From Negaprion brevirostris (Eukaryota): a DNA stretch of 64,000 nt. Positions 1 to 64,000 of the stretch are shown here, piece after piece. A program made the translations under genes and the position numbers. The stretch lies in assembly GCA_030324005.1 (NCBI GenBank), contig JARDVH010000132.1:91821905-91885904 (forward strand), written 5' to 3'. The notes beneath the pieces are model-generated. The model did no database searches. It saw only the letters and a list, made by a program, of their open reading frames with translations, and was not told the origin of the DNA. Every line of letters starts with the position of its first letter. Position 1 is the first letter of the stretch.

Positions 1-2
1 AG

Positions 3-204
3 TATTTTTATTGTCACAAAAGAGGATATTTGATAAAGCAGTGCAGAGCTTTGAGTAATTGTTCAAATAGGATGTTATAAATATACAACGTGGAATAGCT
101 TACCACCTCTGATTCTGGTATTCACTCAGTTAAATCCAAAAACAGGCAGATTGACCCTATTACTGTAATGCTCCAAGTAAATGGGAAGCCTGTGAAGATG
201 CACT
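3..204 (+). mobile_element. Gypsy/Ty3 LTR retrotransposon relic: gag zinc knuckle to start of protease
   Basis: Frame from base 3 reads YFYCHKRGYLIKQCR (a decayed CX2CX4HX4C knuckle), then two stops, then IDPITVMLQVNGKPVKM. The latter resembles the segment just before the D-T-G protease motif, which is missing here. Confidence 0.62.
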
Positions 205-1929
205 TTGCACAACATTGTGGACTTCCCTTGATGCAGGTTTCCCTTTTCCTTCCTTCCCCTATTTGCAATCACCTTTATTTCTTCATTTCCTCAACCACTT
301 CCCTTAAAGCTGAGAACAGTTTCCTGTTGCATGAAATCCAGTTCTTCCATAACATTCCCATGGGCTTGAGAGTTCTGCCTCCAACATGGCAACGAGATCA
401 AGAAGGTAAAACCAATATCATTATGGGCATATCCTGCCTGTGCCATTCTGTGAAGACCAGGCTATCATTCCTCAAGGATGATATGTGGAAAACGAAGGAT
501 TTTGTCACTAACAATTTATGAAACGATTTATTCATAATATACCCACTGCATTGCTCTGCTTTACTTGTGAGTGTATAGTATTTGGGTTCTAGATAGAGCT
601 GAATCAGCTTGAATGTTGAAAAATACAGTTATATGACTGATATGGTGTAAAATTTATTTAAAGCCAAGAGCTGCATAGCTTGCTTTTGTTTAGTAAAAGT
701 GAAATAAAGCAGTGCACTGACACAATAACCACAGTGCAGTTCAAACTCATCTGTGAGTACATAATAAAAATGTGTTACGACATGAACCAACAGAAACATG
801 AAAGGAAAAAAAAGATCAGTCAGCAGCTGTTCTTTGGATGGGAATGTCTGTCACACCAAAGACTTCAAACCAAAATGCTATCTACTAAACTAATTCAGGT
901 TTTTGACAATAAAAATAAATACTAATTATACTACTACTATAGACTACTATTATACTATTAATTATATCAATTATATATTTTGGTAATATTAGCAGTAAAA
1001 TTGAAGTGGTTTTGTTTTATCACTGTTACATTTAGTGTTGTCTGTATGGAGCTCTGAAACAATTATGATCCGATTAAGATTGGCAGAGGAATATGCATGG
1101 ACAGGTCTCTAATTTGCCTTTGTGTGTCAGCATTTTCACATAGTGATTTTGTTAATGCTTCTGGGTCAAAGTGAGTTTGCTTTTCAAGGCAACAGTGCAC
1201 ACACATTTCATAAAATATGCAATGGCCAAGCCAGAGGAGCAACTAATTCACAATGTCAACTTGATCTGCTGTGCAACTGAACCAGCCATTAATTTTTTAT
1301 GGATATGCTAAAAGTTTGTAGCACCTGTTTATGATTGAAGATTGCCTTATTTGTCTTTGATGAAACTTTGATCACTGAACTTTGGATTCCAGACAACCTT
1401 TCAGCAAAATGTAGACTTCAAAAACACCTCCTCATCATCTGATGAATGTCTCTGCCACATTCCAGTGAATGTGCCCTGAGTTTGGGCTGAGCATCGGAAA
1501 CAGATTTGGCCATTTCAGCCAGTCTACAGATTTGGGTATCATGCAGTTTTTAAACTTTCACCATTGGTAAGCTAATATAATACCATTTCACCTTAGAACT
1601 TGTTATGAGAAACAGAATTCTTTTCCTTCTACTCTAATTTTCCTCAAATATTGAATATGTCAAATGGCTTCGATTTTACCCTGTCACAGTGGTATGCCAC
1701 AATGAATACAGTACCCAGAACAAATCCTTGTATGAATCAAATTTGGTTTTGGGTGAATTAGTCCAGGGAGAAATTTGATCCAAGGTGGGATCAAAGTCTT
1801 TGGCCAAAATGGAACCCAAGATCTTAGGCAGGAAGTTGTCATTAAAGGTAAGGAGAGACATGATGGGATAGGATAAGCGAGCATTAAGGTTATTTAGCAT
1901 TGCATAGCAAGATATAGTATTTACAACTC

Positions 1930-2280
1930 ACAAGCCATCTGCCCAACAGAATCATAATCATAATTATGTTTCACCCAGCTTCCTCCCATCCTCTTCTCCC
2001 ACTCTATTCCCATTAGCATGTCCTTTGATTTATTTTATTATATGTTTATTTTGCTTCTCTATGCTAGTCCCCTGAGCTACACACGTTAGTAGCAGATTTC
2101 ACGTTCTAACCACTCCCTAGGTAAAAATATTTATCTCAAGTCCCAACTGTATTTATTAGTGACTATCTTACATTTATGCCTCTTGGTTTGGCCTTAGCCG
2201 CAAGTGACAGCATTACCTTTAAGACAACCATGTTAAATACTTTCAGAATTTTATAGGGCTCGTTCAGGTCAGGTCTTCGA
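1930..2280 (-). mobile_element. Old CR1 LINE 3' fragment
   Basis: tttcacgttctaaccactccctaggtaaaaatattt resembles the reverse complement of the CR1 FFTQRVV..W region; highly diverged. Confidence 0.45.
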
Positions 2281-2979
2281 CAGCAATCTTTTGCCATTGT
2301 TGCCCCAAGCTTCAGAGTGTTTCTCAGCACATAGTCCTGGACCTTGGAATGTTCCCGTCTACAACACCTGGTGAAGAATGACTCCTTGCACTGGAAAACC
2401 AGCAGGCTCCAGGCAGACTAAAGGGTGTCTTTCACTGATTGATGATCCTTCAGCTGCAGTTGGCGTTTATCATGGTGTGCATCCCTGGGAACAGTTTGTA
2501 CAGCTGAAATACAGAGCTGCTCAGTATGAATCTCAACAAAATCCACTGCATCTCACTCCATATTTTCTTTGCAAAGGTACTTTCCCTTGCAACTGCTGCT
2601 TTATTTACCTCAAAGTGCAAGTAAGTGAATCTGCTCCTGCTTCTCCAATCATAGGTAGATTGTCTTATGCTTTTGCTACTGGTTGGCTCACTAAGCCAAG
2701 AGAGACTGCTGGGAGGTGGGGGGAGATCGAGAGGGTCTGGGAGAGGGGGGCATTTGGGGCTGGCCTGGACACATCCAGGAGGCCAGTGATGTAGGATCTC
2801 AGAGCAGGCCAGTGATCGAGCTGGCCCGTGACTGGGAAGCCTGCAGTGTGGGACTACTACACATTTGCCGATTTCGGTGCTAACAGATTGGTGTGCGCGC
2901 AATGGCCCACTCAGCACTATGCTGCCAGCCTCTCGGGCGGGAATAGGCCCCGCTCCCAGTTTTTCATCCTGATTCATGG

Positions 2980-3095
2980 ACGGTGTGGAACTGAGTCACG
3001 ACAGATCAGCCATGATCTTATTGAATGGCGGGGCAGGCTCGAAGGGCTAGATGGCCTACTCCTGCTCCTATTTCTTTTGTTCTTATGTTCTTATG
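2980..3095 (+). mobile_element. CR1 (HER1-like) 3' end, young subfamily
   Basis: cagccatgatcttattgaatggcggggcaggctcgaagggc...ctcctgctcctatt followed by a (ttcttatg)n tail; near-identical to 45585-45660. Confidence 0.85.
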
Positions 3096-3448
3096 TGATG
3101 AACAGAGTGTGGGAGATTTATTTTGACAATCCCTTAAGAAACCAGTGGGATTTACTCTAGTTTTTACTTGAATTCAGCACTTCGAATTTTTTGGGAGAAG
3201 CCTGGCCATAGTGAGAGGTTAGCAGTTGAGAATTGTACCTTGTCTTATTTAGGTATTGTCCAGTTGTTAAATGTTAAGCTAGTTTATTGGCCATTGTTAA
3301 GTAAAATTTATTTTGATAAAAGCTTCCCTGCGTGTCAGTACAAGTTTACCTGGAGAAAAACATCAGATCCTCACATTAATGCCAAAAATTGTTTGGGACT
3401 AGTCTGACTTCATAATATACCCTGGGGTTTCTGATCTGTACCCTAACA
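3094..3448 (+). mobile_element. Probable solo LTR
   Basis: TG...CA termini. The 3' end (ctagtctgacttcataatataccctggggtttctgatc...taaca) resembles 52441-52488. Confidence 0.5.
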
Positions 3449-3929
3449 CTTTGGTCACCATAAGAAACAGGCTAATAACGGAAAAGTTGAAACAAATTTT
3501 CCAGTCCCATCTGCCAAGAGAAGTAAAGACAAATCTTAAAATTCAAGAGGCAGTACCTCTTGAAGCATCAGGCCAGTTTTTGGTCCTTTAGAAGATGGGG
3601 CAACAGGTGTGTAGCCACAAGTAGAGCTAAGCATTCAGCAACTACAAGAAAGATAGCCTACCACTACCACGTGGTGTAATTGCAGTTTTACAAATTTACA
3701 TAAACATAATACATTATGTTTGTGGAAACATGAATTTATAATGGAATTAAATTTACACAAAAAGTGTGACAATAAACAGGACAACATAATCAAGTGGTGC
3801 AGATAGGGAGTGTGTGCATATGTATAATTTTAAATAAGTCTGTAATTGATCTTCCATAGCATTGTGCATACAAAATCAAGACCAAGTACACTGTTCAGAT
3901 CAAACAGGCTCAGAGCGCATGGGACAAGT

Positions 3930-4360
3930 GGATTAAGAAAGGAGAAAGGTGAATATGCAAATGAGAAGATTGGAGATAAGAAGAGGAGGGTAAGAGGAGT
4001 TCCAGGGACAAGAAGAAAGGAAGAGGAGTGGAGGAAAAGAGGAGGAGAGATGATGTATAAAGGAAGGAAAGGATGAATGGTGCAGAAAGCTATAGAAGCA
4101 TAAAATCCCTACAGTACAGAAGGAGGCCATTAGGCTCATAGAGTGTACCGACAACAATCTCACCTATATAGGTGAAGGAGATGATTAATTGAGAGACAGA
4201 GGGATGAATGGGTGGTTGGAAGTGTGAAGAAAAAAGGAGAGGTGGTAAAGAGAAGAGGAAGAGAATGCAGAATGGCTACAGAGAATGGGAGAGGGGCAAA
4301 GTGAGAAAGGAAACAGTGGTAAGAGAAAAGAGGATGGAAATAGGGAAGTGAGAGTTTTGG
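3930..4360 (+). repeat. Purine (GA)-rich low-complexity tract with an HE1 SINE tail (minus strand, about 4090-4165) inserted
   Basis: Strong A/G bias; ccctacagtacagaaggaggccatt matches the other HE1 tails in the window. Confidence 0.7.
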
Positions 4361-4384
4361 GATGATCTAACAATCTGTTGGAAT

Positions 4385-4690
4385 TTTTAAAATCAATTTA
4401 CAGGATGTGGGAGTCACTGGCTAGGCCAGCATTTATTGCCCATCCCTAATTGCACTTGAGAAGGTGGTGATGAGCTTACTTCTTGAACTGCTGCAATCCC
4501 TCCAGTGTCAGTACACTCACAGTGCTGTTAGGAAGGGAGTTCCAGGATTTTGACCCAGCGACAGTGAAGGAATGGCCGATATATCTCCAAGTCAGGATAG
4601 TGAGTGAGTGTATCTGCTGCCCTTGTCCTTCTGGATGGAAGTGTTTGGGGGTTTGGAAGGTGCTGTCGAAGAAACTTTGAGTTGTTGCAG
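4385..4690 (-). mobile_element. 3' end of the LINE family seen at 31167-34242
   Basis: Reverse complement matches about 33930-34240 (tcaaaatcctggaactccct...ttcaagaag...ctcaag.gcaattagggatgggcaataaatgctggcc). Confidence 0.85.
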
Positions 4691-4719
4691 TGGATTTTGT
4701 CATTCAGCCAAGACCAGTT

Positions 4720-5090
4720 TCCCTTCACCAGCACATACATAAAAGCCAAAAGAGTAAGTAGGGAGAAAGTAAGGCCTCTTCAAAATCAACAAGGTCATCT
4801 ATGTGTGAATGGGTTATCCACAAGAGATGGGCCACATCCTATTTTTCCATGAGTATTTACTGTTGAGAAAAGCATGGATATTAGGGGAAATAAATATGGT
4901 GTCTTGGAGTGTACATATTACAGACGTGGTAGTGCTGGAAGTCTTAAAGCACATCAAGCAAGATAAATCCTCAGGACCTGATGATGCGTATCCCAGGACA
5001 TTGTGGGTGGATACAGAGAAAATTGCAGGTCCCCTGGCTGAGATGTTTGAGTACTGGAGAGCCTGTTTCCATGCTGTAAACCTCAATGAC
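4720..5090 (+). mobile_element. CR1 ORF2 fragment joined directly to its 3' tail (internal deletion)
   Basis: Translates to YIKAKRVSREKVRPLQNQQGHLCV and LKHIKQDKSSGPDDAYPRTLW...EKIAGPLAEMF, then gagcctgtttccatgctgtaaacctcaatgac. Confidence 0.8.
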
Positions 5091-5099
5091 AGCCTTTAC

Positions 5100-6290
5100 T
5101 GAGGATTGAAGGAAAGGTGGCTCATGAGGCTTCCAGTCAGGTCCTCTTCACCTCGGGATCTACAACACTGGGCAAAGGTGCAGGCTCCGAAACCCCCATT
5201 GGCTGCTTCCCATTGGGTAAACCTCTGCTCACTCAAAAGCAGGCCATACCCCATGGATCCCACAGGGAGATCTACTGATGATCCCCTGTGACCTTCTTGG
5301 TCATCATAACAGGTTGGATTTGGAGAAGCTCCAATAGATTGTACAGTGGCTTTTTGCCATTTTATGCTTTGCATTCCCAATGCACAGGGTGCCTTCCACA
5401 TTACCTTCCACCTCAAGGCCCATATCTATCATTGTTCACAATGACCTGAAGATCCAGACCCACTTTGAGCAGATAGTCAGTGTTCATCTTAGTTGTACAT
5501 TCATCCATGCAGGATTCATTGCACAAGAGCCTCAACCAGCTGACAGTACGTTCAAACACAAGCAATGGGCTGTTATCCCACCTGGCTAAACAAGAGGCAT
5601 CACAGCCAAAAACCAGGGACCTACACAAAAAAAACTCAGCATCCTGGAGCCTCTATGAGAATGGGCCAAGCCAATGTCATGAAAACATGGACGTTACTGT
5701 CACAAACACAGCACATCTGGACTTGACAGGCACCCAACATCAGGTTAAACACAGCACACACCATCAGCAATCACAACTTGTTACGCGCCACTAGAATTCA
5801 TGGAAAGAGACAGTACAAAGGAAGCCATACAGCCCCGACCATCCATGCCAGCTCTTTCAAAAGAGCGATCCAATATATTTTCCCAACACCCTGTAAATTG
5901 CTGACAGGAAGGATGAAACCTCCAGTCTTTCTTCTGACTCAAGACTTTATGGTCACTTGACAGAGGTGCTGGACTTAAATCAAGGCCAAATAGCTAGCTC
6001 ACAACATGAAGTGGTACAGGCTCCAACTAGCCCTGGAGCTCAATCCCTCTCCCTCACTCATACACAATCAGCAAGGTCCCGGCTCCCACCTTTGCCAGAC
6101 AGCTGATGCCCAGGTCATACCATCTGGGCTCCTGCAGTTCATCTTGGTTCACGTCTCCCTGACCCCAAGGACAAGATGACCGGGAGATGCTGTTGGGGGA
6201 TCAGAAGAGGGTCCCATGTGGTTACACCACTCCCCCACCCTACCCGCCCAATTTTCTTTTCCCTCCCCACCCATCTGGCAACGTCCAGAT
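5100..6290. mobile_element. Possible highly decayed PIF/Harbinger-derived segment
   Basis: Weak minus-strand resemblance to the transposase (VQ..VCD near 5700) and GC composition like the other Harbinger relics; not securely alignable by eye. Confidence 0.3.
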
Positions 6291-6545
6291 CATTTAAAGG
6301 TTCGATCCTTTAAAAACAGAGATGAGGGGGAATTTCTTCAGCCAGAGAGAGTGGTGAATCCGTGGAACTCTTTACCGCAGAAGGCTGTGGAGGCCGGGTC
6401 ATGGAGTGTCTTTAAGAGATAGGTTCTTGATTCAGAAGGGGATCGGGGAGTTATGGGGAAAAAGGCAGGAGAATGGAGATGAGAAAAGTATTAGCCACAG
6501 TTGAGTGGCAGAGCAGATTCGATGGGCCGAGTGGCTACTTCTGTG
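6290..6545 (+). mobile_element. CR1 3' fragment
   Basis: gagatgagggggaatttcttcagccagagagagtggtgaatccgtggaactctttaccgcagaaggctgtggagg (RVVNPWNSLPQKAVEA); close to 16433-16690. Confidence 0.85.
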
Positions 6546-7027
6546 TCTCAGGGTCCTTNNNNNNNNNNNNNNNNNNNNNNNNNNNNNNNNNNNNNNNNNN
6601 NNNNNNNNNNNNNNNNNNNNNNNNNNNNNNNNNNNNNNNNNNNNNNNNNNNNNNNNNNCAAGAGAGACTGCTGGGAGGTGGGGGGATTATTCTCAACAAA
6701 GCTGAAATGCAAATTATAGTGACTATTCACTGGTGCCAGTAAACTGAAGCTTAACAATATCCCCTTGTTCTGCTCCAGTCTCCTCCACTAGAAATTTGTT
6801 GAGACTTCTGAATGGATGGCCCAGGTGCCACGTGTGTTAAGTGAAGCAAAAGGGGCTAAGTTTTAAGGATAGATTGCCAAGGCTACACTTGTATTCTCTT
6901 GAGTTATAGAATGGTAAGGCGTGATCTAACTGAGGTTTTTAAAATTATTTAAGGATTTGATAGACTAAACAGTGAGAAATGCTCTGGTGGCAAATCCAGA
7001 ACAACAGCACATAACCATTAAATTGGA

Positions 7028-8026
7028 TAAAAGCAAAGTACTGTGAATGCTGAAATAAAAACAGAAAATGCTGGAAAAGTTCAGCAAGTTTGGCAGCATC
7101 TATGGATAGAGAAAATGAGTTAACTTTCTGGGTGGAATTCTCCCATCTGGAACCAAGTCCCATAATTTCCTCTGTGGAGACCAATATCTTCCATCCATGG
7201 CATAAATCAATTATACCTTTGGGGGTTTCTGTGGTGGTGTGGGTTTGATGGCAGGTGTCCCAATTCTGCACATATTGAAAAGCTGCCCAATATCACTGAC
7301 CCACCTTTTAAAAAAGATGAAGGATTAAGATGTTGGTCTCAAACTCTGGAGGCAGCCCCAGGCCTTCTTCAGATAAGTCCCAAGTTTTGCATGCTATATT
7401 GGTCCAGATATATTCTGGGTAGGTATGTTCTCCAGCTGGTGCCATGGAGAATCCTGCATGGGGGGGCATGGTGGTGGGAATGTTTCTGGTCAAGCTGTCA
7501 TTCACATCCCATTAGTAGGATACAAATCGATTTCAAGCTGGCATCCAATGAGATTCCCAATCTGTCATGGCGGGCACCATTGGAAGGTCAGAGTTTAACA
7601 ACTCGGGACTATGAAGCCTGTCTTGATCTTTTTTCCCAATCTCCTCCCCCACAGGGCCATTCTCTAACTTGTCCTTATGTTTTGCTTTCACAGAGCCCTA
7701 ACCCTTGTTCTGCTACTAACACATTCTGCTATCTGACCTTTATGCCACTTCTGGTACCTGCCTTAGTCTTTATCAGTATCATTATCAGTTCCTATGTCTT
7801 GTGTCCATGACATCTTTATCAAATCTTTCCTGATGTCCTTCTTATCCCTGAGCTTCTATGTTGCTCCACCTGCACCATTCTTTCTCTTCAACAGTGTAAA
7901 ACCCATCACATTTCTACCTCTCCAGCTCTGAACAAGAGGAATGTGGACACAAAACATTAATTCTGTTTTTCTCTCAACAGATGCTGTCATACCTGCTGAA
8001 TTTTCCCAGAATTTTCTGTTCTTATT
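7028..8026. mobile_element. Penelope-like element termini in inverted arrangement (minus 7028-7130, plus about 7600-8026)
   Basis: aaaacagaaaatgctggaaaagttcagcaagtttggcagcatct is an imperfect inverse of agatgctgtcatacctgctgaattttcccagaattttctgttc; homologous to 40475-41055. Confidence 0.65.
7131..7590. mobile_element. Non-autonomous Harbinger-type element (MITE-like)
   Basis: Starts gggtggaattctccc, the terminal motif shared with the other MITEs in the window. Confidence 0.45.
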
Positions 8027-8289
8027 ACCTTAAAATTGGAGCTAGGCCATTCAGGAGTGATAGTAATGGAAACCTGGAACTTACCTCTCAAAAAACTGTT
8101 AAAGCTGAGTCAATTGAAAATTTCAAAACTGAGATCAATTGATTTTTGTTGGGTATAGGTATTAAAAGAGTTGGAATCAAGGTGGGTAAATGGAGTTAAG
8201 ATACCAGCTGACCATGATTTAACAGACCCAAGATGGTTTATCCCTGTTCCTATGTTCCAAAGCAGGAGCCTACATGGGGTCTTACGAGA

Positions 8290-8610
8290 TACAAAGAACA
8301 ACGAACAAAGAACAACACAGCACAGGAAACAGGCCCTTCGGCCCTACAAGCCCATGCCGCCCATTTTAACACCCAGTGAGTGCCTTATTCCAATCCTTCT
8401 TCTGCCTATGACTTTTGTCTACGCCTCTTGGACTCCACAATAAGGAGGTGCAAATTTAGAGAATTATATGTGCATCAGATTAAGGGAGGTCTAATTTAGG
8501 GACAATCTATTAACACCAATCAGCCTAAAAGCACGTTTTTGGGGTGTGGGAGGAAAACGGAGCATCTGGAGAAAACCCACACAAGCACGTGGAGAATGTG
8601 CAAACTCCCC
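8290..8610 (-). mobile_element. CR1 tail (8290-8400) and partial HE1 SINE (about 8490-8610)
   Basis: (acaaaga)n...acaggcccttcggccc; tgtgggaggaaaacggagcatctggagaaaacccac...gagaatgtgcaaactcc. Confidence 0.7.
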
Positions 8611-9299
8611 CAGTCAGCACAATGTATATCATATGTATACTACCCATTGGTACCAAGGATTTAGCTACATAAGCAGTGATCCAGGAGAGACCACTCCAAA
8701 ACCAGGTAGGTTTCTGTTTTCTTTAAATCTTCCAGCCTACTGCTGATCCATGTATGACCCTTGCCTCCCCTTCCTTAAGATTGACTTTCAAGTTTGACTC
8801 TGTGTCAAGTACTTTAGGCTGATTCAGCACATGTAGTTTGTCAGTAGCAAGCAAACAGGACCTAGCCCTCAAGATGGTTCAGACTTTACAATAAACATTT
8901 TGTATGGATAATGCAAGCCTAAGGTCCAGTCAAATGGAAATCACTCCCAAAAAGTGGGAAAGGTTTCAGCTTCTCTAAACACTGACACTTGATGGTTACA
9001 AAAAGTAGAAAAATACTTTTTTGAGAACTAAATTAATGCATAGAACTTGCACCAGTTTATGAGGAAATGAAGTGTATGCCCTCTAAATAATGTTGCAATT
9101 ACACTGCTCCAAATGGTGCAATGTTTCAATTGCCCAGGGATGGTTAGACTATGTGCTTTCATCTCTGAAAGAAGGGAGAGTACCATACATATATATTCAA
9201 ACACAATCACAGAGTCCTTGTTACTGATCTCTACATTTATAATGATGACCATAAAGAAGCCTGTGCCTCATAGTTCAAATTCTTGAAAGGGGAGTGATA

Positions 9300-9620
9300 C
9301 TTTATGGTCATTCTTTGCTTGAGCACAGTGGTCTTAAGACCAAGCCTGCAACCACTGATGATAGAACTATCATCTGAGAGATGTTTGTGCTGTGATTCTG
9401 AGCACTGATAGGCTATTCAACTATTAAGAGAAGCAGGAAAGATGAGGAGGGGCATTAAAGCCAAGCCTATAGCAATGAGAGGCAGAAGCTATTTCTGTGT
9501 TTGACCGTCCCTAGCCTGAAGGGCTCTTAAGTTAATTACAGCGACACAGACCAGGCTTGAACTGGGGGTGTTCTGGGAGTGAAATTAGCCAATGCCAATA
9601 ATGCAGTATGGGCTGACAGT
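9300..9620 (-). mobile_element. Ancient LF-SINE-like fragment
   Basis: gagcactgataggctattcaact...gggcattaaagccaagcc resembles the recalled reverse complement of the LF-SINE-type body; heavily decayed. Confidence 0.35.
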
Positions 9621-9849
9621 GAATCACATCCCATTTTACACCAGGCAAAGGGAGGCAATGGAAAAGAAAACAAGGAGCTAATCCATTATTCTCTGTTTTG
9701 CGTGTCTACTGTACACCAGCTGCATCTAAACATACTCTACATGGCTAAGCAATTTTGTAAGAAGGACACGTGCTGATTTGCAATGTCATTAATTTAGAAA
9801 ACAAAATTGTGCTGGAAACACCTAAGTAGCCACTGTGGCAAGAGAAATT

Positions 9850-10710
9850 GAGGCTCAGATTTTTGTGTGGGGACAGGGGGTGGGGGAGTCATGAGATTTC
9901 CTAGCTTAACGAACTTGATCTTTAAAAATGGCTGCCCACAGCTCAGATTTTAAATCGAGGAGAATAAGCTGAAATGGGAAATGGGCAACCTCAAAATGAA
10001 TACAGTGGCTGCAGGGCGTAGAGGCAGGCTGGGTGGATTGCTTGCCTTTCTGTTCTGGCATAGTGTTTTAATACACTAAATAACCCGCCATTCCTTATTG
10101 CTCAACCCTCTTTCTTCTCTCTACATACCCCCAATGCCCCATCCATATCCCCGTCTACTACATGGACCTCACAGCCTCAAAGCCAATTTATATCCCTCAG
10201 CACCCCCATGGCCCCCCATATTCCCCCGATGCCAAATATGCTCCTCCACCCAGCCCCAAATATGCCCCATACTCCTTATACCAACATGAAACCAACTCAT
10301 GTCCCTCACACACCACCCTTTGCCTTTACCCCCTCCATGCCAATTCACTAAATATCCTTGGGAACTTTCTGGACAGCTATTATAGCTTCAAAATTTCCTG
10401 GACAGCTTTGGCAGTTCCTTGACAGCTGGACAGTTTGTAAAACACGCATAATCATGTTCAATTCTAACAATCTGAAAGGGTGCCTTACCTCCCCCAAAGG
10501 ATGCTTTACCTCACCAAAAAGTGTCCCGGGACCCTATCTGGTAGTGAAATTGGTCAATGTCAAAGGGTACTGTACCTCTTTAATGATGTACACTGGCTAT
10601 CCAAAAAATCTACCAAGTTTAGATCTCCTCTTTCCCGGTCTACCCTGTGCACTCAGGATTCACATAGCTGGGATTCAAAAACCCATGGTCAGCGGAGACA
10701 GATGGTGATT
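9850..10710. mobile_element. Probable non-autonomous Harbinger-type element
   Basis: Starts with ggctcagattttt (TIR-like). C-rich internal tract like those at 37375-37800 and 58156-58440. Confidence 0.35.
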
Positions 10711-10711
10711 T

Positions 10712-11564
10712 TAATTTGATTTATTATTGTCACATATATTAGTATATAGTAAAAGTATTATTTCTTCCACGCTATAAAGACAAAGTATACCTTACATAGA
10801 GCAGGAAAGGAGTGGGTGCATAATGTAGTGTTGCATTCATTGCTAAGGTGTAAACAAAGATCAACTTAATATAAGGTAGGTCCCTTCAAAAGTCTGATGG
10901 CAGCGGGGAAGAAGCTGTTCTTGAATCAGTTGGTACGTGACCTCAGACTTTTGTATCTTTATGCTGGCTGCTTTTCTATGGCATCAGGAAATGTAGACAG
11001 AGTCAATGGATGGAAGACTGGCTTGTGTGATGGATTGGGCTTCATTCAGGACCCTCTGTATTTTCTTGCGGTCTTGAACAGAGCAGGAGCCATATCAAGT
11101 TGTGCTACACCCATGAAGGATGCTTTTCACGGTGCATCTGTGAAAGTGGTGAGACTTGTAGCGGACATGCCAAATTTCCTTAGCTTCCTGAGAAAGTAGA
11201 GGCATTGTTGAGCTTTCTTAACTATAGCATTGGCATAGAGGGACTAGGGCAGGGTGTTGGTGATCTGGTCACTTAGAAACCTAAAGCTCTTAACCATTTC
11301 CATTTCATTCCCATTGATGTAGACAGGGGCATGTCTAGCCAATGACTAGCTCCTTCATTTTACTAATATTGAGAGAGATATTGTCATCACATCAGTTCAC
11401 CAGATTCTCTATCTCATTCCTGTACTTAGTCTCATCATTGTTTGAGATCAGCCCCACTATGTGTCATCAGCAAACTTGAAAATCAAGTTGGAGGGGAATT
11501 TGGCCACACAGGCATAGGTGTGCAAGGAGCATAGTGAGGGGCTGAGGACACAGTCTTGTGGGGC
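10712..11564 (-). mobile_element. Rex1/Babar-clade LINE, RT to 3' end
   Basis: Reverse strand has APQDCVLSPSLCSL and KFADDT (tgtcatcagcaaactt). Tail ...gtgacaataataaatcaaat matches 46415-46567; same family as 43505-44305. Confidence 0.8.
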
Positions 11565-11664
11565 NNNNNNNNNNNNNNNNNNNNNNNNNNNNNNNNNNNN
11601 NNNNNNNNNNNNNNNNNNNNNNNNNNNNNNNNNNNNNNNNNNNNNNNNNNNNNNNNNNNNNNNN

Positions 11665-11737
11665 AACTGGTCGGCGCAACATCGTGGGCCGAAGGGCCTG
11701 TTCTGCGCTGTAATGTTCTATGTTCTATGTTCTATGT
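11665..11737 (+). mobile_element. CR1 3' tail, very young subfamily
   Basis: gcaacatcgtgggccgaagggcctgttctgcgctgtaatg(ttctatg)3; identical to the reverse complement of about 42850-42910. Confidence 0.88.
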
Positions 11738-11739
11738 AA

Positions 11740-12080
11740 ACCAAGACAGATGCTCTTGAGACATGGTCTTAAATCTCACCATGACAGCTGGTGGAATTTA
11801 AGCTGGAATATAAAACTAGTGTAAGCAATGGTGACCATGACAATTATCATTGTTTGTTATAAAAACCTATCAGGTTCGCTCATGTCCTTTGGGGAAGTAA
11901 ATCTACCATCCTTACTGTGTCTGGATTACATGTAACACCAGATCCACAGAAATGCAGTTGACTCTGAATTACCCTCTGAAATGGCCAAGCAAGCCACTCA
12001 GTTCAAGGCTAATTAAGGATGGGCAACAAATGCTGGCTTTGCCAGGAATGTCCACATCCCACGACAGGATATATTTTTAA
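11740..12080 (+). mobile_element. SINE sharing the 5' and 3' ends of the 31167-34242 LINE (head truncated)
   Basis: Body aligns to 31215-31482; tail aligns to 34171-34235. Confidence 0.8.
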
Positions 12081-12594
12081 AAATCATTTTTTTTTACAAT
12101 TGCTGCCTGGAGTGATAGCAATAGAGGTGGGTCCATGCCCGTACTATACCAGTAATGAAAACCCTCTGTAACGACAATGGGCTAGAAATTGCTGTTGCCA
12201 ATGTTAACAGACAAGAAACTAATACATTTCTCTCTTTGATATTTTGATAGGTGTGATTATCCAAAATTGCTAAAATCACATATCTGTCTATATTGGTATA
12301 GTGTCTATCTTTATAGCTTTAATGGTAAGTTTTCACTACCAGTGGTTGGAGTTTTCTAACTGAAAGGGCGGTCCCGCGTTCATTATCCATTTCAAACAGC
12401 ATGTGAGACTACAGGATGTCACACCCCACTTCAATGGAGACCGTCATCTTTCATTATGAAGCCAATGTGAGAACTGCTGAGAGCTGGACTAATAGATTGG
12501 CATGGAAGCACTGCAATCACTACTTATCTTTGTGAAGGACCTGAAATAGTACATAAGTATTGCCAGCGGAGATATCCATCTCCATTATTTCACT

Positions 12595-13385
12595 ACTGGA
12601 GTTTTTCAAACAAGTAACAAGCAACATGGATAAAGATGAACCATGGGTGCACTAAACTTAAATTTTCAGAAGGCACTTGATAAGGTGCCAAAGGTTATTA
12701 TGCAAAATATGAGCTCATAGTGCAAGGGATAACATAAGGGATTATGGTTGGTGCAGACCTTATGGGCTGAATGGCCTCTTTCTGGACTGTGGGGATTCTA
12801 TGATTCTATTCTATGATTGTGTGAACAGCATGGAATGAGATTGATTGGCTAACAGGAAACAGAGAACAGCCATTAATGGGCCATTGATAGGTGTGAAAGT
12901 AAGCTGTAAAGTGGACATAAGAAGACTGCAGAGAAATATAGACAGGATAAGTGAGTGGACAAAATTTAACAGATGAAATATAGTGAGGGAAAATGCAAAT
13001 TTGTCCACTTTGGCAGGAGGAATAAATAAGCAGCATATTATTTAAGTGGAGGGAGATTGCAGAACTCTACTTTGGAGGAATTTGGGTATCCTGGTACATG
13101 AATCACAAAATGTTAGTATGCAAGTGCAGCAAGTGACTGAGAAGGCACATGGACTGTTATCTTCATTGCAAAGGGAATGGATGCTTTGCCACAGTTGTAC
13201 AGAATGTTGGTGAGGCCACAACCAGAGTATTGTGTACAGTTTTGGTCTCCTTATGAGAGAGGATATGAATAAGTTAGAAAAGGTTTATTAAGTGATACCT
13301 GGGTTGGAGGTTTATCCTATGAAAGAAGCTTGGACAGGCTGAATCTGTATCCATTGGAATTTAGAAGTAGAAGAGGTGATTTGTC
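12595..13385 (+). mobile_element. Decayed CR1 ORF2 (RT) with an HE1 tail inserted at about 12745-12818
   Basis: NFQKALDKVP, LQRNIDRISEW, LVRPQPEYCVQFWSP and LEFRSRRGDL motifs, with stops and deletions. Confidence 0.85.
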
Positions 13386-13509
13386 ATTGAGTAGTTCAAT
13401 GGTTCTCTCTAGCACCACCCTTGTGAATGTGCGATTCCTGTTGTATCTCTTTTTCCACCTCTGTTACTGGGTGTCAGAGTGGGATCACGAGCCACCATTT
13501 CAGGGAATA

Positions 13510-14445
13510 CTTGACACCCAGGAGCCATCCATCCAAATGAGCAGAAGCAATGAACAGCCCTGATACCTGTGAATGTTTCAGAATGTAAGCATCATGTTAG
13601 CTACCAGGATAATGGGGGACTTGCAAGATCTGCCTTGTGGTCACAGATGATCTAAACATTCATTGAATCAAATTTTTTGGCTTCACAAGCGTATATGGCT
13701 CACCTGCAGGCGCCTTGATGGTCATATGATTGATGTTGATGGCATCCTAGATGCAGGGAAGCCTGCAATTGCTGTGAAACCTCTAGTCCCCTCAGCTTGA
13801 CAGACCTCATCTGTCAGAATGTATGCCATCACCCATCTGAAGAGATAACAAGCTTAATGCNNNNNNNNNNACTGTGGGCAGCAGATTGGGACACACCACA
13901 CTGAACTCCCACTGACCCCTGGTGGTGTAGAGGTTGAGGGTCACTTTGACCTTCAGAGCCATTGGCAGAGGATAGCCACCCATTCAGTTGGACGTGATAT
14001 TTTGCCCACTTCTCCAGCATATGGTGATGACAATGTCCCTTTGGCACTGGACCTCGGACATATTGAGGTCATTGCAGGCCAGTGGCATCTCCTGGAAATA
14101 CCAGAGGCAGAGCCAGGGTGGGCCCTCTGGGAAGCCCTATTGCAGAGGTTCCCCTGGATTGCCTCAGCTGTGGGAAGGGATTGTCTGATTGCTTGTGGAC
14201 TCATGTCCATGGGGGCGTGGGGGGGGGGGTTAGTTTTGTTTTAGCCCAGATCAGGGGCACACTTTAAAAAAGGTTTCCAATCAGGCCCTGAGCCATGCAT
14301 GATGTCGGAAACCACAGACCCAGATTTTCTGTTCAGAATACCGGAGAATTTGGAGACTAAACTCTTCAAATTAGCTGGAGAACGACACACTAGTTTCCTT
14401 GCCCTGGCTAGCACTCTGTGCACTGAGTGCAAAATTCTACCTAAA
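13510..14445 (-). mobile_element. PIF/Harbinger transposase pseudogene (HARBI1-like DDE)
   Basis: Reverse frames give LNMSEVQCQR, MALKVKVTLNLY, CGVSQSAAHS, GFTAIAGFP, HMTIKAPAGEP, SMNV*IICDHK, YPGS*HDAYILKHS and DGWLLG. TIR-like ggtagaattttgcactc near 14426-14442. Confidence 0.85.
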
Positions 14446-15720
14446 GTCTATTTATAAGCACAGTAACCAAATATTCTTTTTTTTACCAGATGCATTAGTT
14501 TGTCCATCTACCCTAATGAATTTGTGTGTCTGATCATAAAGGTCTCTTCCTTATCTCCACTTTTCAAAATAGCTCAATTTTACAGTAAGCTGGAGATAAA
14601 ATTGGACAGAATGTGAAAGCAGGCAAAGGAGGCAATGTGCAATTAATCTGTGTNNNNNNNNNNNNNNNNNNNNNNNNNNNNNNNNNNNNNNNNNNNNNNN
14701 NNNNNNNNNNNNNNNNNNNNNNNNNNNNNNNNNNNNNNNNNNNNNNNNNNNNNCTGTGTCTGTTCAAAGAATGATAATGATAGCAGTGTGCCGACAGGTG
14801 TTGAGTTGTTGCATGCCTTAGCAGGGGATGCAAGTTTGTGCGAGTCTAGCACCACTTAAGATTAGCTAGCACTACTTAAAGGAGAGGTGTGTTCTTGCTG
14901 CTAAAGGGGTTGGAAGTGGTGAAAGTGAAGTGAATGGGTTGGAAGGACTTTGAAAAGTGGAGCCCACAAAAGTTTTCCATTACAGATTAGAGGCCTTAAT
15001 GCAAGAAGTGCATAGATGTAGAGAGGTCTTCTTTTCCTTAGAAGGCCAGGAGACCTTCCACACCCTCAGTGAAAAAGCAGAGGGAGCAGGTAGCTGTTTT
15101 TCTCAATGTCGGCAGTTCAGCCTCAAAGATCTGCATGTATTGCTGAATGAATTCACCCTCATGATCAAGATGAGTGAATGCATATTAACATGCCACTCCC
15201 TTACAAATCCATCCATTACCTTTCATTAACTCACTTATCAACAACTTATACCGACCATAATATCTAAAATTTATAGCTTCACTTGAGGCTGCAAGTCTCA
15301 CACCCACATCTCACAGCCTTCACACACTGCCAGCTATCCAACTATGACAGGCACATCATCCAAACAAATTGCACCATGCACTCATTGACACATCTCCCTC
15401 TCTCTTGAAAGAAAACATGATACATATCCACAGGCAGCAACACCTAGCCAGCACGGAACAGAACCCTTTGAGTGTTCATGTCTTTCTCCTGTCAGTGGGT
15501 ATGACTCAAACGTCTGTCCTCTGAGGGTGGAATGCTGCTCTAGTCACAGCCTGTAAAAAGACGGGTCAGCTTTTCTCGGCAGCTTTACATATGCCACTCC
15601 ATGCCCAATATTCACTCTGGGATCATGCAAAGTCTGACACATTAAAATGTGGTTACAGTGGGAAAGATTTGGGAAACACTGTCCTAAAGCAACAAAAGAA
15701 TGTTGAAGAAGAAACATCAT

Positions 15721-15850
15721 GGGTGGGATTTTCCAGTTCCAGCATTGGCAGGCATCGTTGCAGGCAGGATGGGAAAATCTAGAGAGTTGGTCATTTCCTG
15801 TGCCCCCAGTGATGAAGCTATCTGCCTGTGGGACTGGAAAATCCCAGCCC
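15721..15850. mobile_element. 130-bp MITE with about 20-bp terminal inverted repeats
   Basis: gggtgggattttccagttcc ... gggactggaaaatcccagccc. Confidence 0.8.
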
Positions 15851-16432
15851 TTGACTCAATCTCACACTCACAGGCATCAGCAGGGAAACAGGTGTGGGCT
15901 ATGGAGGATAGCACAGAAGTGTGATCTGCACGTTGGTGAGGCATAAGTGATCCACTGCCAGAAAAGGAGAAAGAATAGTGTTGGAGTCAGCTCCCTGTAA
16001 GATGAGGTCATACACATGTCCTGCTGCTGCGGATACAGCTCAAGATGGGAGGCTTATAAAAGCAAATCAGCATGTACACATATGGGGTTGGTGCATTGGC
16101 AGGTTAAACAGAAACCTGTATGATACTGTCAATGGAACATAGAGGAGCTTGGCTTTAATCTGCACTGGGTTTTGCTCAGAGCTTGGGGCTTAATCTTTCT
16201 AGCATGGAGGTAGTAGGCAACTCCATGAGGATGCTTATGGATGCGGCCATGATACAATATCTGAAGCTCAATGTTTTAACTTGCACTGCAGCACAAGCAG
16301 AAGCCAAGCAATGTCTCAATGATAGAGTGGAATGTTGGACTGAGGATATGAATCCACACTTGCTGCCATGCAAGTCCAGCTTGGTGCCAAGTGGTTCAGA
16401 CCACTCACATCATGGCTGTGGATACCAGTGAT

Positions 16433-16690
16433 GATCCTTTAAAACACAGATGAGGAGGAATTTTTTCAGCCAGAGGGTGATGAATCTGTGGAACTCTTTG
16501 CTGCAGAAGGCTGTGGAGGTGAGGTCATTGAAAGTCTTTAAGACAGCGATAGATAGGTTCTTGATTAATAAGGGGATCAGGGGTTATGGGGAAAAAGCAG
16601 GAGAATGGGGATGAGAAAAATATCAGCCATAATTGAATGGCATAGCAAACTGAATGGGCCGAGTGGCCTAATTCTGCTCCTATGTCATAT
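16433..16690 (+). mobile_element. CR1 3' fragment inserted in the Harbinger relic
   Basis: MRRNFFSQRVMNLWNSLLQKAVE, then the tail gagtggcctaattctgctcctatgtc. Confidence 0.88.
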
Positions 16691-19659
16691 AGTGTAGAAA
16701 GGGGCTTTCAGGGTCTGAAAGCAGTCCAACAAGCTGAGCTCCAGCAGATTACTCAGATTTCTGCAGCATCTACAGGAGTTGCAGTAGCTCCGAGGATCAT
16801 GTCCTCTCAGAACGACAATAGTCATCCTCCGGCCACAGCCACTAGTGCTTTTTTTATCATTCATTCATTGGATATGGGCGTCGTTGGCTGGCTAGCAATT
16901 ATTGTCCATCCCTGAATCCTTGCTATTTGCCAGTTGTCTCTGTCCGTCACCAAAGTCAGCCATTGATCAAGAAAGTCCTCCTGTACACCTGTCAGAAAGT
17001 TCTCTCCTTCCCTACCCTTAGCACTATGTTTTTCTCAATCGATTAGAGTAACTAAAGTCTCCTAATATTATGAGTCTGGGTGGGACTCCTTGGCCTCCTC
17101 ATGGCATGCTTCTCATGGCACAAGGCAGTGGGATCTTGTGTTTCTGCCATTATCAACTGGATTTTACAATGACTACGTCCCAGAGCAAGGGTGCACCATC
17201 GGCAGGACCAGAAGATCTTGCTGGTGAAAACAACCAGAAAGTTCCAGCCTCTATGTTTGTTGCAAATCTTCAAGATTTGCTAGGAATTTTTCTCATCTCT
17301 TTCTCACCGTTTGGAGCTCAATAAAAAAAATACACACCCAGTATTTTAACAGTTCCTCTATGTCTGCAAAAAGTTACCAAATTCATGATGAAGCAAATGG
17401 GCACAATCTGTTGAATGTCCCTTTCCCTGCTGATTTAAGAAAATCTTTCCATTGACATGTGTTGTCTTGAATCAGAAGGCAGAGCAACAACATTGCTGCA
17501 TCTGACAGCTGCAGCTCTCCCGCAGCTATCTCTTCCACGTTTTATCTATTTACACAATTGCTGCTTTTACATCAACTTCAAAAATAAAGGTGCAGAAAAT
17601 ATCCCCTTATGTTATGCTTTCAATTTTTTCTTCTATTTTTATTTGAAACCTTGCTGACCAATGCACCAAATAAATCTCATTCAACAAAAAAAACTTGCAA
17701 AACAAAGAACAACTTGAGAAGATTGAAAGCTATTGAAAGATCATTGCCTGCACTGATGGGATTCAGCAGTATCGACTGTTTGTTCATCCATGTGTCTTTG
17801 AAATGGTGCAAGTCAAGCCAAGGATTTGAGGTGGATTCTGAACAATAGTGGATTTGGAGTTCAGCCATATTATGCCTCGTTTCAGCAATAAAACTGAAGG
17901 TGCATTCAGATGGATTTGCAAATGAATTCAACATCTTATCTGTTTACTGAATAAGAGTTAATGCAACCAAGGTCACTAACCCTATCTGCTGCTGTCAACT
18001 GCACTCCCAACTTAACCAAAGTAAGGCAATAAATAACCGAACTCAACATTGTGATTTCTTTGAAGCAATTTTTTTCCACAAAATATCATTAATGTTAAAA
18101 CGCAAGCTTAAATTTTCTATCCAGCAATTTTTAATACTAATGTTATCCATTTATTTTATACGAGTTGCTGCCACCTTAAAATCTACAATTCCAGGCAGCT
18201 AAATCTGGCTCTGTGGAACCGTGGTGTCGGGGCTTCAGAACCCAGGAAGACATTTGGCCAGCTTCCGGTCAGCTTCCAGTCACTTCTGGTATGGTTCATG
18301 CAGTGCATCATGCTGTAAGGCCACTGGCATGTTGTGCATGCACTGTGGGCAGATTGTGGCCTCCCCCAGCATTTAATGCCAATTTGGATCACAATTAGAT
18401 ATTTTGGATGTCAGAGGTTAGCCTCTCTCTTAAACATTCCAAAGTGAACATGAATCCAATTGCACAAATGACCTCTGTAGGAGCTCTATTTATGGGATTC
18501 ATTGTGGAGTTTTAGGTGAGGCACCTTTGATTTTATTTTGCTGCTGCGGGGTTAGTGCAAATATTGGGCAATGGGTTTTTGGAGGCCTTCTGAAAAGTTG
18601 TTGGCATCAGGAGGAAGAGATGTTGGACTCTTCCAAGCAGTTCAGTGGAGTTTGAAGGCCTGTCAGCAGAAAGTCTGATTTTACAAACGGGGGCACTCAA
18701 GTTGCAGTTTCTCTTGGGCAACAGCACAACAGGGAGATGGAGCATCAGCTGCAGAGGGGGGAAGCTGTGTGCAGAAGTAGGAGAAGGACCCGGGGAACTC
18801 AGTAGAGGCCGTGCTAAACTTGGGTCTTCAGGGAACACATTTCCCATCTCTAACTCAGCAGCAAGTGCAAGCAAAAATCACCCAATGTCTAATGTCTACA
18901 AACTGCTCACACTGAGGTTATGCAAAATCACATGAGTAGACTCAGACTGCTGCCATCATGGCTGCACACATCAGTGCTCAAAGGGGTTTGCAGTATCCCA
19001 CAGAAATCCAACAACCTGCCCTGCCAGGAGGACAAACACTAAGGGAATGAGCATGGACAATTACTTATTCTGGTGACTTTATTTCAGCAATGAGATTCAG
19101 AGTTCACTGTGATGATCAGTAACAGAAGGGAAGCAAGTTCTGAATGGGGAATTAGGATTTTGTTCAATGGATAAGTCAATTGTAGGCTGCCCTGTCAGGA
19201 AAGGGAAGTGCTAGTCACTTCTTCCCTTCCTCTCCCTTCTCCTCAACTGCCTGCCATATTCCTGGTGGCACGGACTATGCCCTCATAATATTGAGGCTTT
19301 GCAGGAGATACAGGAGGAATTGACAGGTGCTGACTAATACAGCAAAGCTCCCCCAGAGCGGCCCAGGTAGTGCAAGTGCTGCTGGAACATCCCAATGGTT
19401 TGTTCAATTACATTTTGTGTGGCAGTATAGCTCTCAGTATAGCTTGTTGCTCACATGCACTCGTTTGTGCACTCAAGTCCACAGTCAAGTGGCCAGCAGA
19501 TAGTCTTTATCATCCAGTGGCAATGCTCTGTTTTGACAAGAGTCTCAAATTGTAGAAATACGATGGTCTGATTCAGAACGGAGGCCTCCTGACAGCTACC
19601 TGAAATGCATGATGTGTTGAATACGGTCACATACCTGTAATACTTTCAGGGAATGAATC

Positions 19660-20100
19660 ACAACAATAACTTGTACTGATATACTGTCCATAATGTAACA
19701 AAAGGTCCAAAGGTGCTTCACAGCAGTTTCATAAGGCACAGTTTAACAAAAAACCACATAAGGTGTCATTAGGTTAAATCACCAATAGCTTAGTCAAGGA
19801 GACAGGTTTTAAGCAGTGTCCTAATGGAGGAAAGAGAGGTAGAGAGACAAGGAGGTTTAGGGATGGAATTCCAGAGGTTATGGTCTTGACAGCTGAAGAT
19901 ATGGCCACCATTTGTGGATGATTAAAGTCAGATAGTTCGGAAGACTGGAATTAGGGCTGCGCAGATATCTTGGAGCGTTGTGGGAGAGGTGAGGCTGTGG
20001 TGGGATTTGAAATCAAGGATGGGAATTTTAAATTGAAGTGCTGTTTAACCAATATTGGTTCATGAGCACAGCTGTGATAGGTGAACAGACTTGCCACAAG
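19660..20100 (-). mobile_element. L2 LINE 3' end
   Basis: caacaataacttgta...gcttagtcaaggagacaggttttaagcagtgtc...gggatggaattccagag is the typical reverse-strand L2 (LWNS.P...FK..LKT.L) end. Confidence 0.65.
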
Positions 20101-20939
20101 TGTTACAATCCCCTTTGAGAACGATAACATTCAAAAACATAAATGAGATTCTCAGAAATCAAAAGAAATAAACAGAATGAAATTTTATATGTTACAATCA
20201 AATTAAAATCAACATAAATCAAATACTACTTTGCAGGCAACTAATACATTGAAGTGAAGAAAAGGTACTTTCACATTAACTAATAAACAGAATCAGAATA
20301 CATCTTAATTCTTTACACTGTGCACCACATTTCTGGCAGATATGTAGCAATACAACATCTTTTCCATAATACCCATAGGCTGGATTCACCAGCCCATTTG
20401 CTGCTAGTGGGAATTCCAATGCCCACTGAATCAGGGGTGGGGGCTAAATTGGGATGCCCACTGGGTAGCAAACCCATCATGATTCACCCGACCCACCCTA
20501 CTGGCCTGATCAGGCTCTCGCAAGACCGGGCAGGAACCCAATAATAATGCAAATCTCTTGAAGTGAGGAGCAGCACCTGCACTATTTGAAGACTCATTGC
20601 AGACTTCACTAACAATATATAAAGAGTACAAAGCACCAAAAATGTTTACAATTCCAGTACACATCAATCACCATCCCAAATCTAAAAGTATTTGATGATT
20701 TTCTCAAGTATTATGATGAAAGTGGGATGGGGGGAGTCCTTCCTGCTGTTGAATAAGTACTCAGCTATTTGAGGTTAAGAAAAAGCATTAATTCAAGTGC
20801 TGAGGTTAGAAATTAAACCTCCAGTATGAAATCAGCACTAGACACTGAATGGCATCACAATCTGTCAATTCTGTACACTTCCAGAGCAGCCTACTAACAT
20901 TTGCAACTTACACTTTCCACAAACTGGAATCTTCATTGT

Positions 20940-21460
20940 CTGTCCCATAAATGTGTGCATGCAGTATAATGCAGGCCGTACTTTGCACAAAGTGGTATCT
21001 GCCGGTGCTGAACATATAGCCACTATGGAGCCACACTCTGCAGCCTGTAGTTCTATTTATAAAGCTAAGGATGCCCTATGTTTCTTTAACATCCTTCTCA
21101 AAATTATCCTGTCATCTTTGAAGATTTGTGTACACATCTTGCCAAAGTCTATCAGTTCCAGCATGTGTTTACAGTTTATTCATAATACTTCACCTCATTC
21201 TTACTAAAACAGACCACTTCACCTTCTCAGGTTTAAAATTGATCTGTCATGTATCTGCGCATTTAACACTGTCAGTGTCATCCTGAAGTCTAGGTATCCT
21301 CCTCATTGATTTATGCATTGCTGACTTTTGTGTCATCTTCAAAGTATTTGATGCTCTGCATACCCAAGTTTAAATCATTAATATATATCAAGAAGAGCAG
21401 AGCTCTCTAATGCCAATCCCTGAGGAACACTAGTGTATATTTCTCTTCATCCTGCAGTAT
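20940..21460 (-). mobile_element. Old CR1 RT fragment
   Basis: Reverse strand FLIYINDLNLG...FEDDTK (tgtgtcatcttcaaa), a decayed FADDTK. Confidence 0.6.
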
Positions 21461-21773
21461 TTNNNNNNNNNNNNNNNNNNNNNNNNNNNNNNNNNNNNNN
21501 NNNNNNNNNNNNNNNNNNNNNNNNNNNNNNNNNNNNNNNNNNNNNNNNNNNNNNNNNNNNNNAGTGAAGAAAGAAACAAAAGGTGTGAAGAATTAGGAAA
21601 GGAGCAGATTTGCCCTGTCCTGCCACTCACTCACTGCTGCCAGAGATATCCAATCCAGCCAAAACTAATGAAATCCCGGGTGAGTTGAATCTTCAGCACT
21701 CTAAGGCAGCTGTACATAAAAAATTATTTCTCTGCTCTGCACATCTGTTTTAAAAAATGGTGTGGAACATTAC

Positions 21774-22090
21774 CTGCAAATTCCCCTTTCCCTTGAGGGA
21801 GCATTAATTTCTAAAAATATATCTCAGCTTCTTGTTCTTTTACATTGTTAGCTTCCCTAAAATCATATTGATTCTGGGCAAATCCCTGAAGAAGCATCTT
21901 TTCACTTCTGTAGTAATGATAGGCTCCTTGGTACCGTGTAACATGTAGCAGGAAGACCAAGGTGATTACATATTCCAGTCTTGTAAAATGCTGCTCGGTG
22001 CGCGAGTGTGCACGCTGCTCGGTGCGTGAGTGTGCACACTGCTCAGTGCGCGTCTCCCCGGGGCACGTTCTGTCTCTGTTCACTTTCACA
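21774..22090 (-). other. Candidate first exon of an unidentified leftward transcript
   Basis: Non-repeat sequence next to a CpG-rich island, ending in a minus-strand donor CAG|GTAATG (plus strand cattacctg, 21768-21776). TSS unknown; no recognisable protein. Confidence 0.35.
21990..22052. repeat. 24-bp tandem repeat, about 2.6 copies
   Basis: gctgctcggtgcgcgagtgtgcac / gctgctcggtgcgtgagtgtgcac / actgctcagtgcgcg. Confidence 0.95.
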
Positions 22091-22460
22091 CTGGCACAAA
22101 AATAGACTGGCTCTGGTCTGCCATCTCCACTGGGAAAACCCAGTCTGGTTTTGAGTTGTCAGCTTCTGCCAATTTCCTGGGTTCAGTGCATTAGTCACAA
22201 ACTGATGACGCTGTCGACGGGGACTCGCTCACAAAACTGCACCCTTTGCGCAAAATAGCGGAAGTCTCAGAATTCCTGACACCAGACAGCAAACGCAAGG
22301 AAGGGAATGAGAAAGTGGGGGTAGGGAGGGAAGAAAAAGCTGTCAACTGTGCTTTGCATCCGCAAGTGAATCCCATGACAGTGCTATTCAGTCATGATGG
22401 CAGCACAAGGCCAAGCACATTGAAATCATTGCAGCCGCTGCTTTAACTTCCATCAGTGCT
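21990..22460. promoter_or_regulatory. CpG-enriched promoter-like island
   Basis: About 18 CpGs in about 370 bp of non-repeat DNA against a CpG-poor background. MRE cores TGCRCNC, C/EBP TTGCGCAA (22246-22253), ETS GCGGAAGT (22258-22265), kB-like GGGAAAACCC (22132-22141), TGACG (22206-22210). Confidence 0.55.
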
Positions 22461-22876
22461 CCTTTCAGTTTGAAAACTCAATATGTGTGGGAAAAGAAGA
22501 CAATAGTGAGTAAAAGGTTGTAATTAAATCCTGGATATGAAAGATGTCACCTGAATCCTCAACCGTGAATCACGGCCTTGCAACTCACTCTCAGCTGTCA
22601 GTAGTTCCCTGTATATATAAATAAAACACACAAATCATCAAACCCCACCCCTTCCGAACAAAAAGAGAACGTAATAAATAACATTGCTGGAGGCATTTTT
22701 GTTGCAGCTTGTGCTGGTAAAGTAGGCAGTGTGAAGGGCAGAATCGAGCCCAGGTCAGGGCAGGGCAAAGGGAGTTTCAATATTTTATGTTAGTTTAAAC
22801 TTGGGCCAGAGCAGCAGATAACGTTTAATTATTCATTGGCTGTTGTTCTCTTCACTCACAAATGGTTAATGTTCCA

Positions 22877-23143
22877 GGTGGCACAGTGATTAGCACTGCT
22901 GCCCCACAACACCAGGGAACCAGATTCAATTCCCGACTTGGGTGACTGTCTGCAGTGTCTGCATGTTCTCCCCATGTCCTTCAGCAGTCCGAAAGACGAG
23001 CCGGTTAGGTGCAGTCCATGCTAAATTCTCCATCAGTGCCCCTGAACAGGCGCCGAAATGTGGCAACTAGGGGATTGTCACAGTAACCTCATTGCAGTGT
23101 TAATGCAAGTCTGCTTGTAACACTAATAAATAAACTTAAACTT
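22877..23143 (+). mobile_element. HE1-like (V-SINE) head with an alternative tail; 10-bp TSD
   Basis: ggtggcacagtgattagcactgctgcc head; tail ...taataaa(taaactt)n; atgttccagg at 22869-22878 and 23144-23153. Confidence 0.85.
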
Positions 23144-23407
23144 ATGTTCCAGGAAGAAACAAAGGAAAAATGTCAAAGGCACCCCAAAACTTTCCTTTAA
23201 AGGCAGCTGCTTTAATGACTGGAAGGAGCTTGTTACCAATCACTCAGAATGGCAACAACTTCTCCATCAAACTGCATTGCACTTTGAGGAAGAATAAACG
23301 TAGAGAAGGAAAGAAAAGGCAGCAAATCCTGCACTCTGGATCTCACTGCCTCGGGGGATGTCCCAAAGATTTGCGGGTTCAAAATCAGCCTGCTTAATCA
23401 CATAAAG

Positions 23408-23727
23408 GGTTAGTGGTATTATCACACTAGACCATTAATCCAGAAACTCAGCTAATGCTCTGGGGACCTGGGTTCAAATCCCACCATGGCAGCTGGTGGA
23501 TTTGGATTCAATATAAAAAATCTGGAATTAAGAATCTACTGATGAACATCTGGTTCACTAATGTCCTTTAGGGAAGGAAATCTGTCGTTTTTACCCAGTC
23601 TGGCCTACATGTAACTCCAGAGCCACAGCAATGTGGTTGACTCTCAACTGCCTTTGGGCAACTAGGGATGGGCAATAAATGCTGGCCAACCACCAATGCC
23701 CATGTCCCACAAATGTTTTTAAAAAAA
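23408..23727 (+). mobile_element. tRNA-headed SINE sharing both ends of the 31167-34242 LINE
   Basis: tagtggtattatcac head and B-box ggttcaaatcc. Body aligns to 31180-31452; tail gggcaactagggatgggcaataaatgctggcc aligns to 34175-34235. Confidence 0.88.
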
Positions 23728-24802
23728 TGAAGACCCACAACAGAAGCATGCAGCCCTGAGTAGACACCATCCTGAAAGTGAGGAACAGATGATGATTTTG
23801 AAATTTCATACTTGCAACATCAACCCCACTACCCTCAGCGACTATTTCTTATCATAGAAAAAACACTTGCTTCAATAAACTTGAAAACCATATAAATGTA
23901 CATGACATGTATGGATTCACTTCTGTTTTCCCAGTTTGATAAAGCTAGAAAGATAAACACAGTTTGCCTCTTTTCAGGTGTTGTATATTTCAACAATGCC
24001 AACAAGTTATATTAACATGCTGGAAGATGCCTCAGAGTGCTTTCCATGAAGGAGAAAAAGAATAGGGTGAACATGACGCATAAGGAAGGTCAAAAGAAAT
24101 GGAGGTTAAGATGGGATATTGAAAGCAGACAAAATAATGGTGTTCAGGAGGTTATAGAAAGTAAGCAGGAGCTGTAGCAGCAGAACATAAGAATGAACAG
24201 CTGCCAATAGTGGAACATAAAGAGTAAGAGTTAGAGAAATATTAGAAGGATCAGTGTTAGAGGAACTAGATATTACATGCAAGAACAGAACAAAATCCAT
24301 ACGTGGGATAGGGAGCTCAAGACAATGAAATAATTTAAAAACATAGATGTGAATTTCGAATTTAAGATATTGAGGATAAGAAAAACTTCCAGCCTTTTGT
24401 CTCTCTAAGTTGGCTAATTTTTTTTCACAAGAAAAGCTTGCAAGCCGTACTTGAAGAGTTAAGCAGTTGTACATAATAAATGATTCAATGCTGAGAAATG
24501 TACGGTTGGACAACAGTGAAATGCTGTGACAATGATCAGATTTGTTTCACACCTCTTTTATCTAGCAAGTACTCATTTCAATTTGTTGTTGCTTGACAAC
24601 TGAACTGAATAATCTATGACCTACAAACTGCAAAGTTACCTGTTGTGAATTCATTGTAGAGCAAGGTTTAGCACTCCAGTTATTTTGAAGACCTATTTCC
24701 ATCACTGTAAACTGTTGCATGGGATAAAGGGAACCACTTGTCCCATTGTGATAACGAGGGTATCTATTGCTAATAAACCATTCCTATGCCAGTGGCTTGA
24801 AT

Positions 24803-25345
24803 AGAAACACAGAAAATAGGAGCAGGAGTAGGCTATTTGGTCCTTCAAGATTGCTCTGCCATTCATTATGATCATGGCTGAACATCTAATTTAGGAACCT
24901 GTTCCTTTCTTCCCCCATATCCTTTAGCCTCAATAAATATATCTAAATTTTGAAAACATATATCATTTTGGCCTCAACTGCTTTTTGTGGTAGAGAATTC
25001 CAGAGGCCGACCACTGTCTGGATGAAGAAATTTCTCCTCAATTGTCTTAAATGGTTGACCCCACATCCTTCGACTGTTTAGGTCTCCTTATCTGAGAAAG
25101 GATGTTCTTGCTATGGAAGGAGTGCAGTGAAGGTTTACCAGACGGATTCCTGGGATGGCAGGACTTACTTACAAGGAGAGATTGCATTGGTTAAGGTTAC
25201 ATAATGGTTATAGTTTTGGAGTCCCCCGTCATCGAGAACATCCTTCCTACGTCTTACTTGTCTTGTTTTGTTATAATTTTATACGTTATGAGATCCCCAT
25301 CATTCTTCTAAACTCTAGTGAATATAACTTCAATAGACTTAACTT
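24803..25345 (-). mobile_element. CR1 3' fragment with an opposite-strand CR1 piece inside (25079-25203)
   Basis: Minus-strand tail aggagcaggagtagg...; plus-strand SPYLRKDVLAMEGVQ*RFTR. Confidence 0.8.
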
Positions 25346-25694
25346 TGCCCAATTTTATGTTTTTTCTTTAAGTTTCATACTATCTTTAACTTTTTTAGTT
25401 GACCAAGGATGGCATGTTCTCCCCTCAGAATTTTTTTTTCTCATTGAAATGCATTGCAATAATTGCAAATGAGCATGTTCTGCTGAATCTCTTATTTCTC
25501 TACGTGTGTGTTGTTGCACCTGGTTTCTTGTTTGTTAATGCAAGGAGCGTGATAAGTAAACAAACAGGTCACATGGAACTGTGTGGCTAAAGGGAGTAGT
25601 GGGGGAGGGGATGGGTGTGGCACAAGGTTGAAAGATTGCTTAGGGCACTTAATACTCTTGCACTGGCCGAGTGAAGAGGCTGCCCTTTGAACTT

Positions 25695-25855
25695 ATTCAA
25701 GGCTGACTTAGATAGATTCTTGGTAGACATGAGAGTCAAAGGTTATGGGGGAACAGAGAGGAAGATGGAGTTGAGGCAACAATCAGATCTACCATGATCC
25801 TGTTCAATGGCAGAACAAAATGGCCTACTCCTGTTCCTGAGTCCTATGTTCCTAT
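25695..25855 (+). mobile_element. CR1 3' end
   Basis: ttcaaggctgacttagatagattcttgg...tggcctactcctgttcct. Confidence 0.8.
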
Positions 25856-28369
25856 TCCTTCACTTTACTCATCTTGGTATGCCAAACATTCAGCCCACAT
25901 ATGGAGAGGACAGTGAACATGGTTGAAATCTAACATGGCCCCACTACCCTCAATGAGACAAACTTCTAACAAACACAGGATGCCTGCAGATTCACAGATG
26001 GCTGAAAAAAGTGAAGATGTTAGAATTGTAACACAACAGATTTGAATCAGAGAGTGCAGATGGACTCTGGTATAAGACACAGTGGAATTATAAATCTTCA
26101 CCAATAGGTGCTGAAATGTTACCAAAGCCAAATACTTTAAACTAAGCGATATGCCAAGACAACGCTTCACATACACTCCTTAGCATCAAATGCACAACAT
26201 GACCATTGCATCAATTAACTGAGATGAATGTCTATATCACCTCAAAAAGATTTCATTAATTACTCCTTGCTTTTTCTTCTAAGTACCAGGTCATGCCAGA
26301 CAAAAGCCACATAATTCCAATTCAATCTCTCGATATCCTAATTTTCCCAAGAAAATGCACAGTCACTCAACATCCGAATTAAAGGTATTGACCACTAACA
26401 AGGAGTAAAAAGCTTCAGAATTGATGGCTATACTGCCAAATCAGACCCAATTCTCAGATTTCAATCCACTCTTACTGAAACACTGACTGTANNNNNNNNN
26501 NCTCCCTTTTACAATCAGTGCAGCTACAATCATATTAATACATAAGAAAGGTAAGGGCTTCACCCAGTGATCATCATACAGGTTTATTTCAGTTTACAAT
26601 GCTGACTATACAATACTGGCAAAGAACCTACACTGCACGCTAGATGCAGTTTCATCTTGGATGGACCACAAATAGATTTTATATGGACTGCCCCTCAAAG
26701 GACAATGCAGGAGCCCCTTACAATAGAACAAACACACCAGCCCTGGTACGCATCCCCCTCAATTTATCAATCATTTATCAGAACTGAGTGGAAAGTTCTC
26801 CTTAAAAGCTTAAGAGATTGGGTTTTGACAACAATCAGCTCATTGTGCCTTTGATGGTTCTTTGAAAACAAAACTATCCAATGACTGCCTGCTCTCTTCA
26901 CATCCCTGCAAATAGTTACTTTTAAAGCATATAACAAACTCCTGTGCCATATCAATATTTTCATTGGGCTTCAACTGAGTTATGATTGCAAATACACCAT
27001 CTGGACCCAGAGGGCAACAGAGTATGGCACCAAGCCAAGGAAGAAAAATGTATGGATTTAGACTATTACGCCCTCTTGAGGACATTGAAGGCAGAGGGCA
27101 CAGACTCCAGGATGTGGGTGCCACCAAGGCTCTTAGAAATGTGACTTGTGCCACCTGGACAGAGGTGACACTGACACTAAGTGAAATTCCCCTATCCACC
27201 CACCCCTTCCCAGGACTATGCCATTGGGTAAGACTTCACATGGGTTAACAAGATAAACAAGGTAACAGTCTGAGGACATTTGCCATGTCATCCTTTACTG
27301 CAAATCCAAACAGGTCCACTCTCCTTTGCTTACTTTTGGAGTAAAACATCCAGAACTGTATTCTTAAAAAGAGCTTCCGGCTTCTAGCAATCCTGATCTA
27401 CTTTGGGGAAAATATTCAAATTGGCAATTTACAGCTTAGTTTCAATTGCAAGCTATTGGCTTATCGGATATTTCTTTTATCCAATCAGTTTGCATCAGAC
27501 TATATGCTAGGAAACACATACTAATTGTTACAATTCACCTGACTTACAAATAACGGCAAGTTCAACTGTTTTGAGTTACACTTTCACTGCCACTGCGATA
27601 GGGCACATCTAATAGTTTGCATTATATAGCTCCTTTAAAATTTTATCTACACAGGCATGAAGAAAAAATACATCTGCACATATAAAATCAGGCCAGATAA
27701 CTAGCTCCTATCATCTGCCAGTCTTTTGCTTTAGCCTTGCTCCTGGATTACTGGAGAATGGGAAAGTTACTGTATCTCAGAAGATCTTGCCTTCTAAACA
27801 GTTCATCAAGCTTTTTTTATTTTTCTGCCCTTTTAGGTTTCCCTTTTTCACATCTTGTGTTGGAGTTATGAAGGTTGAAAGTTCCAGTTTTTTGGCAAAC
27901 TGTCTTACTGAGAAACTCACTGTGAAAACTTAGCAAGTTGCCAGACTGGAGCTACCCATCTGAGATGTTCATCATTTTTGGCCATATCCAGGCATTCAGT
28001 CTAGGTTTAGAAATGCCTCAGAACATTTTAGTTCACAGAACTTGAGTCTATACTGTAAGCAATGTCAAGTAGATTGTAAATTATGATAAAGCTTTCAGGG
28101 AGACGTCTTTCTTGCCAAGATGCACAGCTTTAATCATATAGATAACAAAGGGAGAAAAATTGCTTAAATTGTGCGGTCTTTTGGGTGAAATTTGCATGCC
28201 CAAGCTGTCCTCAGAAGTGCATCAGCTACCAATTTGGCATCTGGCAATCTCCAAGTGGCTGGGGTATCACTTAGGGGAAGAATTATATTTTTTATCCAGG
28301 TATCTAATGCCATGAACTGGCCATGGGTGCGCCATGTCAGGACATTCCACAGCTCCGGAGACATCAAAG

Positions 28370-28610
28370 GCATGAATAAGGGTTTCAGCCTTGAGACAGG
28401 TTTCAGACCAGAAACTGGGGCAAAATCAGACAATGTTACAGAGGTGGAAAGAGGCGGTATTGGTGATGGTACAAATATGAGATCAGAAACTCATCTCAGG
28501 ACCAAATGTGACACCAAGATTGCAAACAGACTGGCTTAATCACAGACTGTTGCCAGGGAAAATGAGAGAGTTGGTAGATAAAGAACACAGTTTGGAGCGG
28601 GGTCAAAGCT
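28370..28610 (-). mobile_element. L2 ORF2 fragment
   Basis: Reverse frame NLGVTFGPEMSF*SHICTITNTASFHLCNI, like the L2 LGV.FD..LSF..HI..I.K.A.FHLRNI motif. Confidence 0.75.
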
Positions 28611-28806
28611 CCAAGAGCCTCTGAAAATGCCATGGAGGCAATGTTGGTAGCAATAAGGGCAAACATGTCAGGGCTTCTTGAACCCAGGACAGAAAGGCCT
28701 AGAAAAGGATTGTGCAGGCAATACAATGGGAAGTGATGCAGGCTACTGGAGTCAGATGGCAACACACTGGAAAAACATTTTAATAACATTACCAGAGTGC
28801 CTAAGA

Positions 28807-28911
28807 CACATACAAACACGCATACATGCATGCGCACACACACACGTATGCATACACATGCATGAGCACACACACACACACACACACAAACACACAGACA
28901 CACACACACAC
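28807..28911. repeat. Imperfect (CA)n microsatellite
   Basis: Directly visible. Confidence 0.95.
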
Positions 28912-29214
28912 TGAACTGATGTTAGAATCATCACTCATTTTTATGCTATCCATATCCATGCAGTGTAAATTAACAGATGAATGAGACATTAATCGTCACC
29001 AAGAGGGAAGTCATTATTCATTTAGCACGCTATTTTCACTTTAATTTCTTTGGAAATAGCAGCTACTAATTTTAAATTCTGAAAACAGCATATTGTGATC
29101 TAATGGAAATCATTCCCATTTTCATAGTCCCATAGGAATGCTTTGTCTAATAATATTATCCTTCACAATACTTTCTCCTACTTGGACACCGTAAATAATC
29201 CAACACCGCCATCT

Positions 29215-29560
29215 ATGCCATGCTTTACTTCACCAAGTTCCTTAGGCAGCATCTTCCAAATGCACAACCGCTACCATCTAGAAGGACAAAGACAGCAGAT
29301 ATATGGGAAAAGCACACATGGAAGTTCCTGTCCAAGTCACTCACCATCCTGACTTGGAAATATATCACTGTTCTTCCATTGTCACTGAGTCAAAATCCTG
29401 AAACTCCTTCCCTAATAGCATTGTGGATGTACCATGTACATAGAATGCAGTGATTCAGGAAGGCAGCTCACTGCCACCTTCTCAAGGACAATTCGAAATG
29501 GGCAATAAATGCTGGCCTAGCCAGTGATACCCACATCCCATAGGTTAATTTTAAAATAAC
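29215..29560 (+). mobile_element. 3' end of the LINE family seen at 31167-34242
   Basis: LRQHLPNAQPLPSRRTKTAD...SKSLTILTWKYI, then the ctcaaggacaattcgaaatgggcaataaatgctggcc tail. Confidence 0.85.
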
Positions 29561-30739
29561 TTTTATTTGGACTCTAACTTTTCATACTTCTGATACCCGT
29601 GCGTGCCTCTGTTGTTGCAAATTTTATTATTTTTGACAGGGTTTAGTAAAGAATAAACTTATATTTGCTTTGACTCAAGAAAACCTGCTTTGATTGGCTC
29701 CTTATTTGCAGGAAAATACATTTGGATTTAGATGGGGCAAATCGGGACAAATAAATTTTTAAAAATCTTTATTGTGTCTAATTGAGGAGGATGAATAAAG
29801 GGAAGCCAGTTCATTCTTCCTCACCTGGTCATAGCATTCTTCAAGAATCTACTCAACCCTGTGTCCTTTATGTTTATTAGCAAAATTCCTCAGACTCTCT
29901 TCTGGCAGAATTAAACTACAACGGCTAGTCTTCTTTCATGTCACGTGTCACAGAGGCCTGCATCATTTCAGTGATATATTGGGTGGAATCTTATGCTCCC
30001 CTCTTCCTCCTGCAGCGAATTTGGAAATGTTGCAGCATTTATTCAGGTGGGAGAGTACTGGATGGGGACTGTTGCCTCCCCAGCTTCACACTGATTAAAT
30101 CTGGGATGGGAAGGTTCGTGGATAGCCTTCCCACTTGGATGCTAATTGAAACGCTAAAGTGGGCAATTAATGCCCACTTCAGGGTCTCATCATGTCACCA
30201 CTGATATTCAGACAGCACTGGGCAGGACAGCCATCACATTGGAAGCCTGAAAAGCAAGGCCTTATTGTGTTTACTTGCAGGACCCCTCAATAGGTGCCCT
30301 TTGTTCAAAGAGGCATCTGGAAGAGGGCCGCTGGAAACCTCACCCTGCCTTTTCCTCTGACACATCTCCTTCCTTCCTCACCATCCCCTCACAATCCTCA
30401 TTCCTTCCTTTTCACTCACCTTTGCCTTGGCCTCTGGTGGGTGCATTAGTTTAAGTTTATTTATTAATGTCACAAATAGGTTTACATTAACACTGCAATG
30501 TAGTTACTGGGAAAATCCCCAAGCTAGGAGCTACCACCACTCCTGACAGCACTGACTGCAATAGAGAGCTGCCAGTCTCTGATCTCAGGGCTGGGAAGAG
30601 GGAATGAGGAGGGAGTTGATGGGAGGAAGGTAATCACGGTCAGAATTTCAGCCCTGGGATCCTTAATCCTGCAGACAGCCTCATAATGGCCACTTATGGC
30701 AAGTGATTTATAGGCATTTAATACTGTGGTCCTTCCCAG

Positions 30740-31166
30740 CAAAGGCAATATGGGTTGACCTTCACAGTTTGAACCATCTCAAGAAATGTCCTCTGTGCCC
30801 TTTGCCACTGCACAGAGGGATTTCCTGAATGGGCTGCTTCTGTACACCATCCATTACCATGCCCTCGCCCGTCACCCAGATACATCTTGGTGGTCTTGTT
30901 CCTGTCCAACAGCAGAGATGCCCAGTGGAGGCCCCTCTATGAAAGTATCTGGGTGGAGGGTAGTGCACGCAGCAGTTCCATTCATCTGTAAATTGCAGCG
31001 GTTCATGGGCTCCCAAGTAACTTGTCCTATTTGCAGTCTTGTGGAGTCCGCGTATCAGGTCTATGTTCATTGCTTTAGACCACACTCCCTTTTTCATTAT
31101 CTGTAAAACCTTTTATTAATGTTTTGTTTGCACTTCAGTCCCACACTCCTGATGTACAGGCACCTA
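30740..31166 (+). mobile_element. Tx1-clade LINE ORF2 C-terminal (zf-RVT-like) relic, left part
   Basis: GWRVVHAAVP...CPICSLVESAYQVYVHC...LFHYL*NLLLMFCLHFSPTLLMYRH. Confidence 0.8.
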
Positions 31167-34100
31167 GGGACGCGATAGCCTAGTGGTATTATCACTCAAT
31201 TATTAATCCAGAAACCCGGATAATGTTGTGGGGACCTGGGTTCGAATCCTGCCATGGCAGATGGTGGAATTTGAATCCAACAAAATATGTCTGGAATTAA
31301 GAGTTTATTGATGACCATGAAACCATTGTTGATTGTGAGGAAAAACCCATCTGGTTCATTAATGCCCTTTTGGGAAGGAAATCTGCTGTCCTTACCTGGT
31401 CTGGTCTATGTGTGACTCCAGAGCCACAGCAATATGGTTGACTCTTAACTGGTCTCTGGAGTGGCTTAGCAAGCCACTCAGTTGTAACAATCACTACAAA
31501 GTCTCAACAAAGAAATGAAACTGGACAGCTACCTGTCATCAACCTAGGCACCGGAAAAGAAAATGGCAAAAAAAACAAACAGCCCTGTTAACCCTGCAAA
31601 GTCCTCCTTACGAACATCTGGGGGCTAGTGCCAAAGTTGGAAGAGCTGTCTCACAGACTAGTCAAGCAACAGCCGGACATAGTTGTTCTCACGGAATCAT
31701 GCCTGGCAGATAACACCCCAGACACCGCCATTACCATCCCTGGATATGGCCTGTCCCACCGACAAGACAGACCCAGCAGAGGTGGCGGCATAGTGGTATA
31801 CAGTTGGGAGGGAGTTGCCCTGGGAGCCCTTAAACATTGACTCTGGAATCCATGAAATCTCATGGCTTCAGGTTAAACATGGGCAAGGAAACCTCTTACT
31901 GGTTACCACGTACAGTCCTTCTTCGGCTGATGAATCATTATTCCTCCATGTTGAACAACACTTGGAGGAATCATTGAAGGTGGCAAGGGCACAAAATGTA
32001 CTCTGGATGGAGGATTTCAATGTCCACCACCAAGAGTGGCTCGGCAGCAGCACTACTGATCAAACTGTCGGGTCCTAAAGAATATAACTGCTAGACTGGA
32101 TGAAAGAACCAACAAGAGGAAATTACATTCTTGACCCNNNNNNNNNNNNNNNNNNNNNNNNNNNNNNNNNNNNNNNNNNNNNNNNNNNNNNNNNNNNNNN
32201 NNNNNNNNNNNNNNNNNNNNNNNNNNNNNNNNNNNNNCCTCAGGATTACTTGCATGTCAAATGGCAAAAATGGCAAGTGATAGACAGAGCTAAGCGATCC
32301 CACAACCACTGGATCAGATCTAAGCTCTGCACTCCTTCCACATCCAGTCAAGAATGGTGATGGGCAATTAGACAACACACTGGAGGAGGAGGCTTCACAA
32401 ATATCCCCATCCTCAATGATGAAGGAGCCCAGCAGATCAGTGCAAAAGATAGGGCTGAAGCATTCACAGCAATCTTCAGCCAGAAGTGCTGAGTGGATGA
32501 TCCATCTCAGCCTCCTCCAATGGTCTCTGCATCTCAATGTCAGTCTCTAGTCAATTCGATTCACTCCAAGTGATATCAAGGAACGGCCGGAGGCATTGGA
32601 TATTGCAAAGGCAATGGGCCCTGATAACATTCCGGCAATAGTAGTGAAGACTTGTGTTCCAGAACTTGCCGCTACACTAGCCAAGCTCTTCCAGTATAGT
32701 TACAATACTGGCATCTACCAACAATGTAGAAAATTGGCCAGATATGTCCTGTACACAAAAAGCAGGACAAATCCAACCTGGCTAATTATCACCCAGTCAA
32801 CTCTCAATCATCAGTAAAGTGATGGAAGAGATCATCAGNNNNNNNNNNNNNNNNNNNNNNNNNNNNNNNNNNNNNNNNNNNNNNNNNNNNNNNNNNNNNN
32901 NNNNNNNNNNNNNNNNNNNNNNNNNNNNNNNNNNNNNNNNNNNNNNNNNNNNNNNNNNNNNNNNNNNNNNNNNNNNNNNNNNNNNNNNNNNNNNNNNNNN
33001 NNNNNNNNNNNNNNNNNNNNNNNNNNNNNNNNNNNNNNNNNNNNNNNNNNNNNNNNNNNNNNNNNNNNNNNNNNNNNNNNNNNNNNNNNNNNNNNNNNNN
33101 NNNNNNNNNNNNNNNNNNNNNNNNNNNNNNNNNNNNNNNNNNNNNNNNNNNNNNNNNNNNNNNNNNNNNNNNNNNNNNNNNNNNNNNNNNNNNNNNNNNN
33201 NNNNNNNNNNNNNNNNNNNNNNNNNNNNNNNNNNNNNNNNNNNNNNNNNNNNNNNNNNNNNNNNNNNNNNNNNNNNNNNNNNNNNNNNNNNNNNNNNNNN
33301 NNNNNNNNNNNNNNNNNNNNNNNNNNNNNNNNNNNNNTAAGGTCAGAAATGGGGATGTTCGTTGATGATTGCACAATGTTCAGCACCATTCGCGACTCCT
33401 CCGATACTGAAGCAGTCCATGTTCAAGTGCAATAAGATCTGGACAATATTCAGGCTTGGGCTGACAAGTGGCAAGTAACATTTGCGCCACCCAAATGCCA
33501 GGCAATGACCATCATCAATAGGAGACATTCTAACCACCGTCCCTTGACATTCAATGGTGTAACCATCATGGAATCCCCCACTGTCAACATTCTTGGGATC
33601 ACCATTGTCCAGAAACTCAACTGGACTCACCACATAAACACAGTGGCGATAAGAGCAGGTCAGAGGCTAGGAATACTGCGGTGAGTAACTCATCTCCTGA
33701 CTTCCAAGAGTCTATCCACCATCTACGAGGCACAAGTCAGGAGTGTGATGGAATACTCCCCACATGCCTGGATGGGTGCAGCTCCAACAGCACTCAAGAA
33801 GCTTGACATCATCCAGGACAAAGCAGTCCGCTTGACTGGCACCACACCTATTAACATTTAATCCTTCTATCACCAACAATCAGTATCAGCAGTTTGTACT
33901 ATTTACAAGATGCACTGCAGCAATTCATCAAAGATCCTTAGACTGCACTTCGCAACCCATGACCACTTCCATCTAGGAAGACAACAGCAGCAGATACATG
34001 GGAACAGCACCACCTGCAAGTTCCCCTCCTAGCCAAATATATGGAAATATATGGTCGTTCCTTCGCAGTCACTGGATCAAAATCCTGGAATTCCCTTCCT

Positions 34101-34242
34101 AACGGCATTATGGGTCAACCAGCAGAACATGGATTTCAGCGATTCAAGAAGGCAGTTCACCGCCATCTTCTCAAGGGCAACTCAGGATGGGCAATAAGTG
34201 CTGGCCAGCCAGCAACGTCATGTCCCACGAATGAATAAAAAA
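31167..34242 (+). mobile_element. Near full-length, inactivated CR1/L2-group LINE (APE + RT, no visible ORF1) with a tRNA-like 5' head
   Basis: A-box tagcctagtgg (31176-31186) and B-box ggttcgaatcc (31239-31249). APE: NIWGLVPKLEEL...PDIVVLTES...GGGIVVY...EDFNVHH. RT: KAMGPDNIP, MFVDDCT, AWADKWQV. Has stops and frameshifts, two N gaps and an aataaaaaa end. Confidence 0.9.
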
Positions 34243-34620
34243 CCCAGTGTGGAGAGAGGCAGAGAAGGCACAGGACCTCCTCGTGAACCTGCTCCTGGAC
34301 CTAGCCAAATGAGCTATTAACAGGTCCAGGCAGCGGATGACCGAGGGGGTCGTCCAGCCCAGCTGCTTGCCCTCCACTGCAGCTAAATTCACAGCAGGGT
34401 GTCCCTGTGAGGGATCGTGCAGTGTCCAACTGTGCCATTGAGCCCTTCCGTGTTCATTGTGCACCACAGGGACTGGAGTGTATTATCAACCCCTTAAACC
34501 ACATTTTAACTTAATGTTTGAAGTTTCTTTTCCACTTTGATTTTGTTTTGGGTGATTCCTTTCTTGGTAGGGGCTGCCCCTTTTACTTTGTCCCTCAGTT
34601 TATTTGATTTGCAAAAAGGA
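34243..34620 (+). mobile_element. Tx1-clade LINE relic, right part and 3' UTR
   Basis: PVWREAEKAQDLLVNLLLDLAK*AINRSRQR...APQGLECII continues the reading interrupted at 31164; T-rich 3' UTR. Confidence 0.8.
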
Positions 34621-35261
34621 TTGGCAATATGGGTTCTCACCAGGTCTCTAGCTGATGGATAAGATCCCCATCACCCGCATTAAATTCCACCCTTTCTGAA
34701 CTTTCTTTAGTTTCCTAACCCAGTGAGTAATCGATGTGCACATTTTTAAAATAAATTTTTAGTTCTCTTTAAGGATTTTTGCAAGTCATTGCTAAGATCA
34801 GGTGAGTCAAATTTGTACATCATTAATTTTTAAAAAGCAAATTCAGTAAAAATTCATTTTAAACATGATTAATACGATAGCAGCATTTTGTGCCATGACT
34901 GTTATTACAGAAGAGACTAGATGATGAATTAAATAGGTCATTGTAAATCTAAACCATTAATAGAGTTTTATTCTTTCATGTTTTTTTCCATACTACTTTC
35001 TTGTGACATGGATAGCTGAATAAAGATATGAGGGTATGTTAAAGTGGAGGGAGGGGTGATAGATAACTGCGCATACATCATTCACAGCAAAGAAGGCCAT
35101 CAGCTGCCCAGTTATCATCTCCTACATTTGTATGACATTGAAGTTGCTATAGTCTCAGATGGCCATAGGCTGCTCTTCCCTTTGAAGAGTGGAGCAATCC
35201 CTGAGAGGCCAGAATTGGATATCTTGGATATACAGGTATAACTCTATACACTTCAAAAAAT

Positions 35262-35940
35262 CCATGGCCAGAATATTACTTTACTCAGGCAGGCACATGT
35301 CTGTCCCAGAAACATGTGACATCAGGCACATGTCTCGATGTAATCATACACTCATGCAATATTTTGGTCAGTACGTATACATGAGGCAGAAACACACCCA
35401 CTGACAATCAAACAGGCAATTGAGCCCACTAAGAGACCAACTGAACATAATTTTACATGGCCAGTCTGCTTTTACAGTTGGCGCTCAGGGTCAGGCCAAT
35501 TGGCCAGGCAGCCTTTGCGTTTAAGTTGCAACCCCAATCCAGAGTGGGATGAACCGTCCGGGCTGAAATAAAATTAACAAATGTGGTGGGGATTGAGATC
35601 TGTGTATGGTTCTGCTGCCCAGGCACCTGTGGCATAGTTTTACCATTGATATTTATTGTTTATGGGTCAGCAGCTCTCAGAGACAACTTCGCAATGGCTG
35701 TCCTCCTGAGGAAGTAGATTGGAAATGCCAATACAGATCCTTCCTTTTCCTGGTATGTGACCTCTTCCCACCGTCCACAGCAGTGCTGAGCCTTTAATAC
35801 AGCATGTTCCATACTGCATGACCATTAATTGGCTCGCCCCCATGAAATTACAATCTGGGCTGACTGCGGCCAGGAAGATGTTTCACGTCTGTTTCCAGGC
35901 CTGTCTAGTGTTCATATCCAACAGGTGAAAAATTCAGACT
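35262..35940. mobile_element. Non-autonomous Harbinger-type element
   Basis: ggccagaatatt ... gaaaaattcagac, imperfect TIR-like ends. Confidence 0.4.
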
Positions 35941-38064
35941 TGTGATCTTCCCTGAGCCTTCAGTTCTTTATACACATCAAGGCAGAAATATGCTTGTGCA
36001 GTGCAGCTTCAAGCATTAGGCAACTTACATTGATTCCCTGGGTACAGGAAACACTGCAGAATACTACATGCTTAGCCCGGACAGATTCTTCAGTGATATC
36101 AATGAGGAATGTGTGCAGGTCATGCAAATATCCAAAGCCAGAGCCCTGTTTGCCACTAATGAATCAACCCAAGTTTGCTAGCTACGTGAACAAATTTCTT
36201 TTCCGGCTGACGAACAGGTAATGTGTTTCTAGCATCTTCTGTATTTTTTATTTCCAATATTCATGGTTTTTCTTTGCTTCACTACCTACTCAGAATGATC
36301 ATCTGTTTTGTTGAAACACTTTTGTAATGATATCAATAAAGCCAATAACACCTGTGTCATCATGAATGGTTTTTCATATTGTTCATTAATGGAGCTGTGA
36401 AGAGAATTTTAAAACCCCAACATCCCCACTCAATGAGAAACAGCAAGTAAAAGAGAAGTGCAATTGATCAGCATTTGAAAGTTTAACATTTTGTGTGGGA
36501 CTCTTCAACAGAGCATCATGAAAAAAGACTCTGGAACTAACAGCACTAACAAACTGAATGGCACGTGTAAGTTGAAAATTTTAATAGGCCATTCACTCTT
36601 TTGAGGGGGAGGCAAAGAAGGTAGGGTGCAATGAAGAGTATGTGGCCTGTCTCTTTAGTATCTCCTCTCAAATGATCTTTCTGAAACACATGCCTCTATA
36701 GTTGAAAATTCACAGGCTTCTTTTGATTCACCATAATAAAGTGCATGCGGTGATATTTTATTCAGCATGCAGCTTTACTGTGCTACCTCCTAATAGTGAT
36801 AATTGCTCTTGCATTCATAATCAGTGGGGTAATTTTTATCCCCCAATAATGGGTGAATTGGGAGCATGTAGGGACTAGAAGTATTAAATCTTCAAGAGGG
36901 ACTGCAAGTCAGCTTCAACACATTTTCAGACATGTTAGAAAGGTGGCAAACTGGGGATTTAATTATTGCAAGAGGGCAGGTAGTTAGTGGTGCAATTAAA
37001 GGNNNNNNNNNNTTGATGACACCTTTGTAAATTGATTTTAACAGCATTCTAAATTTAACATGTATAGCATGGGGATCCTAGAGTTTAGGATACCAACTAA
37101 TGAAGCAGAAGGGATTGAATTGCCATTTGAGTGGCTATTTAAACTTGTCATTGCCCCATTTGAATAAAAGCTCATTTATTGTAGCTGCTGTCTCTGTTCA
37201 CCCTGGCAATCATTTTGCAAAAAGTATTTAAGGAGATATAGCATTTTTCAACTTTCAAATAGACAGGATCAGGGAGGGAGATATGTTTGATGTATTTGAC
37301 AGCAAAGGTATGGTAGCAGAATGGTATGTTACTGGACTAATAATCCAGAGAACTGGACTAATGATCTAGATATGGTGCCCTGGAATTTTGCTGATTTAGG
37401 AGACCTTTGAAAATAGCTGGCAGGTCCCAATTCTGGGATTTCCAACCCATTCTTGAGCTTTCTGATTTTCATGGGTGCGGCTGATTTAGTTTGCTAGCAT
37501 GCACCCTGAAGTCCTGACTTGACCGGCTCCCTTATGGGGATGGACATGTCCACAATTTTCACAACTATGGCCACCTTTTCAAAGATTCATGGCTAATGGC
37601 ACCTTGGAGATGTTGTAAACTACAGTCTGAGAGAGTCTATGGAAAGGTAAGTTCTAAAGGACCTTATCATGTTCCCTTTGGCAGGTTATGCCTCTCCATC
37701 CATCCCCATGGCTCTCACACACCCGTGCCAAACTGTAGCAATTCCATGTCATTGATCCTCTATACACTATATAGAACCAAATAACTTAATAGTAACTACA
37801 GGATGTGTAGGAAGCAGGCATTCATTCATAACTTTCCATTATGTTAAAGAGAAAGTTATTTTACTACAGGGCAATAAAAGTATCCAGTGTGCGTGACAGT
37901 TAACTGCCTTTTGAAACAGTTTAACAAGTCACTCAGTTGTATTGCATTGTAATGCTGAAGTAAAAAATAGGCAATAATAGATAATAATGATCTTGCCACC
38001 AGATACAACAAAGGAGAATCCAATTCAGTTGACCCTGCAAAGTTCTCTTCACTAACATCAAACA

Positions 38065-38350
38065 TACAAACCTGAGGACAAGGGGCAGAAGTAGGTCATT
38101 CAATCCCTCGCGCCTACTCCACCATTCAACAAGATTCTGGCTGATCTGACAGGAAGCTCAAATCTGCAGCCCGCCTACCACCAATAACCTATCAACCACT
38201 TGTTTATCAAGAATCCATCCACCTCTGCCTTAAAAATATTCAAAAACTCTGCTTGAACCACCTTTTCAGGGACAGGCTTCCAAAGATTCATGACCCTCAG
38301 AGGAAAATATTTGCCTTAACTCCTTTTTACATGGGTAACCTGTTGATTTT
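38065..38350 (-). mobile_element. CR1 3' end
   Basis: gcagaagtaggtcattcaatccctcgcgcctactccaccattcaacaagat...tgccttaaaaatattcaa. Confidence 0.8.
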
Positions 38351-38787
38351 AAAAGATGATTTTTTAATCAAGTGCTGGCTCAGGTGAGAAAATCTGCACA
38401 CAACTTGCCAGCTGCATAGCTGGCATTACCCAACAGATAAATCAGCACTTGGTGCAAAAAGATTGGAAGCATGATGTCACACTGGAGGGGTAGAGCCGAA
38501 AATCTGACAACATCAGGACTCCTGACATTTAGGGAGCTCTCATTTCCAATGCCAAAAAAAAGAAAGTCCCCATGCACACAGAGACCCTTCCATACATGCT
38601 TATGGACAATCACCATCCCCCCTCATCCCCAATACCTCCTNNNNNNNNNNNNNNNNNNNNNNNNNNNNNNNNNNNNNNNNNNNNNNNNNNNNNNNNNNNN
38701 NNNNNNNNNNNNNNNNNNNNNNNNNNNNNNNNNNNNNNNNTCAAAACCCGTATTTGCTGGCCTCCCAGCCGATGCTTGGTGGATGCG

Positions 38788-39110
38788 TCATAGAATCCCA
38801 TCAGTGCAGCAGGAGGCCATTCAGCCCATTGAGTCTGCAGCGACCACAATCCCACCCAGGTCCTATCCCCATAACCTCACAGATTTACTCTGCTAATCCC
38901 TCTGATACTAGGGTCAACTTATCATGGCCAATTCACCTAACCTGCACATGTCTGGAGTGTGGGAGGAAACTGGAGCACCCGGAGGAAACCCATGCAGACA
39001 CAGGGAGAATGTGCAAACTTCACACAGACAGTGACCAGAGGCAAAAATTGAACTTGGGTCCCTGGTGCTGTAAGGCAGCAGTGCTAACTAATGTGCCACC
39101 ATATGACTCC
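38788..39110 (-). mobile_element. HE1 SINE (full length)
   Basis: Reverse complement of ggtggcaca.tagttagcactgctgcctt...gggattctatga. Confidence 0.9.
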
Positions 39111-39332
39111 AATTAGTTGGTCACCATGGTTCTCAGTATAAAGGGCCATGGTCTCCATCACACCATGTATAGTTTGCTCACTTTACAAAGTTAGGTGCAA
39201 ACGTAAGCACTGAGGATGGCACAGAGAAGCTATAAGAATATATCACCAGGGTTAAGTTAGTGGGCAACAAGATGGCAGACATGCATAATGTGGGGAAGTG
39301 TGAAATTATTCACTCTGGTCGTAAGAATTATT

Positions 39333-39648
39333 GGGTGGCACGGTGGCACAGTGGTTAGCACTACTGCCTCACATTGCTAGGGATTCGGGTTTGATTCCTG
39401 GCCTCGGTCACTCTCTGTGTGGAGTTTGCATGCTCTCCCCGTGTCTGCATGGGTTTCCTCCAGGTGCTCCAGTTCCCTCCCACTCAAAGATATGCAGGTT
39501 AGGTCGATTGGCCATGCTAAATTGATCCTAGTGTCAGGCGGATTAGCAGGGTAAATGTGTGGGTTTATGGGAATAGGGCCTGGGTGGAGTTTGGCAAGAC
39601 TCGATGGCCTGAATGGCCTCCTTCTGTAGCGTGGGGATTCTATGATTC
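39333..39648 (+). mobile_element. HE1 SINE (full length)
   Basis: gggtggcacggtggcacagtggttagcactactgcctcac ... gggattctatgattc. Confidence 0.92.
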
Positions 39649-39845
39649 AAGTGCCACGCATTAGTGAGCACAGAAGCAAAAGGTTGGAGTTGATGCACAT
39701 GTGGTTGGAGAGATGGTATCAGAGGGAGGGATTCGGGTTCCTGGGGCTTTGGAGTTCTGGGAGAGGTAGGACATGTACAAGCTGGGCAGTTTGTACCTCA
39801 ATAGGACCAAAACCAATATTCTTGCAGCTAATGCTGTTAGGGAGG
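39648..39845 (+). mobile_element. CR1 ORF1 (SGNH esterase-like) fragment
   Basis: VPRISEHRSKRLELMHMWLERWYQREGFGFLG...MYKLGSLYLNRTKTNILA. Confidence 0.75.
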
Positions 39846-39954
39846 ATTTCAATTAGAAAATATTTCATTGAGGATTTTGAGCCTTTGCAACTCTCCTTCT
39901 CAAAAGGTAGTGGAAGCAGAGTCTTTGAATATTTTAAGGTAGAAATAGATAGAT

Positions 39955-40218
39955 TAGAATCATAGAATCCTACAATGCAAAAGGAGGCCATGCAGCCCAT
40001 CAAGTCTGCACCGACAATCCCACCCAGGCCCGAGCCCCATAACCCCATGTATTTACCCTAGCTAGCTCCCCCGACACTAAGGGGCAACTTAGCATAGTTA
40101 ATCCAGCAAACCTGCACATCTTTGGAGTGTGAGAGGAAACCGGAGAATTGGGAGGAAACCCACGTAGACACAGGGGGAATGTGCAGGCTCCACACAGACA
40201 GTGACCCAAGCCGGGATT
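39955..40218 (-). mobile_element. HE1 SINE, 5'-truncated, inserted in a CR1 3' fragment (39845-40330)
   Basis: (tagaatca)n tail; body matches the other copies. Confidence 0.9.
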
Positions 40219-40474
40219 CTTGAAAAGTAAGGGGCTGGATAGTGAATTGAGGGTAGGCCGGAATGTAGAGTTGAGGTTACATTCAGATTAGTCATGATCT
40301 TATTGAATAGCGTAGTGACCCACTCCTACCCCTAGTTTGTATGTTTGGTAGGGGTGTGAGTATCTGAGGGTGGAATCTGATGAGGTAAAATCAGAAATGG
40401 TAAGAGAAGGCAGACAATCAGTGAGTGACTCTCAAAGGCGGAGGAAGCAAAAGGTAGAAAATGAGAGAAAGATA

Positions 40475-41055
40475 ATAAAAAGCAAAATACTGCAGTTGCT
40501 GGAAATCTGATATACAAACAGAAAATGCTGGATAAGTGCAGCAGGTCTGGCAACATCAATGGAGAGAGAGAAACGGAGTAAACGTTTTGAGGCCATATGA
40601 CTATTTCAGGTCTGAAGAGGGGCAGAGGGGTGACAGATTATATAGTTGGAGAAGAGAGTGGAGAAGGTGTGACGGAATAGGTCAGGGATAGGTGGGAGCT
40701 CGGTGAGATTGACAAAGATGTCATGGACACAAGACAAAGGGAGTGTTATTGAGAGTATTAATGATTAAAGAAGGTGCTGACAGAGGCATTAAGGTAAGAT
40801 AATAGCTTTCTTCTCCACCGTAGGGATTCTATGATTCTATGATAAGAGAATGTGTTAATAGGAGAACAAAGGTCAGCGCTCAGAGAAAGCAGAACAGAAG
40901 AACAAGTGACAAATGGCCCTGGGAGGTAGGTGGGGTTTTGTGTTGCGACAAATAAAAAGCTTTCAAGGTGAAGGAAAAAGTTCACAGTCTAAAAGTTGTT
41001 GAACTCAGTGTTGACTCCAGAAATTGTAATGTGCCTGATCAGAAAATGAGGTGTT
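40475..41055 (-). mobile_element. Penelope-like element 3' region
   Basis: aaaagcaaaatactgcagttgctggaaatctga...gaaaatgctgga...gacaaagatgtcatggacacaagac; reverse of 7600-8026. Confidence 0.7.
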
Positions 41056-41382
41056 AGAATAGAATAGACTACCTACAGTGCAGAAGGAGGCCATTCAGCC
41101 CATTGAGTCTGCATTGACCACAATTCCACTCAGGCCCTATTCGCGTAACCCCATATATTTACCTCACTAACCTTCCCTGACTCTAGTGTCAATTTAGCAT
41201 GGCCAATCAACCTAACCTGCACATCTTCGGACTGTGGGAGAAAACCGAAGCACTCGGAGGAAACCCACGCAGACGCAGGGAGAATATACAAACTCCACAC
41301 AGACAGTGACACGAGGCAAGGAATTGAACTCAGGTCCCTAGCGCTGTGAGGTAGCAGTGCTAACACTGTGTCACCGTGCCGC
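41055..41382 (-). mobile_element. HE1 SINE (full length)
   Basis: Reverse complement of gcggcacggtgacacagtgttagcactgctacctcacagcgc... Confidence 0.92.
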
Positions 41383-41409
41383 AGTTCAAGGGAGTAGAAA
41401 TTCTGCTTC

Positions 41410-42160
41410 CACTTTGCAAAGCCTTGCTTAGACAATGCCTGGAGTATTCCACGTGGTTCTGGGCACCACGATATATCAGTCTTCAAGGGAGTGCTGTGTA
41501 GATTTTGGGGTATGATACCTGGATTCCCAGAATTAAATTATGAGGAGCTATTATACAAACTTGAGTTGTATTTCCTGCAATGCAGAAGGTTAAGGGTTAA
41601 TTTGGCAAAAACTTTCATGATATTTAGGGAGTCACTAAACTCAGTTGAGAGAAAGTATTGCCTCTGATTGTGGATCTCGGACGAGGGGACAAAGTCTAAA
41701 ATTTAGAGCCAGACCTTTCAGGAGTAAAATTAGGAAGTACTTATACACACAAAGGATGCAAGAAAAAATGTCGATAAACTGCAGGTGCACGCAGAATGGT
41801 GCCATGCAGGGAAAGAGGAGGCTGCACACATGCAACATTCCCTGTAAGACACACATATGCTTGGTCCACGTCAGTTTCAAAAGGGTTGCAAAGTACAACA
41901 AATGACCTATTCACAGCAAACAAAAATTAGAGGGAATATTGGTAGATGTAGTTTGGAATTTTCTTCTGCAAATGACAATTGGTGCGAGATCAACCTAAAT
42001 TTTAAAACGAAGATTCATAACATTTTGTTACCTAATGTATTGAGAGGTATAGGGAAAAGACAGGGAAATGGATTTAGTTTTGAGACCAGCCATGATCTCA
42101 CTGGATGGCAGAACAGAAATGTTAAATGGACTAACCTGATCCTATGCCCAATGTTCTGAT
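41410..42160 (+). mobile_element. Old CR1 3' region with an unrelated insert
   Basis: RTRGQSLKFRARPFRSKIRKYLYTQR motif; tail cagccatgatctcactggatggcag. Confidence 0.7.
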
Positions 42161-42835
42161 GCTACGAAAAGGATTTGATATATTAGAGGACCATGCCACT
42201 TTAAGTGTCAAAAGCACCCAGACACCCAATGACTACTGACCTCAGTTATGCTGTCCTGAGCATGCAAATCTATCGGAAGGAAGAGTTCGATCTTTTGGTC
42301 TTGCCTATAATTTGTGCAGCATAAATGCAGGCAGGAGTCAGCTGGGACTCTTTAACGACAGCACTGTCTATAATAGTATCATCAAGCAGGACATTGGCAT
42401 AAATCATTTGGCACTTTGCAAAGTGTCACTACTGTCAGCCTCCTTGTGATGTGATCTTTAGTCTTTCAGATCTATAGACTGGCATTTGGATCAGCTAAGC
42501 ATCTTGCACAATGCCTTGCATTTTAAAATCACTTCAGCCAATATGTAAACTTGATTGTAAATATTTGTAAAGTGTTGACATTAAATACTTTAACTATTCA
42601 AACATTTACTCTAGCATATCAGCAAAGCAAACTTCCACAACATTACAGTCTAATAAGGTTTATGTACCACTTGTAAAATGTTTTTTCTTATTGAATCTTA
42701 TCTACTCAGAAATTCATTTTAGAGCCAAAGAGTTTAACTCCTAAAATACTGAATGATAAAATAATTTAAAATCCCTCAAAATATTTCTTTTGATTGGAAC
42801 AAATGCACAATCTGTCATATTTTCTAAATAGATTT

Positions 42836-43087
42836 CATAGAACATAGAACATAGAACATAGAACATAGAACATTACAGCGCAGAACAGGCCCTTCGGCCC
42901 ACGATGTTGCNNNNNNNNNNNNNNNNNNNNNNNNNNNNNNNNNNNNNNNNNNNNNNNNNNNNNNNNNNNNNNNNNNNNNNNNNNNNNNNNNNNNNNNNNN
43001 NNNNNNNNNNAGACACCGTATGCCTTCTTAACAGCCCTATCCACCTGATTCCCAACTTTCAGGGATCTATGTACACATACACCTAGA
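42836..43087 (-). mobile_element. Young CR1 spanning a 100-N gap
   Basis: (catagaa)5 tail; LGVCVHRSLKVGNQVDRAVKKAYG beyond the gap. Confidence 0.9.
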
Positions 43088-43504
43088 ATAATCTTTAACA
43101 TTTTATATTTGTGAAATTATTATGTAAGTTTGTCTTCCTCCTGCGTGTTTTTTTTTATTGTTGTTTTGTAAGGAACCATCACAAATAATTTTCAATGTGT
43201 AGGGCTTTGAAATGTTGCAACATTATAAGCTGTTATATAAATGCAGGTATTATTATTTATTAGCATTGAAGCAGAAATGTTTGCTGATCTATACTGAATA
43301 GCATTCAAATCATTTCATTAACCTTTTGTTAAAAGCACAATGGGACTGTCCATTTATACACAATAGGACCTTGGAGACAAGCAAATAAATGTGAATGTGT
43401 GTGTCCTTTGTAAACTTTGCAATAAAGATATGCTATTATAGAAGCAGAATGTTGCAGATGTTGGAAATCCTAAATAAAAACAGATAATACTCAGCAAGTC
43501 AGAC

Positions 43505-44305
43505 AACAATTTGATTTTCAAGTTTGCTGACGACGCCACCATAGTGGGTTGGACCCCAAACAATGACGAGACAGAGTACAGGAATGAGATAGAAAACCTG
43601 ATGAACTGGTGCGGCAACAATAACCTCTTCCTCAATGTCAACAAAACAAAGGGGGTTGTCATCGACTTTAGGAAGTGTAAAGGAGAACACGCCCCTGTCT
43701 ACATCAACGGGAATGAAGTAGAAAGGGTCGAGAGCTTCAGATTTTTAGGTGTCCAGATCATCAACAACCTGTCCTGGACCCCCATGTCGACACCAGAGTT
43801 AAGAAAGCCCACCAACTCCTTTACTTTCTCAGAAGACTAAGGAAATTTGGCATGTCAACTACGACTCTCACCNNNNNNNNNNNNNNNNNNNNNNNNNNNN
43901 NNNNNNNNNNNNNNNNNNNNNNNNNNNNNNNNNNNNNNNNNNNNNNNNNNNNNNNNNNNNNNNNNNNNNNNNNNNNNNNNNNNNNNNNNNNNNNNNNNNN
44001 NNNNNNNNNNNNNNNNNNNNNNNNNNNNNNNNNNNNNNNNNNNNNNNNNNNNNNNNNNNNNNNNNNNNNNNNNNNNNNNNNNNNNNNNNNNNNNNNNNNN
44101 NNNNNNNNNNNNNNNNNNNNNNNNNNNNNNNNNNNNNNNNNNNNNNNNNNNNNNNNNNNNNNNNNNNNNNNNNNNNNNGAATGGACTTACCTTGCATTAA
44201 GTTGATCTTTCTCTACACCCTAGCTATGACTGTAACACTACATTCTGCACTCCCTCTGTCTGTATAGCGCAATAGAAACAATACTTTTCACTGTATGTTA
44301 ATAAG
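43505..44305 (+). mobile_element. Rex1/Babar-clade LINE RT to 3' end, inserted into a Penelope terminus (minus, 43438-43508 and 44305-44346)
   Basis: IFKFADDATIVG...YRNEIENLMNWCGNNNLFLNVNKTK..IDFRK...VERVESFRFLGV. Confidence 0.9.
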
Positions 44306-45407
44306 ATGCAGAATTAACATTTCAAATCAATGGCCCCTCATCAGAATATATTATCAATTCTGTGTCCACAATCCTTTTGTCAAATTGCACTCCTCAAAAG
44401 TTATATCTCTGTAATCAACGCCAGAACTTTATAAGAATGAGCACATTATTTTCACGTAATTCTGCACCTCCAACATTAGATGTACATTGTGTTACTGCAC
44501 CTCAGGTATTGCATGGCTATTGTTCTACATTAGAAATAGTCTTTTCACATGTGCTATCAGTTCTTCCTAATAATGGTGATTTTTCCTGAAAAGTGGTAAG
44601 CATAATGGTGTATATGATCCACAATAATATATGGTTGGGGGTGAATTATAGGCATGTATTCAGATTCTTGTTGGCAGGGACTATGTATACAGATGATAAC
44701 TGACTGACGAAAATTGCATGTGGATATCTGGGAAGAAAGTGAAAAATGGTAATACAAACAAGAGGAAAAACACATCATATACAAGAAGTCCATAATTCTA
44801 AAGTCGGAATTTTCCATTTAAACTGCATTGAGCTACATAATAAAACTAATTCAAAGTCTTAACTTGTTTTGTAATGTTGTCATAGAATTATACTGTTAAA
44901 ATTACTGTACAATTTTTCTTCAAGTAGAAAAGATTAGAACTTACATGGATATTTTCATTCTGTCTATCAATATATTCAAACTTAATTTTTAGTCTTGCAG
45001 TCGGTGATGGCTTTTTCAGTACTATCTCATTTCATTATAGAAGTGAAGGGGTTTTAAGGTTTGCAGTATTTTAGTCAAATTGATGACACTCTTTTCATCA
45101 TTATTTTATCTCAGCCTTAACTTTTGACCTCTCTACCACAATTATTTTCTCTATATATTTCTCTCTCACTACAGTGTTTCTCTTTTCTACACATTATTCT
45201 CTCCCAGATTGAAACCTTTCACCAAAAACTATTTTCTGGTTCTTTTTGATTCATCCTCCCTTTGCTCCAATTCCTTACCCAGACATGTTTACCTCGCTTC
45301 TTTCTCATTATCCCACAATCTTTTTAAATTTTTTCTTTCCTGAATTATTTTAATTTTTATCTTTCTCAGTATCCTTTTGTGACTCTTCCACTATGATTAC
45401 TTCTATG

Positions 45408-45661
45408 TCAGTTCCGGGAGGAGTTCGGTATATATTCCCATACACACACGGACCAAAAAAAATCCCCAAAGTCGGGCGAGTTTTNNNNNNNNNNNNNNNN
45501 NNNNNNNNNNNNNNNNNNNNNNNNNNNNNNNNNNNNNNNNNNNNNNNNNNNNNNNNNNNNNNNNNNNNNNNNNNNNNNNNNNNNTTGAATGGCGGGGCAG
45601 GCTCGAAGGGCTACATGGCCTACTCCTGCTCCTATTTCTTATGTTCTTATGTTCTTATGTC
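45408..45661 (+). mobile_element. Young CR1 3' tail after a gap, preceded by a CpG-rich segment that may be its 5' end
   Basis: Tail with (ttcttatg)3 at 45585-45660; assignment of the 5' part is uncertain. Confidence 0.6.
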
Positions 45662-46019
45662 CTCTTTCATTCTTCATCTCTTCAACCACACAAACGCAAC
45701 AACCATTTCATATGAACATAAAACAGAGAGACTTTTTCACAAATTGTACACCTTTTCACTAAGCCATCCACATTCTTTTCTCCTTCTGTTTGCCTGAATG
45801 CCATGTAATTTGGGTTCTGCTGTGTGGACTGAGATTTGCTGTAACCACGTGTCCAGGCCAGATTTCAGGCCTTGCACCATTTAACAGTTTTGTTGAATTC
45901 TACAAACAGGATGAGCATCTGGCAAAACTTGCTTTTCTTCCCTCCATTGCAATTCCTCATTCAAATCTGAGGAATGCAATAGGAATGCCCTTAGTGATAG
46001 TCATCCTGCTGCAGGGAAC

Positions 46020-46567
46020 ATAAGGGCACAGGAACAACAGTAGGACATTTCAGTCCATCTAACCTGCTCCAATATTCTATGAGATCACGTCTAATCTGTA
46101 TCGTTCTGTACCACTACTCTATTTATCCTCCATTGTTCCATATCCCTATCCTTAACTAACAAAAGTCTAACAATTTAAGTCTTGAAAATTTCAATTGATC
46201 CAGTATCCACAACCTTTCCACTACCGTGCTGTGAAAAAAATGCTTCTTGATTTCACTTCTGAATGGTCTGGCTCAAATTTTAGGGCTGTGCCCTTTGGTT
46301 CTAGATTGCTCCAACAGAGGAAATAGTTGCTCTGAATCTACCCTATCAAATCTCTTTATCATTTTAAACATCTTAATTGCATCACTCCTTGCCTCCATAC
46401 TCAAAGGAATATTACCAATTTGAATAAATGATTGTAACGCTATATTTTGCACCCTTTCCTTTCCTTCTCCCCATGTACTCTATGAAAGGAATGCTCTGTA
46501 TAGCATGCAAAAAACAATACTTTTCACAGTATACTAATGTGACAATAATAAATCAAATAAATCAAAC
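46020..46567. mobile_element. Old CR1 3' end (minus, 46020-46420) and Rex1/Babar 3' tail (plus, 46415-46567)
   Basis: ggaacaacagtaggacattt...; aacaatacttttcacagtatactaatgtgacaataataaatcaaat. Confidence 0.75.
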
Positions 46568-49194
46568 CGTCTTTATAATTTGATTCTTTAACCCTGGGAC
46601 CATACTGGTGATGTCACGAAGACTTGTGGGAATGAGACTGAGAAAAATAATGGTGTAATGTAACATTTCCAAGAAGTATGATAACTTTGTCTCACTGAAT
46701 TCATGTGTGTTTGGCATGTCTGCCTAAATCAGCGTGGTGTACTCCTAAATGCATAGTGTACTCAGAAGGGCACTCAATATAATGCTTTAAAACTTCACAA
46801 AGCTGTTCCCTTCTTACAAATGCAATGTAGCAAGTGATGATCAAGCTTTTCTAACTATAATTTTTAAGTGAATTCAACCCACTCTTTTTATTAAGATCAC
46901 TATGAGGGAGATTTATAAGTCCTATTGGCCACCCATTCACTCACCTCAATAAACTGATAAACTGCTCTTCATACAGGCACGAAGCACATATGATAGGTGA
47001 GAGGAAATTTAGTTAAGCAAATTGAGGTCTTATGCCTCTTTTAGGATCCCAAATGCAAACTTCAAACAGAGATAGATAGAACAAGAGAGGCATATGTCAA
47101 TCCTGTTTCTCTCTGCATTGAGAGGCCTGACCAATCCTTAAAGGAATCACTTGAATTTCTATTTTTTATTAAAAATATTTTTGTGAGGCTAAGAAGATTG
47201 TTTCCCTGGGCCTCATAGAAATCTTCTAATTGATAGTCTGTTCTCAAAACAACCTTCCTCTCTGCTATACACTAACCTGCACTCTCTAGCAGATCTTACC
47301 CACCTACTGACCATCTGCCACACCTGGCTGATTTTCCACCAGCAAGCTGCAGCAGGGCTGTGATGACCATTGAATGCTCACAGTTTGGTGGTGTTATGTT
47401 AATGAAACCCTTATCTGAAGCCCTGACCTTTCAGACTCAGAGGAGGGAATGCTATAATTAAAAGGCTCACTCCCACATAGACTGGGATAGAAACGGAAAA
47501 TACTGGAGACACTCAACAAGTCAGGCAATAACTGTGAAGAAACATGGGAGTTAATGTTTCATGCAGAGATCCTGTGTCAAAACAATGGGCTAGCAGTTGT
47601 AATTGGAACAGTTGACAATTAAGAATGCCCTGCGGGACATTTTCCATTGTACACACAACAGAAACTACAAGTAGATGCAGCACCTTAAACTTTTTGATCT
47701 CAGTGGTTTAAAGGTTCTTCTCTTGAACCAATTTTAAGGATTATACATAATAAGTCCCTGGGATTACACCATTACTATTTCTTATTATTTATTCACCTTT
47801 GAATGCTGTTTGTTAATTATACCGTGTACAGGCTGAGAAAATTATGGGTTCTACAACAGTAAGTTAATTAACATGTTTTATGAATGCCAAATAGCAGATA
47901 TCAGGAAACAAGAGCAGCCCTGGTCATTTAACTGATGCTACTCATATGTAAAACAACACCACACTGCATTTGTTTTAATCTTTTGGTTTTGTGATCTAAG
48001 CATATCTTTTTATTCCAATGCATTCAAAAGCTGTGAAATTCAAGCTGCTAAATCCTCCGGGGCTTTGGATCAGACGAAGAACATTAAGGGAAACTATTTC
48101 CTTGTGAATGATTATTCCTCCTCATGAGAAAAAACAGCAATCAGAATAGGTATTGATTCACATGCATATTGAAAGATGTGAAAAGAAGAAAAAAGATTAC
48201 AAGGAAAGTCTTGTTTGGTAGAATTGCATCCTGACTAATTTCATTAGCCTGTAATTTTCACAATTTTGACCATGTTTGGAGTCATGACTCGACCATCCCA
48301 GGTTCAAGTGTCATTGATTGGCTGTCGACAGATAAACCAGCAGACTTTGGCAGACAGGCAGCCAATTGCCATATCACTCAACAAGCACCCAGGGCAGATT
48401 ATCTGAACACCCACTTGCCCTCTGTTTATAGTTTAGAACAATTAGCAATGCACAGATTCTATTTTAACATAAAAATAACCAATACACCTATTGATTATTT
48501 TTAAATGCAAACTTAATGGTCAAATCATATTTGAGGCTGATGTTTCTCTTTAAAAAGCAAAACACATTCTGTAGACCAGTACACTATAAGAAAAATCAGA
48601 TGGGGATTGCTGGGTGCGAGTTGAGAAAATGACAAAAAGCTGAAAATCCCATTAGAGCCACTTGGCCTTTCTGATCATTTAAATTAATGAACTGAGAATT
48701 TCAGTTCCATTATGAGCACAAGTTGCTGAAGTGTGAATCCAAGAGTTGCACTGATAAGGTGCAAGTATAAACTAGAAATTATTAGCTACTCAAGTGTATT
48801 ATTAGAAGGGCAAGGATGCCACAGATGTCACAGAAGAATTGCATATGAAAGTAGAAGTCAATGTGATTGTCATACTATGCCTTGAATTTGATTTAGATCA
48901 TGTTCTAAGCTATGAAAGAATATCTAGTGTTACATCCACTGTTTAGTGCATTAGGAGTTTTGTGGTGGAAAATTCCAGAATGCCACCCCTATTGTGGTTT
49001 TCCAAGTTCATCTTCATTCTCAAAACACCAAACTTCAGCTGCATCCAACTCAGAACCTTCTGAATCTGGCAACATTGTTTTTTCCCACAAGTGTTCTGGT
49101 TCAAACAATGTCCTGTCAACTTGAAGCTTTCCCACAATCTCTGCCTTTATTTACTTACCACTCATGATGTCCTGGTCTAAGTGACGAAGGATCA

Positions 49195-49490
49195 GAACAG
49201 AAAAAAGGAAAAGAAACAAACGGAAAGCAAAGGGTGGCAGAAAGAGAAATTGAAAGAGAGAGAGAAACCAAGAGAAGGGAACCACTTAGAGAGAAAAAGA
49301 GTGAAGAGAAACAAAGGGACAGAATAACACAAAGGAAGGAAGGGAGTTAGGAATACAAAGGTAGGAAGAGAGGTAGAGCAACACAGAAAAACAGAGGAAA
49401 ATAAAACAGAAGATAGCAAAATGCAGAACATCAGATAAAAAAAGAAAGGAGCAGCACTCTGAAAATGCCACAGGTGAAAGGAAGATACCT
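49195..49490 (+). repeat. Purine (A/G)-rich low-complexity tract
   Basis: Directly visible. Confidence 0.8.
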
Positions 49491-50749
49491 CCAATTTGCT
49501 TTGGGCAGTGCCATTGAAAATTCATTAGTGTATATGTAAATATATATCTATAATCAAATAAATATGTGAGCCATACATTTCTTTTAACAAACACGTGGGA
49601 CCATTTCGACTGGGATTTTTATGTTGAAACAACTACAAGTAGCTGTGGCATTTTCCTGTGCTACTACATTGTGGTCCATCAGTAATTGACCCTCTCATGG
49701 GAATCTCCAGATTAATTTTGATACTTAAGTAATGCCTGTTAATTCTTCCTGTTGAAGCAAATTATCTCTCACCCACTCAGATCCAGCCTCCTCTTTGCCC
49801 AATTGGCCATTTTGCAGCACCATTGATTTTTCTTTATATTATCAGCTCTGCTCTCTCATGCCCCAGGCCTTCATTGTCAGGTCAAATTCTTGCTCATCTC
49901 AGCTACGTTTCATGACCAAGCTCTCTCCCAGGCTTGACCTTTTTCTCTTCAGTGTATTGATGTTGTCGATTACATCAGTGCAGATGCATTTCTGGACTCT
50001 AGTTCCACTCCAGAAATGTTTGATTCTCTTCTCCACCAACATCCTTTCAATCCCTGGTAACCCCTCCACCAACTTGGCCCCTAACTCTCCTTTGTACTGC
50101 ATTCCCCCTTTCCTCTCCTTGACCTCTATTCCTACTTTTCTAACTCCATGCCCTTCCCTACTCTATCATCTTGTTTCGTTCTCTGTCATCAATGTTCTCC
50201 CTTCATCTCAGTTCAATTATTTTCTAACCCTATAAATGTTCTTTGGGAATAAAATCCAGTCATAAAAGACCTTGCATTTATATAGTACCATTAACAACCT
50301 CATGAAATTCCCAAATACTTCACAGCCTATGAAATCGACCTGAAACCTATACTTGACCATGACACCTCATTTGCGATGCCACGATAGATTAAATATTCAC
50401 ATATTAAATCTTGCATTTGGCTCACACTTCCACTTTTTCATGTTTACTGCAATAGCATCAAGATTTTAGTACCATGCATTCACTTGTAAATTTTGTTGAG
50501 TAGCCAAAAGCAAAATAATTACTGAAATCAGAAAACTATCAATACAAAATCATTAAGGTCCTTTGTAATCAAATAATTCTGAATATTCAAACAGTGAAAC
50601 TCACTAATAAACATTGTGCATTGGTAAAATGAACTGAATTGGATATTATCTCTCCAGAATTGGCACAAACATGCATGTGGTCCAAAGGGACCACAGGTAG
50701 TTTGGGTTCCATTCTCTCATGAGTCCTCTCTCCCGCAGGTTTTAGCACC

Positions 50750-51410
50750 AGCCTTAGTTCATTGATAGTGCTCTTACCTCTGAGTCAGTAAATCATGTGT
50801 TCAGACCCTGCTCGAGACATTTAACCATAAAATTTAGGTTGATACTTTAGTCCAATACTCAGGGAATGCTGCACTGTCAGAGCTGGCATCCTTTCTATGA
50901 GAAAAATTAATTTATTTGTTGTTGTGTTGGAGGAAATACTGCTGCTCTTAGCTCTTAATCAACACCACCAAAACCTGATCATAAGGGGCAGCACGGTGGC
51001 ACAGTGGTTAGCACTGCTGCCTCACAGTGCCAGGGCCCCAGGTTCAATTCTGGCCTTGGGTGACTGCCCGTGTGGAGTTTGCACATTCTACCCGTGTCCT
51101 TCAGGTACCCCAGTTTCCTCACACAGATCAAAGATGTGTGGGTTAGATTGATTGGCCATGCTAAATTGACCCTGCTGTCAGGGGGATTAGGACTGTAAAT
51201 ATGTGGGGCTAAGGGGATGGGACCTGGATAGGATTGTTGTCGGTGCAGGCTCGATGGGCCAAATGCCTCCCCCTTGCACTGCAGATTCTACAATTCAGAG
51301 GGCAAACTTTTAGAACAATAAGAATCTATCCTCTCTATGATTTATATGGCTGTTGCTTAGAGGATCTTGCTGTATGGAAATTGGCTCCTGCATCTGACTC
51401 CACAACATTG
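50750..51410 (+). mobile_element. Deu-type SINE (SacSINE1-like) interrupted by an HE1 SINE
   Basis: tagtgctcttacctctgagtcag...aatactcagggaatgctgcactgtcag head and body; resumes at ggatcttgctgtatggaaattggct after the insert. Confidence 0.65.
50985..51296 (+). mobile_element. HE1 SINE (full length)
   Basis: ggggcagcacggtggcacagtggttagcactgctgcctcacagtgccaggg... Confidence 0.92.
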
Positions 51411-51534
51411 GGGATTATTGGGCCTTTAATAAATGTATTTTCAATCATGTTCTCTGCAGTTTGTATGCAGGCCTTTTTTTTGGTATTAGCCCCACACTGT
51501 CTGAGCTGTTGTCCTTTTATTGTTGCTAAAGTAA

Positions 51535-52490
51535 TATAATGGGTCTTTTGTTTATTTTTAACCTGGGCCTAATGCAGTGTCCTGGAATTTTATGATCCTT
51601 TTTGAATTGTTGGGGGGGGGATGATTGGCAGGTTAAGTAGGACGGTTTTTATCACTGGGAAAAATTCAGTGATTTCTTTTAGTTTGGCAGAAGCTTTTTA
51701 GATTTCCAGGCTGAAGGTAGCATATCGTGTTTCTCCCTGGTATTGGAAATTCTGCTGACTAGTTAGAAGTTGTTTGGCTGCATACTGGAAGCAGNNNNNN
51801 NNNNTGATCGGTGGTTTTGCTAGCTAGAACTCAGATGGGGATGTCTTCCGAGTCCGAAAGAAATACTAGTTAGGTGCACTGGCCATGCTAGATTCTCTCT
51901 CAGTGTACCTGAACAGGCACCAAAGTGTGGCGACTAGGGGATTTTCACAATAACTTCATTGCAGTGTTAATGTAAACCTACTTGTGACACTAATAAACTT
52001 TACCGTTATTTTACCATTAGAAGCTAGAGGCAAGCAGTGGCTCTATTTCTTCCTCCAGTTGCGCTCGGAGCTCCAGGATGGGGAAGCCAGAGTTTCAATT
52101 CTCCATCCAAAGGATTAATTCATAGCAAGGGTTGCAAATTTGCAATACCCAGCATCACATGAGCATACTTACTATCTATGCTAGCCCTAGAACAGGGTGT
52201 GTGTTTGTAGGGATGTTAGCATTGGAACAATATATTTAACTGTTAAGATATACACAGTATCATGGTTTTTTTAATTGATTTGAATTGGTGAAAGTTATTG
52301 CTAATTGTCTTATTATATGTGAACTGTACTCTTAAATAAACTTTGTTTGATAAAGGTTCGCTAGTGATTCATTCGAATCATACTTGAAGTGAAACATCTA
52401 ATGCTTATCTGTGCCAAATTCAAAGTGCAAAATATATGACCTAGGCTGACTTCATGAAACACCTTGGAGTTTCTGACTTGCTTTACATCA
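51535..52490 (+). mobile_element. Probable solo LTR, with a SINE 3' part inserted at about 51845-52001
   Basis: 3' end homologous to 3340-3448; aataaa at about 52335. The insert matches 22985-23143. Confidence 0.5.
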
Positions 52491-53019
52491 GGCTACACAG
52501 AGGCTTGCAGCCTCATGGCTGCAATCAGCTCCCAAGGATGGTCTGGAACAGAAATGTGAGCTCATGAGGATAATCTCTACCCTGCTCTCCAATTAGTTCC
52601 TGCGTCATGTGACTCTTACTCTGCAGATTGATCCTTAAAAGGACAATCATCACAGGTATGCACCTATTTGACAAAACGTTAATTTTTCTTTATTTAAAAT
52701 GGCATGGAAAATTTATTAATTAGCACCATTTTCACATCTCGTCCACTGTGACTCAAGTGCCAACATGCCTTTCAGTTCTTTCATGATGAATGTTAATACA
52801 TGGCACCATTTGGGCTGATGTGAAAGGGGTGTATTCTTGGTTTAGTGTAAAGGGAGGAATGGTGTTTGTTCCTGTTGGCGACTTTTAGTTATTATTGGTT
52901 CCAATTGGAATAATTAACTCAATCTCTTCGCTAAGAGGGCATCCTTGGCACCTGGGCTGGCATGTATACAGCTGGTCTGGTGATGGATGTCCCATCTTTA
53001 TCTCTCTCCCTCCTCTTCT

Positions 53020-54200
53020 TCCATGTCTACCTCATCTTAAGATGCCTACTGAGCACCTTGGTCATCCTCCACCTGTAATTCTTTGCTGCGCAAACTTGTG
53101 TGGAATACAGTAGACCATTGTTATTTTTGACACCGTCACTGGTGACTACTGAAGGGTACCTCCAAACCTGGCTTGGAACCTGAACAGCAAATTCACCATG
53201 CCAATGCTGTACTCTACGACACATTTAGTGATCATGTAGATCTCACTGTGGCTTTTCTGTGCCTCATTGATGAGGCTTCTCAAATGTGTCATGAGCCAAG
53301 TTGTAAGGGGCTATCTTTTGCTTCCTTAAGTCTGATTCCTGGAATGAAAAGATATGGAATGTTAGACTGCCCCTACATGAAACCATCATGACAGCCTCCA
53401 GGGAATCTGACACACACCTATATAGACCTCTTCTTGTGCTTACATACCAGCTGTGCACAGATGGAATAAAATCCCTTGCAACTTATAAAAAAACTTGCAT
53501 TTTGTTTTGGCCCTCAGATTTCCACACCCTGTACTCCGGGAAGTTAGCCTTAGAGGCAAATCTGAGTGCTGACTTGTTCTATTATTATTGCAGGAAATAT
53601 TGACATCAGTCAACAGCCTAGCAATCAATCCATCCGTTACCTGCCTTATGCATAAATAAAGCAGCTAACTGGGAGAGCCCTGAGGTGTTTCCAGTAAGTG
53701 CACTGGAAAGAACGAGAAGGAAAGGAGTTGAGGGCAGTGGTGACTTTGAGTGACAGCAACAGGTCCAGCAGAGAGCTGCTCTTCTTGAAAGACATTGCAC
53801 CTGCTGTGTCAATCCGTGCCTGTGGAAGCACTACCCTTCATATAATTTGAGGGAGCTGACCATTTGCTGCTACCCTTTCTTACTTGGGTAGAATCGCCTG
53901 GAACCCTAGTTTCTCTGATCTCCTTTCTGCCATGCTGTACCTCTCTTCTGTGCATCTCTTTTCCATGCATCATTAACCCCTCTCCAATGTCCTCCTCTCC
54001 AGTGTACCCTTCTCTTCTGTGCACTTCTCTCTTGAGAAAATCTCCCATGCGTACCTCTCATCTATATACCTCTGTTTGGTGGATCTTTCTTCTTTGCACT
54101 TTTCTCTTGTGCACCTGCCGATTCCACTACAGCACACTGTCACTGCCATGGATAACATACGACATTCATGTTTGATATAGTGTTGAGAACATCTATAATG
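53020..54200 (-). mobile_element. PIF/Harbinger transposase pseudogene (second, diverged copy)
   Basis: Reverse frames give LKVTTALNSF, IRQVTDGL, KGFYSICAQLVCKHKKR, VCVRFPGGCHDGF, WLMTHLR, VVEYSIGM and GGTLQ*SP, with several stops. TIR-like aaaattccactc near 54695-54706. Confidence 0.85.
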
Positions 54201-56230
54201 CATCCCATCCTGCTGGTGTCTATTAGAAAGACTCTCAAGACCTATTCTCTGGATTCTCTGCAAAACATTTGCCAGGGGAACTGACAAAGCAGATGAAAGA
54301 ACAGAACCTTTGTTGAGATTGGACAACCTGAAATTTAAAGACCTTCATAAAATGTATTTCAAGCTCACCTTCTTTTCTCTAGTGAGTTTCTTGAGCCCCG
54401 GAAAACCCACGCTGGAGGCGTTTAATTAAAATGCCTGTTTTAATTCAATTGAAAATCTTATGTTGACATAATTATGATGTTAAATACAATGTTAATTGAT
54501 GACTTGCCTGCACTAAAAACCAGGCTGACTCCAATGAACAGACTACTTGCATGCATCTAAGCCTGCTTAAAGCTGAACGTGGGTGTGCTGGGGTTATTTT
54601 TTCATTGTTCCGTGAGATCCAATTGCAACTGTGATTTAAATTTCTTAGAATTCTATTTCCTACCTGACCTTAACACACAATTTCTTGGGAGTTAAAATTC
54701 CACTCTTTGTGTCTGTGTACAGAAGAGAGTAAAAACATTTAAATTTGATTAACCGCACTGAAGATATACCTATTTATGTTCCAGTTATAAACAACCCATT
54801 ATTCATTTCTTTCAGTTGAATTGTCAGAATCCCTGACTGCATGTGACAAGATTTTCATTTTTGAGTATGATTTTAATATAAATTACATAATGAAGGTAAC
54901 TAGTAATTCAACAAAATATTTGAATACAAATTATTTGAATTGTGTTATTTCAAATAATGTTTTAAGTTGAAAGAGGAACATATCAGTAAACATTAGGCTA
55001 CAATGTCCTAATCCTTTTAGTGCAATTCAAGCAGCTAAAGATTGCATGTAGCCTTAATCTGGAGATCCATGTTCATGATTGTGACAAGAGCCAGTAAGAT
55101 AAAGAGAAAAGTATTCCTTTGTAATTTTAGATATGCTTCACTTACTGGGGGCAATAAAGTTGTTTCTGGAAAGGTTGGAAGCCCTGATGCTCTTTGGCTG
55201 GCACAATTTCACCACTGTTGTGATCTCTCAGCAGTACAAGAACATCCAGGAGGTACCACAAATGAAACAAGCACCTTGAAAAATCCTTTAAATTCAGCAA
55301 ACTCCCTCACATCTTGCAACCTTTAGTATAGGTCAGTGACAGAAGTTCCAGCAGAATCTCTTCATCTCTCCTACCACTTCAACTCTAAAGTCTTTCTTCA
55401 TCTTAATTTGAAGTTTTTTTCTTTTATCAAAATAATGAACAAATTAATTGATGCTACACATGGAAACAGAAGAGCTCACATCATCAATACTTTATTGTTA
55501 GTTAAAAAAAATAACTATATTAATTAGTAACTGCTAATAGAGTCAGGAGCAACTTTCACTTTTCATGTAAATGGATAACTGACAGTTGTGCAGTTGCTGA
55601 CCAGAATATCATTATACATCCTGCCTGATTTTCCTTTCCATTGACTTCAAACAACAGTCAGTTTTGAGAATGCTATTGAGTTAAACAGTTGTACTTAGCT
55701 GCTTTTGTCCCTTAAGAAACATTAGTTCATTACTGTGGTTTCTTTTCATTTCTATTGCTTTTACACAGGTAGCAACAAAAACTAAATGGAATTATATCAG
55801 AAGAAAATATCTAAAATATATCCCTGCCTGCTACTTTAATGGAGGCAATAACACCTCAAGTCAAAGAGCATGAGTGAAATTAAGCGTCTCTTATATTCGT
55901 GCCCTGTGGAAAGAAATCAAAACTGAAACATGTTCTCCACAAAACATTAATTTAGCAACTCATCCTTTTGCTGATAATATTTCTTCCAAAATTTTCTATA
56001 TTTACTACAGATTTGTACTATTTTCCAGATTTATTATTTAGCATTGTGCTAATGGTCAAAGGCTGAATAATTAATATATGGCTCATAGATTACTGTAATA
56101 AAACAAATTAGTTTATGATTCCCAATTAATTTTATAATAGTGTTAATGTTTTAATATCATGTCCTTTATTATTTAACCATGTTAGCCACATCATAAAAAC
56201 ATATTGCATAATACCTACTGTCCCTAGCAG

Positions 56231-57560
56231 GGGAAAGTGGGCACAACCACGGGCAGCAGGAACTAGCAGAAGGAAAGAGTCATATCGTCATGTTCTAGTT
56301 CCCATGAAGTGTTACTGGTCATTAAAGAAAGGGCCATTGGTGAGGCTACGGCTGCTGGAGAGGCTGTCTTCATTGAAATTGGAAGATGAAGACTCCTCCT
56401 TCTCACATCCATTACTCCCTCATCCTACAATCTCTTCTGATTTACTACCTGCAGGTTTTGTTAGCATGCATTTCTTACTGTTTTCCCTTCACCACAATAT
56501 CGCCCTTGTCTTTTTTTCCTTTCAGATACCCAAGAACTGTTCAGACAGTAGAGGAAGAGAATGAAGACAAATATAATGAAGACACATCATCACTCAATTT
56601 CAACTTTCAGCCACAAGCACAGATACTGACACTGCACAGAGGATAGCACAGAGGCAGGGTCAGTGCATGGAGAGACACTAGGGGCAAGAATGCCACCACT
56701 TAGCAGAGGGTAAGATCATACATATGTTCTGCAGCAGGAATCTTAATGAGGCCTTCAGTGGGTCAGGCTGCAGGAAAATGTTGATGGACATTAACTTCAA
56801 AATGTGTGCTGCATTGGGGAACCTGCCTGACAGCCTGTGGTCAATGCCAAGGAGTATGGAGGGATCCAGCACAAACCTGGTATAGGGATTTGTTAAGAGC
56901 TTGGAACCATTGTTCCAGCATAGAACTGATGGTTAACTTCATTGCCATACTTGTGGGACCAACTATGATGTGGTAACTATGATGTTGGCCAATGGCTCAG
57001 CTTCCAACTATAGCACAAACAGCAACCAGCCAATGGTTGAGTGCTGCAATGGGGATTTAGAACATACCTTCCTTGGCTCTAAATACTAGTTCAAATGGGA
57101 TTGCATAGTGNNNNNNNNNNNNNNNNNNNNNNNNNNNNNNNNNNNNNNNNNNNNNNNNNNNNNNNNNNNNNNNNNNNNNNNNNNNNNNNNNNNNNNNNNN
57201 NNNNNNNNNNATAGTGTCAGAGGAATACAGAAGTCTATCCTCCAACATATAAGCAGGATAGTTGAAGTGCCACCCCATGGGAGTAGAAGTGGCACTATGC
57301 AACACAAACCTACTCTCTCAGGAGGTCAGCATTCCTCTACCCAACAATGCAGCTCTGCCACTTCTCTGGCTGTTGCCCCAGATTGCTGCTGAACATGTTG
57401 AAATGATGCACTCTGAAAACAGGTCTTCTTAGTCATCTTTAGTCTCCTTCTCTGTCAGTCAGCAGCTTTCCATTTGCCATACCACAATCACTAGGGTAGC
57501 ACTGCACAGGAGATGTAGCCCAGAGCCGCAAAGACAGGAATTAAGGGGAACGCACAAGGA
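56231..57560 (+). mobile_element. Harbinger ORF2 (Myb/SANT partner) downstream exons, decayed
   Basis: Acceptors tagcag| (56230) and ttttcctttcag| (56525); acidic segment VEEENEDKYNEDTSSL; LPDSLWSMPRSMEGSSTNLV*GFVKSLEP is homologous to 16130-16230. Confidence 0.6.
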
Positions 57561-59189
57561 TAATTAGTTTAATCTTGCATACAATATAGCATCATTCAAT
57601 TTAGAAAATAATGTGTATTCCATGTTTGTTTTAGCACTGTGACAAGGGCACAATGCAATTGGCAATGACAGAAGGAAGTTAAAGAATGTTGGACTTTTAG
57701 GAATTGGGGTTGAGTTTACTGGTTTTGTATATGCATGCCTCCTTCATATACAGCCCAATCAGAAAATGTCTGCTTAGACTGCACCCCTCTTTCCTCTTTC
57801 TTTTCATCCTCTTCCACATCTTCTCCCCCTCCCCTACTTCTTTTTTCTTGTGTTCCTACTTCCTAAATTCACAGCTGACAATGGAGTCTATTCCCTGAGG
57901 GTGGCAAGACTTTGCAATGTGCAGCATCTGGAGGTACACTAATAAGGTTTGCATGGCAATTACCCAGAAGCGCAAACTTCCCATTCCAGAAATGTGATTT
58001 AATTTGCAATCTGACTGGGTTATACCAATAGTTATCCAGAAAACAGTTTAAAAAATTTAAAACCTCTTCCAATTTATGGGTAACTATTGTACAAATCCAC
58101 ACCTGCCCCCAGGGCGNNNNNNNNNNNNNNNNNNNNNNNNNNNNNNNNNNNNNNNCGAATTGCCGCTCCCTCACCCCCCCATCCCCAGGGGTCTCCCCCA
58201 CACTCTAACTACTCTCCCCATCATATGCCCATGGGACTCCTCCCACTGACTGATGAGAACACCTCAATCCATGGGTTCCCCCAACTCCCACGGGGACACT
58301 TTCTCAACTCACCCACCCCGTCTACCCCACCAGGCCTGACTCTCTCTCTCTCTCTCTGCAAGGATAAGCCACACAGTCCAACCCCCTGAACCAAATTCTA
58401 CCCGCTTACTTTCACCCTGACCTGCCAAGGATCTTCAAACTTCATTGCACCTTTAGCCTAACTAGTTGACGACAAAATTGTGCCATAAAAGGGGGCGTGG
58501 CCTCCTTGCATTCAGCTGAGTTGCCCTCTAATGCTCACCGCACTGCACGATTAGCATCTCGCCCAGCCTGAGTCGGAAGGATGGGCAAGGCAAGAAAGGA
58601 AAGAAATGAAGGTAAAAAGCTGGGAACGGAGTAGCAATCTGACTCTTACTGCCACTCTGAGGAAGTTCAGGCCCTTACATGTTTGGTGTGTCTAGCATCA
58701 GAAGTGTGTATGCGCACAATCCTGATTTGCCTCTACAGTGTTTACACAAGGAGTATCTGAAAATCCTTTGAGAGAAAAAACTACAACATCTGCAACAGAA
58801 TGATTTCCTATGCAAGTAAAACATTTCAATGTGACTTAACTTGTCTGATTGTAAATTGATAGAAAAAAAATTTAAGATAACGCTCCAAATAAAAACCACG
58901 TTGTAGCTCTTTTGCAAATTACAATTGTGTAATAGCATATTTTTTCCTTGTGCCCTTTGTTAAAATGTCCAAATATCTTTCAATGTTTTACTGATGCTAT
59001 GTGATCAGGTAATATCTAGTCTGAAGCCGATACCACTAATTATACTAATTAAAAGCTATAAGGTAGTTTAGCAGATAGGGATAGATAATGTAATGGAAGT
59101 CACTTATTTTCACAAAGGATATCTACAGATAAATACAACAACCTGACAATCCCTCTTTTTATGCCCTGTAACAATATTGTTTAAATCAA

Positions 59190-59440
59190 GGCTTCATTAA
59201 TTGACCTTAATTAATTAAGGTCAGCTGGACAACTTTTGATTACAGCAGCAGATTTGAGGCTTGTTACTGTCCTACAGCTGTGACAGTTCAATGGAAAATT
59301 GTTCTTCAAACAGCGTAAGTGTCTGATTGTGCAATACCTAAATCAGCCTCATTGATTATTCACACACCAATGGGCTGCTTAGAGCCAGTGGAGTAATTAG
59401 TTTTTTTTGTGGATTATCCACTGAGGAAAGGTCAAATAAC
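59190..59440. promoter_or_regulatory. Candidate enhancer / conserved non-coding element with a 22-bp palindrome
   Basis: tgaccttaattaattaaggtca (59202-59223); further TAAT motifs and AAAGGTCA at about 59427-59434; no recognisable repeat. Confidence 0.35.
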
Positions 59441-60459
59441 TACAAATAGTGGCAGAAAACAAGAGTCGCCAAGGACTTTAGCATTCTGATTAGTTAAGAA
59501 ATGCTATAGCAGGGTCTGATAATGATGTGCTTATACCAGGTTCTCCCAGGTTTGATTGTTCTGTCATAGGAATCCAATGAAAGGTGAGTGATGACTATGT
59601 TTTTCTTTGCAGCTTCACTAAGTCCCCAATGTCTTTTGAGCAGAGGGATTGGCCAAGGAATTTAGAATGAGAAGAATGTAAAATCATTTTTTCCTAGCAA
59701 TTGGTTTCATTCCACAAGACTCTATTTCACAATGCTTTGTTCAGGTGGGATTTACATTGTTTAAACAGAAACGTAGCCCTGACTTAGAATATAACACTAC
59801 AGACTGCACTGGGGCATGGTCATTCTTCTGAAGTGTTCCCACTCTGCAATTGTAATTTCCCTATAATAGATACTAAGGGCAGAATTTTGTACTCTGGGTT
59901 GGCACCCTGATATCATGGTAAAAGTTGGGGGGGGGGGGTGGTCACAGGAAAAGGCACCAGCAGAGATTTTTGTCTGAATTTGCCAATCTGTGGCCAGAGG
60001 GTGAGCACACAATGTAGGAAAGGGGAGTGGACGGACTCATAAAGCGGGAGGGCCAACAAGAAACCATCCAACACTCTAGCATTGAAGGAACTGCAGCCTT
60101 GTGTTGCAAGTAAGGGAGAGAGAGGGCACCTTCACCTTGAAGCGTCCTTCAATAATTTTAAAGCTCTTGAAGTAAAAAATGGCCACAGCTGCCCTTCTTC
60201 ACAGTGGAGGTGGAACTCAGGCTGCCTGTAGCTGTAGCCAGCACGTAGATGGTGGTCAGGCTTGGTGGGGGGGAAGTGCAGTGCAGGAGGAACCTGAAAG
60301 TCTGCCTGGGGAGCTATGCCCTCAGTCTGCCACTGGGAGTCTGTCTTCAGGCAGCTTCTTCCTTTGTGGTGTGCAGAGGCCTGCAGGCCATCAGAACACT
60401 CAGCCTAATGAGATATTGTTGTGATTGTCCCTTTAAGTCCCATGCACACAGCAACTCAA

Positions 60460-61600
60460 ACTAGACAATGCTTCCTGAGGTTATTCATGATAAATACACA
60501 CACCGGACCTGCCTTTTGGTGTGCCTTCAGCATGTTCAATTTTCCAGAGGACAATGGAGAGTCTGCTGCAGGGCTGCCACGAGCTGTGTAGTATACCTTA
60601 ATGATCTTGTAACTGGATCGACAGGAACTGAGCATCTCACTAATTTAGAGAAGGTGCTGAAGAGATTTCAAGAAGCTGGAGTTTGCCTCAACAAGGACTA
60701 GTGTACTTTTCAAACCACTGAGGTATACTACCTTGGGTACCATCTAGATGCACAATGAATACAACTGATATAAAACTAGTTCAAGGTCAGAAAAGGGACA
60801 TGGCCCTCAAAACACATCTGAATTCAAGTCCTTTTTGGGACTGGTAAATGCTGCATTCTTCAAACTTGTTGGTATATTTCAACCCATTTAAGGAACTGGT
60901 GCTGTCCTGTGATGCCTCTTGGTGAGGTGTTATCCCAAGTGCAAAGTTGATAGGTATGTATCAAGATTCCTCTCAGAGGCTAAAAAAGGCCACTCAAATT
61001 GAGAAAGAAGATTATCAATATTTTCTGGTGTTAAGAAATTTCACCAGTACTTACCTGGTGGCATTTTACCATCGTTTGCGAATACAAACAATTATTGGGT
61101 TTTTTTAAAAAAAGACAAGGCTTTTCCTGCAATCGCATCAATTCAATGTTGAACATTAATTCTGCCCACTTATGAATATATGTTAAAGTGCTAATTTGGA
61201 NNNNNNNNNNNNNNNNNNNNNNNNNNNNNNNNNNNNNNNNNNNNNNNNNNNNNNNNNNNNNNNNNNNNNNNNNNNNNNNNNNNNNNNNNNNNNNNNNNNN
61301 AATTTGGAACACATAGCAAATATGGTGTTGAACATAGCCATCCATTTCTACAAGAAAGTATTACAGCTGTTGCAGTACCACAGGAAATTGTCATAACATT
61401 AAATTTTTTGGACACGTTGCCAGTCCTGGCAAAACAAATCAGGACCAGTCAGGATCCATTTTGGTCTAAAGTGAGACATGGGAGATTTACAGGTTGGGCA
61501 CATGAGCCAGTTTCTGAAGAAATGAAACCATTTGTTACTCGCAAGGATAAATTGAGTTGCTAAGGTGGCATCATACCCTGGGGAGCAAGAGTTTCCACCC
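60460..61600 (+). mobile_element. Gypsy/Ty3 pol relic (RT, RNase H, pre-integrase)
   Basis: LPFGVPSACSIFQRTMESLLQG, VVYLND, EHLTNLEKVLKRFQEAGV, SFLGLVN, LVLSCDAS, QIEKE, GVKKFHQYL, LNFLDTLPV...WGARV; frameshifts and deletions. Confidence 0.92.
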
Positions 61601-61844
61601 CTGTACCAGGCAGGTTGAGCTGAGTATTCACTTTGAAATTGATTTAACAGATAATGTTGAAAATTTCAGCCAATTTGCATTTGTTAATCCACATTCTGTA
61701 AGTTCTGCAATCAAAGTGAATGTTTTATTTTCAGTCTTGATGTACCTAAAATTACAATCCTTGAGAAATGAAAAATATGACTAAATGTCATGCAGGAGAA
61801 TAATGCATTAACAATTTGTTAAAGCACTTGTTGCTAACTTTAAC

Positions 61845-62215
61845 TCAGTGGCCTCACTTTCACCTCAATTTGTTGTTTACGAGATTATGGCACTGCCAAA
61901 AAGGTTTGCTCCATAGTCTCGACTGATTCTGTTGTGAAATACTGAGTGAGTGCTGTGGTGCTCGAGATGCTGCTTTCTGTAAGAGGCATTAACTATGGCC
62001 CTACTTTCCTTATAAAAGAAACCATGGTACAACTTAAAGAAAAGCAGAGAAGTTGTCCTGAACAACCACTTTTATCCCTCAAGCAATATTAGCTACAAAC
62101 AGATTGTCTCAACACTATCTCATTGCTTTATGTCAGACCTTGCTGTTTGCAGATTCATTAGTGTTTTCCTATATTACCACAGCGACTACACTTCATTGGC
62201 TATGAACCATTTTTA
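61845..62215 (+). mobile_element. Decayed Deu-type SINE
   Basis: ttatccctcaagcaatattagc...cagattgtct...cttgctgtttgcag...acagcgactacacttcattggct. Confidence 0.65.
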
Positions 62216-63149
62216 GATATAAAGCTAAAGTCGCCATTGTCCCAGATGACAGAATGCATATGCATTCCAACATGAGACTACAAGGCTCTCAAAAACTCCT
62301 CCAAAATGCATTACTCAATCCACTATTGAAACTATGGTGATAAACATTCCACCCAGTCAATGAACAAAATAAATCATACACAGATACATGGTCCACCCTC
62401 CAAGCTACAAAGGTATAAAGGCACTAATATCATGAGAGATAAATTCATCTTTACAATTTTTACTGTACCAAATGGCTGTTACACATGGCAACAGTGTTGA
62501 GGGGACTGTCTGTGGTAAGAGACAAATCAGTGAAAGGAGTGTAGCCACGTGCTGGCCAGATCACTTGCGTAGGAAAGCTGTTGCAGGCAAATGGCCAGTA
62601 AAACAGTTGATTTACTATACAAGTGATTAAAAAGACTGCTTGTTTGCTTATATTTTGTATGCTTGAGCATTGCCACATAGTCACTACATTTCCAAGTAAT
62701 TCATTGTATCTGAAGTATTTGAGATGTTTCCTGAGGCATAATAAAATGTTTTATATATGCACACTTTATCTCCTTTCATTCCTCTAAGACTGCTAAGGAA
62801 ATGACCTTGCATCAGATATTCGTCACTACATTGCCAGGGAATGGACGATCCCATTACTTCACAACGAGACTCCCCAATCTGATTGGATTATCGTGAAATA
62901 GGGATGTAATCTTACAGTTCCATGTCACTACAAGGGGCTAAAATTCCAATTTTGTCTCCAAATTCGGGCAGTTGGATGGCTTTGATTCTGTGATTCCTTT
63001 ACCAAAATGAGTGAGCCACAAGTATTTTTACAAGAACAAGGACTTTTCAAAGTTTTGGGCCTGAACTTTCCTCTAAATTTGGAATAGTCACTAGAAGAAC
63101 ATTCTTCCTCATTTTGGTCAATTGTACAGTCTGGCAATTGGTCCAAAGC

Positions 63150-63332
63150 TGTGGCAGTTAGGTGGATTGGCTATGCTAAATTGTCTAGTGTCCCAAGATG
63201 TGTAGGTTGGAAGATTAGTGAAGTAAATACATGGAATTACGAGGATGGGGTCAGAATAGGATGCTGTTCTGGACGATGGGTGCAGGCTCAATGGGCTGAA
63301 TGGCCTTCAACTTCACTCTAGGGATTCTATGA
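63150..63332 (+). mobile_element. HE1 SINE 3' half
   Basis: gttaggtggattggctatgctaaattg...gggattctatga. Confidence 0.85.
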
Positions 63333-64000
63333 ATTGCTTTGCTCTACAGAAGGAATGTGTCACTGCACAGCTGAACAAGCCAATAGTCACACAACACTCA
63401 AAAGAAGGAAGAGCTGAAGTTCTCCGACAAAAAAAAGTGATATCACTCTGCTTGAGACTTAGGATAAAGAAAAGTAGTAAGGGCCAGGTCCTCTTTCTCC
63501 TTCAATGTCTTTAGCACTCTTCCTGTCAGTGCAACATCACCACTCCTGTTCCATTGAAATAGTATATTGTAGAAAGGCAGAGAAATCGCCATTTTCCTCT
63601 AAACTTGCCATCATTTAAGTGCAATGCCTGAGAACTCTTCTTCAGGACACAAGGATGGATGCAAATTTCAAAGATAAGATAAAGAACTCATGTTTTGGCC
63701 CAGATCCTCACTGCCCCATCTTCCCTGCTGCACGAGCAGTATATTTCCCAAAATTAGGCAGTACGCACAAGGAAATGCTTGAGAATTCTGAGAATGTGAT
63801 TTGTGAAATGGCAACCGATCAATAAAAGTCCTGTAACAATGTTTCTTTAATGCTTTGCACGCAACTAACAAGACGCTTAAGTACAATTGTTAATTCCACT
63901 ATGGAGTGCACAACTGTAGAAAATGATTGAATGGAATAGAACCTCCATCCTACTGTCAAAATGTATTTCTTTCGTGGGTGAAGTACCTTATTTTCCTTGT

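Follow-up and report, generated by a model that had tools for sequence, protein, structure and literature searches.

LINEs are conventionally assigned to Pol II and SINEs to Pol III, a polymerase thought to be too limited for a coding element, and reviews, as represented in the available part of PMC10886601, hold both that LINEs use Pol II and that the processivity of Pol III limits length. The closest described element is elasmobranch Zenon, a CR1-group LINE that ends in poly-A and has no ORF1, an absence that is normal for Zenon, with 612, 1,419 and 2,313 long copies in three species (PMC13343379, within the main text and supplement rows covered here); a whale-shark preprint, in the portion available, mentions a CR1-Zenon-like LINE in passing. 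The main text of PMC13343379 makes no mention of tRNA, promoter or polymerase III, and it remarks on neither a promoter-like head nor any avoidance of T runs. No paper on a tRNA-headed coding LINE was found in the full-text literature, a body of work that stops short of most subscription journals and of Repbase Reports, and a SINE-type head on Zenon seems to have gone unremarked in the literature searched. Here we describe one copy of this LINE in a 64-kb stretch of Negaprion brevirostris DNA (hereafter, the window). The family, elasmobranch Zenon, is known; what is added here is the avoidance of T runs by its coding strand.

A decayed Zenon copy and its tRNA-like head

The element, at 31167..34242 on the + strand, is a decayed full-length copy of elasmobranch Zenon (a CR1-group LINE) that landed as one unit in an older LINE relic. 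Its parts, and the two halves of the relic that it interrupts, are the following:

30760..31164, + strand: left half of the older LINE relic that the element interrupts, covering a C-terminal zinc-binding region (Pfam zf-RVT, E 0.004); the frame runs on into the right flank, and empty-site joints occur in other contigs
31167..31262, + strand: tRNA-like head, with an A box at 31176-31186 and a B box at 31239-31249; the 5' end lies 9-10 nt ahead of the A box
31263..31486, + strand: body common to the short SINE-like copies; no match to the printed Deu, Meta and UCON3 domains
31487..31600, + strand: linker of the LINE form, with a family-conserved AUG at 31515, not in the APE frame
31601..32137, + strand: APE endonuclease (Pfam PF03372, PF14529), broken by a frameshift and stops
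32138..32237, no strand: N run, with ~400 nt absent by comparison with P0131
32238..32838, + strand: broken mid-ORF2, reaching to where the RT begins (tblastn against P0131 and P0032)
32839..33337, no strand: N run hiding the RT core, ~400 nt
33338..34190, + strand: RT from the catalytic motif onward and C-terminal region, broken (Pfam RVT_1)
34171..34242, + strand: 3' tail common to the short copies, with a short poly-A of six A at 34237-34242
34243..34420, + strand: right half of the interrupted relic, with the CC duplication at 34243-34244

The interrupted relic, which we take to be Tx1 (the only match obtained was the weak one to zf-RVT, E 0.004), is a single continuous frame when the element is taken out, and CC is duplicated (2 bp) at the edges (31163-31164 and 34243-34244). 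In contigs of two public runs the left flank is joined directly to the right (6-8 and 4-8 contigs, among the matches listed), in agreement with the preliminary description, which had read the flanks as two halves of a single frame. The same description had placed an APE and RT about 430 nt after the head with no recognizable ORF1, and so we found them: the APE frame starts at 31601, 434 nt past 31167, the region upstream of the APE holds no long frame (the longest AUG-started one is 42 aa), and the element has a single APE-RT frame without ORF1. Stops and frameshifts in ORF2 likewise confirm that this copy is dead. Pfam matches to the pieces (PF03372 E 6e-5, PF14529 E 4e-5, RVT_1 E 6e-5) all fall below the curated cut-offs. 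The nearest full-length proteins are ~30-38% identical to the ORF2 of the element, the RT core of this copy being inside an N gap; the nearest of all is P0131, for which only APE-RT families are named.

Both promoter boxes proposed for the head were recovered. The A box (31176-31186) fits TRGCNNARYGG, and the B box, GGTTCGAATCC at 31239-31249, stands 52 nt from it at the 5' end of the element; this A+B pair is the only one in the window, and 300 simulated windows yielded 2 pairs by chance. ARAGORN and Rfam gave no tRNA match on the head of this decayed copy, and the fold z of the head is -0.2. In the supplement rows for the Zenon consensuses, an anticodon-like stem-loop with AGT can be made out by eye. 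Elsewhere in the window, at 37305-37385 (+), there is an isolated head fragment of the same family that, by eye, is nearer to the dogfish-type than to the whale-shark-type consensus, so more than one subfamily left copies here.

To place the head within the family, Zenon consensuses were compared over the first 400 nt of each supplement row of PMC13343379, the seven from elasmobranchs being RhiTyp_Zenon-1, CarCar, ScyCan, HypSab and SquAca-1/2/3. Over that span, head, body and join were present in all seven (5 species) and in none of the three hagfish or coelacanth Zenons. Three B-box words searched against the first 400 nt of ~900 CR1-group consensuses matched six rows, all of them elasmobranch Zenon (the seventh elasmobranch consensus, from a stingray, has a degenerate B box), and motifs of the body, the join and the APE start were found in Zenon rows only. 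Compared by eye, the head is ~85% like RhiTyp_Zenon-1 over the first 113 nt of that row. The consensuses bring neither an ORF1 nor a longer 5' UTR, the two features that the preliminary description had named as contrary to its reading: Zenon is without ORF1, and the rows start, by eye, 5-10 nt ahead of the A box. Judged from these sequences, the Zenon lineage in sharks and rays has a putative tRNA-type internal promoter at its 5' end.

T runs in the coding strand

Runs of at least four T in the non-template strand terminate Pol III, and a LINE that this polymerase transcribes would therefore be expected to have none. The base for a test is one decayed copy, with 2,147 nt of body visible (~800 nt are hidden in gaps), plus two short fragments. 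The relatives of the element and the other repeats of the window that enter the comparisons are these:

23405..23725, + strand: SINE-like short form, with head and body to ~31451 followed directly by the tail; 3 of 4 runs share this joint
11770..12075, + strand: SINE-like short form with a longer body, which runs to ~31483 and there meets the tail; run X2 shows this joint as well
29235..29556, + strand: 5'-truncated LINE copy, 3' end only, 73% identity
4385..4700, - strand: 5'-truncated LINE copy, 3' end only, 70% identity
38788-39100, 39337-39648, 39949-40219, 41054-41382 and 50988-51296: five copies of a different SINE family with a tRNA head and a CR1-type tail, presumably HE1-like, used as the positive control for T runs
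11148-11564 (-) and 43430-43872 (+): two RT relics, 75% alike, which we take to be Rex1-like
12560-13700 (+), 25040-25240 and 4900-5100: decayed relics, presumably of CR1 type

The coding strand of the element avoids Pol III terminators. Runs of at least four T are absent from the body, against 3.9 expected when bases are shuffled (5 of 400 shuffles as low) or 2.5 when dinucleotides are shuffled (23 of 400), and runs of at least three T number 6, against 17.5 (base) or 13.0 (dinucleotide), with none of the 400 shuffles as low in either case. TTT is the most depleted of the 64 trinucleotides in the body (6 against 16.1), and each of the three sequence pieces holds fewer runs of at least three T than expected (1 against 4.6, 0 against 5.1 and 5 against 7.8), as do the two other 3' fragments of the LINE (1 run against 4-5). 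T runs on the antisense strand of the body are not significantly low, and A, C and G runs in the body are not comparably low. A similar bias appears in the codons: phenylalanine is encoded by TTT twice and by TTC 13 times, against T and C endings of 104:115 in codons whose second base is other than T (p 0.014), and shuffling of synonymous codons gives p 0.02 for runs of at least three T and p 0.08 for runs of at least four. Taken alone, the absence of TTTT is borderline under the dinucleotide and synonymous-codon nulls.

Part of what T-run content the element has is peculiar to this copy. At four of its nine T runs (31305, 33894, 33903 and 34136), more than 90% of contig depth is non-T, among the 40 of 767 rows listed, and its sole TTTT, at 31368, is TTT or less in the supplement rows of all seven elasmobranch consensuses.

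Controls were drawn from the window and from consensus sequences. Pooled as a negative control, the Rex1, CR1 and flank relics of the window, which are short and old and whose limits were drawn by eye, are not depleted, with 49 runs of at least three T against 43 expected and 12 of at least four against 11.7. In the hagfish consensus CR1-7_EBu, which by eye resembles the same group, 8 runs of at least four T were counted in ~2.4 kb (also by eye). In the first 400 nt of the supplement rows, TTTT was found by eye in all three headless Zenons and in 13 of 16 whale-shark CR1 consensuses, against none of the seven elasmobranch Zenons; the one whale-shark Rex1 row is also free of TTTT over 400 nt. 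The positive control, the five copies of the other SINE family, is depleted, with 18 runs of at least three T against 26 and 3 of at least four against 7.6. The two short copies with the same head as the element show no depletion (9 runs of at least three T against 7-8), and interrupted terminators (TTTVT type) in the body are not significantly low (7 against 11.4, 80 of 500 shuffles).

This avoidance of T runs shifts whole-element transcription by Pol III from a guess to a better-supported reading, and we consider it probable, on sequence grounds, that Pol III reads the element from end to end, in which case selection would have cleared T runs from the coding strand, as the depletion suggests. 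An explanation that we hold possible rather than probable is that the head, a fixed trait all the same, is a captured 5' UTR, with Pol II making the full-length RNA, the A and B boxes serving only the short copies or binding TFIIIC, and the low T content having some other cause (for example, avoidance of premature cleavage, splicing or RNA decay signals). LINEs generally use Pol II and a cap would ease translation, and the borderline result for TTTT alone, like the undepleted short copies that share the head, would sit comfortably with such a 5' UTR. However, it does not readily account for a depletion that is strand-specific, strongest for TTT, and absent from the other LINE relics and the headless Zenons, nor for consensus 5' ends that sit at the expected Pol III start and A and B boxes that are retained in the LINE consensuses of 5 species (both as seen in the supplement rows).

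Integrity of the copy and of the head-APE join

The window contains 17 N runs; those at 32138-32237 and 32839-33337 lie inside the element and are absent from the preliminary description. Other N runs adjoin two pairs of duplicate stretches, one identical over 62 nt (11676-11737 and 42849-42910) and one 97% identical over 76 nt (3021-3096 and 45585-45660), which represent either a young repeat or an assembly effect.

With two gaps inside the element, and no compared contig covering the whole stretch, the copy might be an assembly artefact in which pieces of different copies were joined across the gaps. We regard this as very unlikely: the head and the APE are on one unbroken sequence piece, both N runs being further 3'; the three pieces are collinear with the full-length relative P0131; the resulting length of ~3.28 kb (including ~400 nt per gap) matches the 3.24-3.31 kb of five Zenon consensuses (overall range 2,886-3,314 in the supplement rows); and the outer flanks together make up a single frame. 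Even if the copy were such an artefact, the family-level findings would be untouched.

Public runs containing part of the stretch numbered 24, and the contigs of 4 were compared. One contig, with 48 differences and 8 gaps, spans 31454-31745 and so crosses the join from head through linker to APE; joints between 31490 and 31580 were seen in two runs (4 and 6 contigs), and linker indels are common to 16-28 contigs (in both cases among the matches listed). In whale shark, the gene models P0001 and P0004 run unbroken from the end of the head through the linker into the APE. These are two of the four models that reach the head among the 20 family-level gene models listed (in the others, P0002 and P0006, part is missing); two more start at the linker AUG, and the remainder start within the APE or come into it from unrelated sequence. 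Models that do not reach the head are uninformative on the head-APE join. Searches for a full-length shark protein of this LINE gave 1 match among 69 APE candidates, 0 among 526 for the RT piece and, for P0004, 6 of 8, these being short gene models, which is weak evidence. No loci related to the element were found in viral contigs, metagenome contigs or prokaryote genomes.

The head is almost certainly a family trait. The preliminary description had taken head and body to have arrived together, and the join shared by all seven elasmobranch consensuses, by diverged contigs and by the whale-shark gene models upholds that view; a chance SINE insertion should have left other copies headless or joined at variable positions, and the join is fixed in 7 of 7 elasmobranch consensuses. 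A one-off chimera, whether made by an RT template switch from LINE RNA to SINE RNA or by a SINE coming to lie beside a truncated LINE, is practically untenable, for although head-to-tail short copies are far commoner than linker plus APE in summed contig depth (a rough ordering, not copy number), the family-wide join refutes it, and the element has a single tail and flanks that form one frame.

Short relatives, proposed mechanism and known systems

The copies at 11.8 and 23.4 kb are short and non-coding, as SINEs are; the 31167-34242 element, at 3.3 kb with an APE-RT, is not. Breakpoints of the short form in the public runs fall at 31451, 31458, 31481-83 and 31513, and the joint at 31513 (one record of one run) keeps ~30 nt of the LINE linker. 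Such nested breakpoints favour the short copies as internal deletions of the long LINE, and we think it reasonably likely that they derive from it. The breakpoints are silent on where the head first came from: it may have been donated by a SINE (a chimera) or fused directly, with SINE-like copies arising later. The preliminary description's proposal of a SINE-LINE chimera that mobilizes its own SINE-like derivatives is thus sustained in part: the element is one unit without ORF1, and its short relatives share head and tail; however, the family is one already described as elasmobranch Zenon.

A SacSINE1/Deu label for the short copies was considered and dropped, since by eye they have no counterpart in the printed alignments of Deu, Meta and UCON3; two Deu motifs are also absent from the window. 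Four of six aligned tails carry a run of 4-5 T just ahead of the A tail (23715-23725, 12070-12080, 29545-29556 and 4385-4400), which may be a decayed A tail or, in some subfamilies, a terminator. One contig of run X21 (depth 117) runs from 34117 back to 31223, a joint that is perhaps a tandem or rearranged derivative.

Our working account is that Pol III transcribes the whole 3.3-kb LINE and that the short SINE-like copies are internal deletions of it, a combination that we judge reasonably likely. Pol III would start a few bases ahead of the A box and read 3.3 kb through the A tail into the flank, as for Alu, and read-through would end at the first downstream T run, which for this copy is at 34504. 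Translation of that RNA would have neither a normal cap nor an AUG in frame upstream of the APE to work with and would depend on reinitiation, frameshift or a non-AUG start; this is the weakest step of the account. The AUG at 31515, kept in most consensuses, does not share the frame of the APE in the stingray consensus (as seen in the supplement rows), P0001 and P0004; the APE frame of other copies has a basic N-terminal extension in the linker; and this copy has no in-frame AUG leading to the APE. In the relatives P0131 and P0032 an in-frame AUG is present. Want of both a cap and an in-frame AUG makes translation hard to explain and counts against the Pol III reading. The APE-RT of a LINE primes on the A tail and leaves little or no target duplication, which the 2-bp duplication at this copy fits. 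Internal deletions that keep head and tail would yield the far more numerous SINE-like copies, presumably moved in trans by the LINE protein, as the nested breakpoints suggest. Taken as a whole, the account would make Zenon an autonomous coding LINE that is transcribed end to end by Pol III from its own tRNA-type promoter, has been kept across sharks and rays with its T runs purged, has its uncapped RNA translated without an in-frame AUG, and is both promoter donor and parent of its own SINEs; we lean towards this complete version, with some caution.

If true, a natural 3.3-kb Pol III unit encoding a 950-residue enzyme would break the split between Pol II and Pol III elements, and the family would be a living intermediate in the origin of SINEs, with the head on a coding parent and SINEs arising by deletion. 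The translation of a Pol III RNA would also become testable in a natural system. With hundreds to thousands of long copies per genome, the family matters for shark repeat annotation, which may at present split head and body into a SINE and a LINE. Counting T runs costs little, and any repeat library can be screened in this way for further cases.

Among known systems, the LINE R2 sets a precedent in that its RNA does not come from Pol II and is translated with neither a cap nor a normal AUG; it is co-transcribed with rDNA by Pol I and has no promoter of its own. The other comparisons concern elements as presented in the available part of each source. With elasmobranch Zenon (PMC13343379), this copy shares the same 5' 400 nt, the length, the single APE-RT frame, the lack of ORF1 and the poly-A tail, and it is a member of that family. 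SacSINE1 and the Deu-SINEs of sharks (PMC5499810) are likewise shark elements with a tRNA head and a LINE-type tail, but the partner of SacSINE1 is L2 and its body is a Deu domain, whereas the body of our element has no match to the printed Deu alignment. Cassandra, Helenus and Ajax (TRIMp3; PMC10886601) are also retroelements whose Pol III promoter derives from a small-RNA gene; they are, however, non-coding LTR elements of 0.3-1.3 kb, and their author argues that coding partners must use Pol II. In lepidopteran Zenon and Persaeus (PMC6740152), a Zenon LINE has repeatedly yielded short deletion derivatives that retain 5' and 3' parts, as appears to have happened here, but Persaeus lacks both homology to tRNA and a Pol III promoter, whereas the shark parent and its derivatives share the A/B-box head. 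Finally, SINEs with LINE-derived bodies and bipartite non-autonomous LINEs (PMC5786205) likewise combine a tRNA head with 5' and 3' parts of a LINE in one short element; there the head was added to a LINE already deleted, whereas here the coding parent itself is headed.
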